Below are positions 1 to 64,000 of a stretch of 64,000 bases of DNA, piece after piece (the first letter of the stretch is position 1; the number at the start of each line of letters is the position of its first letter). The translations under genes were made by a program, and so were the position numbers. The notes under the pieces were generated by a model. It made no database searches. It was not told where the DNA came from and saw only the letters and a list, made by a program, of their open reading frames with translations. Source of the DNA: a virus; IMG/VR virus record IMGVR_UViG_3300032018_000001, positions 1-64,000 of that record; one strand, written 5' to 3'.

Positions 1-1
1 T

Positions 2-541
2 GTGGTCAACCTAATTTTCATTTTCTTGAACAGGTACTATGCGTTTTTTATCAAAGAAAATCCTCTTAACAAGATGACATACTACTGGGACGAATTTTTG
101 ATTGATATTAGGAACCATGAATATTTATACTTATTTAATTATGATGATAAAAGGAGAGAGCTTGTTTGCAGTGTTATACAAGAGTTTAAAGAGGCTAAGA
201 ATTCTGAAATTTTTAAAAAGTTTGTTACTGATTTTGTTGGAGGATTTAAGGTTTGTTTGCCACAACATGATAAGATAAGGTCTAAGATGTTTGAGTATTT
301 TTTAATTACGTTACAGCAATTAGAAGATAACAACTTGCAGTATTTTATTCACAATCATGCGGTGGAAATATTAAAGGCGCACGCTTGGGGATTAAGGAAG
401 TTCGGAGACCCGGTTCACATTCAATTAGGTCATCTTATTGGAGATAATGCTATGCACCGTCTTAGGAATTATTATGATTCGTTTGTTAAAGGTAAACAAG
501 GCAGGCCGGTTTTTGGCGGTTTACAAGGAGAAGAATTTTGA
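2..541 (+). CDS. Hypothetical protein, probably 5'-truncated by the window edge
   Basis: 179-codon ORF from the window start; stop overlaps the next gene's start; no recognisable motif. Confidence 0.6.
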   Translation: MVNLIFIFLNRYYAFFIKENPLNKMTYYWDEFLIDIRNHEYLYLFNYDDKRRELVCSVIQEFKEAKNSEIFKKFVTDFVGGFKVCLPQHDKIRSKMFEYFLITLQQLEDNNLQYFIHNHAVEILKAHAWGLRKFGDPVHIQLGHLIGDNAMHRLRNYYDSFVKGKQGRPVFGGLQGEEF

Positions 542-1257
542 TTTCAGTAAATAATCGTTTTTGGGATAAGGTCAATAAGAAAGGAATTCACGATTGCTGG
601 CCGTGGCTGGCTTTTAAAAACAGACTGGGTTTTGGTACTATCCGTGTTGGTGATAGGATGATTTTTGCTCATTATTTTTCTTATGAGCTACATTTTGGAA
701 AAATACCAGATGGCTGCTATGTAAGAAGTATTTGTCATAATAATAACTGTGTAAATCCAAAGCACTTAATTTTATCTAAAAAGAAAAGTAGAACACTTAT
801 ACCTCTTAAGGTTAGATTTTGGTCTAAGGTTGATAAAAAGGGTTTGGATGATTGCTGGCTTTGGTTGGCAAGCAAGGACGGCAGCGGTTACGGCAGTCTT
901 AGGAATGAAAAAGGAATTCAGATTAAGGCGAGCAGGATTTCTTGGGAGTTGCATAATGGTACTATTCCGGAAGGTTTGTTTGTTTGCCATAGTTGTGATA
1001 CCCCCGCATGTGTTAATCCTAATCATTTATTTTTAGGAACATCTGCTGATAATTCACACGATATGTGTTTGAAGGGAAGGCATCATGTCTGCACCGGGGA
1101 GAACAATAGTCACCGTAGATTAACAGAAAAAGCTGTGATGGAGATTAGGGATTTAAGAAATAAAAAAATAAAAGCAAAAATCATTGCAGACAAGTTTAAT
1201 ATAAGTACTGTGTATGTGTACGAGTTAGCTTACAGAAAATCGTGGAAGCATATTTAA
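538..1257 (+). CDS. HNH homing endonuclease (two His-Cys/HNH repeats plus C-terminal HTH)
   Basis: RFWDKV..CWPW and RFWSKV..CWLW repeats; CHSCDTPACVNPNHLFLGTSADN; ends WKHI. Confidence 0.9.
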   Translation: MISVNNRFWDKVNKKGIHDCWPWLAFKNRLGFGTIRVGDRMIFAHYFSYELHFGKIPDGCYVRSICHNNNCVNPKHLILSKKKSRTLIPLKVRFWSKVDKKGLDDCWLWLASKDGSGYGSLRNEKGIQIKASRISWELHNGTIPEGLFVCHSCDTPACVNPNHLFLGTSADNSHDMCLKGRHHVCTGENNSHRRLTEKAVMEIRDLRNKKIKAKIIADKFNISTVYVYELAYRKSWKHI

Positions 1258-1270
1258 TGAGGTCTAACTA

Positions 1271-1615
1271 ATGTACGTTTATTCTATAAGCACTGGAAAT
1301 CCTGAAGGTATTGATTGGGTGGCTGACTTTCAACACAACGAAAAGTTTACACAAGAAGAGTTTACTGAGCTGGTGGAGGCGGGTTTTGCTGCTTTCGGAA
1401 AACAGGAAGCTAACAATTATTCTGCTTCACACTTACGTTTTGTTTGCACAACTGACTCTACAGACTTCATGATTAAGTACATGAAAGAGCACGGGTTTAT
1501 TTTACAGGAGTATGCGGCAGCTTATCATCTGGAGCCGTACTGGGGTGAAAGGCATGTAAAGAATCCTGTTTTAAAAGCTATGTTTGATACGACTGAGGAA
1601 AACCAGCAACCGTGA
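1271..1615 (+). CDS. Hypothetical protein
   Basis: ORF with GAGG RBS; stop overlaps the next start. Confidence 0.7.
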   Translation: MYVYSISTGNPEGIDWVADFQHNEKFTQEEFTELVEAGFAAFGKQEANNYSASHLRFVCTTDSTDFMIKYMKEHGFILQEYAAAYHLEPYWGERHVKNPVLKAMFDTTEENQQP

Positions 1616-2166
1616 ACACCATAGAATTTTCAACTCCGGTTATTTACGGCGCGGATACCTCTGCTATTCCCTTGGAGTGGCTGGATGCCAGCTTTGAAAA
1701 TATTGACTTTACTGGAAAAGAAAATCTTAAGGATTTCCTGGTAGAGTACTTCAAGCATTTCAGCTACAGTAAGGATGGTAGCCGGTACGACAGCTTGGTG
1801 TTCACACCGAATGACTTTTCCTTTCAGCTGCTAGTAGCAACGTACAAGGAAATTGCTGGTAGGATTACCGTGGACAATTACCGATTTTTTGTTTGGCCGT
1901 CTTACTCAGCGATGCTGCGCGGCTCAGGCTTTAAGGCGGATAACATTCTGCAGGAAGACCTGTTCGGAATAAAATTCCTTTTCATTTTCGATTTGATTTT
2001 CTACCACAAAGATTCCATTGACTACTTTTGCAGCATCCTGGACTTCTGCTACTCCAATAGGGTAACGCTTTTTATTTCCATGCGGAATGCAGCGGCGATG
2101 GATAGTTTGCCTGCTGAGTATATTAATATGGTTAAGGATAAGCTTTATACAGTAAAGGTAAAATGA
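1612..2166 (+). CDS. DnaC/IstB-like helicase loader with degenerate Walker motifs
   Basis: SAIPLEWLDASFEN resembles the DnaC N-motif; FLFIFDL at Walker B position; ILDFCYSN..TLFIS resembles IIDxRYxN..TIIT; directly upstream of the helicase. Confidence 0.55.
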   Translation: MNTIEFSTPVIYGADTSAIPLEWLDASFENIDFTGKENLKDFLVEYFKHFSYSKDGSRYDSLVFTPNDFSFQLLVATYKEIAGRITVDNYRFFVWPSYSAMLRGSGFKADNILQEDLFGIKFLFIFDLIFYHKDSIDYFCSILDFCYSNRVTLFISMRNAAAMDSLPAEYINMVKDKLYTVKVK

Positions 2167-3581
2167 CAAGAGACCATAAGACGGAGCTCCTGCTTGCCGG
2201 GTTACTACACGATAAGATTTTGTTTATTGAGGTAGCAAGCAGGTTCAACGGTAAGGTATTTGAGCTGGAAGATTACAACCGGTTTTTTGAATACCTGAAA
2301 TTATTCTACAAACAATTCAAAAAGAATCCCACGCGGGCGGAATTTGAAATCTTCGTGGACAGGCGCGTGCTGGCTGATTTTGTTTTCCTTGATGACGTTT
2401 TTTATAATCCCGAAATCGCCTCTGATGTTCTCCGCAAAAAGCTGTATGACAGTTATCAGAAAATGCAGACGCTGGAATTCGTAGAGGAGCTGGAGCAGAA
2501 GATAGATACCGGAAAGATGGATATTCAGGAAACCTTTTCCGGTATGAAACAGGTTGTGCTTAATACATCGCAGCCTGATACCTCCTACGTTGAAATAGGC
2601 CCCGGTAACGCCGTGAAGCTTTACGAGAATGCCAGGGATTACCGTCTGGACAGCACCAGCCCTTTCATCTTTAAACAGATTTCCAAAATAGCTGCGGGCG
2701 GGATAGCAAACAGGGAGCTGGGCATATTCATAGCACCTCCTAACAGAGGCAAAACAAATTACCTGATAAACGAGTTATACAACGGCCTTGTGCTCCAAGA
2801 AAAAACGCTGATGCTTTCTATGGAGAATGAGCCCGACAGTATCAATTCCAGATTATCGAATAGGATACTACTCATGACGAAACATGAGCAGCGTATCAAT
2901 AAGGATTTCTGCAAGATGTGGATTGAGAAATTCTACCGCTGGGTTACGGTGCCTACCATTATGTATCGAGCGCCGAATACCTTTACCGTATCAGAATTTG
3001 ATTTGTGGCTGGAAGAATACGAGTTGAAGCATGGCGTCCGCTTTGACCGTATCATCGTTGACTACATGAATAAATTCAAGAAGGGCAAATCAGCCGAAAA
3101 GGTGAATGACTGGGATGCTGTCAGGTTTATGACGGATGAGCTTAGGGCCATAGCAATAGCAAGGAACACCAAAATCATCACGGCCGGTCAGACTAATCGC
3201 GGGGGCCTGTATGATAAGGAAGGCTCAGAGAACAGCGAAGTGAACGAGTCTCACATAGCAGGAGGATTCGGACAGTTTGAGACGGCTGATATTGTGCTGG
3301 CCTTCTCTGAGACGCAGAATGAGAAGCAGCGCGGTGTAGGCAGGGTTAGCATACTAAAGATGCGTGAGGCCGGGGGTCGCGGGCGCGGCTTTGTGGTCAA
3401 TGTGTGTCCCTGGATAGGACTCATTACGGATAGCCCGGATGACATTATTCCTTTGGATAAAAAGAAGATGCTGGAAAATCCTGATACCGCTTTTGGTGAA
3501 TTGAAGGGCCTGGAAACAAAACCTCCGGATGCTAATAGAAAGAAAGCTAAATCGATGTTTCCTCAAACAGGAGCGCAATAA
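2163..3581 (+). CDS. Replicative DnaB-like (SF4, T4 gp41-like) helicase
   Basis: Walker A APPNRGKT, LSMEN, IIVDY, TAGQTNR, ADIV, KMR. Confidence 0.9.
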   Translation: MTRDHKTELLLAGLLHDKILFIEVASRFNGKVFELEDYNRFFEYLKLFYKQFKKNPTRAEFEIFVDRRVLADFVFLDDVFYNPEIASDVLRKKLYDSYQKMQTLEFVEELEQKIDTGKMDIQETFSGMKQVVLNTSQPDTSYVEIGPGNAVKLYENARDYRLDSTSPFIFKQISKIAAGGIANRELGIFIAPPNRGKTNYLINELYNGLVLQEKTLMLSMENEPDSINSRLSNRILLMTKHEQRINKDFCKMWIEKFYRWVTVPTIMYRAPNTFTVSEFDLWLEEYELKHGVRFDRIIVDYMNKFKKGKSAEKVNDWDAVRFMTDELRAIAIARNTKIITAGQTNRGGLYDKEGSENSEVNESHIAGGFGQFETADIVLAFSETQNEKQRGVGRVSILKMREAGGRGRGFVVNVCPWIGLITDSPDDIIPLDKKKMLENPDTAFGELKGLETKPPDANRKKAKSMFPQTGAQ

Positions 3582-3826
3582 TGGCTATGGCTATGCGTGT
3601 CGATGACGATGATGACAAAAAAGCTACTCCAGAGAACAGACTGATAATGCCATTCGGGCAGCATAAAGGTCTTGACATAGAGGACGTGCCCGATGACTAT
3701 TTGTATTACATTTCATGCCAGGACTGGATTACCAAGTGGCCTGCGGTGCATGCTTACATTAAGAAAAATATAAACGGCATCAAGAAGAAAGTAGGAGTGG
3801 ACAACCTAAGAGAGGAGCTTGATTAA
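3581..3826 (+). CDS. Small MPFG(K/Q)HKG-motif protein (DUF3820-like)
   Basis: MPFGQHKGLDIEDVPDDYL. Confidence 0.7.
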   Translation: MAMAMRVDDDDDKKATPENRLIMPFGQHKGLDIEDVPDDYLYYISCQDWITKWPAVHAYIKKNINGIKKKVGVDNLREELD

Positions 3827-4323
3827 TGGCTAACTTAACCAAGAAAAACATGAGCGCTGCCAAGTTTATTCATGATGGCGTTAAGAAGGACTTGGACAGA
3901 CGGCACGGGTCTAAGTTTGGATTTCAGAATGTGTCCTACGACAACTGGGCCAAAATGTTTCCAGGGCCTGCTGAGGAAAAGCAGGACACCATTGACATCA
4001 TGAAAAAAGCTTACGGGCTTGTCCGCAGAGCTCTGGATTTCAGTTTCAAGACCAGACAGGACGGTGATAATCTTATTGTAGAGGAGGAGCTGAATACAAC
4101 GCAGCTGCATACGCTGCTGCGGGTGTGGTACAAGCAGAAGGAAGTAGGTGCTATTATGATGTCGCGCACACTGGGTATGGATAAATCTTTTGGTAGCACA
4201 GAAGCCGTAGACTTGTTGAATGAAATCATAGCGCTCAATGAAGCAGAGCGCAAGTTATTCAGTGAGGAGTATTTCAACTACCGAAAAGCGGCTCTTGAAA
4301 AGTGCAATAAGAGGCTATACTAA
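3826..4323 (+). CDS. Hypothetical protein
   Basis: TAATG-coupled ORF with GAGGAG RBS. Confidence 0.7.
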   Translation: MANLTKKNMSAAKFIHDGVKKDLDRRHGSKFGFQNVSYDNWAKMFPGPAEEKQDTIDIMKKAYGLVRRALDFSFKTRQDGDNLIVEEELNTTQLHTLLRVWYKQKEVGAIMMSRTLGMDKSFGSTEAVDLLNEIIALNEAERKLFSEEYFNYRKAALEKCNKRLY

Positions 4324-4538
4324 TGATGATGAAACAATTTTGCAGACAAAAAGGGCCCACAAAAAATATTAAGCATTACCGCTTTGTGTACATGCTTCCT
4401 TTGCACGCCGGGTGCAGACCAAAGCCCTCAGATATAAAATTGCACCGTACTATGATTCCTGCTAAAACAAAAACAGAAGCTAAGCGAATTTTTGAAGCTG
4501 CTTACCCTTCCGCCAAGATTGTGAGCATAGCATGCTAA
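4323..4538 (+). CDS. Small basic hypothetical protein
   Basis: Translationally coupled ORF. Confidence 0.55.
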   Translation: MMMKQFCRQKGPTKNIKHYRFVYMLPLHAGCRPKPSDIKLHRTMIPAKTKTEAKRIFEAAYPSAKIVSIAC

Positions 4539-5467
4539 TGCCTTCCTGGGCGCAAGACATAATGACGATGTATCGTAGCCGGGTCAAGGGTGACGAAATT
4601 ACCCTGAGGGATTGCCCGTACTGTCATAACTCGCGCTGGAATTTTCAGATTTCTGTGAATGGCTGCATGTTTCACTGCTGGGTTTGTGGCGCAGGCAAGG
4701 GTGAGACCGTGGCCAGCCTGCTACGGCAGGCCCAAATACCCTTTGACCCTGCTGACATTAAGATAAAGAGGCGGGCGGAAGAAGGCCCTGCTGGTAGCAT
4801 TGTGCTTCCTAATAACCGGAAGCTGCTATACAACGATACCCGGATTGCTATCATGGCCAGGAATTACATGCTCTCGCGGGACGTAGATGAGGCTTTGATG
4901 GAAGACTGGGATATGCGGATAGGCCTGGGAGAGGATAAAGAAAAGTGGGGCATGGATTATTTCGGCTGGACAGTAGTACCCTTCTACGGCCTGTACGGGC
5001 TGGAGTATTTCATGGCCGTGAACAGCGGGTTTACAAATAAGTACAGCTTTCCTGATAAGGATAAATTCCCTGAGCTGGGTAAGGACAAATTCATTCCTAA
5101 GCGCCGTGGAAGTGATAGCATTATCCTGGTGGAAGGTCTGTTTGATGCGACATCCGCGTGGAAGTACACAGACCTGGATGTGTTCCCGCTCTTTGGAAAA
5201 TTTATAGGCAGCAAGCAAAAGGAATTGTTGCTTAAAGTCAACTATGAAAAAATATATGTCTGCTTGGATGCGGATGCGATAAAAGAGGGTATGGATTTGG
5301 CGGAAACCCTGTACCGTGAGGGCGGAAACGCTTACATCGTTTGCCTGCCTGATGATTCTGACCCTAATGAGCTCGGTGAGCGTATTAATATCTATATAGA
5401 CAGCGCAATTAAGTTCGGCCTTACTACACGTTTGCGCTTAACGAGAATGAGGTTGCTATCAGTTTAA
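4532..5467 (+). CDS. DNA primase (Zn finger + TOPRIM)
   Basis: CPYC..FHCWVCG zinc finger; ILVEGLFDA; CLDADA; DPNE. Confidence 0.9.
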   Translation: MLMPSWAQDIMTMYRSRVKGDEITLRDCPYCHNSRWNFQISVNGCMFHCWVCGAGKGETVASLLRQAQIPFDPADIKIKRRAEEGPAGSIVLPNNRKLLYNDTRIAIMARNYMLSRDVDEALMEDWDMRIGLGEDKEKWGMDYFGWTVVPFYGLYGLEYFMAVNSGFTNKYSFPDKDKFPELGKDKFIPKRRGSDSIILVEGLFDATSAWKYTDLDVFPLFGKFIGSKQKELLLKVNYEKIYVCLDADAIKEGMDLAETLYREGGNAYIVCLPDDSDPNELGERINIYIDSAIKFGLTTRLRLTRMRLLSV

Positions 5468-5468
5468 T

Positions 5469-5636
5469 CTGGGCCGGGAACGAAGTAGGCGCGAGCGCAG
5501 GCAGGAGCGCCCGCGGTGGAAACAGCGCGGGGTAAATCCGACAGCGCGGCATACGCTGACTGCTACCAGCCTGTTGCGTGAGTCCAAAGAGCTGTAACAC
5601 GGCCAGCTACATGCAATGGATAAGTTCCCGGCTCAG
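5469..5636 (+). ncRNA. Putative structured non-coding RNA (168 nt), family unknown
   Basis: 13-bp closing helix CTGGGCCGGGAAC/GTTCCCGGCTCAG; several internal hairpins; GC-rich; followed by a T-tract. Confidence 0.65.
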
Positions 5637-5648
5637 CCTATTTTTATT

Positions 5649-5825
5649 ATGAATATATACTTTGACAAGATGAGAGTTGATTTTCCTAACCCGGTGCCCG
5701 TTGCTGTTGACTACGGAGACCGCGCTGATGGGATCTCTGACATTCGCGGCGGATTTATAGATTTTGAAAACTTTGTTACTATGCGGAAAAGAAAGCTTAC
5801 TAAGGAGCTGTCTGAATGTCAGTAG
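5649..5825 (+). CDS. Small hypothetical protein
   Basis: ORF downstream of the RNA element; start moved to the ATG outside the closing stem. Confidence 0.45.
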   Translation: MNIYFDKMRVDFPNPVPVAVDYGDRADGISDIRGGFIDFENFVTMRKRKLTKELSECQ

Positions 5826-6079
5826 GCGATGTTCAAATACAATACTTTTGCGCCACGGTATCTTTTCAAAAAGGTGCTGAGATACGGCGCATGTTTTTGC
5901 CTTGCATTTTATATTCGTCTGAAGTGAAACTTAAAAATTACCTGAACAAATGTGGCATTGTTTTAGAGCACTGTTCGCTGCTTACGGACGCCGATATGTT
6001 TCTTCAGCAGGCCGGTGATGCTATCCGCCGTAATATTGACCTGGAAGTTTTAAATGCAGGAGGTAAAAATGGTGCGTGA
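5816..6079 (+). CDS. Hypothetical protein
   Basis: AAGGAG RBS; overlapping ORF chain. Confidence 0.6.
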   Translation: MSVGDVQIQYFCATVSFQKGAEIRRMFLPCILYSSEVKLKNYLNKCGIVLEHCSLLTDADMFLQQAGDAIRRNIDLEVLNAGGKNGA

Positions 6080-6260
6080 CATACTTCTGGTTGATGATGA
6101 AGGAAGAAAGACGCTTAAGGTAAATTTACCGGCAATACCAGCAGACACTAAATTGGTAATATGTTTTCATGATGTGCTTCCGGGTAGTATTGTGGCTACT
6201 GGTATTTATCCGCCAACACGCAACAAGACTTGGAAGCTTAAGGTGCGCGAGTACAAATGA
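6069..6260 (+). CDS. Hypothetical protein
   Basis: AGGAGGT RBS before ATG 6069. Confidence 0.6.
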   Translation: MVRDILLVDDEGRKTLKVNLPAIPADTKLVICFHDVLPGSIVATGIYPPTRNKTWKLKVREYK

Positions 6261-7840
6261 TAGGCTGCACAATAAAAAGCGGCAGGGCTTACCTTAGCAA
6301 CCTGGGAAACAGGGAAGCTCAGACCATTAATGACCTTCTGACTTTTTCAGTTCCGGGTCATGAGCACATGCCGCTATTCCAGCAGGGAAAGTGGGACGGC
6401 AGGAAAAGCTTTTTTGATTGGCGCACAAAGTCAATAAAGAGAGGCCTGCTGGAATACCTTCGCAGAAAATCCGGTATCATCATTCAAGTGCTGGAGTCTG
6501 ACTGTACCTGCTATACCTTGCCATTTACGCCCGTTAAGATTTATAAAGACGGTAAGGTTTACGATATGCGTGACTTTCAAATCGAAGGCGTTAAGCTCAT
6601 GATTGATAATCTGGGCGGACTAGCTCAAATAGCAACCAATGGAGGAAAGACAGCCTGCATTAGCAGTCTATCAGCAGCAACCCGGCGCATGAGGCAGCAT
6701 GCTATCATCCTGGAAAACCGGGTAGACCTCCTGGAGCAGGTGCAGGCTGAGGTGGAGGCCAGCATTGAAGGCCGCATAGGCTCCTACACAGCCAAGGTTA
6801 AGGACATAAAGGACATCACTATCCTGATGGTGCCTACGGTGGCGCAGGCCATGAAGCGGGTCAGGGAAGGCACCGGCAGCTCCAGGGACGAAGACCTTGT
6901 GGAATACATCCGGGGTGTGGACATCGTACTGGTTGATGAGGTGCACCACGCCACGGCTCCTTCGTATCAGGACATCATGAATGTGAATCCCAAAGCTCAG
7001 CGCTTTGGCTTTTCGGGTACTATCCCAGAAGAGACCAAAGAAATAACCGTAATAAACAAAAAGAAGGTAGAGGAGAAAGTAACTGTAACGGATTTGGACA
7101 ACCTGGGGCTTGTGGAAATTTTTGGTGATGTGATGATTCGCGTTCCTAATAGCGAGCTGATTGCCAGGGGAATAAGTGCTAAGCCTACTATCAATCTTAT
7201 CGAATACGACATCTCCGGGCTGGAGGGCAAGGCCGAATTGTTTGCCGGTGAAATTCGTAACACCTGCTTCAAGAAAGCATTTGTGGGAACGGATAGCACC
7301 GGGGAGGCCATTGTTAAAAACATATTCAGCGTTCCCACGTACACGAGTAAGGTAAAAGAGTACGTGATGAATTACTCTGTCAAGCACTGTCAGGAATTCT
7401 GGGACATCCTTAAAAAGCTTACGATAAAACACGCTAATGTTCCCACAGTTATATTGGCGGACTGGGTAGATTTTTCAGAGAAGCTTGCTGTGTGGCTGGA
7501 TGCTACGGTCATGCACGGCAAGACCAAAGACCGGAAGCAAATCATTACCGATTTCAAGACCGGAAAAATAAATCGAATAGTAGCAACCTCTGTTTTGGAT
7601 GAGGGCCTTTCCATTGACCAGATACGTGTAGTCATTCTGGCCACGGTAGGAAAGTCAGAGCGCCAGTTTCTTCAGAGGATAGGCCGCGGGCTCCGAAAGA
7701 AGGATGAGGACAACACGCTGAAGGTTTATGATTTTGTACGTCACGGCCATAAGTATCTCCTGGGGCCCTCTAAGGAACGCATTCAAATGTGGAAGGAAGA
7801 AGGATTCGATGTGCAATTTTTAGACGTGGAGGATATATGA
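6257..7840 (+). CDS. Superfamily 2 DEXH helicase (UvsW-like)
   Basis: RDFQ Q-motif, ATNGGKT, VDEVHH, GFSGT, DEGLSI, QRIGRGLR. Confidence 0.9.
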   Translation: MIGCTIKSGRAYLSNLGNREAQTINDLLTFSVPGHEHMPLFQQGKWDGRKSFFDWRTKSIKRGLLEYLRRKSGIIIQVLESDCTCYTLPFTPVKIYKDGKVYDMRDFQIEGVKLMIDNLGGLAQIATNGGKTACISSLSAATRRMRQHAIILENRVDLLEQVQAEVEASIEGRIGSYTAKVKDIKDITILMVPTVAQAMKRVREGTGSSRDEDLVEYIRGVDIVLVDEVHHATAPSYQDIMNVNPKAQRFGFSGTIPEETKEITVINKKKVEEKVTVTDLDNLGLVEIFGDVMIRVPNSELIARGISAKPTINLIEYDISGLEGKAELFAGEIRNTCFKKAFVGTDSTGEAIVKNIFSVPTYTSKVKEYVMNYSVKHCQEFWDILKKLTIKHANVPTVILADWVDFSEKLAVWLDATVMHGKTKDRKQIITDFKTGKINRIVATSVLDEGLSIDQIRVVILATVGKSERQFLQRIGRGLRKKDEDNTLKVYDFVRHGHKYLLGPSKERIQMWKEEGFDVQFLDVEDI

Positions 7841-8073
7841 GATTTACGGGTAAGAATTCTGTCTTCACAAAAGACCTATCTATGGATGTGTCAATAGGAG
7901 GCACTGCTAAGCCAGAGCTTTTTGATTTGGTCACGCTGGCCATGCTTAAGAGTGTAGGTACACGCATTGTTATAGGAGAAGAGGCCCTTGCAGCTGTGAG
8001 CAACGGTAAGGGTATCAAGATTGTGACGCAGGAAGGTGTTGACCAGAATTACCTTATTGTCACACTGGTATAA
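7837..8073 (+). CDS. Hypothetical protein
   Basis: GGAGG RBS; ATGA overlap. Confidence 0.6.
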   Translation: MRFTGKNSVFTKDLSMDVSIGGTAKPELFDLVTLAMLKSVGTRIVIGEEALAAVSNGKGIKIVTQEGVDQNYLIVTLV

Positions 8074-8075
8074 AA

Positions 8076-8300
8076 ATGAATGAAGCTTATGCTTTGTTAA
8101 AACAAATGGTTGATAAAGTAGCTAGTACTGGCGTAGTACCCACGCACCTATTTGTTGGTGAAGCAGATTTTGATTATTTCAAAGAAGCAGTGAAGGAGCT
8201 TAATTTAATTGCTGAGATAGACAACAGAATAGCATCCGGTATCTGTTATGTCGGCCCGAAAGTTTCAATAAATGAGGCTATTAAACATGAAGCAGTATAA
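8076..8300 (+). CDS. Hypothetical protein
   Basis: ORF in the operon. Confidence 0.6.
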   Translation: MNEAYALLKQMVDKVASTGVVPTHLFVGEADFDYFKEAVKELNLIAEIDNRIASGICYVGPKVSINEAIKHEAV

Positions 8301-8448
8301 AAAATGCTGGGAAGTCTTTGAGCAAAAGCGCAAGGTTGCTATAGAGAACTTTGATTATATGCAGCCGATGAAAGAGCTCAAGGAAGAAGAAATTTTTGTT
8401 GAAGCGCTCACTGAGGTTTTAGGTCAACCAAAGAAGGACAAACATTGA
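8287..8448 (+). CDS. Small hypothetical protein (53 aa; not in the ORF track)
   Basis: MKQYKKCWEVFEQKRK...; GAGG RBS; fills the gap between neighbours. Confidence 0.5.
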   Translation: MKQYKKCWEVFEQKRKVAIENFDYMQPMKELKEEEIFVEALTEVLGQPKKDKH

Positions 8449-8888
8449 TGACACTTTTTGGTAGCAACCTGCTGATTATCGCTAAGGAGCTGGATATTCC
8501 TATTGATAATCTTGCAACGTACCGTTTCAATGATTCCATGAGCGTGACGCTTTACAATACGGAGCATGTGGGAGTGTTTTTGAATCTCCCGCCAAACGTG
8601 TACAGTAATTACAATGCTTGGTTTCAGCTTCCTGGAGAATGGAGTAGGCACTACAGCGAGACGCGAGAATTCACTATTAAGGGTCAGGCGTTTCAGCTCC
8701 CGCTGGGGCCTTTCAACATGAATGTTAAAACTGTATGGCCTGACATCTTTACTTACCTGAACAAGATTTACGCAAGGAATATAATAGAGGCCTTGTCCGT
8801 TCGCGTCTTTGACTTGCTATACACCGGAGCGAGAATTAACGAGAGGACTCTGCTGGATTTCCTTAATGAAACAGCGGTGTTGTGGTAG
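8445..8888 (+). CDS. Hypothetical protein
   Basis: ORF in the operon. Confidence 0.65.
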   Translation: MMTLFGSNLLIIAKELDIPIDNLATYRFNDSMSVTLYNTEHVGVFLNLPPNVYSNYNAWFQLPGEWSRHYSETREFTIKGQAFQLPLGPFNMNVKTVWPDIFTYLNKIYARNIIEALSVRVFDLLYTGARINERTLLDFLNETAVLW

Positions 8889-8889
8889 T

Positions 8890-9249
8890 ATGGGACGCTT
8901 TCATTTTCACGGCCTTGGTAACAAGATGCCAAGACAGAGGTGTACCGCTATCCAGCTGCAGCGGCTCTTTAAAAATATTGTGCAGGAAGGGAAGCACTGG
9001 ATTTGGACGGGAAAGCACCTGGATGATGGCTACCCGCGGATACGCTGGGGCAAGCGGTCAGAGGGCAAGCCTGCTAATGTTTACGTTCACCGGCTCATGT
9101 TTGCTATTTTCAGAGGTGCTATAAAAGCAGAGGTGGATGTGCATCATAAATGCAGAATACGAAAGTGTGTCAATCCGTGGCACGTTCAGGCTATTCAGCA
9201 CGTAGAGCACGGAACATCTCACGGCCCAGAGTCGCATATTCCATTTTAA
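8890..9249 (+). CDS. HNH endonuclease
   Basis: HWIWTG..DGYP..YVHRL..VHHKCRIRKCVNPWHV. Confidence 0.85.
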   Translation: MGRFHFHGLGNKMPRQRCTAIQLQRLFKNIVQEGKHWIWTGKHLDDGYPRIRWGKRSEGKPANVYVHRLMFAIFRGAIKAEVDVHHKCRIRKCVNPWHVQAIQHVEHGTSHGPESHIPF

Positions 9250-9251
9250 AA

Positions 9252-9260
9252 CGTATTAAT
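9252..9260 (+). promoter_or_regulatory. CGTATTAAT phage promoter motif, first intergenic copy; others at 17544, 18467 (TGTATTAAT), 23817, 28346, 35661, 37462, 41800, 50903 and 51382
   Basis: Same 9-mer recurs on the + strand in short intergenic gaps directly upstream of genes. Confidence 0.75.
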
Positions 9261-9273
9261 GTAATAGGAGCTA

Positions 9274-9453
9274 ATGAAACCTGCTACTGTATCTTTGCGG
9301 GATTATTTTGCAGCAAAAGCAATGCAGGCGCTCATACAAATAAATCCTCAGGGCGGGTTAGGCAGAATGAGTCAGAGGGATATATGCATTACTGCTTACG
9401 GCTACGCTGCTGCAATGCTGGAAAATAAGGAAGAGGTTGAAGCTAAGGAATAA
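9274..9453 (+). CDS. Small conserved phage protein (LRDYFAAKAMQ family)
   Basis: SLRDYFAAKAMQAL...AYGYAAAML; AGGAG RBS. Confidence 0.8.
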   Translation: MKPATVSLRDYFAAKAMQALIQINPQGGLGRMSQRDICITAYGYAAAMLENKEEVEAKE

Positions 9454-9455
9454 TA

Positions 9456-9764
9456 ATGGAGCAGATTACCTGTTGTATTTGTCATGTCATATTCTATATA
9501 ACGGAAGCGCATAAGCGTAGTCTTTTGGATTCTCATGATGTGTTTTATTGTCCTGCTGGCCACTCTCAGCACTTCACAGGGGAGAGTCCTGCTGGCCACT
9601 CTCAGCGCTTCACAGGGGATAGCGAAGAGGAGCGTCTTAAGCGGGAGTTAGCAGGTGAAACAAAAAGTAAGAATTATTGGCGCACTGAGGCGGAACGGTA
9701 TCGGCGTAGCAAGATAGCATACAGGGGTCTTTTGACAAGAGAGAAAAACAAGGATAGATGTTAA
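9456..9764 (+). CDS. Zn-ribbon/coiled-coil phage protein with an internal 36-bp tandem duplication
   Basis: CCICHVIF..FYCPAGHSQHF; PAGHSQxFTGxS repeated. Confidence 0.7.
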   Translation: MEQITCCICHVIFYITEAHKRSLLDSHDVFYCPAGHSQHFTGESPAGHSQRFTGDSEEERLKRELAGETKSKNYWRTEAERYRRSKIAYRGLLTREKNKDRC

Positions 9765-9781
9765 AATAAAAGGAGAAAAAT

Positions 9782-9961
9782 ATGAGTGCTAAAGTTCACA
9801 AACTTCTCAGAGTAGCATCCCGTGACCGCAGACACACGCAGCGTAGCCACCGTACTAAGCTTAAGCAATGGTGGCACAGCCTTACCAAAAAGGAACGATG
9901 GGCTGCACGTCTCAATATCCTGTCGATGCACCAAGCTGTAATAGGAAAAGCAACGAAATGA
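9782..9961 (+). CDS. Small basic protein (59 aa; not in the ORF track)
   Basis: AAGGAG RBS; MSAKVHKLLR...; ATGA overlap with the HNH gene. Confidence 0.55.
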   Translation: MSAKVHKLLRVASRDRRHTQRSHRTKLKQWWHSLTKKERWAARLNILSMHQAVIGKATK

Positions 9962-10578
9962 TTATGGGTAGACAACCTTTTAATCTTTTAGGTAAAGTGT
10001 TTGGCAAGTTGACAGTTATTGCTGGGCCTATTAGGAATTACAATGGGCGTCCCGCATGGCTTTGTCGATGCAACTGCACACACAGGACTGAATTTTTGGT
10101 AAGTTCTCAGCATTTGCTGCGTAGTGCTAGAGGTACTAAGTGTTGCAGGAAATGCTTTAGTATCAAGCACGGCTTTTCTGGTACTAGCTTGCATGCTATT
10201 TGGACTAAAATGCGTGACCGATGTAATAACAAAAACAACGCCAACTACTGTAATTATGGAGGCAGAGGCATCACAGTATGCAGTAGGTGGAATGACTTCA
10301 GAATTTTTATGCTTGATATGGGCAAGCGGCCCACAAGAAAGCATTCTGTTGACAGAATAAATAATAATGCAAATTACACGCCTGCTAATTGTCGCTGGGC
10401 TACCAGTAAGCAACAACAAAGGAACACAAGAAGAAATATCCATATATCTTATTCCGGAACAACGCTTACTTTTAGTGAGTTTGTTGAAAAGTATAAACTT
10501 AAATATGGAAAAGCATGGTATGGGTTTTCAAAAATGCGCAGTAGTCCTTCGGAATTAATACAGGAGTGTTCATTATGA
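9958..10578 (+). CDS. HNH-type homing endonuclease
   Basis: GKVFGKLTVI..WLCRCNC; HG.SGT.LH.IW..M..RC; YGGRGITVCSRW; SVDRINNNANYTPANCRWAT. Confidence 0.88.
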   Translation: MIMGRQPFNLLGKVFGKLTVIAGPIRNYNGRPAWLCRCNCTHRTEFLVSSQHLLRSARGTKCCRKCFSIKHGFSGTSLHAIWTKMRDRCNNKNNANYCNYGGRGITVCSRWNDFRIFMLDMGKRPTRKHSVDRINNNANYTPANCRWATSKQQQRNTRRNIHISYSGTTLTFSEFVEKYKLKYGKAWYGFSKMRSSPSELIQECSL

Positions 10579-11480
10579 TTTTTTTAGATGGAAATTCTGT
10601 TGCGGCACGCGCATTTTTTGGAACGCACGCGCACGCCGGGACTGTGTTTGATGAAAACTTATTTTCCAGCGCTTTCATCAAAAGTTTACTAAGTATTTTA
10701 AGGCTGGTGAGTTCCTTCGATAGCAGGGTCATTCTTTGCGCGGATTCCTGGAGCTGGAGAAAGCAGATTTTTCCGGAATACAAAGAAAACAGGAATGATT
10801 TGAAAAGCTCGGTGCCCTACAAAGAATACCAAAACTGCTACACTGACATTTGCGCGGAGATGAAAGGCCTGCTTCCTATTGCCGTTTTAAAGCGGGAGCC
10901 GTATGAGGCGGACGATTTGATTGCTTACTATACCATGCGAATGCCGCATAACCCGGAGAAGTTTAACTCTTTCAACACGGCCGTAATTGTAACCACAGAC
11001 ACTGACCTGCAGCAGCTGTACAGACCGCGGCAGATTCAGATTTACAACCATGCTACGGATACGATGGAAAAGGTGGCGGATACCAAAGCGCTGCTCCAGG
11101 TGCTAATCTGCGCCGGTGGCCACGATAACATTCCATCGCTGTCTCCTAAGAAGGATAACGGAAAACCAAAATTCCGTTTTGGCGAGAAGACAATACCTTC
11201 CTACATTGAGTGGGGAAGACCCTGCGGTTTGAATGATGAATTCTGGAAAAAACTGGATGAGCAGGAAAAGAAAAAATTTATGCTGGACTACGCCTTAAAC
11301 AAAAGGCTGGTGGATTTGGAAATGAGCCCAGTACACAAAGAGGAGCTGGGCCTCCCTGACTTTGGGCACTATGAGCCCAGGAACGTAGAACGCTTTTTCA
11401 GGACATATATGAATTATCAATACGAAACTCAGCAGCGGGAGATTCAGGCCTTAATGGAAAGGTTTGGTAGCAATGTTTAA
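10566..11480 (+). CDS. 5'-3' exonuclease / T4 RNase H-like flap endonuclease
   Basis: LDGNS, SWRKQIFPEYKENR, YEADDLIA, TTDTDLQQL, DNIP. Confidence 0.9.
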   Translation: MFIMIFLDGNSVAARAFFGTHAHAGTVFDENLFSSAFIKSLLSILRLVSSFDSRVILCADSWSWRKQIFPEYKENRNDLKSSVPYKEYQNCYTDICAEMKGLLPIAVLKREPYEADDLIAYYTMRMPHNPEKFNSFNTAVIVTTDTDLQQLYRPRQIQIYNHATDTMEKVADTKALLQVLICAGGHDNIPSLSPKKDNGKPKFRFGEKTIPSYIEWGRPCGLNDEFWKKLDEQEKKKFMLDYALNKRLVDLEMSPVHKEELGLPDFGHYEPRNVERFFRTYMNYQYETQQREIQALMERFGSNV

Positions 11481-11907
11481 AAAATTAGCAAAATTATTCA
11501 GCAATCCGGAGCCTTCTTTTCCTACTAACTGTCCTAAATGCAAGGGTCAGTTGTATTTTCCTCAGGTAATAGAGAAGCATCCGCTGCTTGGCACTTACTC
11601 TCCCGTTATTGTCATGTGCGAAAATCATGTAGATGGAGAAAGCTTTAATATCATAGGGACAAAAACCTGTACATACCACGTAGGTAATGTTAAAACTGTG
11701 ATAGCAGGCCGTGTTGTTATGCCTATGAATATGAAAATAGAAGCTGATGACATGATTTGGTTTCGCCCGGATTTATCTGAGTTTTATGATGTTTCTATCG
11801 CTCAGTTTTATCCTCAGTTTATTGGTAAAACTGTGAGTGAGGCCCAAAAGCTTGACATTCATCCGCGGCTCATAGTAGCATCGCGAATATATAAGGCGGA
11901 AGCATGA
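11473..11907 (+). CDS. Hypothetical protein with Cys motifs
   Basis: CPKC..CEN..C. Confidence 0.6.
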   Translation: MFKKLAKLFSNPEPSFPTNCPKCKGQLYFPQVIEKHPLLGTYSPVIVMCENHVDGESFNIIGTKTCTYHVGNVKTVIAGRVVMPMNMKIEADDMIWFRPDLSEFYDVSIAQFYPQFIGKTVSEAQKLDIHPRLIVASRIYKAEA

Positions 11908-12245
11908 GCTTAACAAAGAAGGAAGTAAACGCTTTCCTGGAGTCTGTGTTCGGCTACAAGTGCGAGACTTGGTATGCCTTTCAGATTCAGTGTGACCTGT
12001 ATGAGCACGGTTGCAGCAATATGTCTGCTCCTTCCAAACAGGAGTACTGTCATCGCATTCCAAAAAGAGGAACATTTTTTGATTACGGAATGGCTGGTAC
12101 TAAAAACATGCACTACTATAAGGGCGGAGAGGCCAGACCGGCCGGGCAGCTATTGACCTGTAACTGGAATGCATGTCCCAAATTAAAAAAGTTGATGAAA
12201 GTCAATGCAAACAAAGCAAAAATCGCTCAGAGAAATAACGGATGA
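11904..12245 (+). CDS. Cys-rich hypothetical protein
   Basis: ATGA-coupled ORF. Confidence 0.6.
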   Translation: MSLTKKEVNAFLESVFGYKCETWYAFQIQCDLYEHGCSNMSAPSKQEYCHRIPKRGTFFDYGMAGTKNMHYYKGGEARPAGQLLTCNWNACPKLKKLMKVNANKAKIAQRNNG

Positions 12246-12471
12246 CGGCACGCGCTCTAAGAGGCGCAGGCAGGTCTACGTTTTGATTTCTGAATACCCA
12301 AAGCGTTCAAGGGCGGATATTGCCAAGCTTGGACATCTCAGGCTGGCCAGTGTGTGCGGCCGGGTTAATGAGCTTATTGCGGCCGGTAAGGTCGTGGAGG
12401 TGGGCACTAAGGTTGATGAGGAGACACACAAGACGGTTGCTATTCTGGATTTAACCGCGGACACAAAATGA
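12205..12471 (+). CDS. Winged-helix DNA-binding protein
   Basis: SRADIA..LASVCGRVNELIAAGKVVEVG. Confidence 0.7.
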   Translation: MQTKQKSLREITDDGTRSKRRRQVYVLISEYPKRSRADIAKLGHLRLASVCGRVNELIAAGKVVEVGTKVDEETHKTVAILDLTADTK

Positions 12472-13187
12472 AACGCTACGCTGATAGACTCCTTTTCTTT
12501 TTAAGTAAAGTATCCTACGGTAGTGACGGCTGCTGGTATGCTAAACCAGTATTACGATTTTTTGGTTCTTATTTCAGGTCAAAGACTCTTTCCTACAAGT
12601 TGCATCTTGGTAGAATTAAAAAAGGGTTATTCATTAGGAATAAATGCTTTAATACCTGCTGTATTAATCCTAAACATTTATATCTATCTGGTAGTAGGCA
12701 TTCAACTGTAAAAGACTTAATTGCTAGATTTTGGGCTAAGGTTGATAAGCACGGGCCTGATGCTTGTTGGCCCTGGCTGGCCAGTAAGGATGTTTGTGGG
12801 TACGGAACTATCGGGGAGGGTCACGGATTACTTGGTAATAAAAGAAGTACCAGGATACTTAAGGCTCACAGGTTGTCTTTAGAAATAAAACTAGGACGCT
12901 CTTTAAAACAAGGAATGCAAGCTCTGCATACTTGTGATAATCCTTCGTGTGTTAATCCTGAGCATTTATTTGAAGGAACGCAGCTTACTAATATAAAAGA
13001 TAGAGATACAAAAGGTAGAACGGCTAAAGGAATAATGCTTCCTCATGTGCTGACTGCCCGTGCTGTATTAAGGATACGCCGATTAAAGTATAAAGGTTTT
13101 ACTAATAAAAGAATAGGAGAGCTTGTTTCAGTAGATAGGCATTATGTATCTCAAATAGTAAATAGGAAAATATGGGGGCACATCTGA
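12468..13187 (+). CDS. HNH homing endonuclease (two repeats plus HTH)
   Basis: RFWAKVDK..CWPW; HTCDNPSCVNPEHLFEGT; ends WGHI. Confidence 0.9.
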   Translation: MKRYADRLLFFLSKVSYGSDGCWYAKPVLRFFGSYFRSKTLSYKLHLGRIKKGLFIRNKCFNTCCINPKHLYLSGSRHSTVKDLIARFWAKVDKHGPDACWPWLASKDVCGYGTIGEGHGLLGNKRSTRILKAHRLSLEIKLGRSLKQGMQALHTCDNPSCVNPEHLFEGTQLTNIKDRDTKGRTAKGIMLPHVLTARAVLRIRRLKYKGFTNKRIGELVSVDRHYVSQIVNRKIWGHI

Positions 13188-13864
13188 TTATCTTATCTGA
13201 TGTAGAATTAGTAGTAATAGATTGTGTTTATCCTAAAAAGACTACTAAGGCTTTGTATCATTGTTTGCAGGCTTGTTCCTTTGCCAGCGTTAAATTCTTT
13301 ACCAGTATTCCTATGGGAGATTTTACTGTCTGCGGCGTTCCTGTTAATGTTGTCAAGATACCACACATCGACTGCCTTCAAAAATATTCCCGGTTTGTCA
13401 TTCATGACCTACACAAGCACTTTGATACTGAGCATGTCATGATTGCTCAGGCGGACGGTTTCATTCTCAATCCGGATGCTTGGCAGAAGGAATTCCTGGA
13501 CTTCGATTATATAGGAGCGCCCTGGTGGTGGTACACGGATGGGTACAATGTGGGCAATGGCGGATTTTGTATCCGTAGCAAGCGCTTGATGAAACATCTT
13601 TCCGATACTTATGATGAAACAGAAGCGCGATACGGCCGGGACATCTTTCATCCGGAAGACCATTACATTTGCAGGACAATGCGTAAGAGCCTGGAAGATT
13701 GTTCCGGTTTCACTTTCGCTCCCGGAGAGATAGCAGGCAAGTTCAGCGTGGAGAACGGCCGGTGGAATGGGCAGTTTGGTTTTCACGACTTTGAAACGGA
13801 CATTTCAGCGTGGCCGGGATTTAATGCGTTCAATGTAAATCCCAGCGTAAAGGCGGGAATATGA
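13172..13864 (+). CDS. DUF5672-like glycosyltransferase-related protein
   Basis: QADGF, FDYIGAPW, VGNGGFCIRS, PED, FGFH. Confidence 0.8.
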   Translation: MGAHLIILSDVELVVIDCVYPKKTTKALYHCLQACSFASVKFFTSIPMGDFTVCGVPVNVVKIPHIDCLQKYSRFVIHDLHKHFDTEHVMIAQADGFILNPDAWQKEFLDFDYIGAPWWWYTDGYNVGNGGFCIRSKRLMKHLSDTYDETEARYGRDIFHPEDHYICRTMRKSLEDCSGFTFAPGEIAGKFSVENGRWNGQFGFHDFETDISAWPGFNAFNVNPSVKAGI

Positions 13865-14064
13865 ATGGCGAGTTAAACTACCGTGTTAGGTGCGGAAATG
13901 GGTTACTATCAAAAACAGAAATACTAACCGCTCTTAAAAACGGAAAACTGTATCAGGATTCAGATGGCCCTGGTTATTCTGTTCAGGTTCCTGCCTCCGT
14001 CATATTTTCGGGTAACGATTTGCCTTCTGTCTTTTTCGCTATTGTCAATAAGGCGGGAATATGA
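13861..14064 (+). CDS. Small hypothetical protein flanked by 15-bp direct repeats
   Basis: AAGGCGGGAATATGA at 13850 and 14050. Confidence 0.55.
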   Translation: MNGELNYRVRCGNGLLSKTEILTALKNGKLYQDSDGPGYSVQVPASVIFSGNDLPSVFFAIVNKAGI

Positions 14065-14222
14065 GACAGGTACGAGTGGAATGTCCTGCCTGTAACATGA
14101 GCTTTATCCTTCACTATAGCAAGGATATTGTCACAGCGTTATGCCCTTTTTGCTGGCACGATTTTGGTGTAGAGATAAAAGATGCACCTAAAAAGGAGGA
14201 GCATGCCGAAGAAGAAACTTAG
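14061..14222 (+). CDS. Small zinc-ribbon protein (not in the ORF track)
   Basis: MRQVRVECPAC...LCPFC. Confidence 0.6.
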   Translation: MRQVRVECPACNMSFILHYSKDIVTALCPFCWHDFGVEIKDAPKKEEHAEEET

Positions 14223-14379
14223 TCTGGCTGAATTTTGTGCATTGGCCAAAAATGATGTGGACAAATTCTACGGTATGTGGATTGCCGCTATGGCTGCAAG
14301 CCCTGGACACTATCCCACAAGCATGGACGCCGGGGAGTGGCACGGACAGTTTGAGGCTTACCTGAGCAGTGAAGGATAG
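14203..14379 (+). CDS. Small hypothetical protein
   Basis: AGGAGG RBS; YPTSMDAGEWHGQF. Confidence 0.6.
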   Translation: MPKKKLSLAEFCALAKNDVDKFYGMWIAAMAASPGHYPTSMDAGEWHGQFEAYLSSEG

Positions 14380-14381
14380 CT

Positions 14382-15083
14382 ATGAAAATATTAGTACTCA
14401 CTGCCTGCCTTGGTGAAGGCACCGTAGTAGCCAGCACAAAGCAGGAAGGTTTTTACTCAGGCATTAATCCTGTTGTGTACAACACTGTCGATGAGGTAGT
14501 GGTCACAGATAAAGACTTTCCGCCGCGCCTGAAGGCCATGACTTCGCGGCTGCAGGCGAAGATTCCTAAAATGCTCGGCTATCAGTTGTATCCTGGCTAC
14601 GATTATTACATCTGGAAGGATGCTAATATTTCATTTCAGAAAAGCAATACAGCAGATTGGCTGGTTAGTCGGTGCGGTTTTGCTCATGCAGCCTTCTTTA
14701 GGCACTCAGCCCGCAGTAGAATTCAGGACGAAGCGGATTTTATTGAGCAGGTCATGGCCAGAGGAGACCCGTATCTTGTAAACAGATATTCCGGGGAGCC
14801 CATGCAGGAACAGGTTAAGCACTACAAAGCTAATCCTCTTTTTTCTGATAACCGTCTTTTTGAGTGCGGCGTATTCGTTTACAAAAAAGAAGTGATAACA
14901 AAAAGTGCTCCTAATATCTTGGAGCAGTGGTTTTATCACTGTGCTCGCTGGAGTGTGAATGACCAGCTTAGCCTGCCTTACGTGCTATCTAATAATCAAG
15001 ATTATATCGTAAACACCATCGACAAAAATATATTTGGTAATGAGTACACTTTCTACCATTCAGCACACAGGAAAATAACATGA
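14382..15083 (+). CDS. DUF616/TOD1-MUCI70-like glycosyltransferase
   Basis: AKIPKML, YIWKDAN, FRHS.R, LFECG, DQLSLPYV. Confidence 0.75.
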   Translation: MKILVLTACLGEGTVVASTKQEGFYSGINPVVYNTVDEVVVTDKDFPPRLKAMTSRLQAKIPKMLGYQLYPGYDYYIWKDANISFQKSNTADWLVSRCGFAHAAFFRHSARSRIQDEADFIEQVMARGDPYLVNRYSGEPMQEQVKHYKANPLFSDNRLFECGVFVYKKEVITKSAPNILEQWFYHCARWSVNDQLSLPYVLSNNQDYIVNTIDKNIFGNEYTFYHSAHRKIT

Positions 15084-15637
15084 GCGATAGCAACGTAGGA
15101 AAATGGGATGCTTGGTACAAAGGCCTGTCTGCTAATCCATCATCTTTCAGGTACGGCGATACCTTGACATACCAGCTCGGAGCTAGATTCCTGGAAGACT
15201 GTGAGGTTGTAGAAGACTGGGGCACCGGTGCTGGCGGTTTTCTGCGTTATCGCCCGGATGCTATTGGTGTGGACGGAAGCGATACGCCGCATGCAAAAAA
15301 GAAATTCGTGGATTTGGTAACGTATGAGACGCAGTGCGATGGAATTTTCATGCGGCATGTGCTTGAGCATAATTATGACTGGACAAACATTCTTAAGAAT
15401 GCCCTAACCAGCGCCAGAAAAATATGTATTGTGCTATTCACGCCTCTGAGTGACGGGCCCACCAAAGAGCTTGCTCATAATAAAGCTTACGGCGTTGATG
15501 TTCCGGATTTATCACTGAGCAAAGATGTGCTTATGATAAATTTGAAAACACAGAATTTCGATGTGAAGATTGAGGAATACAAAACACAGACGGATTACGG
15601 AGCAGAGACCGTTTTATATCTAACCCGGACTTACTAA
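15080..15637 (+). CDS. Class I SAM-dependent methyltransferase
   Basis: VEDWGTGAGG, GVDGS, RHVLEH. Confidence 0.8.
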   Translation: MSDSNVGKWDAWYKGLSANPSSFRYGDTLTYQLGARFLEDCEVVEDWGTGAGGFLRYRPDAIGVDGSDTPHAKKKFVDLVTYETQCDGIFMRHVLEHNYDWTNILKNALTSARKICIVLFTPLSDGPTKELAHNKAYGVDVPDLSLSKDVLMINLKTQNFDVKIEEYKTQTDYGAETVLYLTRTY

Positions 15638-16428
15638 TGAAAACTTTTTTACACAACGGCCCGCTGGGCGATATTATCTACGCGCTGCCTTTCATAAAAT
15701 TTATGGGCGGCGGGCTGCTGTATATCGGTAAGAGGGAGTTCCGCGACTTCAACCAAACACCGGATTTGATTTATCAGATTAGGGCTTTAGTAGGCAGTCA
15801 GTTTTACATCAAGGAAGTAGCACCCTACTACGGGGATGAGCATATTGATTATAACCTTGACCCGTTCCGCTGGGAGGCTGGGAAGTTTCCAGCAAAGAAT
15901 CTGGTACAGTGCTACTTTGACGCTCTGGGCGTGCCTTTTAAATTTGACACAGCTACTGCATGGTTTGACATGGGCCCGGCAGGGATAGCATACCCGTGTC
16001 AAGGCATGGTAGTAGGCAGGGACATTATCGTAAGCAACACTACTCGATTTCACGATACAGAGTTTGATTTTTCTGTTCTCAAAGAATACCAGGGACGTTG
16101 TTTATTTTTGGGGTTGCGCGGAGAGTATGACCTTTTTGTTTCTCAGACAGGGCTACAGGACATGATGTACTTTGATGCTACTGGTGCCAGCGACAATGTT
16201 TTCCTGGTATTGGCGCAGACCATAAAGGGTGCCAAGCTTTACATCGGCAACCAGTCATTCCTTACGTCACTTGCTAATGCCATGCAGGTCAACCGCGTGC
16301 TGAAGGTTTTCAAGGCTCAGCCAAACTGCATGTTCTATGCGGACAACTTTCACACGGAATTGACAAAAGACCTTATTGAACACTACGTTTTTGATGGCGA
16401 GCGTTACTGTGACAATGACCACAACTAA
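15637..16428 (+). CDS. GT9-like (heptosyltransferase-like) glycosyltransferase
   Basis: HNGPLGDIIYALP; LAQTIKGAKLYIGNQS. Confidence 0.7.
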   Translation: MKTFLHNGPLGDIIYALPFIKFMGGGLLYIGKREFRDFNQTPDLIYQIRALVGSQFYIKEVAPYYGDEHIDYNLDPFRWEAGKFPAKNLVQCYFDALGVPFKFDTATAWFDMGPAGIAYPCQGMVVGRDIIVSNTTRFHDTEFDFSVLKEYQGRCLFLGLRGEYDLFVSQTGLQDMMYFDATGASDNVFLVLAQTIKGAKLYIGNQSFLTSLANAMQVNRVLKVFKAQPNCMFYADNFHTELTKDLIEHYVFDGERYCDNDHN

Positions 16429-16613
16429 TGACCACAACTACGGAGATTATTCTGGAAAAGCGCAAAATATCATTCCCGGCCCCCCTGACCGTTGGTGATT
16501 TAAAGAGCATACTTTCTGGTTATGAGGATTGTTTGGAGCTGCTGACTCCTTGTGAGGTTTTTATATGCCGCGATAAGGGCGGGCCTTTTAAAATGGAGAT
16601 TAGACACAAATGA
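16428..16613 (+). CDS. Small hypothetical protein
   Basis: LTVGDLKSIL; coupled ORF. Confidence 0.55.
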   Translation: MTTTTEIILEKRKISFPAPLTVGDLKSILSGYEDCLELLTPCEVFICRDKGGPFKMEIRHK

Positions 16614-17362
16614 AACTATCCTACGTTATTCCTGTGTACAACAAAGATGGACGCGGCGTTGACCTGACAAAAAAGGCTATTGCCTCCATAAAGCAGTTCA
16701 CGCAGCTGAGTCCGGATGATTACGAGATTATTCTTATCGACAACGCCTCTCCGGAACACCTTGCAAATTATTCTGCCTTAGACCTCAGGCAGTTTGTGTA
16801 CCAGGATGCCAAGGTTATTTCTCTTCCAAGGAACGTAGGCTTTGGCGCGGCCTGTAACCTTGGCTTCAGGCTGGCGCAAGGCACGTATGTGTGCTGCATG
16901 AATTCTGATGCAGAGCTGGTAGAGGATTCTGCTAACACACTAATTGATTTTATGGAAAACAATGACATTATGGTAGCTTTTCCTGAGCACTACGAAAACT
17001 GCAAACATTACAAGATGGAAAAGGATGAGCGGATAATGTGGCACTGGTATTTTGGTTGTTTTTGGGTTTCAAAGCGTGATTTTATCTACGGACAGTTCGG
17101 CGGCTTTGATGCGGTCAACTTTCCTATGTGCTACTATGAGGACACAGACCTGTGGAGCCGGGTGCTGCAGGCCGGGCATAGAGTAGCAGGCTACCGCGGA
17201 ACGTGGGTAAAGCATGCCGGTAATGCTTCCTGTGTGGGAAACATTCATGAGATTGCCAGTAAGAATAAAGAGACTTATGAGAAAAAGTGGGGCATGTCGC
17301 GGGTTATTCCGCACACGTTGGACAGGGGCGATGTTGTTTCCAGAAAATGCAGGAGTTACTAA
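16610..17362 (+). CDS. GT2 family glycosyltransferase
   Basis: SYVIPVYN, ILIDNAS, NVGFGAACN.G, MNSD, GGFD, YYEDTD. Confidence 0.9.
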   Translation: MKLSYVIPVYNKDGRGVDLTKKAIASIKQFTQLSPDDYEIILIDNASPEHLANYSALDLRQFVYQDAKVISLPRNVGFGAACNLGFRLAQGTYVCCMNSDAELVEDSANTLIDFMENNDIMVAFPEHYENCKHYKMEKDERIMWHWYFGCFWVSKRDFIYGQFGGFDAVNFPMCYYEDTDLWSRVLQAGHRVAGYRGTWVKHAGNASCVGNIHEIASKNKETYEKKWGMSRVIPHTLDRGDVVSRKCRSY

Positions 17363-17557
17363 TGCAGACGGCCTATCAGTATATCCATTTTGTATTGCTT
17401 GCTAATGCTACAAAGAGGAAAACGAGCACATGGCGTTGTGTCAGCCGGTGTCCGGTATCTTGTCACGCAGATGGATGAGCTCTCCCGGCTGGAGACCCGG
17501 CTGCAGGATTTGAACATGGAGAAGGCAAGAAGAGGAGCGTAGCCGTATTAATATGTT

Positions 17558-17674
17558 ATGAGTGAAAAAGCAGTAGGGATTGCTATTACAGTAGTCTTAG
17601 GTATCATAGTGTTTCTTTTTGTGTGGTGGTGCGAAAAGCATTACGGGAAACCTAAAAAAAGAGGTTTAGCTTGA
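17558..17674 (+). CDS. Small single-TM membrane protein
   Basis: MSEKAVGIAITVVLGIIVFLFVWW..; ATG 5 nt after CGTATTAAT. Confidence 0.55.
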   Translation: MSEKAVGIAITVVLGIIVFLFVWWCEKHYGKPKKRGLA

Positions 17675-18465
17675 TTGACAGAATGCCTATTCGTTATTAT
17701 GGTGGAAAATGGAGACTTGCTGACTGGATTATTTCATTTTTTCCTAAGCACGGTCACTATGTTGAACCGTGCGGAGGAGGAGCATCTGTTCTTTTAAAAA
17801 AGAATCCTGCTAAGCTAGAAACATACAATGATTTGGATGTGGAGATTGTGAATTTTTTTTCTGTGTTAAGAAATAAACCTGATGCTTTGGTTGATTCAAT
17901 AAAACTAACGCCGTGGTCGCGTACAGAGTTGGAGATGGCTGCTGAAGATTCTGTACTACATAGTTCTTTGGAGCGGGCAAGAAGATTTTGGATAAAGTGC
18001 TGGCTGTCTATAGGGGGGGCAGGAGAGCCAACATCTTTTAGAATTTCTAAGAAGGTATCAGCAACACCAGCAAGTATTTTAAGAAATGCTGATTACTTGT
18101 ACGCTGTGGCTGACCGTTTTATTGGGGTTCAACTGGAGTGCATTGATGCACTGGATTGCATTGATAGGTATGATGGTGCTGATACACTTATTTATTTTGA
18201 CCCTCCGTATATGACAGACACAAGAAGTCACAAAAAGCAGTATCTTGTAGAATGTGGAGATGCTTGGCATACCTTAGCATCTGTTAAACTCAAAGCCTGC
18301 AAAGCGTTTGTTGTAGTTTCCGGTTATGTTAATGCTGCATATAAAGAACTTTACTGTGATTGGGAACGCTTCGATAAAGACACACTGTGTAATAGTGGCA
18401 CAAAAAATGTTGAAAGTGTTTGGCTAAATCCCAGACTCTCAGAAGAACGCAGAAAAGGTTTGTAA
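17671..18465 (+). CDS. DNA adenine methyltransferase (Dam/D12 class)
   Basis: YYGGKW, YVEPCGGGASV, YNDLD, YFDPPY. Confidence 0.92.
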   Translation: MIDRMPIRYYGGKWRLADWIISFFPKHGHYVEPCGGGASVLLKKNPAKLETYNDLDVEIVNFFSVLRNKPDALVDSIKLTPWSRTELEMAAEDSVLHSSLERARRFWIKCWLSIGGAGEPTSFRISKKVSATPASILRNADYLYAVADRFIGVQLECIDALDCIDRYDGADTLIYFDPPYMTDTRSHKKQYLVECGDAWHTLASVKLKACKAFVVVSGYVNAAYKELYCDWERFDKDTLCNSGTKNVESVWLNPRLSEERRKGL

Positions 18466-18478
18466 TTGTATTAATAGT

Positions 18479-21400
18479 ATGGGAATAAGAAAACCAAAAA
18501 AACTGCCCGCGGAACCTAAACCTAAAAAGGAGAAGGTTCCCAAAGAGCCTAAGAAGCTGACCTGCCAAGAGTGTCCTAATTTTTCTTTCCACAAAGACAT
18601 TGATTACGGCGCAGACTACTACCGCGAGTCTTCTGTAGGCAAGGGTACTATTGCTTTCATCCTGTCTCCGATTGACTTCTACAATCTTGACAAGAGGCAG
18701 TGGAAGTATTCTCTGTACGCCGGGCTGATGGATTACAACGTGCTATTCCTTCCTTACCCTCAATGTGTGGAGAACGTGCTCCAGCCTGATAAGACTAAGG
18801 TTGCTATTCTGCGGGCGTGCAAGGACAATTTCATTCTCAAGTACCTGAAGGCCTATAGCATAGACCTGCTTGTGGTTTTCGATGATACAAAAATTCTGAT
18901 GGAGGTGGATGACGGCAAGGAGATAGACTTCTGCGGCAACTGGGAGACGTGGAATGATACGCAGGTGTATCTGGCAAAGGGTCTTTACAATCCTAACACC
19001 GGCGGATTCTGGTCTGAGAATTACCAGCACACCGTCCGAAAGATTCACAAGTTTTTCAATAAGGAATTAATCTGGCAGAAAAATCCTGATTTCAAAACGG
19101 TTACTACGATTGAGAAGCTGGAAGAGGTAATCAAGAAAATCAGCGAGCAGGACATGGTTGCGGTTGACGTTGAAACGTCCGGGCTGGATGTTCTGGCCAA
19201 GGATTTCAGACTGAAGACTATCGGCCTCTGCTGGGGCAAAGAAGCTGTCTGCATTGGTTATGAGGTGGAGGAGTGTCTTGACCTGAAGTACCAGTCCCGC
19301 GTGCGCGGGCTTATTGTCAGCCTGCTGGGTAACAAGGATATTGTCAAGGTCTGCCACAACCTCAAATTTGAAATGAAGGTTTTTATTCAGAAATTTTCTT
19401 TTCATGATTTTGATAATTGTGAAGACACCATGTTCCTGTCATACCTGTTCGATGAGAAGCGGGAATCTAATGGCTTGAAATATCTGGCCGGGGAGTATTG
19501 TGATGGATACGATAAGGTTGTCAAGGAGTTTGCGGACGCCCGGCTGGTTGACCTTTGGTTTTATAACTGCATGGATGCGTTCTTTACCTACTACCTCAGA
19601 GTAGTAGTATTTGACCTTGCATTGCTGGGTACGCTGAAGGATGGAATAAAATACGTTTACGAAAATGTCATGATTCCTGAGTGCTACGAGATAGCACGCA
19701 TGGAGCTGGACGGCGTGAACGTGGATTTTGATTATCTGGAAAAGCTCCGGGACGTTCTGAAGGATGAGGTTGAAGAGCTTAAAATAAAAATTGAGCATGA
19801 CTATCCTGATGTTAAGAAAGCCCGGCAGGAAAAAGAAGCTGCAGGAAAGGTACAGAAGACTTACATCTCGCCTAAGCAGCTGGCACACGTCCTATTTGAG
19901 GTTCTGAAGTATCCTACGATAAAGCCTACTAAGGGTAAGAATCCTACTCCCAGTGTGGACAAGGAAGTGCTGGTGACACTCAAAGAGCTGCACGGCTGTA
20001 AGCTGGCGGAGTTCCTGCTGGAGCTGCGTAAGAAAGAGAAGCAACTGTCTACCTATGTGATACCTTACCTTGAAGACCGGCCGAATATGTTTGAGGGTCG
20101 CGTGCGCTCCAGCTACTCTCAGGTGAAGAGCTATGACGCCGGGGAAGGACAGGCCAAGGGTACTGTCACCGGCCGTCTTTGTGTAGCAGGTAGTACGCTG
20201 CTTTATACAGACCGTGGAGTTTTTGAGATTAAAGATTTAATTGTGTCTAAACAAACAAAATATTATATTTTAACCCATACTGGGCGGTATCAAAAAATTA
20301 AAAATAAGTTCTATAAAGGCGAAGAGCTTATGTACCGTCTGACTTTGGATGATGGAAGATACTTGGATTGTACTTATCATCATCAGATTTTAACAAAGGA
20401 AGGGTGGGTTTATGCAGGAACAAGAAAGAAGGGTAATACCGTACTCTCCTACCTATATGACAGTGGAGAAGATAGAGAATATGCACGGAACCCGCGTGTT
20501 GACGGAAGATTCATTTCAGGAGATATTCATTTTACGGGGTTACAGTCGGACAGAATCAGTGAAGGTTTACGGGTCTTTGGGTTTAACAAATCACGTTGTA
20601 AACGATTCGCGTATTATTTATTCAGACAAATACGCAGAGCAGTTAAAGAAAATAAAACATTTGCATTATTCGCGGGCTCTGATGGGAAACACACACGGAA
20701 CAAAAGAGCGGCCGTCAATAGTAATACCGAAAGAGAAACTGGAGGATTTTATTGCGGTGGGGAAGACTACATGGAGAATTGCCACAGAGCTTGGGGTGAG
20801 CGATTTTATTGTGAGGAGCAACCTTACTTATCACGGCCTTCAGAACAGCACAGAGAACAAAAGGAATTTGACAGAATACGAAATGGGATTTTTGAAGAGA
20901 CTATCAGTATTCTCTCCGGATATTTTGGAAAGTGTGAAAAATTATTACGAAGACCCGGAGTGGTATTACAAAAGGCTGTATCGTTGTTTTTTGGAGACGT
21001 TGCAGATTCTCTGGTTTATTCAACGGCAGGGTCACAGCATCGAGTTTTTGAAGGAGCCGGGACGGGAGAAACGTGTGAGGATTCCGAAGAACGAAGTGTG
21101 TTGGTCTACAAACCGTTACGAAGCAATGCTGGCGATAGCACTACTGGATGCGAAGATTTCTCACTGCAGACAGTACATAATTTACGGGACGCACATGGTA
21201 GATTTCTTTTTTCCAAGTCAGAATCTTTGTGTGGAGGTGGACGGTGCTTACCACGAAACTCACGAGAGTACGAAAAAGAGCGACAAGGAAAAGGAACGCA
21301 TAATTCAGGAGAGGGGCTGGAAGCTGTTACGGCTTTCAACGGGGGAAGTGTTGAAGGATGTGGGGGTGTGCGTGCAGCGCATAAAGAAGCTACTATTGTT

Positions 21401-23698
21401 AGAATAGAAAAGTTGAAGAAGCAGGATGTGTGGGATATTGAGGTTGAAGCTGACCATACATACCTTGCTGGTGGTTTTGTAAACCACAATTCCAGTGCCG
21501 GGCCTAACCTGCAGAATATCAGCCGCGATAAAACAATCAAGAAAATATTTGTTCCTTCCGCGCCTAAGCGTGTATTCATTCAGTCTGACTTGTCTCAGGC
21601 AGAGCTCCGGATAGCAGCCTCTCTTGCTTTTGAGGAGAAGATGCTGAAGGTGTACAAGGAGGATGGAGACCTTCACACGCGCACCGGCCTGTTGATTGTG
21701 CCTAAGGTGCTATATGATAAGTTTGTGACCTCTGTGGGTAATCCTACTACGATTCAGCGCATGCTTGATATTGGAAAGCCTAACAAGGATGTGGGCGATA
21801 AAAAATTGCTGGGCGATATTCGCCAGAACGGAAAGCCCGGAAACTTTGGAATGATTTACGGCGGAACGTGGGCCGTGCTGCAGCGGATTGCAAAACAGAA
21901 TTACGGTCTTGACCTTACCAAGGAAGATGCAATGCACGCGCACGCGGCCTTCTTTGCTGAGTATAAGAATCTGGAAGCGTGGCATAATGAGACACACGCT
22001 TTCATTGCCAAGTACGGAATGTCTGTGTCTCCTATGGGCCGCGTGCGCCGGGTGCCTGAGGTATTTGTGTACCCGGTGGACTCAGAGCAGTATTCCGCGG
22101 CTCTGCGTGAAGCGCTCAATAGCATCGTACAAGGCATGTGCCTTCCGTCTAGTGAATATGTCTTTACACATAAGGGTTATTGTCAAATAGGCAGTCTTAT
22201 TAATAAGAAATTTAAAGTATGGGATGGAGAAAATTTTTCTAGGGCAAGAGTTGTAGACCGCGGAGAGTCCCGTATCGGAAGACTAAAATCCTACAGATGC
22301 CCAGAGTTAGAGTGTGATGATCGTCATGATGTTAAAGTTTTTGTTGGGAATGACCTTATTTGGAAAAGAGTAACTGATTTAGAGTTAGGCGATAAGGTGG
22401 CTGTTGCTTTACCAGAAGTAGCTGCCGGGGGTACTGGTTTTTATAAAAAATTCTACGGTAACGCTACAGGTTTTGGAGAGCGGGGTTTTGATTTTGTTTT
22501 TTCTACTTCTGATTTAGACACGGCTTATCTGTTGGGTTATTTTGTTGGTGATGGCTGTTTTGGTGTAGTACATGGTGCTAATACTCATTGGAAGGGGCGA
22601 TGGGGCACCGGGCGGCGACTTTCTTATTTCACAAATTTTGTTTTTAATTGCAAGGATAAAAGCAAATCGTTAAAGATAATTAGGCGTGCCCTAAAGAAGG
22701 CCTGTCCTAGTAGCTATAATCACAAATTAACGCTTAAAAGAAACAGGTTTGGCGGAAAATCCTGTTACTCGTTTTCAGCGCAGTACCACGCTTTGTACGA
22801 TATGCTTATCTGGCTTGGGTTTATTCCCAATTGTGGTGCTAAAAATAAGAGGATTGCACCTAAAATATTTAGCATGCCATTGGAATTTAGGAAGGCTTTT
22901 GTTAATGGCTTATTTGATTCTGACGGAACAAAGAGTAGCTATGTGTGTCCTGCATGGCATACTTCGTCTCCTGGTTTGGGAAAAGACATTTATCTGCTTT
23001 TACGCAGTCTTGGAATAATGTCAAACTTGTACGCTACTAAGGCTGGTAATTTTAAAGTAGATGTTATTTCTACCAGGGCGTTTGGGAAAGTAGTAGGCAG
23101 AGAGTTTAGTAGCAAGGAGACCGGTGAATTTGGAAAAACAATAATGCCACGTTATTGCGCTGCTGTGTTTTTGGACAAGATAAAAGGAACTTGCAATAAT
23201 CATCTTAGTTATTCTGAGCAAGTATTGATTAGTAGGGTTAGGCATGGCGGTTCTGTTTCTCTAGGAAAGGCTATTGACATATTGGATAAGTTGTTTGTGG
23301 ATAAAACAGGTTTATATATAGCAACTGAGTTTGAGTATTTTAAAATGACCAAACAGGTAGCGAAGGTTTATACCTTATCTGTTGATGATACTAAGCATCA
23401 ATATGACGCGGCCGGGTACTTGTCTAAGAATTGTGCGGACTTTCTGGGACAGGTCTGGGTTAGAGGCATGCGGGAAGTACGCAAAAGGAAACTTGACAAT
23501 GTTGTAAGGCTATCTGTCCATGATAGTATCGTGGGCGATTGTCTCAATAAAGATGTTGGTCTGGAAGTAGCGCACATCATGGGAGACGCTACTAAGTACT
23601 GGACAGAATTTCACTCTCAATACTGGCTGCAATGCCCTATGAAGATGGATAGTAGCATGGGCCCTCACTGGGGAGCACTAAAGGAGCTTGACGAATGA
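18479..23698 (+). CDS. Family A DNA polymerase with degenerate N-terminal UDG-like domain, 3'-5' exonuclease and two inteins
   Basis: VDVETSGL, HNLKFE, YNCMDA, TGRL|SS..PNLQN, DLSQAELR, R..GKPGNFGMIYG, SVHDS. Confidence 0.95.
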   Translation: MGIRKPKKLPAEPKPKKEKVPKEPKKLTCQECPNFSFHKDIDYGADYYRESSVGKGTIAFILSPIDFYNLDKRQWKYSLYAGLMDYNVLFLPYPQCVENVLQPDKTKVAILRACKDNFILKYLKAYSIDLLVVFDDTKILMEVDDGKEIDFCGNWETWNDTQVYLAKGLYNPNTGGFWSENYQHTVRKIHKFFNKELIWQKNPDFKTVTTIEKLEEVIKKISEQDMVAVDVETSGLDVLAKDFRLKTIGLCWGKEAVCIGYEVEECLDLKYQSRVRGLIVSLLGNKDIVKVCHNLKFEMKVFIQKFSFHDFDNCEDTMFLSYLFDEKRESNGLKYLAGEYCDGYDKVVKEFADARLVDLWFYNCMDAFFTYYLRVVVFDLALLGTLKDGIKYVYENVMIPECYEIARMELDGVNVDFDYLEKLRDVLKDEVEELKIKIEHDYPDVKKARQEKEAAGKVQKTYISPKQLAHVLFEVLKYPTIKPTKGKNPTPSVDKEVLVTLKELHGCKLAEFLLELRKKEKQLSTYVIPYLEDRPNMFEGRVRSSYSQVKSYDAGEGQAKGTVTGRLCVAGSTLLYTDRGVFEIKDLIVSKQTKYYILTHTGRYQKIKNKFYKGEELMYRLTLDDGRYLDCTYHHQILTKEGWVYAGTRKKGNTVLSYLYDSGEDREYARNPRVDGRFISGDIHFTGLQSDRISEGLRVFGFNKSRCKRFAYYLFRQIRRAVKENKTFALFAGSDGKHTRNKRAAVNSNTERETGGFYCGGEDYMENCHRAWGERFYCEEQPYLSRPSEQHREQKEFDRIRNGIFEETISILSGYFGKCEKLLRRPGVVLQKAVSLFFGDVADSLVYSTAGSQHRVFEGAGTGETCEDSEERSVLVYKPLRSNAGDSTTGCEDFSLQTVHNLRDAHGRFLFSKSESLCGGGRCLPRNSREYEKERQGKGTHNSGEGLEAVTAFNGGSVEGCGGVRAAHKEATIVRIEKLKKQDVWDIEVEADHTYLAGGFVNHNSSAGPNLQNISRDKTIKKIFVPSAPKRVFIQSDLSQAELRIAASLAFEEKMLKVYKEDGDLHTRTGLLIVPKVLYDKFVTSVGNPTTIQRMLDIGKPNKDVGDKKLLGDIRQNGKPGNFGMIYGGTWAVLQRIAKQNYGLDLTKEDAMHAHAAFFAEYKNLEAWHNETHAFIAKYGMSVSPMGRVRRVPEVFVYPVDSEQYSAALREALNSIVQGMCLPSSEYVFTHKGYCQIGSLINKKFKVWDGENFSRARVVDRGESRIGRLKSYRCPELECDDRHDVKVFVGNDLIWKRVTDLELGDKVAVALPEVAAGGTGFYKKFYGNATGFGERGFDFVFSTSDLDTAYLLGYFVGDGCFGVVHGANTHWKGRWGTGRRLSYFTNFVFNCKDKSKSLKIIRRALKKACPSSYNHKLTLKRNRFGGKSCYSFSAQYHALYDMLIWLGFIPNCGAKNKRIAPKIFSMPLEFRKAFVNGLFDSDGTKSSYVCPAWHTSSPGLGKDIYLLLRSLGIMSNLYATKAGNFKVDVISTRAFGKVVGREFSSKETGEFGKTIMPRYCAAVFLDKIKGTCNNHLSYSEQVLISRVRHGGSVSLGKAIDILDKLFVDKTGLYIATEFEYFKMTKQVAKVYTLSVDDTKHQYDAAGYLSKNCADFLGQVWVRGMREVRKRKLDNVVRLSVHDSIVGDCLNKDVGLEVAHIMGDATKYWTEFHSQYWLQCPMKMDSSMGPHWGALKELDE
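20180..21490 (+). mobile_element. Intein 1 of the DNA polymerase (437 aa), no in-frame homing endonuclease
   Basis: Starts CVAGSTLL after TGRL; block B CTYHHQIL; ends VWDIEVEADHTYLAGGFVNHN followed by Ser; removal restores TGRLSS.GPNLQN. Confidence 0.92.
20412..21407 (+). CDS. Nested +1-frame Vsr/DUF559-like endonuclease with HTH, overprinted inside intein 1 (true start may be 20457 or 20481)
   Basis: GKTTWRIATELGVSDFIVRSNL HTH; NRYEAML..RQYII..VDFFFP..LCVEVDGAYH..D..KE..GWKLLRL. Confidence 0.88.
   Translation: MQEQERRVIPYSPTYMTVEKIENMHGTRVLTEDSFQEIFILRGYSRTESVKVYGSLGLTNHVVNDSRIIYSDKYAEQLKKIKHLHYSRALMGNTHGTKERPSIVIPKEKLEDFIAVGKTTWRIATELGVSDFIVRSNLTYHGLQNSTENKRNLTEYEMGFLKRLSVFSPDILESVKNYYEDPEWYYKRLYRCFLETLQILWFIQRQGHSIEFLKEPGREKRVRIPKNEVCWSTNRYEAMLAIALLDAKISHCRQYIIYGTHMVDFFFPSQNLCVEVDGAYHETHESTKKSDKEKERIIQERGWKLLRLSTGEVLKDVGVCVQRIKKLLLLE
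22139..23431 (+). mobile_element. Intein 2 of the DNA polymerase (431 aa) with LAGLIDADG endonuclease
   Basis: Starts CLPSSEYV after NSIVQGM; YLLGYFVGDG and FVNGLFDSDG; ends YLSKN followed by Cys (CAD). Confidence 0.92.
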
Positions 23699-23845
23699 AA
23701 ACAAATTACATACTTGCTATGGATAAGAGTCACGCTGAGGCTTGCGTGGCTGGTTTTAATGTAGACCCGGTAAATCTACAGAATAAAAGTTTCAGCACAG
23801 GAAGTTAGGATTTAACCGTATTAATCTGGTAAGGAGAAAAACACA

Positions 23846-24340
23846 ATGGATGACTCACAAGTGATAGTAACGTATCCCAGTGCTAATGTTTTGAAGATTA
23901 CTACAATCATCGGCACGGAGAAGCGAGAGATTGACTTTCGTACAGAGCTCCGTATTAACACAGGTAATCTTGTTAAGGAGCTGTCTGAACAGCCCGGACA
24001 TTATGCTTGGTATTCGGCAATTCTAGCAGACCAAGAAGACCAAGCTCTGAGTAAGAAACGCGATATGGAAAGACGCCGCTCTGACCTTGCACTCCAGCTG
24101 AGGCAGGGTAAGCTTAAAATAAGTGATGCTTCCGGTGCTGCCATCAAGCTTACAGAGGGTGCTATACAGGATTACATTGAGAATGACAAGCTGATGAAAG
24201 CAATGCAGGATGAGCTTTTTACGCTGGAGTCGTACTGCAAGAAGTTCAAGATTCTGGTTGCCGCAAGCGTACAGCGTAAAGACATGTTGGTCAACCTAGG
24301 GTTGCTTGAACGTCAGGAAAGAAAACAATTTAATTCGTAG
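23846..24340 (+). CDS. UvsY-like recombination mediator (coiled coil)
   Basis: EL.IN..L..EL..QP..YAWY; LTEGAI; QRKDMLVNLG; located between polymerase and SSB. Confidence 0.6.
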   Translation: MDDSQVIVTYPSANVLKITTIIGTEKREIDFRTELRINTGNLVKELSEQPGHYAWYSAILADQEDQALSKKRDMERRRSDLALQLRQGKLKISDASGAAIKLTEGAIQDYIENDKLMKAMQDELFTLESYCKKFKILVAASVQRKDMLVNLGLLERQERKQFNS

Positions 24341-24400
24341 TGCCGAATTAGGCAATAGCCAAATAGGCAATCGCCAAAATAGGCAAAATAAAATAACTAA
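24341..24400 (+). repeat. Three tandem GCC-(A-rich)-TAGGCAA units plus an A-rich tract in the SSB leader
   Basis: gccgaattaggcaata / gccaaataggcaatc / gccaaaataggcaaaa. Confidence 0.7.
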
Positions 24401-24415
24401 ACAAAGGAGTTTGCT

Positions 24416-25609
24416 GTGGCAATGAATCAACAGAGAATGAAAGAAAACGAAGAAGCGGGGTTTAAACGCGAGCCTGAGGAAAATGAATTCATACCTGATG
24501 TGGGAAAGACGTATTTGATTCGTCCTCTCCCGCGGGACATGGATGAGTATGCGGACGTGAACGGCGCGGATGACTTTGCTTACATCTATCGTTTTCACTT
24601 CAGCTACACAAAGCTGGACGGAACGAAAATCTTCAACATCTCATGCCCGAAAACGTGGGGCCATGACAAGCCTTGCAGCATTTGCAAGGAAGGAAACGAG
24701 CTTTACCAGAGTCCTAACGAAGAGGATAAAAAGCTGTCTAAGAAATTTTATCGGCAGGAACGTGCCCTGCTGAATCTTATCGTCCTGGATGACGCCAATT
24801 CCGTAGCCAAGGGCGTTCAGTGGTACAGGGCTCCCATCGACAAAGTTTACGGAGAAATCCGCAAGCTGGTTATCAACCCGGCATGGACTGTGAACGGTAA
24901 AGACATCTTGGATTTGGTTTACGGCCGTAATTTCACATTGAAGGTGTTGTCGAAACATGAAAGTGGGACGGGATACACGGGCTATGAAGTGACGCCTGCT
25001 CCTAACAGTTTTGACATCACGCCTTACCTTGTGGGAGACTGGCGGGAACGTATTGCAAGCTTAGTAACCCACAAACCGCGGGCAACCAACGATGACATCA
25101 ATAAGCTCATTGCTGTAAGGGATAGGGCTGGCAGCGCTGCTGGCGCTCCCCCGGCTCCTCCTGCCCCTCCCGGCAGTGTAGGCGCTCCCCCGGCCCCTCC
25201 CGCTCCTCCTGCGCCCCCGGCTGGCCCTGCGGCTCCTCCCGCGCCTCCTGCGGCACCGGCAGCGGCTGCTTCAGGCCCTGCGGCCCCTCCTACACCCCCG
25301 GCAGCTCCTCCCGCGCCTCCTGCGGCCCCGGCTGCTGGCCCTGCGGCACCTCCGCCTCCTCAGCATGCGGATAACGCGGCAAGCAAGGAACAGGAGCTTA
25401 AAGCGCCTCCTGCTCCCCCGGCAGCACCGGCTGCAGGCCCTGCAGCTCCTCCTGCTCCTCCTGCGGCCCCGGCCGCTCCTGGTGCGGATACTGCTAAGCC
25501 CGCCTGTTTTGGCAAGAAGTACGCTCCCCGAACTCCGGAATGCGTAGCATGCAAGGCCAACACACCGGCGCTTCTGCAGGACTGCAGGAAGAAGTATTTG
25601 GACGCTTAA
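24416..25609 (+). CDS. gp32-like single-stranded DNA-binding protein with Pro/Ala linker and C-terminal Cys4 domain
   Basis: IRPLP, FH, CPKT..CSIC, DILD..GRNF; long PPAPPAAP tract; upstream of recA. Confidence 0.8.
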   Translation: MAMNQQRMKENEEAGFKREPEENEFIPDVGKTYLIRPLPRDMDEYADVNGADDFAYIYRFHFSYTKLDGTKIFNISCPKTWGHDKPCSICKEGNELYQSPNEEDKKLSKKFYRQERALLNLIVLDDANSVAKGVQWYRAPIDKVYGEIRKLVINPAWTVNGKDILDLVYGRNFTLKVLSKHESGTGYTGYEVTPAPNSFDITPYLVGDWRERIASLVTHKPRATNDDINKLIAVRDRAGSAAGAPPAPPAPPGSVGAPPAPPAPPAPPAGPAAPPAPPAAPAAAASGPAAPPTPPAAPPAPPAAPAAGPAAPPPPQHADNAASKEQELKAPPAPPAAPAAGPAAPPAPPAAPAAPGADTAKPACFGKKYAPRTPECVACKANTPALLQDCRKKYLDA

Positions 25610-25612
25610 TTA

Positions 25613-25712
25613 GGTTGCGGGTCAGGCGGCATGGGAGTCTGAGTTACTATGAGTAGGACGCTACTATTAGTTAGGACTTGGAGTGATACCGCTACCTGAC
25701 CCGCGGCTTTTT
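25613..25712 (+). terminator. Long (~95-nt) irregular hairpin with 3' T-tract between ssb and recA; terminator, attenuator or small RNA
   Basis: GCGGGTCAGG/CCTGACCCGC outer stem; AGTAG-GACG-CTACT apex; TTTTT after. Confidence 0.55.
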
Positions 25713-25734
25713 CAGACTATTACAAGGAGAAAAA

Positions 25735-28125
25735 ATGGCAAAGAATAAATCGGTTAAAGAAGAATTATATGAGTCACTGGAGAAAGACAAGACGGTGATT
25801 CTGGGCCTGGATGCAAAAATTCCCTACTTTGTAAATTCCGGACATTACGGATTGAACAGGGTACTATCCGGACGCTGGCTGGGCGGATGGTCTGCAGGCA
25901 CTGTCGGTGAAATGTTCGGAGACCCTTCTTGTCTGGTTGCTGGTACTCGTGTTGTTTTAGCGGACGGCAGTATTGTTTCCATAGATAGTCTTGGAAATAA
26001 ACACTTACAGCATATTGATGTTCTTATGCAGAAGGGTAACGGGGATAATGCTGTTGCTAAAGTTTTTCATAAGTATGAAAAGCAGAATGTCACAGAGATT
26101 ATTTTAAGTGATGGTTCTCGCGTTACAGGTACGCATAATCACCCTTTGCTGACTACCGCTGGTTGGATGACCATTGACGAGTTGCAATTAGGTGATACGC
26201 TTATGACTACAAGTTTTATTCCTTGTCATATCACCGATTACATAAAAACAGGCTTTGTGGTGGAACAATCGCATCTTGGGCCTCGGTATAACGGAAAAAT
26301 GCCGCAGGTCGTTGATGAAGAGCTTGCTTCAGTAATGGGATATGTTCTTGGTGACGGTTGGGTAAGAAAGAAAGGTGTAGGTTTTTTGGTTAATCCTGAT
26401 GAAATTGACATACTCGGTAAATTGTTAGTTTACATGGACAACCTTTTTGGTGTTGCCGCTCACACGCAAGTCAGGGTTGGCAAGGACCATTATTACGAAG
26501 GTAAGTTGTTTAAAAGTAAAAAGGCGCTTACGTCAGTAGAGTATTCAAGAAATGCTGTGACTAAAGCTTTGGGCTTTCTGTCAGAAAAAAGAATTCCTGA
26601 TTTAATTATGCGCTCTGGAAATTCAATTATGAGCAGTTTTCTCAGGTGGTTATTTGAAGCTGCCGGTTGTTGCTTTAGCAAGGGTCGTGGATCACGAGCT
26701 GTTGCTTTGAAAACCGCATACTTGGATTTAGCTTTGGATGTACAACTTGCTTTGCGCCGTTTTGGAATAAGAGCGAGAATAATCAAGTGGACAAACAGCG
26801 CAGGGCGCATATCTTATAATATTCGTATAGGCAGCAGGGATAATATTTTGTTATTTGATAAGTACATAGGTTTTGTATCAAACAAAAAAATAATAAAACT
26901 GCAGCAGCTCGTATCAGACGTAAACAAAATGCGAAAACCGCGAGATTCTAAACCAGAAACTGTTGTGGCAATTAACAGGCTTAGTAAGCAGCAGGATGTT
27001 TTTGACATAGAGATTCCAGAAGGCCACCAGTTTGTTGCTAATGGTATTATTAGTCATAATACTGGAAAAAGTCTTTTAACCAGTCGAGCGATGGTATCAC
27101 TGCAGCGCAAGGAAATTTATATCAACGAAGGCTGCGAGAAGGAAGTGGATTTGACGGACACCTTCATCATCCTAGATGATACGGAAAAAGCATACCAGGA
27201 AAAATTCTGTAAGATGCAAGGTATGGACATTAACGACCTTATCAAGCTTCACAAAACATTGACCGTTGAAACGCACTTTACGCAGATGGAAGACAAGGTG
27301 AATAAAATACGCGCTCTCACCAAGCAGGCTCCTCTCGGTGTTTTCTGCGATTCCATTTCTCAGCTTTCTACAGACAACGAAATGGAAAAGGGTATGGAGA
27401 CTACGGACATGGGTAACAAAGCCAAGAAGGTGCATCAAGCAATGCGCCTGTATTCCGATTACATTTATTCCAATATGGTCATGTATCTGGCCAATAGTCA
27501 TGTTACGGATAGTCCTAACCCTTACGGGCCTAAGCGCGTTATTAAGGGCGGAAAAGGCATGGCTTTTCAGTCCACAGTGAGGCTGGATTTGCGCTACCTT
27601 AGTAAATTCATTCGTAACATGATGGATACTTCTGAGGTGGGCGAGCGCGGGGAAACTTACGGCGTGAAGATTCTGGCTGAGACGGTAAAAAACCGCGTTG
27701 CTCCTCCTTTCATGTTCACAATCATTGACGTGTACTTTGACCGTGGCATTGACCCATACTCCGGGCTGTTTGACCACTTCACACGCACGGGCCAGATTAT
27801 GCTTAAGCCTGCGGATAAAAAGAAAAAGGAAAAAGAGAAGGAGAAGGAGCCCGAAGAAAAAGGAAAGAAGAAAAAGAAAAAGAAGATTGACCCGGATTCT
27901 ATTTACCTTTTTGACGGCAAGCATGAATTCAAGCACGCCGAATTGCCTCAGCTGATTATAGCTCAGGATTTGCTGGGCGTTAAGGCTGCTGGTTTTGAAT
28001 ACATGACTCCGATAGATGCCGGTGAGTTGGTAGAGGAAGACCTGGAGGAAGACGATAAGGACTTTCCCACGGCCGCGCCTCCGCCGCTTCCTCCTGTTCC
28101 GCGCCGTGAACCTATGGGAGAATGA
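25735..28125 (+). CDS. recA: RecA/UvsX-like recombinase with an intein in the P-loop
   Basis: GEMFGDPS|TGKS, DTE, CDSIS, GGKG..F.ST.RL, VKNRVAPPF, GID. Confidence 0.9.
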   Translation: MAKNKSVKEELYESLEKDKTVILGLDAKIPYFVNSGHYGLNRVLSGRWLGGWSAGTVGEMFGDPSCLVAGTRVVLADGSIVSIDSLGNKHLQHIDVLMQKGNGDNAVAKVFHKYEKQNVTEIILSDGSRVTGTHNHPLLTTAGWMTIDELQLGDTLMTTSFIPCHITDYIKTGFVVEQSHLGPRYNGKMPQVVDEELASVMGYVLGDGWVRKKGVGFLVNPDEIDILGKLLVYMDNLFGVAAHTQVRVGKDHYYEGKLFKSKKALTSVEYSRNAVTKALGFLSEKRIPDLIMRSGNSIMSSFLRWLFEAAGCCFSKGRGSRAVALKTAYLDLALDVQLALRRFGIRARIIKWTNSAGRISYNIRIGSRDNILLFDKYIGFVSNKKIIKLQQLVSDVNKMRKPRDSKPETVVAINRLSKQQDVFDIEIPEGHQFVANGIISHNTGKSLLTSRAMVSLQRKEIYINEGCEKEVDLTDTFIILDDTEKAYQEKFCKMQGMDINDLIKLHKTLTVETHFTQMEDKVNKIRALTKQAPLGVFCDSISQLSTDNEMEKGMETTDMGNKAKKVHQAMRLYSDYIYSNMVMYLANSHVTDSPNPYGPKRVIKGGKGMAFQSTVRLDLRYLSKFIRNMMDTSEVGERGETYGVKILAETVKNRVAPPFMFTIIDVYFDRGIDPYSGLFDHFTRTGQIMLKPADKKKKEKEKEKEPEEKGKKKKKKKIDPDSIYLFDGKHEFKHAELPQLIIAQDLLGVKAAGFEYMTPIDAGELVEEDLEEDDKDFPTAAPPPLPPVPRREPMGE
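25930..27060 (+). mobile_element. RecA intein (377 aa) with LAGLIDADG domain
   Basis: Starts CLVAGTRV; GTHNHPLL; GYVLGDG; ends FVANGIISHN followed by Thr. Confidence 0.93.
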
Positions 28126-28338
28126 ATGTTGCTGACCAACGAAGAGCGCCAAAAGTTTTCTACTTACCTTAAGCAGTCTGCGGAAGGCGATAAAGGCATT
28201 ATCGAGCAACTGGAAAATTTAAATAATAAGCTTGGCATGTCATCTTCACTCAAAGAAGCTATGACGGGTAAAATGAAGAGCGAGATGACTGTTAAGCTTA
28301 CGGTTGCTTCACTGCTCGATAAGGTAGAAGGTTTTTAA
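28126..28338 (+). CDS. Small hypothetical protein
   Basis: GGAG RBS; ORF. Confidence 0.6.
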   Translation: MLLTNEERQKFSTYLKQSAEGDKGIIEQLENLNNKLGMSSSLKEAMTGKMKSEMTVKLTVASLLDKVEGF

Positions 28339-28359
28339 GACTGGCCGTATTAATATGGT

Positions 28360-31300
28360 ATGAAAAGAAATTCTAAATCAGGGGCTGCTAAGGCCACAGT
28401 TTTCTCAGACCCGCACGCAAATAATTTCCAGCGTTTCGCCAAAATCAAAAATGGTTTTAACTCAAGGCTCTTAGATGTAATAAGAGCCTTGCGTTTTATT
28501 AACACCTACAACGAAGAGAATGCTATTGATACTACGCTTCTCTCCGGAGACTTATTCCATACGTTTTCTTTCGTAGAAAATGATGTGATGAATCTTGTCA
28601 ATGAGGTGCTAAGTAACTGGTACGGCCAGCTGTACTACATTGTCGGCCAGCATGACTTGAAAACCAAAGCGGACAAGTACGATGAGCGGCTGGCAAGTTC
28701 TTTGGTATTCAGGAACAACAAAACAATTCACCTATTGCAGGGCGGAATAAAGTATACGCTGCCTAACGGTACTACACTTTTCGGTATGGGCTGGCAAGAC
28801 CCTAAAAATTTCTACGAGCAGGAGTTTGAGTCTGCGGATATTTTCATGGGCCACCAGATGATTGATAATCCGGACATCCCAAAAGGAATGCGACTGCATA
28901 AGGACTGGATTGAAAAGAACGGTTACAAACTGCTAATCTTTGGTGATATTCATAAGCCTGATTTCAGAAAATATGATGGCTACAATGTTTTGATTCCCGG
29001 CGCTCCCCTTCAGCACAATTTTGGTGATGCCGGGCAGGACAGGGGATTCTGGACGGTTGACCTGGATACCTACGATGCTGATTTTATTCCCATCAATACC
29101 ACACCAAAATTTATCAAGGTGCAGAGTGCTGCGGAATTAAAGAGCGGCGATGACTTCAATTTCTACCGGGTAGAAAAGCCCGCGGATGTGGATACTACGG
29201 GAATGAATGTGGCCGTCCGCAAGGAAGTAAAGCAGGCCTTTAGAGAATCCGGGTTATCCGTGGCCATGTCAGACGAAGAGCTTCTGACAAAATATTTGGA
29301 ATTGAAAACTGATAAGAACGAGACCAAGCAGGATGTGTTTTTGCAAACAGGTTTGAAGTATTTGAAAGAGTGCGTGTCATCTGCGGTCACGCCCAAAGAC
29401 TATGTAATAAAAAAGGTGGAGATACACAACTTTGTTTCCATGCTCGGCAAGCACACGTTCACTTTTGTCAAAGACATTTTTCTCATTCTGGGCAGCAACG
29501 GTTTTGGAAAGACAACGCTCTTTGAGGCGCTGTATTGGTGCCTGTTCGGGGTTACTACAAAAGGTTTGGCTGCTGGGGAAGTGGTCAACGATACTGTCAA
29601 CGAAGACTGTAGCGTTATCGTAACGCTGGAAGGAAGCAAGGATACTATTACCGTTCACCGGTACAGGAAGGATAAGGATTTTGGTAATGCTTTCTTTTTC
29701 AATATTTATGCAGGGTCTACTGACGCGCAAGAGCAAGGTAGCGTTTATCAGATTAAGCGTGAGTCCACGGATGCAACGCAGGAAGAGCTTAACCGGATGC
29801 TGGGTACTAATGCCAGCTTCTTTAAGAACGTCAACTATTTCTCACAGGAAGCTTTTGAATTTTTCTCCACGCTCACGGACGCCGGGCAGAAAGCAATCTG
29901 CAAAAATCTTATGCAGATTGACCGCTTTGAAAAGGCGGAAGACAAGGTTAAGTTTGAAGCGGCAATCCTGGACAACAGCTATAGCAAGCAGGAGCAGCAG
30001 CTTTCCAGTGATAAGGCTGTCCTGATTGAGAAGGAGCAGACCTTGAAGAGTCTCAGGTCTCAGGAGATTATCTGGGAAAGCCAGCACAAAGAGGATTTGG
30101 TTAAACGAGCGGAACAGCTGAAGGGCCTACAGGCCCGCTCTGAAAAAATAAATCGTAACATCGAAGTCCTCAGCGCGGAAAAAGAGGACTTGGAAAAACA
30201 GAAGGCAGGAATAGAGCTTGCTATTCCTGTGTACGTTGACGCATACGCGGCCGTGGTCGTTGAATTGACGCAGGCCATTGCTACGGCTGATGGTAATCGC
30301 TCTTCAGGGCGGAAGGAATACTTCGATGAGCTGAAGCGCCTGAACACCAATAAGGAAAAGCTTAACAAAGACCTTTACAGCATAGAGGCTGACCTGTCGC
30401 AGGTCAGTAACCGGCTGGATGAGCTCAAAGAGCAGGTGACGGCCTCTGACAGCGCTCTGTGCTCTTTATGCGGTCAGAAGCTTCCGCCTTTTAAAATATC
30501 TGAGATACGGGAAAGGCTTCAGCAGGAATACTCCCAGAAGACCGCGCTGCTTCCAGGAATGAATAAAACCAAGGAAATCCTGCAGTCGAATATCCAAAAC
30601 ACCGTAGAGCTTATTGCACAGCTGGAAACCAAAAACAATTTTGATAAGCAAGACCAAGCTGTGCGCCTGCTGCAGGCCAGGAAAGACACCGTTACCGTCC
30701 AACAGACCGCGGCTAAGCAGTTGCATGATAATGCAGTCAATCAAGCCAAGCTTGTCTATCAAGAAAAAACACACGAGATGGATACCCAGCTTGTAAATCT
30801 GTCATCGGAGCTGGCTGTGTTGCTCAGGGATAAAGCAACCTGCGAGCACGACTACGGCGCATATCTTCTTGAATTAAAGGCTCAGACAGAGGTTGCCAAT
30901 CCTTTTTCTGTTGAAATAAAAAATCATGAAGCACTGCAAACGCAGATGCGCCTTGGCATAGTAGCCAGAGAAGAAGAACTGCAGCGCCTTTATGCGGAGC
31001 AGGAGATTCATCAATTCTGGCGCGTAGCATTTTCTAACCAAGGCATAATTTCTTACCTGCTAGATAATTTTTCATTGCGTTTTACTATTATAATTAACGA
31101 TATTTTGTTGGATTTAACAGACGGGCATTACTCTTCATTATTATCAACCCAGAAAAAACTGAAAAACAAAGATGAGTACCGAGAACAGTTTGAATTTAAA
31201 ATTTTTATCGATGGCAAGGAGCGGACGTATAAAGCACTGAGTGGAGGACAAAAAGCTAGAATTAATCTTGCTACGGTTGCCACTTTGCACAAGATAATAC

Positions 31301-31530
31301 AAGAACAGTATAACTTAATTGCGATTCCATTTTCTCTTGTGGCGCTAGATGAGCTAATTTCTGAGCTGGATGCCGGTGGAATAGAGGCAATGAGTTCTTT
31401 GATTAGCGGTATGGCCAAAGATTGTGCAGTTTACGTGATAACACACCTGGATAATTTTAAAAACTTGTTTTCTAATCATGTTACTGTGGACTACACAAAA
31501 GAAAAAGGTACAATAATAGCGTATGTTTAA
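28360..31530 (+). CDS. Mre11-Rad50 (SbcD-SbcC) fusion nuclease/ATPase
   Basis: SDPH, SGDLFH, GQHD, GDIH; GSNGFGKTT; zinc hook CSLCGQ; LSGGQ; VALDE; ITH. Confidence 0.9.
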   Translation: MKRNSKSGAAKATVFSDPHANNFQRFAKIKNGFNSRLLDVIRALRFINTYNEENAIDTTLLSGDLFHTFSFVENDVMNLVNEVLSNWYGQLYYIVGQHDLKTKADKYDERLASSLVFRNNKTIHLLQGGIKYTLPNGTTLFGMGWQDPKNFYEQEFESADIFMGHQMIDNPDIPKGMRLHKDWIEKNGYKLLIFGDIHKPDFRKYDGYNVLIPGAPLQHNFGDAGQDRGFWTVDLDTYDADFIPINTTPKFIKVQSAAELKSGDDFNFYRVEKPADVDTTGMNVAVRKEVKQAFRESGLSVAMSDEELLTKYLELKTDKNETKQDVFLQTGLKYLKECVSSAVTPKDYVIKKVEIHNFVSMLGKHTFTFVKDIFLILGSNGFGKTTLFEALYWCLFGVTTKGLAAGEVVNDTVNEDCSVIVTLEGSKDTITVHRYRKDKDFGNAFFFNIYAGSTDAQEQGSVYQIKRESTDATQEELNRMLGTNASFFKNVNYFSQEAFEFFSTLTDAGQKAICKNLMQIDRFEKAEDKVKFEAAILDNSYSKQEQQLSSDKAVLIEKEQTLKSLRSQEIIWESQHKEDLVKRAEQLKGLQARSEKINRNIEVLSAEKEDLEKQKAGIELAIPVYVDAYAAVVVELTQAIATADGNRSSGRKEYFDELKRLNTNKEKLNKDLYSIEADLSQVSNRLDELKEQVTASDSALCSLCGQKLPPFKISEIRERLQQEYSQKTALLPGMNKTKEILQSNIQNTVELIAQLETKNNFDKQDQAVRLLQARKDTVTVQQTAAKQLHDNAVNQAKLVYQEKTHEMDTQLVNLSSELAVLLRDKATCEHDYGAYLLELKAQTEVANPFSVEIKNHEALQTQMRLGIVAREEELQRLYAEQEIHQFWRVAFSNQGIISYLLDNFSLRFTIIINDILLDLTDGHYSSLLSTQKKLKNKDEYREQFEFKIFIDGKERTYKALSGGQKARINLATVATLHKIIQEQYNLIAIPFSLVALDELISELDAGGIEAMSSLISGMAKDCAVYVITHLDNFKNLFSNHVTVDYTKEKGTIIAYV

Positions 31531-32179
31531 TTGCAGACGGTGCGGGTATTCTTGGTTGCCTAGAAAGACTAATCCTAAATACTGTCCGTTATGCAGTAGT
31601 ATCTGTTGGCGCACACATAAGAAAAAACCACTAGGGCACCTGTTGGTACTTAGACGGTGGCGAAAACGAAATAGGAAGCGTTACCTTGAGCTTCAAAGAA
31701 AAAGCTCGGCTATTTTTAGAAAAAAGCATCCGGATAGGGTTAAGAAAGCACTTGCTGATTATAAAAGTAAAAATTATGATAAAATCATCAGGCATAGCAG
31801 GGAGTACTGGAAAATTTATTATAAAAATAATAGACAAAAAGTGCTTATTAAGAATAAGCAATACCGCGTTAAAAATAAAATTCTTTATAAGATAAGAAAC
31901 AATATATACACTGCTATAAAAAGAGAGCTAGGTTTTAAACAAAGCAGCACTGTAGTACTGCTAGGTTGTTCTGTGCAGGTTTTTAAAGACTACATTGCGC
32001 GGCAGTTTAAGCGTGGTATGTCTTGGCATAATCACGGAAAGTGGCATTTAGACCACATTAAGCCCTGTGTTTCTTTTGACTTGACTAAGCTATCAGAGCA
32101 AAGAAAGTGTTTTCACTACTCTAATTACCAACCTTTGTGGGCCAAAGATAATCTTATTAAAAATAAAAGGTCAGCATGA
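31523..32179 (+). CDS. HNH endonuclease with N-terminal zinc ribbon
   Basis: CRRCGYSW..CPLC; GMSWHNHGKWHLDHIKP..CFHYSNYQPLWAKDNL. Confidence 0.88.
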   Translation: MFNCRRCGYSWLPRKTNPKYCPLCSSICWRTHKKKPLGHLLVLRRWRKRNRKRYLELQRKSSAIFRKKHPDRVKKALADYKSKNYDKIIRHSREYWKIYYKNNRQKVLIKNKQYRVKNKILYKIRNNIYTAIKRELGFKQSSTVVLLGCSVQVFKDYIARQFKRGMSWHNHGKWHLDHIKPCVSFDLTKLSEQRKCFHYSNYQPLWAKDNLIKNKRSA

Positions 32180-32760
32180 GCTTAAAAGTGTTATATTTTG
32201 ATATTGAAACTACCGGGCTGGAAGCCAAGGAGCATGACATCATTCACCTTGCCATGATTGCTGAGGTGAACGGTAAGGTAGTAGGCGAGCACGAGTTCCG
32301 CATGCGCCCTACACGCTTCGACAATATCAACCCTGAGGCCCTGGCAGCGAATGGATTCACAGTAGAGGAGCTTAAGGTGCTCCCACCGCAGGAAGAAGTT
32401 TTCCCGGAGATAATAGCCACGCTGGACAGGTACATTGACAAATACAACAAAGCGGATAAATTCACACCGGCCGGTTACAACATTCGGTTTGACGAAGCTT
32501 TCCTCAGTGAGCTGTTCAAGAGAAACAAAAACGATTACATAGGCAGCTACCTGAATTGGCACGACTTGGATTTGCTTTACGTTATGTTCCTATACGAATT
32601 TTTAGGTCATCACAAGCTTCCGAATTACAAACTGGAAACGGTAGCGGCGTACTACGGCGTTAAGCACGCTCCGCATGATGCTTTAAGCGATGTTAGGGCC
32701 GTGCGCGAGCTGGTACACAAATTTCTGTTTCAGTCTGTAAATTGGACGCTGCATAAATGA
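32176..32760 (+). CDS. DEDDh 3'-5' exonuclease (DnaQ-like)
   Basis: FDIETTGL, GYNIRFD, HDALSD. Confidence 0.9.
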   Translation: MSLKVLYFDIETTGLEAKEHDIIHLAMIAEVNGKVVGEHEFRMRPTRFDNINPEALAANGFTVEELKVLPPQEEVFPEIIATLDRYIDKYNKADKFTPAGYNIRFDEAFLSELFKRNKNDYIGSYLNWHDLDLLYVMFLYEFLGHHKLPNYKLETVAAYYGVKHAPHDALSDVRAVRELVHKFLFQSVNWTLHK

Positions 32761-33191
32761 TAAGAATATCCTACACTATTTTTAGTTTTGATGCACTATT
32801 TGAAGGCCCGAAAAGAACACCTTCAGAGTGGGTTATTTCTTTGATGAGAAAGCTTCAGTTTCATCAACACATAGTAGTAGCATCTTGGCACAAAGAACGC
32901 TGTAGGGCGGATATGATTGGAGTGTTGAGAGATTTGGCAGGAAGGCCGAGTAAGGTTCCGCTTTTGATTTTGGAGCCGGAAGAAGACAATACAGACCCTC
33001 GTTTTTGGTTGTTGAATTCTATTCGCAGGTGTATACTTCATTTTAAACAGAATCCTGAACTTGTCATAGTGGAAAATAGTTTTATGGATAGCAGGCTGGG
33101 AGCTGGGTCTATTGTAAGTGAAATAGGAATGCTACTTTACAAAGAAGAGCTTCAGCAGTTCAACATATTGCAGGTTTTTAACAAGTTGTAG
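32757..33191 (+). CDS. Hypothetical protein
   Basis: ATGA-coupled ORF. Confidence 0.6.
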   Translation: MIRISYTIFSFDALFEGPKRTPSEWVISLMRKLQFHQHIVVASWHKERCRADMIGVLRDLAGRPSKVPLLILEPEEDNTDPRFWLLNSIRRCILHFKQNPELVIVENSFMDSRLGAGSIVSEIGMLLYKEELQQFNILQVFNKL

Positions 33192-33263
33192 CTTTTTTAG
33201 AAAAAGTAAGCTATTTTTAATTATTGATTGAGTACCGATTCACTTTAATCGGAAATTTACAGT

Positions 33264-33851
33264 ATGCGTCCAGGTGGAGGCAAACGAAAAGGTTCTGCTT
33301 TTGAGAGGGATGTTTGTCGTATAATTTCTCAGTTTTGGTCTAACAATTCTTACAGTGACCTATGCTGGCGTTCCGCAAGCTCCGGTGTCAGAGGTACTTC
33401 TACAAACTCACACTCACGCAGTAAAGTTAAAGGGTACTACGGAGACCTCACGGCCACGAGCCCCCTCATCGAACCGCTCTTTCAGGTTTTCAGTATTGAA
33501 TGTAAATTTTACGCTAAAATAGACCTCACAGAAATTCTCCGCGGAATAAAAAATAATAAGCTGCTGGAGTTTTGGACACAGGCCTACCGGGATGCAAGGC
33601 ATTCCGGGCGCACACCGGTACTTATTACCAAGCAGAATTTTCTCGGAACACTGATGATTATCAGGCTGGCAGATGCCAATAAGCTTTTGCATACTATGGA
33701 TAAGCCGGTTAAGTACATGACCATAGGACAGGAGCTGGCCATTTTTAACCTGGACGATTTTTTGAAAAATGTAAACAGGGAACGATTCATAAGAACAGTA
33801 AAAATACTGGCAGAGGAGAGCATAAATGCTGAAACTGAAAGCGCTGCTTGA
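33264..33851 (+). CDS. Holliday junction resolvase (Hjc-like PD-(D/E)XK)
   Basis: GKRKGSAFER, RS..SG, GDL, IECK, FWTQA. Confidence 0.85.
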   Translation: MRPGGGKRKGSAFERDVCRIISQFWSNNSYSDLCWRSASSGVRGTSTNSHSRSKVKGYYGDLTATSPLIEPLFQVFSIECKFYAKIDLTEILRGIKNNKLLEFWTQAYRDARHSGRTPVLITKQNFLGTLMIIRLADANKLLHTMDKPVKYMTIGQELAIFNLDDFLKNVNRERFIRTVKILAEESINAETESAA

Positions 33852-34086
33852 AGTTACGGAAGCACAATTGGGCGAGCTGGGGCCGATGAAGCGCCGGGAC
33901 ATCATCGACTACCTGAAGGATAAAGGCTTCGCTGGCCCTTTTGCCGGGGCAAAACATGCTTATATGGCCTGGAAGAACGGGAAAAAGATTACAGTGCCTA
34001 ATCCTCATGGTGGAGAAGAGTACAGCCGCGGGCTCGTTAATCAGATTTTCAAGCAGGCGGATTTTGCAATGGCCGGGGTGGCCTGA
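33826..34086 (+). CDS. hicA: HicA-family mRNA interferase-like protein; no adjacent HicB
   Basis: LGPMKRRDIIDYLKDKGF.GPFAGAKH..M..ITVPNPH..RGLVNQIFKQA; GAGGAG RBS. Confidence 0.8.
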   Translation: MLKLKALLEVTEAQLGELGPMKRRDIIDYLKDKGFAGPFAGAKHAYMAWKNGKKITVPNPHGGEEYSRGLVNQIFKQADFAMAGVA

Positions 34087-34745
34087 TGAAAAACCAATGT
34101 AATGATGACGGATTCTCCTACTTAGAAACCCCCGCAATGTACCTATTCGCCCGGCCGCGGACAAGAAACAACGTGCGCGACATCATCAAAATGATTCATC
34201 CCATTCTGGATTATTACATCAAGTACTACCTTTACAAATACAGAATATACGACAACCACCCTGAGCATCTGGACTACTACGGAGATACTTACGTGTTTTG
34301 CTGCGAGCTGCTATACAACGTGCAGCATACCGGTAACAATTTCAACCGGATAAAGCGGTATATCAATAAGTCAATCAGCGGATGGCTTTACAATAAGGTC
34401 TACAAGAAAAAGAAAAAGTGCATAGAGCTAACCAAGGATGAGCTCGCCGTGGCCCTCCAGGTGGATTACCGGGATGATTTTGCTGAGGTGGAGTATCACC
34501 ATGACCTGCGGCAGCTGAAGCAGACCTTGGCAACGGAGCTGGACTTCTATTTTGAGCTGTTCAGCACCGTGTACGGCAATATTGTATTCAAGCACAAGGA
34601 AGAGTTCAAGAAAAAATACTACGATGCGGCATTCCTCAAGTACCTGAAAACGGGGCAGTTACTACAGGCAATCGACTTCTTTGAAAATAAATACGGGAAC
34701 ATTTTTAATGAAACAAAACGAGAAACAGCAGCATGTGGTGTCTGA
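34086..34745 (+). CDS. Hypothetical protein, possibly sigma-factor-like
   Basis: Weak region-2-like pattern (ILDYYIK..D..F..YINKSISGWL). Confidence 0.4.
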   Translation: MKNQCNDDGFSYLETPAMYLFARPRTRNNVRDIIKMIHPILDYYIKYYLYKYRIYDNHPEHLDYYGDTYVFCCELLYNVQHTGNNFNRIKRYINKSISGWLYNKVYKKKKKCIELTKDELAVALQVDYRDDFAEVEYHHDLRQLKQTLATELDFYFELFSTVYGNIVFKHKEEFKKKYYDAAFLKYLKTGQLLQAIDFFENKYGNIFNETKRETAACGV

Positions 34746-35151
34746 GCTTGACTTGCTGGTTTACATTTTGGCCATAGAAAAGAAGTACTATGACCTGTTT
34801 GAAATGTACGGCATGTTTTACGATTTCAAGAAGTGCAGCCATTGTGGCCACGACAACCAAATTCAGTTCAAGCTTACCAACGAAATCATTCGCACTTTCG
34901 GTGAGCACGGAATGATAAAAATTCCGCAGGACAAGGAGCTGAAGCAGGTGTCCCGCGACATCACAATCTGGAAGGGCCTGATGCGCTGTGAGGATACGTC
35001 CCTGTCTGTAAGGGTGGAAGAGTATGCTGCGCGGTACAAAGTGAGCCAAGACACCATTTATAAAATCAGGCATAGGGTACAAGCAATGGTAGATAAGTTT
35101 GTCGCAATGAAAAAGATATTCAGACGGAGGAAGCGTGAGCCGAATTCCTAA
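34708..35151 (+). CDS. Zn-ribbon + HTH (Mor-like) DNA-binding protein
   Basis: CSHCGH; IKIP..RD..IW; AARYKVSQDTIYKI. Confidence 0.55.
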   Translation: MKQNEKQQHVVSELDLLVYILAIEKKYYDLFEMYGMFYDFKKCSHCGHDNQIQFKLTNEIIRTFGEHGMIKIPQDKELKQVSRDITIWKGLMRCEDTSLSVRVEEYAARYKVSQDTIYKIRHRVQAMVDKFVAMKKIFRRRKREPNS

Positions 35152-35638
35152 CAACTACGATGTCTCAGTAGACCCGGAGCCTACGTCATTGTCCGTTGTG
35201 GATGACCACGAATTTTCTGAATTTGTCGCGGGTCAGACAGAGCAGCTTTCGCCGTCCATGAAGAAGAAGGTCAAGCTGGCCATGAAGGATTCCTCTGCCA
35301 AGCTGAACATCTTTTTCATGGCTATAGCCCAGAAGAACGCTCACCGGCTGGCGCGAGTCATGGGAGCCTTGGATAATGTGGATAAGGAGCTGCTGCAGAA
35401 TTGGCGAATAAAGACCATGAATACAGAAGAGCTCCTTGACTTGTTCTCAGAGCTGAACGTGGAAAAGCACCGGACTACTAAGGGCCTGCTGGAAATGGCA
35501 AATAAATTTGAAGGTAATCTTCCCAGCATGAATCAGTTTCTCGATGATGACCAAGAAATAGAAATCAGAGAAATGCCCAAAGCCTCCAAGAAAAGGGTCG
35601 TTGACTTCTTCAAGCAAAAGATAGCTGTAGCCACGTAA
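35135..35638 (+). CDS. Helical hypothetical protein
   Basis: GGAGG RBS; ORF. Confidence 0.65.
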   Translation: MSRIPNNYDVSVDPEPTSLSVVDDHEFSEFVAGQTEQLSPSMKKKVKLAMKDSSAKLNIFFMAIAQKNAHRLARVMGALDNVDKELLQNWRIKTMNTEELLDLFSELNVEKHRTTKGLLEMANKFEGNLPSMNQFLDDDQEIEIREMPKASKKRVVDFFKQKIAVAT

Positions 35639-35712
35639 CACCTTACTTTTCCTTTTTTGCCGTATTAATATAGTACAGGATACTTTGTTACAACTTATAG
35701 GGGGTACTATTT

Positions 35713-36249
35713 ATGCTTAGGATTACACTCGCAGAAGCTGCGGAATTTCTTGGATACGATACGCCGTGGGTTTATAATACGCTGCCCAAAGTAGGCTACG
35801 GTGGAACGAAGGTCTTCCTGGGGATAACGGAGATGACCGCACTATTTTCTTTCTCTTTCATGGCCAAGAGTTACGAGCTTTATCCATACAATTTCATTGT
35901 CAATAAAAAATTCTTATCCCTGGTGGCAAAGAACACAGTAGCGGAGATGAGCGACTATGCGCATACACAGGAAGACCTGCATGACATTGTTTTCGCTCTC
36001 AAGGTTGTTAAGACTAACATCCGGGTGTTCAATCTCATGTCCTACGTTTACCGGAAGGTGGATTCCTCCTGCGGAGACTGGAGAAAGACGTTCAAGGAGG
36101 ATGTTTTCTCCCGCATGGCCAAGCTCTTTGTCCAGAAGAAAATTACCTATCTGGAGTTCAACCCGGACGGTCTTTTCATGAAGAACAAAGAGCTGGAAGC
36201 GGAGATAATCACCGGTCTACAACAAGAGCTTGTGGGTAAGAATACATAA
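35713..36249 (+). CDS. Hypothetical protein with N-terminal HTH-like segment
   Basis: ITLAEAAEFLGY..WVY; downstream of CGTATTAAT. Confidence 0.6.
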   Translation: MLRITLAEAAEFLGYDTPWVYNTLPKVGYGGTKVFLGITEMTALFSFSFMAKSYELYPYNFIVNKKFLSLVAKNTVAEMSDYAHTQEDLHDIVFALKVVKTNIRVFNLMSYVYRKVDSSCGDWRKTFKEDVFSRMAKLFVQKKITYLEFNPDGLFMKNKELEAEIITGLQQELVGKNT

Positions 36250-36290
36250 GCAACTAGGTAATGTGATAGATTAATTTTCAAATTTTTTAC

Positions 36291-36320
36291 TTGACTTCCG
36301 TACTCCCTATGACTTATATT
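36291..36320 (+). promoter_or_regulatory. Sigma70-type promoter
   Basis: TTGACT-N18-TATATT with AT-rich upstream tract. Confidence 0.65.
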
Positions 36321-36360
36321 ACTACTAATAAATTTATAGGTAATTTTTCAGGAGGTAAAG

Positions 36361-36960
36361 ATGGTGGCAGAGTCAAGAGCTTCCAGGATTGCTGTGCAGA
36401 GACAACCAAACGAAGACCCGTGGGCTTTTATTTGGAAAAACTTTTACGGTTTGGCAGTGTACTACTCCTTAATCTATGCCCGGAAGACAAAACACTGGGA
36501 GCTTAAGGACGATTTCAGAAACGAAATGCTTTACGCGATGGTCGATGCTTACACAAAATACCGTGACCGGCCGCTGAGCGAGCAGGTCAAAATCTTCAAG
36601 ACAATCCCTTTCAACTACTACTCCTCACGCCTTGACCGAAAATGGATGACACTGGAGCATGTGCCCATTGAGAACAAGGCCATTGTGGAAGATGAGGACA
36701 GGTTCAGGAGCCTGTACGATGCTTACTATGAAGAATTCCTGGATACTCATTACCGGCTGAACGTGGATGAAGACACGGATGAGAAGATGGTGCTAATGCA
36801 GATTCTTTATCCGTCAAAGGAGTTTCAGGACTTCATTGAGGGCGAGAAAGACCGGCATCAGATGACCAAAGCTATGCTCAGGAAATTTTTCTGCCAGAAA
36901 TACAAATGGAGTAGCAAGTACTTTGATGAGGTATTCGCCAATGTCAAAATCGCCGCTTAA
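36361..36960 (+). CDS. Hypothetical protein, possibly a phage sigma-like factor
   Basis: AGGAGGT RBS; ELKDDFRNE...AY.KY region-2-like segment and C-terminal helical segment. Confidence 0.45.
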   Translation: MVAESRASRIAVQRQPNEDPWAFIWKNFYGLAVYYSLIYARKTKHWELKDDFRNEMLYAMVDAYTKYRDRPLSEQVKIFKTIPFNYYSSRLDRKWMTLEHVPIENKAIVEDEDRFRSLYDAYYEEFLDTHYRLNVDEDTDEKMVLMQILYPSKEFQDFIEGEKDRHQMTKAMLRKFFCQKYKWSSKYFDEVFANVKIAA

Positions 36961-37123
36961 AAAATGCCGCTTTGAGGGCTGCAAGAAGAAAGAATCTGAT
37001 GCTTTTGATTTGCGTGTGGAGGGTAAGCATATCCCTCTTTGCGAAGAACACGGGGAGTACACCATGCAGAAGATGCTGCTGGATAATCCTAGCGCAGTTG
37101 TTTCAACAAAAGTAGTGCATTAA
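36941..37123 (+). CDS. Small zinc-binding protein
   Basis: CRFEGC...LCEEH. Confidence 0.55.
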   Translation: MSKSPLKKCRFEGCKKKESDAFDLRVEGKHIPLCEEHGEYTMQKMLLDNPSAVVSTKVVH

Positions 37124-37126
37124 ACC

Positions 37127-37231
37127 GGGGAGATGGTGAAACTGGCAGACACACTGTACGGGTCGCAACCGTTGGCGCGTGATGACGCAACACAGAACAT
37201 CACATTGAAGGTTCGACTCCTTCTCTCCCCA
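37127..37231 (+). tRNA. Atypical tRNA-like RNA (105 nt): canonical acceptor, D and T arms; remodelled anticodon/variable region; identity undetermined
   Basis: GGGGAGA/TCTCCCC-A acceptor; GTG-AAACTGGCAGA-CAC D arm; GAAGG-TTCGACT-CCTTC T arm; no encoded CCA. Confidence 0.75.
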
Positions 37232-37250
37232 GCTTAATGCACGGTCAATA

Positions 37251-37439
37251 ATGAAAAATATAAAACTTAATTACTCTGCTATTATCAGCTTTTCAAATAA
37301 AGGCCCGCAGGGTGAGCCGGTCAATATTAACAAGCCCGGTGCTGCATATTTGAAGAAGGCAAAAGCCTGGGCCAAGAAAAATAAGCGGACGTTCCGCGAT
37401 AATTTTGCATTGGTTTTGGCCTATACTTTTGAGACATAG
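37251..37439 (+). CDS. Small basic hypothetical protein
   Basis: ORF. Confidence 0.45.
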   Translation: MKNIKLNYSAIISFSNKGPQGEPVNINKPGAAYLKKAKAWAKKNKRTFRDNFALVLAYTFET

Positions 37440-37517
37440 CATGCTAATAAAGGTTTTTGTTCGTATTAATGTGTTATAGGTATAGCATACTAAGGTAAAC
37501 TTTAAGGGAGGGTACTA

Positions 37518-38222
37518 ATGGATAAGAAGCTGCTGCTGCCTGAGATTGAAAAGATTAAAATTAGACATCCACGAGCCGCGGATTTCATGGCGAAGATTTC
37601 CCGGCATGATGACTGCTTCGCTTTGAACAATGACCCGAAAAGCGAAGACTGCCTGCGTTGCATTCTCCGGGTGGAGTATGACGGCCAGGAAATGAGCATG
37701 TCTGAGTGCTGCAAAAAATTCATGAAGATGTCCGTAACCGAAAAACCAAAAGGAGAACCTGTGGCCGAAAAGAAAGAAGAAAAAGCCAAAGATGCGCCTG
37801 CAGAAAATGCTGCAGCCGCTGAAAAACCTGCGGAGAAAACAGAAGCTGCGCCCAAAGAGGAAAAGAAAGAACAGCCCAAGCCCCCGGCCAAAAAAGCCGC
37901 TGCTCCCAAAGCCGAAAAGAAAGCCCCGGAACCGGCCGCGCCCAAAGCCGAAAAGAAGCCCCCGGCCAAAAAAGCCGCTGCTCCCAGAGCTGAAAAGAAG
38001 GCCCCTGTCAAGAAGGCGGATAAGAACAGCGTGGAAGGTCTGGGCAGCTGTCAGCTCACAATCCTGAACATGGTGAAAAAGAAAAGCATGACGCAGGGTG
38101 ACATTGCCGACAAGCTGAAAATCAAAGGCCCTACGGCCAACATTGCCCTAGGAAAGCTGATGAAAAAAGGATTCATTACCCGCGTCCCTGAAGGGAGAGG
38201 ATTCTTGTACTCTTCCAAATAA
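37518..38222 (+). CDS. Histone H1-like/MarR-type DNA-binding protein: Cys domain, K/A/P-rich linker, winged helix
   Basis: KPPAKKAAAPKAEKK repeats; MTQGDIADKLKIKGPTANIALGKLMKKGFITR. Confidence 0.75.
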   Translation: MDKKLLLPEIEKIKIRHPRAADFMAKISRHDDCFALNNDPKSEDCLRCILRVEYDGQEMSMSECCKKFMKMSVTEKPKGEPVAEKKEEKAKDAPAENAAAAEKPAEKTEAAPKEEKKEQPKPPAKKAAAPKAEKKAPEPAAPKAEKKPPAKKAAAPRAEKKAPVKKADKNSVEGLGSCQLTILNMVKKKSMTQGDIADKLKIKGPTANIALGKLMKKGFITRVPEGRGFLYSSK

Positions 38223-38251
38223 ATAACCGGCCAGTATTTATCCTAATTGTC

Positions 38252-38282
38252 AAGCCCCAGCCTTAATCGGCTGGGGCTTTTT
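38252..38282 (+). terminator. Rho-independent terminator
   Basis: AAGCCCCAGCC-ttaatc-GGCTGGGGCTTTTT. Confidence 0.9.
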
Positions 38283-38334
38283 GTTATAAGTCATTGATTT
38301 TTATACCTTTATAACTATAAAGAAAAAAGTATAT

Positions 38335-38378
38335 AATCTTACTTTTAACTTGCATTCCTGATTGTATTACATTATATT
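38335..38378 (+). promoter_or_regulatory. Early sigma70-type promoter, repeat copy 1
   Basis: TTGCAT-N17-TATATT; shared AATCTTACTTTT and TCCTGATTG. Confidence 0.85.
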
Positions 38379-38397
38379 TAATACTGGAGGGGGAGCT

Positions 38398-38850
38398 ATG
38401 AAAAAGATTTCGGTTCCCAGAAACATGAGAAGCAGCGAGCGGCTGCTGAGCTTTTTGCCTTGGTGCAAGGAGTGGGAGCTGAGCGGGTATCTTGGTAAGA
38501 GCGGAATTCTTTATGAGGTGGGCGGGAAGCGCGAGAGTCGCGCTTTCAACAAAGAGGTTGTGTTTCACTCTCACCCTAAGAGCAAAAACGCCAATGTTCC
38601 TTCTCCCGCGGATGTCATGAAGTTTGCTTACCTGAGCCGGGCCAAAGTTTCAATCGTGGTTTGCCCGGATTGCTTTGTGGTCATGGCCAAGGGGCCACGT
38701 TTCAATCCTGAAAAATACAACCCGGAGTTTGATGCTGTTTCCCTGATGTGGAATTCCGGTAAGATAGACGGCCGCTGGATTAAAAATTGGAAGCGGGCCG
38801 TGGTTGACCTGGGAATGAAAGTTGACCTTTATGGTCGGGAGAGTGCCTAA
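38398..38850 (+). CDS. JAB/MPN(JAMM)-like metalloprotein
   Basis: WELSG..FHSHP-x8-SPAD..SIVV. Confidence 0.6.
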   Translation: MKKISVPRNMRSSERLLSFLPWCKEWELSGYLGKSGILYEVGGKRESRAFNKEVVFHSHPKSKNANVPSPADVMKFAYLSRAKVSIVVCPDCFVVMAKGPRFNPEKYNPEFDAVSLMWNSGKIDGRWIKNWKRAVVDLGMKVDLYGRESA

Positions 38851-38996
38851 TGAGTATCACATTTCAAGATTTCATGCGTTTGCAGGTCATGGGTATTGAA
38901 CTATACGCCCAACGCAATAAAAAACCTGCTTCTGTGGTGGCCGGGGAATGGATTCAAAAGTACGCGGTGAGTTTTAGAAATCTCTTTAAAAATTAA
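38850..38996 (+). CDS. Small early protein (48 aa)
   Basis: TAATG coupling; EWIQKYA..FR. Confidence 0.55.
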   Translation: MSITFQDFMRLQVMGIELYAQRNKKPASVVAGEWIQKYAVSFRNLFKN

Positions 38997-39075
38997 AAGG
39001 TAGAGCGTATGAAAAACAGGAAAAAGTGTAACGGCAGGTGCTCAAAGTGTCTCGGATGTGGCAGGGTGTGTTAAT

Positions 39076-39131
39076 AAAAAGATAAATAATCTTACTTTTT
39101 ACTTGCATTCCTGATTGTAATTGATTATCTT
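39076..39131 (+). promoter_or_regulatory. Early sigma70-type promoter, repeat copy 2
   Basis: TTGCAT-N17-TATCTT; near-identical to copy 3 over ~55 bp. Confidence 0.85.
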
Positions 39132-39155
39132 ATTACTGTGAGAGAGAAAGAACAA

Positions 39156-39290
39156 ATGATGGACTTCTACAAACGGCAATGTGAATACTTCCTGCAGCAT
39201 GCAGCAGGCCTTCAGGATGTTGCCAGAGACTTTATGCTGCGGTGGGCAGAAGAGAGCGCCCTGAAGTATATGGAATTTAAACTTAACTAA
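39156..39290 (+). CDS. Small early protein (44 aa)
   Basis: First ORF after the promoter. Confidence 0.45.
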   Translation: MMDFYKRQCEYFLQHAAGLQDVARDFMLRWAEESALKYMEFKLN

Positions 39291-39293
39291 GAG

Positions 39294-39605
39294 GTGAGTA
39301 TGATGCTCTTAACGAAAGAAATTCTGGCCAAGCTGCCTCCTATCAAGGGCCAGGAAGTAAAAGGTGAAGACGCAGTGGCTTTTGTCAAATTCTTTACCCC
39401 GGACTCAAACTGGACTTGGTACGCTACGGAATATGACCCGGCTGAGGGCCTGTTCTTCGGGCTGGTGCAGGGGTTTGAAGAGGAGCTGGGTTACTTCTCG
39501 CTGGCGGAGCTGAAAGTGGCGCGGCGCGGGCCTATGGGACTGGCCATTGAGCGCGACAAATGGTACAGTCCTAAACCAATCAAAGAATTAAGGAGGGCGG
39601 CATGA
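39294..39605 (+). CDS. DUF2958-family protein
   Basis: KFFTPDSNWTWYATE..FFGLVQGFEEELGYFSLAEL..IERD. Confidence 0.85.
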   Translation: MSMMLLTKEILAKLPPIKGQEVKGEDAVAFVKFFTPDSNWTWYATEYDPAEGLFFGLVQGFEEELGYFSLAELKVARRGPMGLAIERDKWYSPKPIKELRRAA

Positions 39606-40018
39606 GTGGTATGGTATTTCCTGCTGAATGGAAACTGAGTTTTGAAAAGCCTAATGTCTGGAGTCGAAAAAAGAAATATGTCCGTTTCAATGCTTGGCGC
39701 GGGCAAGAAGAGCCTGTTTACGCCGTAGCAGGGGCCAATGATACGGGCATGAGCAGCGATTCTCCGTGTCCCTCTGATGTATGCAAGGCTGAGCTTGGCA
39801 TGGTTAAGCAGGTGCTGAAGGAAAACAACATCCCAGCGCGTATGGCTACGGGCCAGTCATCCAATGTCTTTTGCTTGTGTCGCTACTTGATTGTTCCGGT
39901 TAATCTGGTGGAAGCTGCCCGTGGTATCCTTAGCTTCTGGTATCAAACTGAAGGAAGATGGAGTACGCGACTACTATACTTGTGCAGTTCTCCGGTTTCT
40001 CTGGTTAAGGCAGCATAA
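39602..40018 (+). CDS. Hypothetical early protein
   Basis: AGGAGG RBS; ATGA coupling. Confidence 0.65.
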   Translation: MSGMVFPAEWKLSFEKPNVWSRKKKYVRFNAWRGQEEPVYAVAGANDTGMSSDSPCPSDVCKAELGMVKQVLKENNIPARMATGQSSNVFCLCRYLIVPVNLVEAARGILSFWYQTEGRWSTRLLYLCSSPVSLVKAA

Positions 40019-40020
40019 AG

Positions 40021-40076
40021 AAAAAGATAAATAATCTTACTTTTCACTTGCATTCCTGATTGTAATTGATTATATT
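40021..40076 (+). promoter_or_regulatory. Early sigma70-type promoter, repeat copy 3
   Basis: TTGCAT-N17-TATATT. Confidence 0.85.
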
Positions 40077-40100
40077 AGTAATGTAGGGAAAGGAGTTAAG

Positions 40101-40262
40101 ATGAGCGAGAAAAAGAAACTGAGTCAGAGCTGGTGCCGGTGCAAAGAAGACAAGCTCGCGCTGGGAGAGTTCATTTACAAGGAAGACGGAAAGTGCGAGT
40201 GCGGAATTGAGATGCATCATTACCATTGCGAGTCCTGCGGCGGCGTTCTTCAAATCGGGTAA
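40101..40262 (+). CDS. Small Cys/His-rich metal-binding protein (not in the ORF track)
   Basis: AAGGAG RBS; WCRC..CECG..HHYHCESCG. Confidence 0.7.
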   Translation: MSEKKKLSQSWCRCKEDKLALGEFIYKEDGKCECGIEMHHYHCESCGGVLQIG

Positions 40263-40271
40263 GGAGAGACT

Positions 40272-40529
40272 ATGAGACTTCACAAAGAAAAAGTCATGAG
40301 TGTCAACGGCATACTGTGCAACGTCATCATGGATAAGGGGCCGGGCCGCGATAGCCTGGACATCATACCTTTTGTTTCACGGAAGATTTGGGAACTGGGC
40401 CTTGGCAATCTGGAGCCTATTTGGAAATCAGCCAGGGAGCTTATGGATGCGCCGTACTGCGCGGAACGAAAACTGGATAATGGAATAGTAATCTACAATT
40501 CATACTTATGTGCAAAGGAGGCTGCATAA
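40272..40529 (+). CDS. Hypothetical early protein
   Basis: AGGAG RBS. Confidence 0.6.
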   Translation: MRLHKEKVMSVNGILCNVIMDKGPGRDSLDIIPFVSRKIWELGLGNLEPIWKSARELMDAPYCAERKLDNGIVIYNSYLCAKEAA

Positions 40530-40659
40530 TGGCAAGTAACGCTGTGGCTGAAAAAGCTGAAAAGTTTGACCTTGTGTTCCTGGGAGCCTATGATTCTGGG
40601 ATTGTACCAGGGAGACGGAATCTGCATGGGTTGCGGTAGGAAAGTATAAAATAAGTATT

Positions 40660-40700
40660 TTCACTTTTTACTTGCAATCCTGATTGAATAGAATTATATT
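40660..40700 (+). promoter_or_regulatory. Early sigma70-type promoter, repeat copy 4 (diverged)
   Basis: TTGCAA-N17-TATATT with TCCTGATTG. Confidence 0.8.
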
Positions 40701-40732
40701 ACTGGTAAGCAATAAAACTTAAGGAGGGTAAG

Positions 40733-41746
40733 ATGTCAAATGCAAAGATGGTCAGTCTGAAAAGTACCCGCTTCGCGTCCCTGGAGCAGGCAGAAGAGTA
40801 TGTCAACCGGTTTTCTATTACGGATAAGGTTGTCGCGTGCCGGGACATGCAGTTCAAAAACGGCCTCATCCAAATCGGCAACCAGGAAATGCCTTTTACG
40901 GCGAATGGCTGGCGGGCGTTCCTCAGTGAAGTCGTGCCGGGTGCGAGTCGCTTCCTGAATTCGGAAGACTGCCCTCAGGATTTGGCGGAGCAGGTTGTGA
41001 ATCGCATGCTATCGGAAAAGTCCGACATGAAGCGCATGGTGCGAATCGAACAGGACAACGGCGCTCAGCCGTACCTCAAAGCATTCCTTTCGGAAGGATA
41101 CCGGCCGTACAATAACAAGCAGTTTGTGGCCGAAATAAAAAAGAACATCGCAGGCAAGGAAGACGAATTCAAGGTGCTGCGTCCCAGCGTGAGCGGCGGA
41201 ACATTCTCGGTGAACCTGCTGAATCACAAGCAGAAGATTACTCTGCAGGACGGTGAGAAAAACCGTAGCATCTTCCTGGGCGTGAATTACCGGAACGGCG
41301 AAGACGGAGGAGCCTCTGTGTCGCGCCTGCCTTTCAGCTTTGACCGCTTCTGCGAGAACGGTACTATCTTCGGCAGGAAATTCATTGAAGCTGTGGCGAA
41401 GCGTGTTGTCCACCGTGGCGCTGACATCGCGGACAGGGTGCTGGAAATTATCGGCAAGGCGGACAATTCCGCGCTGGACGTTCTCCGGAAATCGTATGTC
41501 AATTTGATGAATACCATGATGACTCAGCTTTATTTCAAGCATGTCGCGGAGCGGGCTATCTATCCCATGAAGGTCATGCCTCAGCGGGATTTCATTGAGG
41601 CAATCCCTTTTGACGGGAGCGAGAGTCGCTTTGGCTTCTTCAACCGGATTAACGAGTATGCTCATACGGGCAACCATGACGAAGAGAAACGCATGGAGTT
41701 TGAGCGGCTGGCCGGGATGGTTGTGGAGGAGAATCTGATTTCCTAA
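40733..41746 (+). CDS. DUF932/DUF945-like protein
   Basis: AFLSEGY..YNN; NGEDG..S; DRFCENG (RxxCxNG motif). Confidence 0.7.
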   Translation: MSNAKMVSLKSTRFASLEQAEEYVNRFSITDKVVACRDMQFKNGLIQIGNQEMPFTANGWRAFLSEVVPGASRFLNSEDCPQDLAEQVVNRMLSEKSDMKRMVRIEQDNGAQPYLKAFLSEGYRPYNNKQFVAEIKKNIAGKEDEFKVLRPSVSGGTFSVNLLNHKQKITLQDGEKNRSIFLGVNYRNGEDGGASVSRLPFSFDRFCENGTIFGRKFIEAVAKRVVHRGADIADRVLEIIGKADNSALDVLRKSYVNLMNTMMTQLYFKHVAERAIYPMKVMPQRDFIEAIPFDGSESRFGFFNRINEYAHTGNHDEEKRMEFERLAGMVVEENLIS

Positions 41747-41762
41747 TCCTAACTCCTGAAAC

Positions 41763-41790
41763 AAAGCCCCAGAGAAATCTGGGGCTTTTT
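41763..41790 (+). terminator. Rho-independent terminator
   Basis: AAAGCCCCAGA-gaaa-TCTGGGGCTTTTT. Confidence 0.92.
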
Positions 41791-41867
41791 CTTTTTGTCC
41801 GTATTAATATGACAGGAGCATTAGTCAGAAGCTAAGAGCGCCTGCTACAGAAGAAACAAGAAAGAAG

Positions 41868-42110
41868 ATGATTATCGCTTTAAAGAGAGTAATTCATACG
41901 CCAGCGTGGTGTGCTAAAATAAGTGCCGCATTAAAAGGTAAGAAGAAATCCCCAGAGCATGCAGCAAAGTGTAGAACATTTAATTTAGGAAAGCATCACA
42001 CGGAGGCCACAAAGAGACACTTATCAAGAGTTATGATGGGAAGATTCGTTAGTTCAGAAACGAAAGAAAAGCAGCGGTATGCTGCTCTTAAAAGAAAGCG
42101 TTGTGCTTAA
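41868..42110 (+). CDS. NUMOD3-repeat DNA-binding protein (homing endonuclease remnant)
   Basis: HTPAWCAKISAALKGKKKSPEH; GKHHTEATKRHLS; SSETKEKQR. Confidence 0.75.
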   Translation: MIIALKRVIHTPAWCAKISAALKGKKKSPEHAAKCRTFNLGKHHTEATKRHLSRVMMGRFVSSETKEKQRYAALKRKRCA

Positions 42111-42132
42111 TAATATTTATGGGAGGATTACT

Positions 42133-43455
42133 GTGAAAAAATTGGCAATACTTACTGATTTCGTTGGTTACTTGGAATCCTACTCAATCGCGCAGATTGT
42201 TAGGCAGCAGATGCGGATGCTGAAGCAGAACGGTTACAAGTTCAGATTCATTCAGCGGACAACTGACATTGCAGAATGGGAAAAATATACCGATGATATT
42301 TGTGTCATTCCCGATTACATCTGCGGCAACCGCGGAGAAACAGAGGACATTCTTAAGCGCACTGGAAAAAGCTGGGCGGAGCTGGTAAAAGAAACCTATG
42401 ATGCCCTGGAGCTTCACCTGAAGGATATGGACATTGTGATTACGCATGACCTTATTTATCAGTCCTGCGATAATATTCAGGATGAGGCGGCAGCGCTTTA
42501 TGCAAAAAATCATCCTAATGTTTTATGGTTGCATTGGGTACACTCTGCTTCTAACCCGGCCGGGCTTAACAAGCAGGTAGGAAAAAACGTGTATGCAAAT
42601 TCTTTTGTCATATACCCTAACCAACGTGATATTTTCAAGGTTGTTGCTAATCTTAAAGTTCCGCCTGAGAAGGTCAAGGTTGTTCCGCATGCTATGGATT
42701 ACGTTGACTTCTTCGACATGCATCCTATCACGGAAAAAATAATAGAGTCCACCGGAATCATGGAAGCAGATGTAGTATGCTGCTATCCGCTGCGCCTGGA
42801 CAGAGGAAAGCAACCCGAATTCTGCATCAAGATTATGAATCAGATACGTGACCATTTCAAACGCAAGATTCAGTTGGTCTTTGTTGACTTCCAATCCACA
42901 GGCGGCGATAAGGTAAACTACCGGGAAGAGCTTATAGCAATGGCTGCTTCCTATGGCTGGCAGGATGATGAGCTCATTTTCATGTCCCAGTTTCATCCGG
43001 ACTGTTTCATGCAGACTCCCAAAAAAGTTATTCGGGATTTGTTCCTGTTGTCAAATGTTTACATTCACCCCAGCAAAAGCGAAACGTACTCATTGACAAC
43101 GCAGGAAGCGCGGGCCTGCAAAAACATGCTAGTGTTGAATTTCGATTTCCCGGCAATGAGGGCTATGTACGGGGAAGACCCTATTTACCGTAAGTTCAGC
43201 TCCAATACTTGCATTGTGGAGGATAACCCTAACCCGAATACAGCAACACAGACCGGTTACGTTCGGGGTGTTGATAATTACTGCATGGAGATAGCCGGGA
43301 GAATTTTATATTATCTTGATAAGCAGGCTGTGGTTAAGATGTCTGATGAAACAAGAAAAAATAAAAACCTGCAAACGGTTTTTAAGCGTCATATAGAACC
43401 TTTACTTTTTGGTGCCAAAGATGATAATCAGCAAGCCCCCCAGCAAGGCGTATGA
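42133..43455 (+). CDS. GT4-like (GT-B) glycosyltransferase
   Basis: ITHD, HWVHS, RLDRGK, IHPSKSETYSLTTQEA; GGGAGG RBS with GTG start. Confidence 0.8.
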   Translation: MKKLAILTDFVGYLESYSIAQIVRQQMRMLKQNGYKFRFIQRTTDIAEWEKYTDDICVIPDYICGNRGETEDILKRTGKSWAELVKETYDALELHLKDMDIVITHDLIYQSCDNIQDEAAALYAKNHPNVLWLHWVHSASNPAGLNKQVGKNVYANSFVIYPNQRDIFKVVANLKVPPEKVKVVPHAMDYVDFFDMHPITEKIIESTGIMEADVVCCYPLRLDRGKQPEFCIKIMNQIRDHFKRKIQLVFVDFQSTGGDKVNYREELIAMAASYGWQDDELIFMSQFHPDCFMQTPKKVIRDLFLLSNVYIHPSKSETYSLTTQEARACKNMLVLNFDFPAMRAMYGEDPIYRKFSSNTCIVEDNPNPNTATQTGYVRGVDNYCMEIAGRILYYLDKQAVVKMSDETRKNKNLQTVFKRHIEPLLFGAKDDNQQAPQQGV

Positions 43456-43709
43456 TGAATTCTGTGCGCGAGCTTTTGGTAAACCTGTGGAGCAAACAAA
43501 GCCAGAAGAAAAACCGGCTGCTCCTGAAGAGGAAAACCGTGACCTTCTCAGCGCTCGCATGCGTATTGCACGGGGTGAGCTCAGGCCCCCAGGACGATAA
43601 TGAGTTCAGGAATTGACTTTGGGTTTTTTATAGATAGGATGTCGGTAGCCGCGGAAGAGGCAAAAGTTCTTAGTGAACAATCACAAGGATTACTACTGAC
43701 TGCGCTTTG

Positions 43710-44181
43710 TTGTAAGCAATAACATTTTGCCGCAAGGCAAAGAAACGCATGTTTCACATTCGGAGGAAAAGATGAAAGCAAAAAGTCAGAAGAAATCGCC
43801 CCTATCTTGCAAGCTCCGTGGCGATAAAGTTGTAATCGAAATTGGAATTGATACGCTTGCCTTTGCTTTTGAAGAAAGCGAATACAATAATCCTTTTGAT
43901 GTTACCCAAAACAAACACGTTCGCACAGACACCATCGCTTTCAAAAAAGAGTTTGCCAGGGATGTCGTAAACGAAATCAACGATGAAGAGGAAGACGGCT
44001 CAACTTTGCTTACTGGGCTATTTGACAAGGCAACAGAAAGAGCCGTTGAAAACGGAAGTCTTGGAATCAGAGAAATTTAAGAGCGCAAAATGTTAAAGCA
44101 CACAACAATCGTATGGGGTTTCGTAGCCAAGGCTACTCAAGGCAAATTGCCTGCTGGCAACAACTTCCCCATACTTTCCCG
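43710..44181 (+). mobile_element. Integron-type gene cassette (472 bp) with attC-like site at 44098-44187
   Basis: G|TTGTAAGC left junction; GCACACAAC-aatc-GTATGGGG..CCCCATAC-tttccc-G|TT right end. Confidence 0.65.
43772..44080 (+). CDS. Cassette-borne hypothetical protein
   Basis: GGAGG RBS; VIEIGIDTLAFA..FARDVVNEI..EEEDGST. Confidence 0.75.
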   Translation: MKAKSQKKSPLSCKLRGDKVVIEIGIDTLAFAFEESEYNNPFDVTQNKHVRTDTIAFKKEFARDVVNEINDEEEDGSTLLTGLFDKATERAVENGSLGIREI

Positions 44182-44240
44182 TTCTATGGAGCGAACAGAG
44201 GCTGTCAGGGAAAAATACTGTCTTCATTAAAGGAGTGTGT

Positions 44241-44543
44241 ATGGCAAGCATGGCGGATATTCAGTCTGATTGTCACGGTGCTTCTGTGATGTCCATAGCA
44301 GGTAAGAGCTCCTGTTACTACAGGTGCATTAATTGCGGAAAAGAATGTACGGTACGGGCAGCAGCTCCTCAGGTAAAGACTCCCGCAGATGCTGTGATTG
44401 ATGAATTCTGTTTGAAGATTGAAAAGGAAATGGAATCTCCTGCCCAGGAGCTGCGGGAAGCAGAGAGGCTTAAGTTTGTGACGGACAGCCTAGAAGAGGG
44501 AAAGTTTATCGAGCGAAAACCTTTTGTAGCAGTGGAGGCTTAG
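44241..44543 (+). CDS. Hypothetical protein with Cys motif
   Basis: SDCHGA..YRCINCGKEC; AAGGAG RBS. Confidence 0.65.
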   Translation: MASMADIQSDCHGASVMSIAGKSSCYYRCINCGKECTVRAAAPQVKTPADAVIDEFCLKIEKEMESPAQELREAERLKFVTDSLEEGKFIERKPFVAVEA

Positions 44544-44544
44544 C

Positions 44545-45027
44545 ATGCAAAAAGAAGAAGTCCTTTCATTTCCTGCTTACGGAAAAAATGTAGACCTTCA
44601 CGCTTACTACTACTATTCCAGAAAAAGTGCTGCACAAAAAGCCGAGGTTTGCAATGGTGCCGGGCCGCGCCGTTTCGGTTGGCTGATACCGGATACCTTC
44701 TGCGGCCTTTGCATTACAGAGCCCGCCAATATCCATGATTGGAATTACCAGTTCGGAGAGACCATTGAGGATTTCCATGAAGCAAACAGAAATTTCAAAT
44801 GGAATATGCTACGCATGGCAGAGGCTCTGCGAGAAAAAGAAGCAGCAGCTAATCCTGGATGGCTACGGCGCAAGTGGAATGAATACATGCATACCCGGCG
44901 CTGTGAAATCATTGAGGATGAATATTACAAAGCCGTGGAAGCTTTCGGAGGGGCTATCTTCTTCAAGAAAGACCCTATCAGTTTTACGTGGCAATCTCTT
45001 GCTCCCGTGGGAGGTGCTATTGTATAA
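44545..45027 (+). CDS. Phage protein with CNG..HD motif (prokaryotic PLA2/DUF1353-like)
   Basis: CNGAGP, IPDT, ANIHDWNY, AN..F..NM, YYKAV..FG. Confidence 0.6.
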   Translation: MQKEEVLSFPAYGKNVDLHAYYYYSRKSAAQKAEVCNGAGPRRFGWLIPDTFCGLCITEPANIHDWNYQFGETIEDFHEANRNFKWNMLRMAEALREKEAAANPGWLRRKWNEYMHTRRCEIIEDEYYKAVEAFGGAIFFKKDPISFTWQSLAPVGGAIV

Positions 45028-45130
45028 CGCCTACTGTATTGCCATTATTATAGTCTCCGCTGCTGTAGCAATCATTTCCCTTAGGGAAAAGCGCGAAGAC
45101 TTTTAACCGATAAATTTACACTATACAACT

Positions 45131-45162
45131 AAGACCCCATCCTCTAAGAGGGTGGGGTTTTT
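45131..45162 (+). terminator. Rho-independent terminator
   Basis: GACCCCATCCTC-taa-GAGGGTGGGGTTTTT. Confidence 0.85.
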
Positions 45163-45234
45163 GGCGTTATATCTAATTTTTATATTATCTATGCAAGAAG
45201 ATACTACACAACAAACCGCTGCACTTGAGGCGAT

Positions 45235-45639
45235 ATGTCTGAAACTGACAACAAATTCATTGACCGGCTTATTGATTTGGTTAAGGAAGTCACAGAATCA
45301 AATGTAGCGCAAACACAAAGTATTGAGGCACTTGAGACAAAAGTTACGGAAGACATAAGTAATGCAGAAGGAAATATCCTTGAGGCTACAGGCTCACTGT
45401 CTGATAGGATAACCGCGCTGGAAGAAAAGAATACCTGCTTTTATGGCTCAGAAGAATTCAAACCTGTTAGAGAAAACATCAAAAAACTTTTTACTGAAGA
45501 AGCGTATGACATACTTACGCTGGTGAAGAATGTAAAAAAGTTTGTTAGCTTCGTGTCAATACTATTTATCATTCTATCGGCTATTCTGGTGGTAGCAGGT
45601 GCATTTTCCTTATTGCGCGTTCTTTTTAAAGGAGCATAG
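45235..45639 (+). CDS. Coiled-coil protein with C-terminal transmembrane helix
   Basis: Heptad pattern; FVSFVSILFIILSAILVVAGAF. Confidence 0.7.
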   Translation: MSETDNKFIDRLIDLVKEVTESNVAQTQSIEALETKVTEDISNAEGNILEATGSLSDRITALEEKNTCFYGSEEFKPVRENIKKLFTEEAYDILTLVKNVKKFVSFVSILFIILSAILVVAGAFSLLRVLFKGA

Positions 45640-45640
45640 T

Positions 45641-45841
45641 ATGTCACCTACAGAAAAGAAGTTCAGTGAGAGTGTTGCACACGGCATTCAGGCCATAAAA
45701 AATAATACAGAGCGCATGCAGCGGATGCGTGTGACTCTGGAGGACAGAAGGGCCAGCCTCTTTTCTTCCAATGTTGAAAAATTCAGCAGGATAACACAGC
45801 GCACATTCATGGAAGCAAAAACCTGTCTGGATAAACTATGA
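45641..45841 (+). CDS. Small hypothetical protein
   Basis: AAGGAG RBS. Confidence 0.55.
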   Translation: MSPTEKKFSESVAHGIQAIKNNTERMQRMRVTLEDRRASLFSSNVEKFSRITQRTFMEAKTCLDKL

Positions 45842-46197
45842 GTTTTGTAAAGATAGAAGACAGTTGCGCTATTCTTAGATTTTCCAATACCAGCACACCT
45901 GAGCACCGTGATGTTCTCATGGATGTAAGTGCTCTAATGCAGTTTGGTTTTAAGTGTTTCATTTTCGACTTTTCAGGAGTCAAAAATTTTAGTTCCAGTG
46001 TTTTAGGTTTTGCTCTTGGCTTGATTCGCGTTGTAAAAGGAAACGGCTGTAAGATGTATGTCAGAAATCTCAGCGAAGAGGCCCGGACAATGCTTCAATT
46101 CTCTGTCAAGGTAGAATGCTGCAATGATGAATTGCACGAGCTGCTATCCTTGGAAAATATTCAGAGCATTGAATTAGGAGGAAGCGATGGCCATTGA
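45838..46197 (+). CDS. STAS-domain (anti-sigma antagonist-like) protein
   Basis: FIFDFSGVKNFSSSVLGFAL..G.KM..NLSEE.R.ML. Confidence 0.7.
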   Translation: MSFVKIEDSCAILRFSNTSTPEHRDVLMDVSALMQFGFKCFIFDFSGVKNFSSSVLGFALGLIRVVKGNGCKMYVRNLSEEARTMLQFSVKVECCNDELHELLSLENIQSIELGGSDGH

Positions 46198-49100
46198 TAC
46201 TGCCAGAGTATTAAGTGTATTGCAGGCACTGCTTGCAGATAACATGCAGAAGAAAATAAAGGCCCAGCAGGTCAGAGATTTTCTTGTTTCTGTTTACGGT
46301 CGCTGGGCATCAAAAACTATCATCTCTGCTGATAGTCCATATTCCATCACCAAAGATGATGTGGCGCTTTACATTGATGCTACTGTGGATAATACCACAG
46401 CTCTGCTACCGAATGATTTTGTTCAAAATGACAACGACATAATTATTTACATCGAGAGAACTGACCTCAGCATTAAAAATGTCACTGTTGCTTGTCAAGC
46501 GGGATATACCATAGCGCAAAACGGTACAAGCATTAAGTTAGATAGACAGGGTGCTCATGTTCTCCTGCACAAACTGGGAACGGTTTACCATATTGTCGTT
46601 GATGGCCGGGTAGGTTTTTCTGTAACAAATCCCGTTCAGAATGACGTGCTTGCTTACGATAGCATTAGCAAGCAGTTTATCAATGTTCCTAATCCTGGCG
46701 GCGGGACGCAGGGACAACAGGGTGTTACCGGAATTCAAGGCCAGACCGGTGTGCAGGGAAAAACAGGCCCACAAGGTCAGCAGGGGCATACCGGCCTGGG
46801 CGCTCCTGGTATTCAAGGTCAGACCGGCATGCAAGGTACTACAGGTGCCCGTGGAATCCAAGGTAATACAGGCCTGCAGGGCTTAACCGGAGTGGTCGGC
46901 GTTCAAGGACAGACCGGCCTCCAAGGCATGACAGGAGCAGAAGGCGAAGATGGTGTCACCGGCGTTCAGGGCGTAACAGGCCCTGTAGGTCAGACCGGAG
47001 TGCAAGGAAATACTGGAGTCCAAGGTATGCAAGGACATACCGGCATGCAAGGACTTGGCATACAAGGTCAGACCGGCTTACAAGGGCATACTGGCATTCA
47101 GGGTATCAAAGGTAATACGGGCGCACAAGGCGTTCGTGGCGATACAGGTGTCCAGGGTAAGCAGGGTACTACTGGCATAGGTGTTCAAGGCAATACGGGT
47201 GTTCAAGGCCGCACAGGCGTTCAAGGAAATACCGGAATAGGTATTCAAGGTGAGACAGGCGTACAAGGTCAAACTGGGCCTTTTGGCGGGCCTCCTGGTG
47301 AGACTGGTGTGCAAGGTACGACAGGCGTGGCCGGTGCTCGCGGTATAACCGGAATACAAGGCCTTCAAGGAACAGAAGGTGCTACAGGCCCTCAAGGAAA
47401 TCGCGGTGTGACCGGCGTTCAAGGCCAGACCGGTGTGCAAGGTGTACAGGGACAAACTGGTATTCAGGGTCATACTGGTGCACAGGGTAGAACAGGAGTC
47501 CAAGGCGATACCGGTGTGGCAGGAGAAACCGGCATACAGGGTATTGAAGGGCACGAAGGGGTGCAAGGAAATACCGGTGTGCAGGGAATTCAAGGCAACA
47601 CTGGAGTTCAAGGCAACACAGGAGTCCAAGGCGATACCGGCGCTCAAGGGGGCACAGGTTTACGTGGTAATACCGGCGTACAAGGTAATACTGGCATCCA
47701 GGGTGCTACCGGCGTACAAGGTAATACTGGCATCCAAGGAGTTCAAGGCCAAACCGGTGTACAAGGTAGCATTGGTGTGCAGGGTAGTACTGGTGTGCAG
47801 GGATTTCAAGGAAACACAGGTTTACAGGGTAATACTGGTGTTCAAGGAATCCAAGGTAATACTGGCCAAGGTTTACAAGGTAATACTGGCGTGCAAGGTT
47901 TACAGGGTAATACTGGCGTGCAAGGAATCCAAGGTAATACTGGCGTGCAAGGTTTACAGGGTAATACGGGCGTGCAAGGCAACACCGGAGTTCAAGGAAA
48001 CACTGGTGTCCAGGGTGCTACCGGAGTTCAAGGTCAAACTGGTGTCCAGGGTCAGACTGGTTTACGCGGTAATACAGGTGTTCAAGGAAATACTGGTTTA
48101 CAGGGAATCCAAGGCAACACCGGCGTACAAGGTACTCAGGGTAATACTGGCATCCAAGGTAATACCGGCGTAGCAGGAAGTACGGGCGTACAGGGCGTTC
48201 AGGGTGTTACAGGCCTTCAGGGTTTTGGTGGCGGCGCTACATTATTTTTTGATGACGCAGCCTCTGACATCGGTGGCTATTTTTCATTATTGACAGACCC
48301 TAACACAATAGCCGAAGTTCAAGATGATATTTTTGTTAATTCAGGAACTGGAGAGGTTTTTGGAGAATCGTACGCAACAGCTGCAGGTTTTCCTGGACGC
48401 ACGGTTATTCCTGGAGGTGACTGGGAGTTTGACATTTGGCGTTTTGTTAGCAGTGCTACTGGAGTTACAATACTTAACATTAATGTTTACAAGAGGGCTA
48501 CAGGCGGGGCTGAAACACTTCTTTTTGTTGCTACTACCGGTAAAATAAATGACACTACTAACACAATGCAGAACATTACAGTTACGCAACCTGATTTTGT
48601 TGTTTTAGCTACTGACAGAATAGTAATAAAAATATCTGCTACTTCTACTTCTGGTGCTACAAGAACAGCAAGCCTTACTCATAACGGTACTTTACATTAT
48701 TCACATGTGCATACAACTCTTGCTGTTGTGGGCTCGCAGGGTATTACGGGTATTCAAGGTCAAACTGGTGTCCAGGGTCAGACTGGTTTACGCGGTAATA
48801 CAGGTGTTCAAGGTATACAAGGCAACACGGGCGCAGGCATACAAGGCAGCACTGGCGTGCAAGGTATCCAGGGCCAAACTGGCATGCAAGGAAACACTGG
48901 AGTTCAAGGTAATACCGGAGTACAAGGCAGCACAGGTTTACAAGGTAATACCGGCACTCAAGGAATTCAAGGTAACACTGGTGTGCAAGGAATTCAAGGT
49001 AACACTGGTGTGCAAGGTATCCAAGGTAACACAGGTTTACAGGGCAATACTGGTGTGCAAGGTATCCAAGGCAATACTGGTGTGCAAGGAATTCAAGGTA

Positions 49101-50254
49101 ACACTGGAGTCCAAGGTCAAACTGGTGTTCAAGGCAACACAGGTTTACAGGGCAACACTGGAGTTCAGGGTAATACCGGAGTACAGGGCAATACAGGTTT
49201 ACAAGGTAATACTGGCGTACAAGGTAGCACCGGCGTGCAGGGTAGCACAGGTGTTCAGGGAAATACAGGTGTGCAGGGTATCCAGGGCAACACTGGTGTG
49301 CAGGGTATCCAGGGGAATACCGGTGTACAAGGAAGCCAAGGTAATACCGGCGTGCAGGGAATCCAAGGTCAGACTGGAACAGGAATACAAGGCCAAACCG
49401 GCGTGCAAGGAAGTCAAGGCAACACAGGTTTACAAGGTAATACCGGTACTCAAGGAATTCAGGGTATTACCGGAGGGACTATAGGTACACAAGGAAATAC
49501 TGGCGTTCAAGGAATCCAAGGAAATACTGGCGTTCAAGGAATCCAAGGAAATACCGGCGTGCAGGGAATTCAGGGTATTACTGGATTGTGGGGAAGAACA
49601 GGCGTGCAGGGAATTCAGGGTATTACTGGATTGTGGGGAAGAACAGGCGTGCAGGGAATTCAGGGTATTACCGGCGTGCAGGGCATTCAAGGCAATACAG
49701 GCGCAGGCATACAAGGCAGTACGGGTGTGCAGGGAATCCAAGGCATTACGGGAATCCAGGGTCAGACCGGTATACAAGGCATTACGGGTTTACGCGGCAA
49801 CACTGGCGTACAAGGCAATACTGGTGTACAAGGAGTTACTGGTTCCGCTGGAAATATAACACCAGCTGTGGGCTCTAATCTGTCCGGGTCAGGAACACAG
49901 TTTCCAGCAACAGCCGGTGAAACCTTTGCGGCCGGTGAACTGTCTTATTTTAAAAATGACGGAAATTACTACAAGGCTAAAGCGGATGTTATTTCCACCA
50001 TGCCGGTAGTATCTATTGCCGCGGCAGCAATAAATGCTTCAGCATCAGGCAACATGCAAGCTGTAGGATTTTATAGAAATGATGCGTGGAGCTGGACGGT
50101 GGCTGGTTTACTTTATGCTTCTGATACTACCGCAGGAGCAATAACACAAACTGCCCCCTCAGGCTCAGGAAATATTGTGCAGATAGTAGGCTATGCTTAT
50201 TCTGCTACTGTAATTTATTTTAATCCTGACCCTACATACATCACTCTTGTGTAG
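46187..50254 (+). CDS. Collagen-like virion fibre protein with two Gly-X-Y segments and three globular domains
   Basis: Hundreds of G-x-T/G-V-Q triplets (~46700-48225 and ~48730-49845); C-terminal GET..GE..Y..G...A.A..P..G...G..Y.S..G..T.TAP..G..VQ.VG.A pattern resembling capsid-cement/DUF2190-like domains. Confidence 0.85.
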   Translation: MAIDTARVLSVLQALLADNMQKKIKAQQVRDFLVSVYGRWASKTIISADSPYSITKDDVALYIDATVDNTTALLPNDFVQNDNDIIIYIERTDLSIKNVTVACQAGYTIAQNGTSIKLDRQGAHVLLHKLGTVYHIVVDGRVGFSVTNPVQNDVLAYDSISKQFINVPNPGGGTQGQQGVTGIQGQTGVQGKTGPQGQQGHTGLGAPGIQGQTGMQGTTGARGIQGNTGLQGLTGVVGVQGQTGLQGMTGAEGEDGVTGVQGVTGPVGQTGVQGNTGVQGMQGHTGMQGLGIQGQTGLQGHTGIQGIKGNTGAQGVRGDTGVQGKQGTTGIGVQGNTGVQGRTGVQGNTGIGIQGETGVQGQTGPFGGPPGETGVQGTTGVAGARGITGIQGLQGTEGATGPQGNRGVTGVQGQTGVQGVQGQTGIQGHTGAQGRTGVQGDTGVAGETGIQGIEGHEGVQGNTGVQGIQGNTGVQGNTGVQGDTGAQGGTGLRGNTGVQGNTGIQGATGVQGNTGIQGVQGQTGVQGSIGVQGSTGVQGFQGNTGLQGNTGVQGIQGNTGQGLQGNTGVQGLQGNTGVQGIQGNTGVQGLQGNTGVQGNTGVQGNTGVQGATGVQGQTGVQGQTGLRGNTGVQGNTGLQGIQGNTGVQGTQGNTGIQGNTGVAGSTGVQGVQGVTGLQGFGGGATLFFDDAASDIGGYFSLLTDPNTIAEVQDDIFVNSGTGEVFGESYATAAGFPGRTVIPGGDWEFDIWRFVSSATGVTILNINVYKRATGGAETLLFVATTGKINDTTNTMQNITVTQPDFVVLATDRIVIKISATSTSGATRTASLTHNGTLHYSHVHTTLAVVGSQGITGIQGQTGVQGQTGLRGNTGVQGIQGNTGAGIQGSTGVQGIQGQTGMQGNTGVQGNTGVQGSTGLQGNTGTQGIQGNTGVQGIQGNTGVQGIQGNTGLQGNTGVQGIQGNTGVQGIQGNTGVQGQTGVQGNTGLQGNTGVQGNTGVQGNTGLQGNTGVQGSTGVQGSTGVQGNTGVQGIQGNTGVQGIQGNTGVQGSQGNTGVQGIQGQTGTGIQGQTGVQGSQGNTGLQGNTGTQGIQGITGGTIGTQGNTGVQGIQGNTGVQGIQGNTGVQGIQGITGLWGRTGVQGIQGITGLWGRTGVQGIQGITGVQGIQGNTGAGIQGSTGVQGIQGITGIQGQTGIQGITGLRGNTGVQGNTGVQGVTGSAGNITPAVGSNLSGSGTQFPATAGETFAAGELSYFKNDGNYYKAKADVISTMPVVSIAAAAINASASGNMQAVGFYRNDAWSWTVAGLLYASDTTAGAITQTAPSGSGNIVQIVGYAYSATVIYFNPDPTYITLV

Positions 50255-50263
50255 AGGTATTGA

Positions 50264-50548
50264 ATGTCTTGCGAAGAAGTAAATGGAGCATTTGACCCGT
50301 TAGAGTTCAATGATGACTTTGACATTGGTGGATTTGTCGGCGAAGTCATCAGGATACTACGGCTAACAGGAGTAGCAACCGGAGCTTTAGTTTTTGCAGC
50401 ACAGGCTATAAAAAATGTTTTTATTCCGGGAACAGTGGTATTTGTTCAGGACATTGACGGAGAGGCTGAGAGAACAGAAAACATTACCGGCTCCATTTTG
50501 GATGTCGAAGATGTCAAACGATATGACAGGGACGATATTTGCCCTTAG
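50264..50548 (+). CDS. Hypothetical (putative structural) protein
   Basis: GAGGT RBS; follows the fibre gene. Confidence 0.6.
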   Translation: MSCEEVNGAFDPLEFNDDFDIGGFVGEVIRILRLTGVATGALVFAAQAIKNVFIPGTVVFVQDIDGEAERTENITGSILDVEDVKRYDRDDICP

Positions 50549-50557
50549 GAGGTTCAC

Positions 50558-50896
50558 ATGCTTTGCTCGATACCGGTAGTAGGTGAAATTGTTGTGTATC
50601 AAGGTGATGCTCTGGATGTTCAATTCACTGTCACATGGGAAAATGGAAGTCCGGTAGACCTTACAAATTTTGAAGCACGTTTTCGCGTGCTTGATACTTC
50701 GTTGCTGAAAGACTCTGTGAACATTGGTGACATCACCAAAGTTTTGCCTCTCACACAGGGAATTTTAATAGTGCATCTTCTGACCCCTGACACTATCGGC
50801 CTTACCAAAGGTTACGAGTATGTGTATAAGGCTGAGCTGTACGACATTCAGGGCAATGTTTACACGTTCAAAGAAACTGCGTTTAAAGTTTTGTGA
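50558..50896 (+). CDS. BppU N-terminal-like (Ig-fold) structural protein
   Basis: IVVYQGD..FTV..GSPVDLT..A..G...V.L...DT..Y.Y. Confidence 0.65.
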   Translation: MLCSIPVVGEIVVYQGDALDVQFTVTWENGSPVDLTNFEARFRVLDTSLLKDSVNIGDITKVLPLTQGILIVHLLTPDTIGLTKGYEYVYKAELYDIQGNVYTFKETAFKVL

Positions 50897-50926
50897 GCTG
50901 TCCGTATTAATGTATTGGAGGGTGAA

Positions 50927-51091
50927 ATGAAATGTCCTACTATCGAAATAGTAATCTTGGCGGCTGCGGCAAAACACTTTGTCAATAAGAAGGGAAAGAA
51001 GACGCAGGAAGACCTTTGGCTTTCCAAGTGCGCCATGTCTGCTGCCGTAATGCTTTGGATTAAGACTCGCAGAAAGGCCAAACATGGGTAA
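50927..51091 (+). CDS. Small basic protein (not in the ORF track)
   Basis: GGAGG RBS after CGTATTAAT. Confidence 0.5.
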   Translation: MKCPTIEIVILAAAAKHFVNKKGKKTQEDLWLSKCAMSAAVMLWIKTRRKAKHG

Positions 51092-51317
51092 CAAACTTCC
51101 GTTAGCATTTGAATTTTTCTTCAAACTGTTCTTTGATTTCATTCTTAGATTTTTTCAATTCTGTGTTATTGACGCTGTGGCTGTAGTACCGGTAAACTAC
51201 TACTTAAAGTACGGATACCGTAGCTGCTTTCTCCATGCGCTAGGAGCGCAGGTTGTCATTTATTTTGGTATAACGTACATCAGTCTTCTTAAGGTTATGT
51301 GGAATAATCGCGGATAG
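51084..51317 (+). CDS. Small hydrophobic membrane protein
   Basis: Two hydrophobic segments. Confidence 0.5.
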   Translation: MGNKLPLAFEFFFKLFFDFILRFFQFCVIDAVAVVPVNYYLKYGYRSCFLHALGAQVVIYFGITYISLLKVMWNNRG

Positions 51318-51345
51318 CCCTTTCTGTTTCCCTTTTCCCTGCCCT

Positions 51346-51372
51346 GCCCCTCCCCCTTTGGGAGGGGTTTTT
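51346..51372 (+). terminator. Rho-independent terminator
   Basis: GCCCCTCCC-ccttt-GGGAGGGGTTTTT. Confidence 0.8.
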
Positions 51373-51410
51373 GTTTGTGGTCGTATTAATATGGATATAA
51401 GGAGATACTA

Positions 51411-53408
51411 ATGAATAGAATTCGTACCATTGACTTGCTGAAGCAGGCGGATGTAGCCTACTATAACAAAGCTGAGCCTGTTCTTGAGGATACAGAATAT
51501 ACGGAGCTTAAGGATAAGGCCCACGCTTTGTGGCCTGATGACGATTACTTTAAAACGGTAGGCGCTAAGCCTGAAGAAAAAAGTCCATGGGAGATTGTCA
51601 AGCACTCAATACCAATGGGCTCCATTGACAATATTAAAACGGAAAGCCCCAGCACCTTCATTCAGGACATTTTTACCAATACGAAAAAGTGGTGGACAAA
51701 ATTAGGCTGTCCTACGCTTCTGGCACAATACAAGCTGGACGGATTTTCTCTTAATCTTGAATACGTGCCAGCGGATACTGTGATGTCAGACGGCCCTTGT
51801 GATGAAAGCATGTTAATGAATGCTGTCATTCGCGGTGATGGTTTTGAAGGAGAGGACATTTTTAAGAATGCTATTGCCATTCAAGGAATAAAAACCAGCG
51901 GGCCTGCGGAAGTCAGGAATGTTCACTGTGAGGTTATACTTCCCAAAAAAGGCTTGGAGGTAGTCAATGAAATTCAGACACTGGCCAAAGACAAGCTTTA
52001 TGCGAATTGCAGGAATGCGGCTGCTGGCATAGCCCGGCGCTTTGACGGCAAATACTCTAAATTCCTGGCTGCTATACCGTTTGACATCATCCACGAAGGA
52101 AAGAGGCACGATAGCAATGCTATCAATCAATACAAAAAGGTTTTTGGCTTTGTCGAAACCGTCTTCATTGATACTTGGGAAGAGCTGGAGGCTTTTTACA
52201 AAGAGACGCTTGCTAAGCGTCCGGAGCTTCCGTATGACATTGACGGCATTGTTATAAAAGTGGATGACATGGCCCTTCGTAGCAAGGATAAGCCTGAGCT
52301 ACCGGAATGGTGCCGTGCCATGAAATTTCCCCCGGAAGAAAACAGTTTCAAGGTGGACACCCTTCGCTGGTACATTGGAAAGACTGGCAAGGCTACGCCT
52401 GTGGCTCACAACCATGTCGGTGTTCAGTTTCAGGCCAAGGTTATCCGTGAAGTCTCGCTTCACAACTACAATAAATTCTGCTTGCACAAGCTGGCCCCCG
52501 GCGATAAAATTTCTGTGGTCATTGCTGGGGATGTTATACCAAAGATTGAATCTGTGTTAGAGCGGTCAGGTCAGCCTATGTTTACTGCTCCCAAAAACTG
52601 CCCGGAGTGCGGGAGCTTGCTACAGGTGGATGAAAATTTCCTGTACTGCACCTCAGAAGGATGTCCCGGCCGCATAAAATCTCTTATCAGCGCCCACGTA
52701 AAAGAAATGAAGATTGAAGAGGTAGGCCCGGAGTTGATTGACAAGTTGTACAAGCTGGGACAGACCGGGGAAATAAAGTTCAATCACTTTCCTGACCTGT
52801 ACACGCTGACAACCAAAGACATCATGAGGCTGGAGGGCTACCAGGAAAAGTCTGCCATGACTGTCATAACCAATATTCACGCAAGGGTGGAGGTCTCCCT
52901 GGCTGTGTTTATTGCTTCTCTGGGTATTCCTGACATCGGTGCCAAAACCATTGAGAAGTTTGGCAATGTCAGCTTGGACGATTTATTCAAGATGTCTCTT
53001 GATAATATGCGTAAGATAGAAGGGATAGGCCCTACTACGGCTGCGAAAATTAAAGAAGGCTTGGATAACAGCTTTCTTTTAATAGGGCAGCTGTTCGGTA
53101 ACGGCATAAAAATAAAGAAAGTCAAAAGCGTCAAGGTGGACAGTGACCGGTTCAAAGGAAAGAGCTTCTGCTTCACCGGTGAATTTTTGTATATTAATGT
53201 AGACACTGGTAAGAACTATACGCGAGAAGAAGTGCAAGAATTGGTTATTAAGAATGGCGGCATTGTTAAATCCGGTGTTAGTAAAAAGCTTGATACTCTT
53301 GTTTTGGCTGATATGTTAAGTAGTAGCAATAAGGCTACTAAAGCAAAGCAGTGTGGTTGCGAGTTACTATCTGCTGAAGACTTTTTAAAAAGGGTGGGGG
53401 TATTGTGA
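51411..53408 (+). CDS. ligA: NAD-dependent DNA ligase
   Basis: YY..D.EY..L, HSIPMGS, KLDG, RGDG..GED, RNAAAG, DGIVIK, AGDVIP, CPEC..C..C, HhH, BRCT. Confidence 0.95.
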   Translation: MNRIRTIDLLKQADVAYYNKAEPVLEDTEYTELKDKAHALWPDDDYFKTVGAKPEEKSPWEIVKHSIPMGSIDNIKTESPSTFIQDIFTNTKKWWTKLGCPTLLAQYKLDGFSLNLEYVPADTVMSDGPCDESMLMNAVIRGDGFEGEDIFKNAIAIQGIKTSGPAEVRNVHCEVILPKKGLEVVNEIQTLAKDKLYANCRNAAAGIARRFDGKYSKFLAAIPFDIIHEGKRHDSNAINQYKKVFGFVETVFIDTWEELEAFYKETLAKRPELPYDIDGIVIKVDDMALRSKDKPELPEWCRAMKFPPEENSFKVDTLRWYIGKTGKATPVAHNHVGVQFQAKVIREVSLHNYNKFCLHKLAPGDKISVVIAGDVIPKIESVLERSGQPMFTAPKNCPECGSLLQVDENFLYCTSEGCPGRIKSLISAHVKEMKIEEVGPELIDKLYKLGQTGEIKFNHFPDLYTLTTKDIMRLEGYQEKSAMTVITNIHARVEVSLAVFIASLGIPDIGAKTIEKFGNVSLDDLFKMSLDNMRKIEGIGPTTAAKIKEGLDNSFLLIGQLFGNGIKIKKVKSVKVDSDRFKGKSFCFTGEFLYINVDTGKNYTREEVQELVIKNGGIVKSGVSKKLDTLVLADMLSSSNKATKAKQCGCELLSAEDFLKRVGVL

Positions 53409-54043
53409 GTAACGGCAGGCCTCTTGTTGATTTAATTGGCAAGACTTTTGGCAAGTTTACAGTTATTGGGGGCCCTGTCAGGTCACAGTGGAAAAGTAAA
53501 CGGCACTTATGGTTGTGCCGATGTTCCTGCGGTTGTGGAAAAGAAAAATTAGTATCTGGTGGTAATCTTGTTAGTGGTAAGGCCAGAGGGGGGCACATAA
53601 AACATGGATTTAAAAGACGGGATAAACAGCATCCGTTGTATGTGCTTTGGTCAAACATGAGAAATCGGTGTAATAATAAAAACGAAAAATCCTACCAATA
53701 TTACGGAGGGCGCGGCATTAAGGTTTGTTCAAGGTGGGATGATTTTGTCAATTTCAAGAATGACATGGGTAAGCGCCCATCTAAAACTTATTCTATTGAC
53801 AGAATAGATAATAGTGGTAATTATTGTCCTGAAAATTGTAGGTGGTCTACTGACGTTGAACAGGCTAATAACATGACAACAAATATTATGGTTTCCTATA
53901 AAGGAAAACGTATGACATTAAAGCAGTTTGCTGCTTGTGCTAATCTTCCCTACCCAAGAGTGCGGTTTCGTTATCATAAAGGTTTAAGTCTTAGTGAGAT
54001 AATAAAAACAAAATTGTACTTTAAGCGTGCGGGGATACTATGA
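53405..54043 (+). CDS. HNH-type homing endonuclease
   Basis: DLIGKTFGKFTVI, WLCRCSCG, YGGRGIKVC, SIDRIDNSGNYCPENCRW. Confidence 0.88.
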   Translation: MSNGRPLVDLIGKTFGKFTVIGGPVRSQWKSKRHLWLCRCSCGCGKEKLVSGGNLVSGKARGGHIKHGFKRRDKQHPLYVLWSNMRNRCNNKNEKSYQYYGGRGIKVCSRWDDFVNFKNDMGKRPSKTYSIDRIDNSGNYCPENCRWSTDVEQANNMTTNIMVSYKGKRMTLKQFAACANLPYPRVRFRYHKGLSLSEIIKTKLYFKRAGIL

Positions 54044-54300
54044 AAACAATACCGTTAAAGCGAAACATTGACAAAAAATATTTGCTTCACACCGGAAATC
54101 TTCTTAATGAGGATATTCGGTATTTTGAAGACAAGCTTGTTAAGGCGCTGGGTATTCCCAAAGGTGTACTTAAGCAATCTAAATTAATGTCAACGTCAGG
54201 CGCGTCTTATCTTCAATGGTGCATTAAGGATTTGAAACGCCTCCAGCTTCTGCGGGAGGCTCATGAGTTGTTGTATCAGCGTAAGCAGAGGGGTTACTGA
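54040..54300 (+). CDS. Hypothetical protein
   Basis: EDIRYFEDKLVKALGIPK. Confidence 0.55.
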   Translation: MKTIPLKRNIDKKYLLHTGNLLNEDIRYFEDKLVKALGIPKGVLKQSKLMSTSGASYLQWCIKDLKRLQLLREAHELLYQRKQRGY

Positions 54301-54443
54301 TGAAAAAGTTGCTGCTTTACTTAAAGCATAAGCTGGGGTTTCACACGCGGGAGTGTGTTGTTCCCTGCTACAATGCTGACCGGGAAGACAAACACACCTG
54401 CAGGATTACCATGAAGGATTTTCCTAAGGACAAACTGAAATGA
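54300..54443 (+). CDS. Small hypothetical protein (47 aa)
   Basis: TGATG coupling; MKKLLLYLKHKLGFH..C. Confidence 0.5.
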   Translation: MKKLLLYLKHKLGFHTRECVVPCYNADREDKHTCRITMKDFPKDKLK

Positions 54444-54686
54444 ATAGTAGGCAGCTATTATGATAATGTTCAAGACTGTATTAAGAAGGGTAGAAGAGCG
54501 AGCACTAGAGGACACTGCAACGGAATGAGCAAACTAACAAATGGTAATATTATCAGGATACGACAGCTAAGAAAAAAAGGATTAAGCCAGTACCGTGTTG
54601 CTGAAATTATGGGTGTGAGTAGGAGTAACATTTATTTGATAGATAAGGGGATTACATGGAAGCACATAAAAAAAATTACAGCGTAA
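54444..54686 (+). pseudogene. 3' remnant of an HNH endonuclease gene
   Basis: GSYYDNVQDCIKKGR..GMSKLT..IRQL..GLSQ..AEIMGVSRS..WKHI; catalytic N-terminal part missing. Confidence 0.75.
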
Positions 54687-56782
54687 GTCTCGCTATCATT
54701 GTCCGTAATTCCGCGGCTGTCATAGGCCGGTGTTTGGAATCTTTGAAAGGTTTACCGGATGAGATTATCATTGTGGATACCGGCTCTACGGATAACACCA
54801 AAGAAATAGTCAACAGCTTCATGGATGATGGTCTTATTGTAAAGTTGTATGACTTCAAATGGATAAACGATTTTTCAGCTGCGAGAAATTTTGCCTTTTC
54901 CAAATGCACAAAGGACTGGATTTTTTGGGTTGACTCTGATGACATTGTGAATCCTTTTGAGAAGAGAAAAATAGAAAACCTGGATTTGGCGCACACAGAC
55001 AAAGACCAGATTCTGTTTTTGTATGATTATGCCCAGGATGCTAAGGGTGAAACTCTCAGCACGTTCTACCGTGAGCGCATGCTGAGGAGGTCTGCTAATC
55101 CTACCTGGAAAGGTAAAATTCACGAATATATCCCGGCTGCAAATTACTCCAGAGAACAAATCATCATAACGCACAAACGGCAAAGCGGCGATAGCGCTGA
55201 AAGAAATATCAAGTTGCTACGTTCGGCCATTGAGTTTGAAGAAGATAAAGAGCTACTTGCTAGGTACTACTACTATATCGGCAAAGAGCTTTACGATGTG
55301 AAGGATTGGCCTGCCTACAAAAATCAGGATTACGAGAAAAAAGCAATGGCCTACTTTGCTAAGTTTTTAAGCATGGGGGGTTTGTGCTGGTGGGAGGATG
55401 CGGCTATTGCAGCTTTGCTGCTTGCTAAGTATTACTACGCTATTGATGAAGACCTTTTCATGGAATACCTGCTTAAAGCAATAAAGATTGATAGTACAAG
55501 AGCTGAACCGTACTACTACATGGGAATTTTCTATTCAGACAGGCAGAGGTGGGAACAGGCTATTCCCTGGTACTCCATGTGCGTTCAGGTTAAACCGGCC
55601 AGTGACCTTATGGCACCGCTGCTGGACTATGAAAAGGGATTCAACACTTGGTTGCCCTGTTTACAGCTTTGCTTGTGCTACAACGGCCTGGGTAAAATAA
55701 AAGAAGCCTATGACTGGAATGAAAAGGCTATCGCTTTTGGTTCTAAGGATAGCAGGCTATTTCATAATCGAGAAGCTTTAAGGAACGCTTTACCTTCCTT
55801 GGCTATAGCACCGGTACAACCTTCAAACAAAAAAAGCGCTGATAATCTGTTTTACATTAAGCACATAATGGATGGACAGGGTAAGAAATTGAATTTGGGA
55901 TGTGGTAGTAAGACCCTGCCTGGATACGAAAACGCTGACAATTTCAAGGCTGATTTTGTTGATGCTGTTTATAACCTGTACGACATTCCTTATGAGGATG
56001 GCACCATTTCTGAAGTATTATCAGAGCATGCACTTGAACATTTGGGTAAGGAGCTCGGAGAACGAGCAATAAAGGAATGGGCCCGCGTGCTACGGCCGGG
56101 CGGTCTCCTACACCTTAAGATTCCTGACCTTGCTTTGTGCATTAGCAACTATCTCACGGCTGATGTTGTCGGCGCGGCTGCTACTATTAATGGGTATCCC
56201 GCTAAGGAATGGCACAAGTACACTATTTATGGCATTCAGAAGTCGCAGGCCGGGGAGTCAGACCAGTCGCAGTATCACGTCTGGGGTTATTCAAAGAATG
56301 AAATACGAGACTTGCTATCATCGGCCGGTTTTGTTATTGACAGTTTGGAAAACTATGACGGCTGGGGAACGCCGTCTATCGAAATCAAAGCGCACAAAAA
56401 AGTAGCAGCCAAAAAAGTAGGCTGGTGGTATCCGGAGGACTGGGATTTCGGCCCCGTTAGAATACGTGCATTGAACATTGATAAGTGGCTAAAGGCCAAA
56501 GGTTATAATTCTGAAATAATAGCCAATGTTGAACAGGGGGCGCTTTGCGACATTGTGATAGTAGGCGACTTCAGTGAACACACACTTCAAGGAATAAAAG
56601 AATTAAGGAAGCGCGGTATCATTGTTATCTGTAACCTCTGCGAAGAGCTGCATCATGAAAGCGTGTATTCCGTGCTCAAGGAATGTGACACGGTAGTATG
56701 CTGCTCTACTAAGCTTGCGGAATGGGCCAAGCAGTACAGTGAGACAGTAACGGTGATTGAGGACGCCTATGAAACAAAGTAA
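54656..56782 (+). CDS. Multidomain glycosyltransferase: GT2 + TPR + SAM methyltransferase + N-half of a GT-B fold
   Basis: IVDTGSTDNT, DFSAARN, VDSDD, IHE; TPR with RAEPY; LNLGCG..HALEH..RVLRPGG; C-terminal DTVVCCS..VIEDAYE. Confidence 0.88.
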   Translation: MEAHKKNYSVSLAIIVRNSAAVIGRCLESLKGLPDEIIIVDTGSTDNTKEIVNSFMDDGLIVKLYDFKWINDFSAARNFAFSKCTKDWIFWVDSDDIVNPFEKRKIENLDLAHTDKDQILFLYDYAQDAKGETLSTFYRERMLRRSANPTWKGKIHEYIPAANYSREQIIITHKRQSGDSAERNIKLLRSAIEFEEDKELLARYYYYIGKELYDVKDWPAYKNQDYEKKAMAYFAKFLSMGGLCWWEDAAIAALLLAKYYYAIDEDLFMEYLLKAIKIDSTRAEPYYYMGIFYSDRQRWEQAIPWYSMCVQVKPASDLMAPLLDYEKGFNTWLPCLQLCLCYNGLGKIKEAYDWNEKAIAFGSKDSRLFHNREALRNALPSLAIAPVQPSNKKSADNLFYIKHIMDGQGKKLNLGCGSKTLPGYENADNFKADFVDAVYNLYDIPYEDGTISEVLSEHALEHLGKELGERAIKEWARVLRPGGLLHLKIPDLALCISNYLTADVVGAAATINGYPAKEWHKYTIYGIQKSQAGESDQSQYHVWGYSKNEIRDLLSSAGFVIDSLENYDGWGTPSIEIKAHKKVAAKKVGWWYPEDWDFGPVRIRALNIDKWLKAKGYNSEIIANVEQGALCDIVIVGDFSEHTLQGIKELRKRGIIVICNLCEELHHESVYSVLKECDTVVCCSTKLAEWAKQYSETVTVIEDAYETK

Positions 56783-57452
56783 TATTGTAAAGCCTGTCCA
56801 CGGCTGGTTTCATATTGCGGCAATGCTGGGCGGCGAATACATAGCAGCTGAGCTGCATGGGCGCTTGCTTCAGAGCAGGCTGTACGAAGCCAGCACGGCT
56901 ATTCACGTTTCTATTGTAGGAAATATTGAACAAGCAGCACGCCTCCGTGATTACATTTTTAGCCGTCATAGCAAGTATGATGTTTTTTACGTGAGTGCTA
57001 ATCTTGAAGACTATGAGTGGCCCGCTCTAGTTGATATGTATAAAATGGCACACAATGCGGACATAAATTGTTTTTACATCCATACTAAGGGTGCCAGTAA
57101 TTGCAGACCTGATGTTCCTGCATCAATTCAGAAAAATATTCGCTGTTGGCGAGATGTGATGTGCCACTATACTATCGGCAGGCACGCGGAATGCCAGCAG
57201 CTTCTCAATTTGGGCTACGATACCGTAGGCCCTCTCTTTAAATTTGACAGGCATTACGCTGGAAATTTTTGGTGGAGTAAATCTTCCTATTTATGCACGC
57301 TGCCGTATCCAACAGGAAATAGAATGCAAGCCGAAGGCTGGGTTACTGAATGTGGAAAGCCAAAAGTATTTAACCAGTTTTCTGTGGATTCTGATGACCT
57401 GTACGGGTTTGATGGCGGCAATCCTTTCAAGGAGTGGAGGCAATCCGTATGA
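56769..57452 (+). CDS. Glycosyltransferase-like protein (YxHxKG family)
   Basis: YEWP.L, YIHTKG, WR..M, HYAGNFWW..YL..L, AE.W. Confidence 0.65.
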   Translation: MKQSNIVKPVHGWFHIAAMLGGEYIAAELHGRLLQSRLYEASTAIHVSIVGNIEQAARLRDYIFSRHSKYDVFYVSANLEDYEWPALVDMYKMAHNADINCFYIHTKGASNCRPDVPASIQKNIRCWRDVMCHYTIGRHAECQQLLNLGYDTVGPLFKFDRHYAGNFWWSKSSYLCTLPYPTGNRMQAEGWVTECGKPKVFNQFSVDSDDLYGFDGGNPFKEWRQSV

Positions 57453-57958
57453 CAACCTGCTTAAACGTAGGATGCAACGACATTCAGCTGGAAGGTTTTA
57501 TTAATATTGATTTGAATCCTTCCGTTAAACCCGATTTGATTTGGGATGCTACCAAACTACGCGATAAATTTGTTAATGATTCTGTGGACTTTATTTTTTG
57601 CGGACATTTCCTGGAGCACTTCAGTGTTGCCGTTTCTTCTGTTATAGTTAGAGATTTTTATAGCATGTTAAAACCCTATGGCTGCGTGGCCGCTATTGTT
57701 CCTGATTTTAAAAAAGCAGTAGGCGTTACTGCATCAGTGGAGCTTACTACGCCTGAGATAGAAAGAATTGTTTTGGCAGAAGGAACTCATAAAATGATTT
57801 TCACCGAGGATAGATTGGTATCAATTTTTGAACATCAAGGTTTTTCTGCTATCCCAGCTCCTGTAACGCTTTTGCCTTGGTGCCGGTTTCCTGAAGTGCC
57901 TTGGCAATCTGCAGTGCTTGCTATGAAGCATCCCACAGTAAATTTTACGACTGGATGA
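57449..57958 (+). CDS. SAM-dependent methyltransferase
   Basis: LNVGC..GFINID, HFLEH, LKPYG..VPD. Confidence 0.85.
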   Translation: MTTCLNVGCNDIQLEGFINIDLNPSVKPDLIWDATKLRDKFVNDSVDFIFCGHFLEHFSVAVSSVIVRDFYSMLKPYGCVAAIVPDFKKAVGVTASVELTTPEIERIVLAEGTHKMIFTEDRLVSIFEHQGFSAIPAPVTLLPWCRFPEVPWQSAVLAMKHPTVNFTTG

Positions 57959-57959
57959 T

Positions 57960-58601
57960 ATGAAAAACCTTGATGCTATTGCTATTGCCTGTGGAACAGA
58001 TAAGTCGAGCGAGCGTCATTATTACACCCGCTATTATCAAACGCACATTGGTCATTTGGAGGATAAAGAGATAAAGGTGCTTGAGATAGGTGTGCATCTA
58101 GGCTACTCTCTGAGTATGTGGAGTCAGTATTTTTCTAATGCTTTGATATATGGCATTGACATTGAGCATCTGCAACACCTGAGCAAGGGTAATGTCACCG
58201 TGTTGCAAGGAGACCAGAACGACCCGGAATTTTTGCGAGAGCTTAGCAGGATGTACGGCCCTTTCGATTTGATTGTGGATGATGGCAGTCATCACAATGT
58301 TCACATGCGGACAAGCTTTGATACGCTATTTCCGTTGCTGACCCCAAAAGGTATTTACGTTGTGGAAGATTTATACTGCTGCTATTGGACTGACCTTTAC
58401 GGAACAGGTCTGCCCCGGTTCACAGATTATTTATTGGAGCTCATTGATGCTTTGCATTGCCGCGGTAAGACAGACTATGTGAATCAAGATAAGCCATTTG
58501 TGCCAAGCTACACGGAGCATCTGGGAGAGCGCACGGAAATGGAGAAAATTATTAACGCTATTCATCTATACAGGGGCATAGCATTCATCCACAAAAATTA
58601 G
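57960..58601 (+). CDS. SAM-dependent O-methyltransferase (MycE-like)
   Basis: GTDK, VLEIGV..G.SL..W, GDQ, FDLIVDDGSH, GIYVVED. Confidence 0.85.
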   Translation: MKNLDAIAIACGTDKSSERHYYTRYYQTHIGHLEDKEIKVLEIGVHLGYSLSMWSQYFSNALIYGIDIEHLQHLSKGNVTVLQGDQNDPEFLRELSRMYGPFDLIVDDGSHHNVHMRTSFDTLFPLLTPKGIYVVEDLYCCYWTDLYGTGLPRFTDYLLELIDALHCRGKTDYVNQDKPFVPSYTEHLGERTEMEKIINAIHLYRGIAFIHKN

Positions 58602-58608
58602 GAGTAGT

Positions 58609-61600
58609 ATGATTTACGATTGCTTCCTATTCTATAATGAGTTTGACATTCTGGAAATCAGGCTTAACGAGCTGAATTCTGTTGTGGATAAGTTCGTGCT
58701 GATAGAATCTCCACTTACGTTTACCGGGAAACCTAAGCCCTGCTATTTCTTTGAAGACAAGAGTGGGCGCTTTGACAAATTTAAAGATAAAATTATTAAC
58801 TGGGCATTTGACTCTGGCAAAAACAATGAGCTTACTGCATGGCAAAGAGAGCACATGCAGCGTGATGTTATAAAAAGTATCTTGGTAGAAGACGAATCCC
58901 TGAAGGATGATGACATCGTTTTCTTTTCCGATGTGGAAGAGATAAATAGAAAAGATACAGTAGCTTTTGTTTGTGATGGTATTGAGCGCGGGTATTACGA
59001 TGCTGCTATACTTCAGCATAGAACAAGCTACTACTACTTCAATAATACTTTTATTGACAATCCGTGCCCTATGGCCAAAGCGTGCTCAGGAAAGTTTTTC
59101 AAAGGTGTTACCCCCAGTCAGTTCAGAGATATTACAGGAGCGATAGAAGAGGTAACACGGATACGAACAATTAAGAACTGCGGCTGGAATTTTTCTAACC
59201 TTGGCACGCCTCAGCAGTTGAAAACCAAGTTGGAGGCTTTTTCACACCAGGAGTATAAACATCTGTTTACAGAAGAGAATATCGCTAAGAACAAAGCAGC
59301 CTGCACGGATTTGTTTGAGCGGCCGGGTAAGCAGCATGAGTTTCATATCATTCCTTTGGACGATAGCTTTCCGGAATTCATCCTGCGGAATAAGGAGCGC
59401 TTCAAGGATTACATCACAGGCCCGGAAGACTTGGGGCTCCTGCAAGATTTGAGTGCTATCACTAAAAAGCACTATCCTGATGGTTTTCCAGAAAGTAAAT
59501 CGACTGAAGAGTTTTATCTTCCCGGTGTAGGATTTCTTCCTACCGCTGACGCTCATAGAAAGTTCGGACAGGAGCTTATGGATTATTCGATGGGAAAAAA
59601 GCTTCAGGTGTACTGGTTTGGGTATGGCGGAGGAGCCCATTATGCGGAAGCATTGCGGCCGTTGATTGAGGAGCTGGGAATGCAGCTGGTTACTATTCAC
59701 GAGCAGGCTAATGCAGACGTGAAATGGGATAGGAAGACTTGGCTTGCTGAGCTTAACAAGGCGGATATAATTATTTTACCGTGCAAGGTGGGAGGTTCCG
59801 CCAAGAGTAGCAACCGTCTGGCGCAGGCACTGTCTTTGGGTAAACCAGTCATATGCTCGCCGCTGGCCTCTTACTTAGAGCTTGAAAGTAAGTATCCGGA
59901 CTGCTGTAGGTTTGCAAGAGAGGAGATTGATTGGCGAGAAGCACTGTCTTACTATGCTACAGCAGCACGCCATGTAGGTTCTCCTATTCGCAAAAACGCA
60001 GTCAAGGACTACAGTATTGACAGCATAGGAGCTAAATGGGTTAGTCTTTTCTCTTCTGATTTTAAAGCTCGTAAGGTTGTGCATAGAGTTACTGTTGATA
60101 AGGAAGGAAAGGCCGGTATCAAGTTTGGTGCATTATCAAGACACACTCAGACGGTTGATATTATAATTCCCACAGCAAATAATTTTGAGCTGCTTAAAAT
60201 CTGCGTTGATAGCATCCGGGCCTGCACGAATGTTTCTTATAAGATAATCATCGTAGATAATGGCACCGGTGCGGGCACGTACAGTGCTACCTTCGTGTGG
60301 GCTAGAGAACAGAATGACGTGCTGTACGTGGGGTCTCCTGCCCGGCTGGTATTTTCAGAAGCAATCAACATGGGTATCCGTTCCTCAGATGCAAAGTACG
60401 TCTGTCTTCTGAATGATGATACCATAGTAAGCAGAGGCTGGGTTGAAGAGATGATAGCCGTCTGCGGGAATGGTGTGGGCGCTGTAGGCGTACTATCAAA
60501 CTGTGACAAAGGCTGGCAACACAACATCAGCATTAAGGCCGGTAGTGTAGCCCTGCTTCCTGGCTTAAACACGTTGGAGGAGATACGCCCTGTCATACCA
60601 GAAATCTACAAACTAGGGCCTGACTACACTGTTAAAAGCGAGCGCTCGCCGGTGCATGCTCAGGACTGGATTGCTTTCTACTGCACTCTTATTCCACGAA
60701 AGGTTATTGATGAGGTGGGCTTCTTGGATGAGGGATTCAGAAATTCAGGTGAAGATGTTGACTACTGCAAACGTATAACCAAAGCAGGATATAAAATCAT
60801 TCAGAACTATGACGCTGTGGTTTTTCATTTTGGAGCGGTAGGCAGGAAGCAGCTGGAGAAAGAAAATTATGAAGCATACCATGCAGCTGATAGAAATACG
60901 CAGAACTACTTGAAGGATAAGCATGATAATCAGGGGCTTATTGTTTTGTACTCTGGTAAAGCATGGGAAAAGTGGGACGGTGATTCCGTTGTTAAGGGTA
61001 TAGGAGGGTCTGAGACTTGGCAGGTTATGCTGGCGGAAGAGTTCTCTAAGCTTAATTACCGCGTGATAAGTTTCTGCGATTGCCCGGAAACATGCAAGAC
61101 AATCAACGGCGTGCGTTACATGCACTATTCGGAGTTTCACGCTTTCGCGTGGGTAAACTGGATTGACCTATTAATTTCTTCCCGGACAACGGAGTGCTTG
61201 GAATATGCGCGGGCGTCAAAAAAGCTGGTCATGGTGCACGATGTTTACCTTACGCGGGAAGGTGGACTGCCTCCTCATGATGATAAGGTGGACTATTATC
61301 TGTGTTTGTCAAGGGCCCACAAAGAATATTTTTCTCAATGGCAGCATGTTCAGGATAGTAAAATCCTGATTACATCAAACGGCATTGACCTTGACCGCTT
61401 TGCGAAAGCAGCACATCCGCGTAAAGACAAGTTCAAGTGTATCTATTCCAGCTCCCCAGACCGCGGACTGGAAGCGCTGCTGCTTATGTGGCCTGAGATA
61501 AAGCGCAGGGTGCCTGAGGCTACGCTGGACATATACTACGGATTCAACAACTACTGGTCTCTGACGGATGCGTGGCGGGTAAAGATGGAGGAGCTGATGA

Positions 61601-62010
61601 AGGCTCCGGGTGTTGCTTATCATGGCCGGGTAGGGCAGGATGAGCTGGCCAAGGCTTTTTACAGTAGCAAGCTGCTGCTGTATCCGTGCTCCTTTGAGGA
61701 GACCTTTTGCATCACGGCGCTGGAGGCTATGGCTGCTGGCTGCATCGTGCTGAGTTCCCGGTACTGGGGAATACAAACAACGGTTAACGATGTTGGAATT
61801 TTGATTTCAATAAAAAGCGGAAAGGAAGTTTACGAAAAGGAGTATCAGGACGTTTTTATTTCTATGGCTGTGGAAGTGCTTACTGAAGATGACAAAGGCT
61901 ACTACTGTGAGGTGGAAGGGCCTAAAAGAGCCGCTACTATGACTTGGAAGTGCGTAGCGCGTCAGTTTATCACATTTTTGGAAAAAAAAGAATGGAAAGA
62001 AATACAATAG
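58609..62010 (+). CDS. Multidomain glycosyltransferase: GT17-like + C-half GT-B + GT2 + GT4
   Basis: MIYDCF.FYNE..LE.RL..FVL.ES..TFTG..K, SDVEEI; WFG..KSSNRL..GKPVI; LLNDD, SGEDVD; GIGGSE, YSSSPDRGL, ETFCITALEA. Confidence 0.88.
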   Translation: MIYDCFLFYNEFDILEIRLNELNSVVDKFVLIESPLTFTGKPKPCYFFEDKSGRFDKFKDKIINWAFDSGKNNELTAWQREHMQRDVIKSILVEDESLKDDDIVFFSDVEEINRKDTVAFVCDGIERGYYDAAILQHRTSYYYFNNTFIDNPCPMAKACSGKFFKGVTPSQFRDITGAIEEVTRIRTIKNCGWNFSNLGTPQQLKTKLEAFSHQEYKHLFTEENIAKNKAACTDLFERPGKQHEFHIIPLDDSFPEFILRNKERFKDYITGPEDLGLLQDLSAITKKHYPDGFPESKSTEEFYLPGVGFLPTADAHRKFGQELMDYSMGKKLQVYWFGYGGGAHYAEALRPLIEELGMQLVTIHEQANADVKWDRKTWLAELNKADIIILPCKVGGSAKSSNRLAQALSLGKPVICSPLASYLELESKYPDCCRFAREEIDWREALSYYATAARHVGSPIRKNAVKDYSIDSIGAKWVSLFSSDFKARKVVHRVTVDKEGKAGIKFGALSRHTQTVDIIIPTANNFELLKICVDSIRACTNVSYKIIIVDNGTGAGTYSATFVWAREQNDVLYVGSPARLVFSEAINMGIRSSDAKYVCLLNDDTIVSRGWVEEMIAVCGNGVGAVGVLSNCDKGWQHNISIKAGSVALLPGLNTLEEIRPVIPEIYKLGPDYTVKSERSPVHAQDWIAFYCTLIPRKVIDEVGFLDEGFRNSGEDVDYCKRITKAGYKIIQNYDAVVFHFGAVGRKQLEKENYEAYHAADRNTQNYLKDKHDNQGLIVLYSGKAWEKWDGDSVVKGIGGSETWQVMLAEEFSKLNYRVISFCDCPETCKTINGVRYMHYSEFHAFAWVNWIDLLISSRTTECLEYARASKKLVMVHDVYLTREGGLPPHDDKVDYYLCLSRAHKEYFSQWQHVQDSKILITSNGIDLDRFAKAAHPRKDKFKCIYSSSPDRGLEALLLMWPEIKRRVPEATLDIYYGFNNYWSLTDAWRVKMEELMKAPGVAYHGRVGQDELAKAFYSSKLLLYPCSFEETFCITALEAMAAGCIVLSSRYWGIQTTVNDVGILISIKSGKEVYEKEYQDVFISMAVEVLTEDDKGYYCEVEGPKRAATMTWKCVARQFITFLEKKEWKEIQ

Positions 62011-62462
62011 TAAGACGTTTTTGGGCTAAAGTACAAGTCTGTGAAACTGATTCTTGCTGGAATTGGCTTGGTGCTTTAGATAAGGATGGTTATGGAAGAT
62101 TTAGTTATAATAAAGATAAAAAATCTGAGAGTTCTAATAGGGTTGCTTTAGAGCTTAAATTAAAACGGCCTATTCTGGCAGGGTATAAGGCCTGTCATAC
62201 TTGCGATAATACTTCTTGTGTAAACCCTAAGCATTTATACGAAGGGACAGTGCTCGATAACATTAAAGATAGAGTTTTGAGACATAGAAGTGCTTGTGGA
62301 GAGCAGAGCGGTGTGGCAAAACTGTCCAATAAGGATGTTATTGAAATACGAAAATTAGGTTTACAAGAAAAGTCTACTACTAAAATAGGAAAAATATTCG
62401 GTATTACGAGATTAACCGTATATAGGATAACTAGTAGGAAATTATGGAGACACATTGGATAG
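61992..62462 (+). CDS. HNH homing endonuclease
   Basis: RFWAKV..CWNW..DGYG; CHTCDNTSCVNPKHLYEGT; ends WRHIG. Confidence 0.9.
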   Translation: MERNTIVRRFWAKVQVCETDSCWNWLGALDKDGYGRFSYNKDKKSESSNRVALELKLKRPILAGYKACHTCDNTSCVNPKHLYEGTVLDNIKDRVLRHRSACGEQSGVAKLSNKDVIEIRKLGLQEKSTTKIGKIFGITRLTVYRITSRKLWRHIG

Positions 62463-62937
62463 CATACTGGCCAAGCTTTCTTACCTGCTACTGGAGAAGC
62501 GGCCGTTCCTGCCTACTGAAATTCTGGCCTATGCAACTATGCCGATTAGGATTGAAGCCAAAAAATGTGTATCTTCTAATGTGGAGGCCTACGGCTACGA
62601 TAAGCAGTCTCGGACATTGAAGGTTGTGTTCTCTGGGGGAGCGGAATACCGCTACCTCTGTGTGCCTGAGCAGCTGTATCAGGATTTGGATAAGACTGAC
62701 TCCAAGGGCAGCTTTATTGCTATCGTGAAGAGGATGTGCAAGGCCATACGGATTGACGGGCGCTGGTATAGCATGGAAGAGGAGAAGGGCCCTAAGGCAG
62801 CATCACCGTGCTACGACTGCAAAAGTAATAGCTGCGCTTACATAGCAGAATGCAAAGAACAGGATTTTTCTTTATTCAGAGATAAAAATGTCAAAGACAA
62901 GCAGCCCGCTACAGAAAGACCTCCAGGAAACGCTTGA
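62455..62937 (+). CDS. KTSC-domain protein
   Basis: VSSNV..YGYD....L.V.F..G..Y.Y..VP...Y..L...SKGSF. Confidence 0.85.
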   Translation: MDSILAKLSYLLLEKRPFLPTEILAYATMPIRIEAKKCVSSNVEAYGYDKQSRTLKVVFSGGAEYRYLCVPEQLYQDLDKTDSKGSFIAIVKRMCKAIRIDGRWYSMEEEKGPKAASPCYDCKSNSCAYIAECKEQDFSLFRDKNVKDKQPATERPPGNA

Positions 62938-64000
62938 TGCTTTAGTAGCATCCGGGCGCTGCACGGCAGATGAGCTGGGGCAGTTTTCTGCAAAAGAGCA
63001 GGAGCTTTTAGCCAAGGCTACCCTGGAATACCTGGACAAGGGTGAATCTCTCACCATAAAAACCATAGAGTCAAGCGACTACCTTTTTGAAGTCCCTAAC
63101 ATTATTAAGTTTGTAGATGACCCCTACTACTTAGGCACGGAACTTGGCTTTGTCCGCGATGAGCATGGCCGCATAGCATCCAAGAACAGACAGATTTACG
63201 ATTACTGGCTGACACAGCTTAACGATATTTACAACAGCGCTGAGATTTACAATGAGGTACTGATTACTGGTGCTATCGGTATCGGCAAGACAACCTTCAT
63301 GAATATCATTCAGCTCTATGACCTGCTACACCTCATGGCACTTAAGAATCCTCAGCAGCATTATGGACTCATGCCAAGCACGGTTATTATTCAGGCCTTC
63401 TTTAACATCCTTATGGATTTGGCCGCGGACGTAGGCTATACTCAGTTCCAGCACATGATGGATTCTTCCGAATTTTTTCGTAAAATAATGCTCTACAACA
63501 CGAAGCTGAGAGAGGGCCTGCGATACACGCCGCCACCTAAAAAGAAAATCGCATTCCAGATAGGTTCCCGAATAGCGCACACTCTGGGCCGCGCCGTGTT
63601 CTCCGCTCAGATGGATGAGGCAAACTTTGGTATGGATACCCAGGATGACCGGCGAGCGGATGAGAAGAAGTCCCAGGTCTACGAAAACTATGTCAGCTTG
63701 CTGCGTAGAAGAGAAAGCCGCTTCCCTACAGCGCCCGGCCATTTCTGCATAGGCTCCTCCAAAAAATCCACAGCGGACTTCCTTGAAAAGCACATCGAAG
63801 ATTCAAAGGGTAAAAAGGGAGTCAAGGTTATTGATGCTGCTCAGTACATTGTGAAGGCAAACTGCTTAGACCCTATTTCAGGAAAGCCTCTCTACTCTGG
63901 AAAATTCTTTAGGGTGCTACTGGGAGACCTAACCCGCGAGCCTAAGGTGCTGGATGAGCAGGAGAAAGTAGCAGATGACCTGAAGGATAAAATCATCAAG
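62888..64000 (+). CDS. Terminase large subunit (5' part; runs off the window)
   Basis: Frame open from ATG 62888 to the window end; F.DDPYYLG, Walker A TGAIGIGKTT, NPQ..YGL, Walker B SAQMDEANF. Confidence 0.85.
   Translation, partial: MSKTSSPLQKDLQETLDALVASGRCTADELGQFSAKEQELLAKATLEYLDKGESLTIKTIESSDYLFEVPNIIKFVDDPYYLGTELGFVRDEHGRIASKNRQIYDYWLTQLNDIYNSAEIYNEVLITGAIGIGKTTFMNIIQLYDLLHLMALKNPQQHYGLMPSTVIIQAFFNILMDLAADVGYTQFQHMMDSSEFFRKIMLYNTKLREGLRYTPPPKKKIAFQIGSRIAHTLGRAVFSAQMDEANFGMDTQDDRRADEKKSQVYENYVSLLRRRESRFPTAPGHFCIGSSKKSTADFLEKHIEDSKGKKGVKVIDAAQYIVKANCLDPISGKPLYSGKFFRVLLGDLTREPKVLDEQEKVADDLKDKIIK

Follow-up and report, generated by a model that had tools for sequence, protein, structure and literature searches.

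A GC-rich intercistronic element with a long closing helix downstream of a phage primase gene, a candidate cis-acting RNA module

A GC-rich noncoding element, which we call island 1, is located directly downstream of the primase gene in an uncultured phage, and its ends pair with each other to form a 13-bp helix (P1) that brackets the intergenic gap exactly. The element is absent, along with the small gene that follows it (ORF58), from the closest relative with available DNA, and a second island in the same genome is closed by a helix with the same core. We tentatively favor the possibility that island 1 is a cis-acting intercistronic RNA module that would fold within the operon transcript and separate the primase message from the downstream one, in a processing or insulating role.

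The source record in IMG/VR is 141,806 bp in length and has direct terminal repeats. Its first 64 kb (64,000 nucleotides) constitute the stretch studied here, which we refer to as the window. Judging from its replication proteins, the phage is an uncultured, distant relative of the SPO1-like (Herelleviridae) group, because its helicase and primase are only ~27% identical to that group's counterparts from phages of Bacillota. Roughly 92% of the genome is coding, and nearly all genes lie on the + strand. The primase has only eight relatives among 5.8 billion clustered proteins; its homologues include P0002-P0008 and P0014, and a metagenome scan with the primase yielded only relatives of at most 32% identity. 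The coordinates of the features under discussion are given in Table 1.

Table 1. Features in and around island 1. Positions refer to the window unless labeled "genome".
Feature	Position	Strand	Description
DnaB-like helicase gene	2163-3581		replication module
Toprim-type DNA primase gene	4532-5467	+	stop codon at 5465-5467; Pfam Toprim_2 and Toprim
Promoter-like 9-mer copy	5381-5389	+	inside the primase 3' end, 80 nt upstream of island 1
Insertion block (island 1 and ORF58)	5464-5818	+	~355 bp; from blastn and a three-way alignment with L005
Island 1	5469-5636	+	GC-rich, noncoding, 168 nt, 62-64% GC
P1, 5' arm	5469-5481	+	13 contiguous pairs with 5624-5636
Robust hairpin	5510-5531	+	six G-C pairs, then a G.G mismatch and two further pairs capped by a GAAA tetraloop (5519-5522)
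P1, 3' arm	5624-5636	+	outer 8 nt identical to the 3' arm of island 2 (genome 76798-76805)
U-run	5641-5645	+	4 nt between it and P1; within an A/U-rich stretch before the next start codon
ORF58	5649-5825	+	58-codon gene; no Shine-Dalgarno sequence; same insertion block as island 1
Superfamily-2 helicase gene	6257-7840		replication module
Island 2	genome 76639-76812 (L032:12639-12812), outside the window	+	174 nt, 65% GC; from a scan for long-range contiguous helices

The boundaries assigned to island 1 in a preliminary description of this DNA are correct. The element starts 1 nt past the primase stop codon and ends 12 nt short of the start codon that follows. The gap that it fills is the most GC-rich of the 39 intergenic gaps of at least 120 nt (GC fraction 0.64, vs 0.32-0.53 in the others). 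Structured RNAs are enriched in long GC-rich intergenic regions, and island 1 shares with the RNA candidates found in such regions (Stav et al. 2019, PMC6429828; Brewer et al. 2021, PMC8632094) the property of being a high-GC gap in a lower-GC genome. However, those candidates were accepted only with covariation across many representatives (PMC6429828, PMC8632094). As a single sequence, island 1 cannot be called a new class.

No coding frame is present in island 1: stops occur in all frames, no codon signal is specific to a frame, and a six-frame search produced zero Pfam matches. A coding remnant was rejected on the last two of these grounds. Because every frame of the island has stops, an extension of the primase by read-through or frameshifting was rejected as well, and so was a group I-type intron, because joining the flanks would destroy the start of the next gene. 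One short frame deserves mention. Positions 5503-5581, inside the island, contain a 21-codon frame in the primase frame that opens with GUG and has AGGAG 8 nt upstream; its codons score like those of a gene, although so short a frame does not allow a verdict, and its AGGAG is paired in the MFE fold.

The existence of the 13-bp closing helix is well supported by folding calculations. P1, the helix originally proposed, is contiguous, with one G.U pair, a duplex energy of -24.9 kcal/mol and a pair probability of ~1.0 in every context folded. Inverted repeats of at least 12 nt are not rare, as the window contains 33 pairs that lie within 250 nt of each other. P1 is unusual by its G-C content and its exact bracketing of the intergenic gap, not by its length. 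In the whole genome, only four long-range helices on the + strand have at least nine G-C pairs, and P1 is among them.

The remainder of the island is less distinctive, and its earlier characterization as a compact multi-helix RNA was overstated, since the interior structure is at chance level and the fold is ambiguous. Compared with dinucleotide shuffles, the whole island folds better (z -3.25, with 0 of 200 shuffles as good), and the + strand (-78.1, z -3.25) exceeds the - strand (-73.1, z -2.81). Its MFE is the lowest in absolute terms among 3332 genome windows of 170 nt, and the 13th after GC correction. Once P1 is removed, the 142 nt that remain have no advantage over shuffled sequence (z -1.06), and 29 of 200 shuffles did equally well. 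The CCCGCG/CGCGGG hairpin proposed within this interior holds up as a GC hairpin with pair probabilities of 0.93-1.0, although its tip refolds into a GAAA tetraloop. For the other inner helices (P2, the 5542-5558 hairpin and the 5583-5620 arm), complementary segments exist, but their pair probabilities are only 0.03-0.15, and the two 4-nt pairings suggested as pseudoknots amount to complementarity at chance level. The complete fold that was initially drawn has an energy of -62.0 kcal/mol, which is 15.6 kcal/mol worse than that of the MFE fold (-77.6 kcal/mol), in which 5571-5583 pair with 5606-5619. The segment 5569-5579 has two mutually exclusive pairings, either upstream (the P2 of the initial fold) or downstream (the arm of the MFE fold). 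The parts of the island predicted to be robust are P1 and the one GC hairpin with its GAAA tetraloop only.

Comparison with related phages indicates that island 1 belongs to a block that is present in some phages and absent from others. In L005, the closest relative with DNA (76% nucleotide identity), the block is absent, and the primase stop codon overlaps the start of a homologue of the window gene at 5816-6079 (72% amino acid identity). Because L005 thus joins the primase directly to this homologue, the ~355 bp at 5464-5818 represent an insertion or a deletion. A short repeat of the junction sequence borders the block, at 5459-5463 and 5819-5823. A 17-nt junction repeat found at three places in the genome was rejected as a coding or Shine-Dalgarno coincidence. 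In all five relatives with DNA (L002-L006), whose primases are 40-78% identical, the primase stop codon is either directly followed or overlapped by the next gene, so that none of them has an island.

The second component of the block, ORF58, is evidently a real gene, because its homologue matches from end to end and its codon usage is typical of phage genes. This homologue, P0010, is the only one among ~15 billion proteins; it is 58 aa long, is 79% identical, and has the same start and end. The codon score of ORF58 is 0.337 bits/codon, compared with 0.26+-0.11 for genes, and the off frames are negative. ORF58 has no Pfam or PHROG family (the best PHROG match is non-significant, with E 0.071), and the metagenome scan gave no match to it. 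Its AlphaFold model, a beta hairpin and a helix, has low confidence (pLDDT 65.6, pTM 0.35).

The P0010 contig (5125 bp, JGI sample 3300069644) carries a primase (890-1825) that is 93% identical to that of the window, and then a 219-nt gap (1826-2044) and ORF58 (2045-2221). The order of primase, gap and ORF58 is therefore common to two phages, with a gap of 181 nt here and of 219 nt in the relative. Judged by length, an island-sized gap appears to be kept in the second phage. A search with a translated frame of the island, aimed at a spurious 46-aa call in this relative, returned no match. Scans of metagenomes, viruses and genomes recovered no homologues of the island. Among the other relatives, only the P0006 contig (Logan SRR14699978, 1473 bp) has a long gap at this location, in which a 45%-identical primase is followed by 306 nt that are free of genes; this gap might hold an analogous element.

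Island 2, in the part of the genome beyond the window, resembles island 1 in its location and in its closing helix. It starts 3 nt past the stop codon of a small ORF and ends 26 nt short of the start codon that follows, and its closing helix has 17 bp and encloses 140 nt. When the inner ten pairs of this helix are compared with P1, eight positions match, and the 3' arms have an identical 8-mer. The G.U pair of P1 corresponds to A-U in island 2, and one G-C pair is replaced by U-A, which is a compensatory change on both sides. The background frequency with which helix pairs in the genome share an 8-mer is 0.2%; however, the shared core was found post hoc, and its probability by chance is ~0.01 when the number of pairs examined is allowed for. 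Inside their helices, the two islands show no relationship to each other (z ~0), and the covariance model of island 1 scores only 6.8 bits on island 2. No U-run follows the helix of island 2. Its flanks carry a 10-bp direct repeat (genome 76632-76641 and 76821-76830).

A complete hammerhead core, including its three stems, is present in the interior of island 2. It corresponds to a sub-threshold match to Rfam HH9 (13.6 bits, E 2.4, gathering score 52) and is reproduced by the MFE fold of island 2. Compared with shuffles, the interior of island 2 has a z of +0.36. Because this interior is as unremarkable as that of island 1, the chance-level structure of the latter is no argument against function.

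Island 1 could not be matched to any known family of RNA. With Rfam 15, there were no matches at the gathering score in the whole window and none at E<=10 in 5300-5800. These results, together with the lack of any gene called by ARAGORN in the window, agree with the earlier view that the island could not be matched to tRNA, tmRNA, SRP, RNase P or a small ribozyme. The suggestion that it is undescribed is likewise upheld by searches of DNA, in which there was no similarity to the island among 50,697 phage records and 72,556 plasmids. R1, a covariance model built on the island, recovered only the island itself in the window, in 29 related loci (200 kb) and in the full 142-kb genome. Exact or degenerate patterns were also run against IMG/VR and 185,579 species genomes, and the matches listed were all attributable to chance. 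For example, one candidate (L031) was rejected both by the covariance model and by eye, and at least 118 matches to the helix core in IMG/VR were rejected because they lack the full helix and are in uniformly GC-rich phages. As a candidate structured RNA element between the cistrons of a phage operon, island 1 is an orphan, and nothing like it is catalogued.

We also evaluated individual types of elements. A hammerhead is defined by CUGANGA, GAAA and a UH cleavage site joined by three stems; island 1 has no CUGANGA in 5469-5636 and no hammerhead match at E<=10. A retron msr-msd RNA was rejected since, although an inverted repeat is present, the 142-kb genome has no RVT_1 match. An integron attC site was rejected as well. 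Such sites have R'' and R' core sites (RYYYAAC/GTTRRRY) and an internal G|TT that marks the cassette boundary, and they go with an integron integrase. The inner ends of P1 are AAC and GTT, but purines stand where the consensus has pyrimidines and vice versa. When mapped against L005, the boundary of the block falls beyond the island and takes in ORF58, and no Phage_integrase match exists in the genome. An omega RNA of TnpB or IscB was rejected, as no TnpB/Cas12f-type zinc-ribbon family matches the genome and the neighbors of the island are a primase and a 58-aa orphan.

It is plausible that island 1 is an element that acts at the RNA level from the + strand, based on its outlying GC content, its lack of a coding frame, the G.U positions, the asymmetry between strands, and a helix that brackets the gap exactly and shares its core with island 2. 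Our tentative proposal of a cis-acting intercistronic module is based in addition on the primase-gap-ORF58 order in two phages, the absence of the block from L005, the comparable location of island 2 between genes with its enclosed sub-threshold hammerhead core, the promoter-like motif 80 nt upstream, and the documented existence of intercistronic hammerheads in phages. The proposal is weakened by the unremarkable interior, the ambiguous fold and the lack of any match to a ribozyme family at E<=10. It is also weakened by the unrelated interiors of the two islands, by the post hoc discovery of their shared core, and by the fact that the element is dispensable, as L005 and four more distant relatives lack it.

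Under this proposal, island 1 would have arrived, or be kept, as one block with ORF58 at a junction that in the relative is a tight stop/start overlap. After transcription, P1 would hold the GC-rich interior together as a closed domain, with the primase stop codon on one side and the start codon of ORF58 on the other. The domain could then supply a protected 3' end for the primase message and a structured 5' end for the ORF58/helicase message. A cut within the domain, by a host RNase or an unrecognized catalytic core, would leave the primase and ORF58/helicase on separate RNAs. Folding may depend on translation of the primase, because a ribosome halted at 5465-5467 would have the 5' arm of P1 in its footprint; in the same manner, a ribosome at the stop codon upstream of island 2 would cover the 5' arm of that island's helix.

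Among the closest known elements are the hammerheads located between cistrons in phages and prophages, one of which is 13 nt upstream of the start of a viral helicase gene, and which are thought to cut long transcripts into gene-length mRNAs (Perreault et al. 2011, PMC3088659). Like them, island 1 is on the coding strand, between cistrons, near the next start codon and in a replication module. Island 2 encloses a hammerhead core, and the transcript-cutting role that we propose is the one suggested for those ribozymes (PMC3088659). Unlike them, island 1 has no hammerhead or other catalogued ribozyme core, and at 168 nt it is much larger.

If such a module does operate, a large SPO1-like phage would be able to insert accessory genes into overlapped operon junctions without disturbing the neighboring genes, and the accessory gene would bring its own RNA "insulator". 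The closing helix shared by two otherwise unrelated islands, one of them with a hammerhead core, would then suggest a scaffold that can serve repeatedly for small functional RNAs, and perhaps a new ribozyme.

Excised stable RNAs, such as tRNAs, 6S, SRP and RNase P RNAs, typically have a long terminal helix that pairs both ends. P1 resembles these helices, and island 1 could therefore instead be an independent, stable noncoding RNA that acts in trans, whether as a decoy, a guide, a scaffold or a new ribozyme. Such an RNA would either be released from the operon transcript or be transcribed from the 5381 promoter-like motif, and its paired ends would resist exonucleases. The GC content of the island relative to other gaps and the robust hairpin with its GAAA cap are consistent with such an RNA, and the phage has other RNA genes (a tmRNA, 89.1 bits), as well as the promoter-like motif upstream. 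We nevertheless regard this explanation as unlikely. The island matches no family, is single-copy, and is absent from all known relatives but one; its interior is not significantly structured; and the offset of the U-run means that a canonical terminator does not set the 3' end.

The U-tract that was originally placed after the closing helix is present, but it is not adjacent to the helix, as it begins 5 nt past it. Intrinsic terminators consist of a G-C-rich stem, a short loop and a U-run within 0-2 nt, and in the evident terminators of this phage, the U-run abuts the stem of a short hairpin. An additional large element of this general type is located directly after the SSB gene (window 25612-25709), where 98 nt of intergenic sequence form a 15-bp G-C-rich closing helix (-27.1 kcal/mol) that encloses a long imperfect hairpin and has a U-run immediately after it; the element resembles an intrinsic terminator of unusually large size. 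Island 1 resembles intrinsic (Rho-independent) terminators, including this one, in that a G-C-rich helix occurs right after a stop codon with a U-run downstream. However, the interior of the island is branched and 142 nt in length, not a loop of 3-8 nt, and the U-run is displaced by 4 nt. Given this "loop", the distance of the U-run from the stem, and a consensus scan that did not call a terminator at this U-run, we rejected an intrinsic terminator for island 1.

The presence of a 9-mer, CGTATTAAT, inside the primase gene at 5381 had also been pointed out, and this copy is one of 16 in the genome, all on the + strand. Ten are in the window (5381, 9252, 17544, 23817, 28346, 35661, 37462, 41800, 50903 and 51382), where 0.35 are expected, and six more are beyond it. 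Most copies are just past terminators and 15-60 nt upstream of start codons. From this distribution, the 9-mer is clearly a real, genome-wide and phage-specific signal of a promoter-like kind, which presumably functions as a promoter. The copy at 5381 is conserved in L005, but within conserved codons. Because L005 has no island, this copy predates the island; it probably serves the downstream genes.

These signals raise the question of whether island 1 could be a leaky or conditional attenuator, or a leader that senses a ligand or protein, for the operon of ORF58 and the helicase. In this case, P1 and the U-run would stop a fraction of the transcripts that arrive from the primase gene or start at the 5381 motif. 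The order of elements fits, with a promoter-like motif, a leader of ~250 nt, a GC-rich helix, five U residues and ORF58 on the same strand. Moreover, island and ORF58 are co-inherited in two phages, the segment 5569-5579 has its two alternative pairings, and the element after the SSB gene is another case of a large helix with a U-run. Nonetheless, attenuation appears unlikely. The U-run is 5 nt off the helix, where clear terminators have it abutting, and it was not called in the scan; a 13-bp helix of this stability makes a poor switch; and island 2 has no U-run after its helix. With respect to riboswitches and leaders more generally, the gene order is shared by two phages only, and no known class matches.

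A different explanation is that the element functions as DNA and that its RNA fold is a by-product. It could be a MITE-like insertion with terminal inverted repeats of 13-17 bp, or a recombination site of a cassette. Island 1 is similar to bacterial MITEs such as Correia and RUP in its size (~170 bp), its terminal inverted repeats, its location at a gene junction, its presence/absence polymorphism and its capacity to fold as RNA. The short duplicated junction sequence is in accord with this explanation, as are the related terminal repeats, unrelated interior and flanking 10-bp direct repeat of island 2, and both islands occur in stop/start junctions that are otherwise compact. However, the duplicated junction encloses ORF58 too, not the island alone. 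Unlike MITEs, island 1 has no direct repeat that abuts its inverted repeat and is single-copy by sequence, and the second element in the genome shares only the repeat core and not the interior. Neither a partner transposase (among the families tested) nor a tyrosine recombinase or RT was found in the genome. The G.U positions in both closing helices weaken the repeats at the DNA level, and the boundary is not at G|TT inside the repeat, as it would be in an integron attC site. We consider an element of this kind to be distinctly unlikely.

A more far-reaching hypothesis, which at present seems to us quite improbable, is that both islands belong to a phage-borne family of portable RNA cassettes of ~170 nt. 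Their shared G-C-rich closing helix would be a common scaffold or processing stalk, and their interiors would be interchangeable catalytic or otherwise functional cargos, namely the hammerhead in island 2 and, in island 1, a self-cleaving or otherwise functional RNA of an undescribed class.

It is very improbable that island 1 lacks a function and is a GC-rich leftover that came with a horizontally acquired ORF58 and has fortuitously complementary ends: the interior has no more structure than shuffled sequence does, repeats of the P1 type (12-13 nt, inverted) occur often, relatives dispense with the element and nothing similar occurs elsewhere, but its G-C-rich helix coincides exactly with the gap boundaries and has a core in common with a second island, the gap is retained in a second phage (where, by its length, it is even longer), and the island shows no sign of a coding frame in decay.

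Our searches also revealed other features of this genome that involve RNA genes or inverted repeats. The tmRNA gene is on the + strand at genome positions 83199-83546 (L032:19199-19546) and matches Rfam RF00023 with 89.1 bits (gathering score 47, E 3.6e-33); this gene was missed by ARAGORN, which detected no tRNA genes (0 genes) across the whole phage genome. A tRNA-like segment is present in the window at 37115-37242, where a T-arm-like sequence is found within a region closed by a 19-nt inverted repeat (89% complementary); ARAGORN made no call there. Beyond the window, at genome positions 75165-75315, a small ORF is bracketed by a perfect 13-nt inverted repeat.

Follow-up and report, generated by a model that had tools for sequence, protein, structure and literature searches.

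Single attC sites that lack an integron integrase, termed SALINs, are formed by recombination of attC with attG, the target being a GWT triplet (10.1101/2022.09.11.507474). CALINs and attC sites have been reported in both temperate and virulent phages, where the sites are substrates of IntI1 and the cargo includes methyltransferases (PMC9892861). Arrays of attC sites are also found in Archaea (10.1101/2022.02.06.479319). Classical attC sites are 57-141 nt long and are characterized by extrahelical bases; at some sites, recombination of the bottom strand is little affected when they are deleted (PMC5027507). The locus described here lies in the window, the first 64 kb of a virus record of 141,806 bp that has direct terminal repeats and is rated complete. 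A gene cassette of 472 bp is inserted there at positions 43710-44181 (+ strand), its placement being ambiguous by the three shared bases GTT. We consider it quite likely that this is an integron-type cassette (SALIN) put into a phage gene by a host-encoded integron-type tyrosine recombinase. The phage that carries it is probably virulent.

The element shares with the SALINs of Loot et al. a lone cassette, the absence of an integrase or att site nearby, a short G-W-T target (here GTT) in double-stranded DNA and a precise junction. However, those insertions were obtained experimentally in a bacterial chromosome, whereas the present one is a natural event in a phage genome for which an empty-site allele is available (10.1101/2022.09.11.507474). 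The phage CALINs of Qi et al. 2023 are likewise cassettes bounded by attC sites and lacking an integrase, and their DNA methyltransferase cargo has a counterpart in a Dam cassette of one of the arrays described below (L006). Their arrays, detected with IntegronFinder, come from cultured phages and lack a documented empty site, whereas the present phage combines a solo cassette inside a gene with an array, and its sites are common to unrelated uncultured phages and to sediment cells (PMC9892861). With the cassettes of sedentary chromosomal integrons of environmental Bacteria and Archaea of Ghaly et al. 2022, the locus shares the order of elements (R'' ending in AAC, spacer, L box, a branched part with a CCCAAAT(T)TGC...GCAAACTTC hairpin, spacer and GTT) and the small ORFs in one orientation, a likeness that concerns architecture; the phage copies have a higher G+C content and tend to begin with GTTG (10.1101/2022.02.06.479319). 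A preliminary description of the locus had called the acquisition of genes by this route little described. Considering that both CALINs in virulent phages (PMC9892861) and insertion outside att sites (10.1101/2022.09.11.507474) have been published, this was overstated.

The cassette separates the two parts of a small gene. The 5' part (43600-43709, +; 36 codons and 2 nt) begins with an ATG that overlaps the stop of the preceding ORF, and the 3' part (44182-44230, +; 1 nt, 15 codons and TAA) is separated by 10 nt from the ATG at 44241 with which the next gene begins. Excision at the G/TT crossovers (the slash marks the point of exchange) had been predicted to restore a single ORF, and the two parts do join into 159 nt encoding 52 aa. 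A search of a large protein collection with this joined ORF retrieved two full-length proteins of exactly 52 aa, P0009 (92% identity) and P0010 (87%), both from uninterrupted genes of metagenomic relatives. P0009 is encoded on a syntenic 7.7-kb contig, on which the order of genes (337 aa, ..., 440, 52, 107, 160, 134, 66 and 119 aa, followed by a long tail-fibre gene) mirrors that of the window at 40.7-50 kb and the 52-aa gene also stops 10 nt before the next gene. P0010 sits on contig L007, which supplied the empty allele whose search in related phages had been suggested, with the site TGTG/TTCTATGGAGCG. The DNA of L007, ...CTGACAGCATTGTG/TTCTATGGAGCGG..., equals the flanks of the window joined at a single GTT; for the right-flank stretch it reads ...CTGACAGCATTGTG/TTCTATGGAGCGGACAGAGG..., the left flank running up to G43709 and the right flank from T44182 on. 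The occupied allele has GTT at both junctions (43709-43711 on the left, with crossover G/TT, and again at 44181-44183), the empty allele only once, and this fits the GWT target of IntI1 insertion outside att sites (10.1101/2022.09.11.507474). Judged by the alignment of the two alleles, the insertion is precise. The broken 52-aa gene is evidently dispensable.

In its present state, the frame that starts at 43600 includes the first four codons of cassette sequence, meets a stop at 43720-43722 and encodes 40 aa. A further ORF of 46 aa (44090-44230, +) starts after the stop of the cargo gene, reads through attC and ends in the last 15 codons of the old gene. No homologue of it was found; a chimeric product is possible, but the ORF is not necessarily a genuine gene. 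When metagenomes were scanned with the right-flank pattern, the only match was a chance one within an unrelated gene. Among contigs of four sediment runs matching positions 43000-44900, none crossed the cassette, either as an empty allele or as a circle, and contigs drop rare variants.

The attC-type site as a whole occupies 44098-44183 (+). It consists of R'' (GCACACAAC, 44098-44106), a first spacer AATC (44107-44110), L'' (GTATGGGG, 44111-44118), a variable part of 48 nt with two hairpins (44119-44166), L' (CCCCATAC, 44167-44174), a second spacer TTTCCC (44175-44180) and the right junction G/TT (44181-44183). The L box is thus 8 bp long and is flanked by spacers of 4 and 6 nt, and the same layout of R and L boxes and spacers was recognized in 14 phage sites. 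At the left junction (G43709/TTGTAAGC), the cassette begins with the left arm of a closing stem (43709-43730, +), composed of R' (GTTGTAAGC), two unpaired nucleotides AA and a cassette-specific distal arm (TAACATTTTGC). The right arm (44085-44106, +) comprises the distal arm GCAAAATGTTA and R'' with its CACAAC end. As in attC, the core sites are inverted, with AAC at the end of R'' and GTT at the start of R', and become complementary once the cassette is circular; the crossover falls between the G and the TT of R', as the single GTT of the empty allele indicates. The cassette holds a single promoterless ORF, followed in the same orientation by attC. Its 5' untranslated region contains a small hairpin, TTTGCC-GCAA-GGCAAA (43726-43741, +), and the motif GCAAGGCA occurs at the equivalent place in several other cassettes of the family.

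The ORF, R'', spacers, boxes, hairpins and junctions listed in the preliminary description were all found where it had placed them. It had also noted complementarity between the left end and R'' over 7 of 9 positions. The complementarity holds, but its extent had been set too short: the core sites GCACACAAC and GTTGTAAGC match at 7/9, this rises to 18/22 when extended, and a 24-nt inverted repeat (43707-43730 against 44085-44108) is 83% complementary. The palindrome folded alone is only weakly better than shuffled sequences (z about -2), so the case for an attC site rests on the whole architecture and on comparisons, and not on the hairpin. A genome-wide chance scan searched for GTT followed by 22 nt, with a reverse-complementary counterpart that ends in AAC, differs at no more than 4 positions and lies 80-3000 nt downstream. 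On the + strand, it detected four sites, namely the solo cassette and three in an array at 74.8-75.7 kb, compared with a mean of 0.2 in 20 shuffled genomes.

No second copy of the region was found in the genome by sequence (blastn-short), and the other cassettes were recognized by a motif search followed by an architecture scan. They form an array of at least four further cassettes at 74.8-76.5 kb, outside the window, with G/TT boundaries at 74783, 75154, 75371 and 75793 and a span of 74783-76520 (L149 783-2520). Their ORFs encode 84, 30, 100 and 80+90 aa, and each unit is built like the window cassette. In the fourth unit, two cassettes seem to have fused at a common TTTAACTAAAC. The first cassette is preceded by a partial, degenerate attC, and the last attC of the array (76433-76525) is followed almost immediately by a GTT. 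Just past the array, a long helix, GGCAGTCTGAGCCGTG ... CACGGCTCAGGCTGC, closes a stretch rich in G+C at 76640-76830 (L149 2640-2830); the gene behind this stretch has the start region AAAGGAGTGTGTATGG, the same as the gene that follows the solo cassette (44230-44245), and the two proteins are dissimilar.

Further arrays of phage cassettes were found on contigs L006, L004, L010 and L011, so that similar palindromes do flank other cassette genes, in the same genome, in other phages and in the arrays of bacterial and archaeal metagenome-assembled genomes (MAGs) described below. The four-cassette array of L006/L002 has a canonical core pair, GCCTAAC/GTTAGGC. A search with the conserved pattern of the second hairpin located two arrays in complete or near-complete phages of 60 kb, G001 and G002. 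These two phages are related to each other, each has only one gene in common with the present phage, and no gene is common to all three. In run X1, the probable source sample, a contig of 352 bases matching window positions 44132-44183 carries a near-copy of the attC joined to GTTGTAAGCAATTAAACCGTGCC..., a different cassette. The depth of this contig is about a tenth of that of the phage, and it shows the attC in an array context within the same community. Close copies of the cassette occur in other contexts in three other sediment metagenomes. Three unrelated cassettes, located at 9316 in L006, at 1174 in L010 (reverse strand) and on a minor contig of run X1, have left ends that share all of the first 14 nt of the solo cassette, GTTGTAAGCAATAA (43709-43722). 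The R'' of the solo cassette, GCACACAAC, predicts GTTGTGTGC as the left end, unlike the actual GTTGTAAGCAATAA. This discrepancy may reflect two substitutions or an exchange to the right of G/TT.

The cargo ORF (43772-44080, +) encodes 102 aa and has its own ribosome-binding site (RBS), GGAGG, 7 nt before the ATG. Its product belongs to a phage family and matches only PHROGs of unknown function; no Pfam family was retrieved. The AlphaFold model is a small alpha/beta protein predicted with confidence (pLDDT 76), for which Foldseek gave no match in the PDB; the Atlas yielded nothing usable. At 68%, P0002 is the closest homologue, and it too is a cassette, part of the L006/L002 array, where the neighbouring cassette encodes the Dam-type methyltransferase. 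On the + strand of the solo cassette, we detected no promoter-like or terminator-like site. As the cassette is oriented in the sense direction of the phage operon, the cargo would ride on phage transcription, and it is presumably expressed by read-through. On contig L004, a 61% homologue of the cargo (3660-4060) retains the cassette 5' leader and 8 nt directly behind the stop codon and lacks the palindrome. It looks like a decayed, domesticated cassette, and the same contig carries three intact cassettes.

The preliminary description reported no integrase in the window, and none is encoded in the rest of the genome either. The profiles PF00589 (phage integrase), PF00239 (resolvase), PF01797 (Y1 transposase) and NF040815 (XerA/integron integrase) retrieved nothing from the 141.8-kb genome (G000), NF040815 giving no match even at E values up to 1. 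The genomes of G001 and G002 similarly lack matches to PF00589 and NF040815. A complete integron has intI, attI and Pc beside its cassettes; with no tyrosine recombinase anywhere in this genome, the solo element classifies as a SALIN and the array at 74.8 kb as a CALIN. With three phage genomes devoid of tyrosine recombinases, the enzyme must come from elsewhere, most simply from the host, and it is probably host-encoded.

We scanned one genome per prokaryotic species with the pattern of the phage sites and obtained at least 120 loci. Among the matches listed, at least 40 loci have the architecture of the phage sites, having passed a check for a matching L'' arm, and they belong to MAGs of many phyla, including Patescibacteria, WOR-3, Thermodesulfobacterium, Chitinivibrionales, Bdellovibrionales and many Archaea. 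One Leptospirales MAG has seven cassettes in 8 kb. Some cellular arrays adjoin short Xer-like proteins and not a classical IntI. The array of L032, for example, starts 78 nt from a divergent gene for a recombinase of 287 aa that passes the NCBIfam model NF040815 (site-specific tyrosine recombinase/integron integrase), falls below the cut-off of the IntI model and has a gap at the IntI-specific insert. The L063 MAG, whose sites are the most phage-like among the cellular matches listed, encodes an integron integrase scoring 351 bits (cut-off 265) on another small contig.

A covariance model (R1) was built only from 30 cellular sites, whose collection by pattern biases it towards sites containing that pattern, and it retrieves other phage sites with E values from 1e-14 to 1e-3. 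On the window site, it scores 13.6 bits (E 0.083 in 8 kb), which is weak, yet this is the top match, with the right strand and ends. Gene acquisition by this route had been regarded as a clue to the host. However, when the attC sites and arrays of the phages were compared by blastn with the 120 cellular loci listed, no match emerged; none of these loci is close in sequence, and no host can be assigned in this way.

A closing stem of about 21 bp, formed by the first bases of each cassette with the stretch ending in R'', characterizes the family. It adjoins attC only in the excised circle. We compared the first 24 nt of 18 different phage cassettes with the 24 nt ending in R''...AAC of the same cassette. 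Positions 1-9 and 12-21 are almost always Watson-Crick pairs, each cassette having its own sequence; at positions 1-9, pairing is seen in 16-18 of the 18 cassettes, except for position 8 (12 cassettes). As pairing is kept while the sequences differ, the stem shows covariation. Positions 10-11 are almost always unpaired (GAAAT/GCAAT against ACATC/ACAGC). Cells that are not Watson-Crick would become G.T wobbles in 24 cases if the bottom strand is read and in a single case if the top strand is read, and at the two R-box positions beside the spacer, 22 of 28 are bottom-strand G.T, against 0 on the top strand. When circular junctions were rebuilt in silico, they folded into a single long hairpin made up of the closing stem, the R box, a spacer, the L box and a three-way tip, and in all seven the bottom strand was the more stable one by 1-6 kcal/mol. 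This agrees with the bottom-strand character of attC recombination, and the position of the junction also points to exchange of the bottom strand relative to the ORF. Among the matches listed, 44 cellular cassettes have the closing stem, the mismatch at positions 10-11 and the bottom-strand bias (58 against 9). The stem thus belongs to the family as such and is not peculiar to phages.

In comparison with classical attC sites such as attC aadA7, the R and L boxes, the unpaired central spacer, the bottom-strand bias and the AAC/GTT crossover are shared (PMC5027507). From R'' to R', the sites described here measure 77-148 nt, against 57-141 nt for classical sites, and their spacers are 2-4 and 5-7 nt long, against 5-6 nt on each arm (PMC5027507). 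The spacer between L' and R' exceeds that between R'' and L'' by 2-3 nt. Extrahelical bases on the L'' arm, the classical feature, are absent, the L boxes being perfect helices of 6-9 bp, and strand asymmetry arises instead from the greater length of the L'-R' spacer and from mismatched positions at which the bottom strand alone can form G.T. The closing stem extends at least 10 bp past the R box and includes the conserved 2-nt mismatch. No description of it was found in the attC literature cited here, and the long closing stem appears to be new.

The insertion could have taken place as follows. A circular cassette present in the infected cell, from an integron of the host or from the phage's own array at 74.8-76.5 kb, would fold on its bottom strand into the closing stem, R box, spacer, L box and branched tip. 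A host integron-type tyrosine recombinase would then exchange this strand at A/AC (G/TT on the top strand) with a GTT in the double-stranded phage DNA, in this case within a small non-essential gene, and the junction would be resolved by replication. The proposal that the phage gained a gene through a host integron integrase gains support from the empty alleles, the sister cassettes, the covariation and strand asymmetry of the sites, the absence of a recombinase from the phage and the occurrence of the site family in cells beside tyrosine recombinases; the identity of the enzyme, the single-strand mechanism and the donor are deduced. Counting against it are the lack of extrahelical bases in the L boxes, the limited match of R' and R'' in the window (only 7/9), the R1 score of 13.6 bits, the lack of a cellular array close in sequence and the short Xer-like recombinases that adjoin some cellular arrays in place of a classical IntI.

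The most serious alternative concerns the enzyme. The units might be moved by a non-classical enzyme, either a short Xer/XerA-like recombinase or a hairpin-specific host enzyme, and the family would then be a parallel integron-like system. The 287-aa neighbour of the L032 array, which passes the XerA/integron integrase model but fails the IntI cut-off and lacks the IntI-specific insert, the missing extrahelical bases and a long closing stem not found described for attC would all suit such an enzyme. Nevertheless, the MAG with the most phage-like sites has a full IntI, the G/TT crossover and the layout of R and L boxes are those of attC, and attC sites of phages and Archaea are proven substrates of IntI1 (PMC9892861; 10.1101/2022.02.06.479319). 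We therefore regard a non-classical enzyme as improbable. Less probable still is an ancestral cassette that two relatives lost by precise excision, in which case a loss would be recorded here and not a gain. Only two relatives are known, which leaves room for this reading; however, in the uninterrupted state a conserved 52-aa protein runs across the junction and ends exactly before the next RBS, an ORF that is unlikely to result from an excision scar, and both relatives are empty although they differ from each other. The reading without any mobile element, in which the region has three ordinary small genes (40, 102 and 46 aa) and a chance or regulatory palindrome, draws on the three open, tightly packed ORFs and on the low z score of the lone hairpin (about -2). 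It is refuted by the empty-site allele, and the four matches of the genome scan against 0.2 expected, the homologous cassette in other arrays and the absence of a terminator-like or promoter-like site at the hairpin also speak against it, so that it deserves practically no credence.

Several other kinds of element were considered and rejected. The promoter-plus-stem-loop repeats (PeSL) of T4-type phages act through homologous recombination and, as here, bound small accessory phage ORFs with repeated stem-loops. However, the solo cassette has no promoter-like site, and target and cassette share only GTT, which excludes homologous exchange of the PeSL type. The same lack of + strand terminator-like and promoter-like sites argues against a terminator or a moron. 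A small transposon with terminal inverted repeats (MITE- or MPME-like) does not fit either, as the insertion continues to 44181, past the end of the right repeat arm at 44106-44108, and as each member of the family carries a different ORF, none of them a transposase. An IS200/IS605-type hairpin element was discarded because the Y1 HUH transposase (PF01797) is absent from the genome.

Under the preferred reading, insertion by a host integron-type recombinase, a cassette placed precisely inside a gene that is unbroken in relatives makes this a clear natural case of gene gain by a phage through the integron route. What is new here is an empty site that documents, to the base, a solo cassette within a phage gene, together with a single family of sites common to unrelated integrase-less phages and to cells. 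The occupied and empty alleles provide a clean natural record of cassette entry at a secondary GTT, previously demonstrated only by experiment on bacterial chromosomes. The occurrence of the attC family across three barely related phage lineages and in cells of many phyla supports the participation of phages in the cassette pool, and it would imply that the host has an active integron-type recombinase. Whether these sites amount to an undescribed structural class of attC, defined by the closing stem of about 21 bp and common to Bacteria, Archaea and several unrelated integrase-less sediment phages, is a more tentative proposal, which we find possible but on balance doubtful. If it were true, virulent phages would be regular members of the cassette pool that borrow a host recombinase to gain or swap accessory genes. 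The closing stem with its bottom-strand bias is a candidate structural requirement for cassette integration.

All genes around the cassette locus are on the + strand. Positions 42000-46000 of the window gave no megablast match to cultured phages, a search for viral relatives of the locus through the adjoining glycosyltransferase and 160-aa genes retrieved none, and a scan of the window detected no tRNA genes. In a comparison of helicases, the closest cultured phages (Herelleviridae-like and others) are about 27% identical, which is too distant for host assignment. Elsewhere in the window, positions 28360-31530 encode a protein of 1056 aa that matches both the SbcD-like and the SbcC-like subunits of a palindrome-specific nuclease, which is noteworthy given the long hairpin-forming sites in the same phage.
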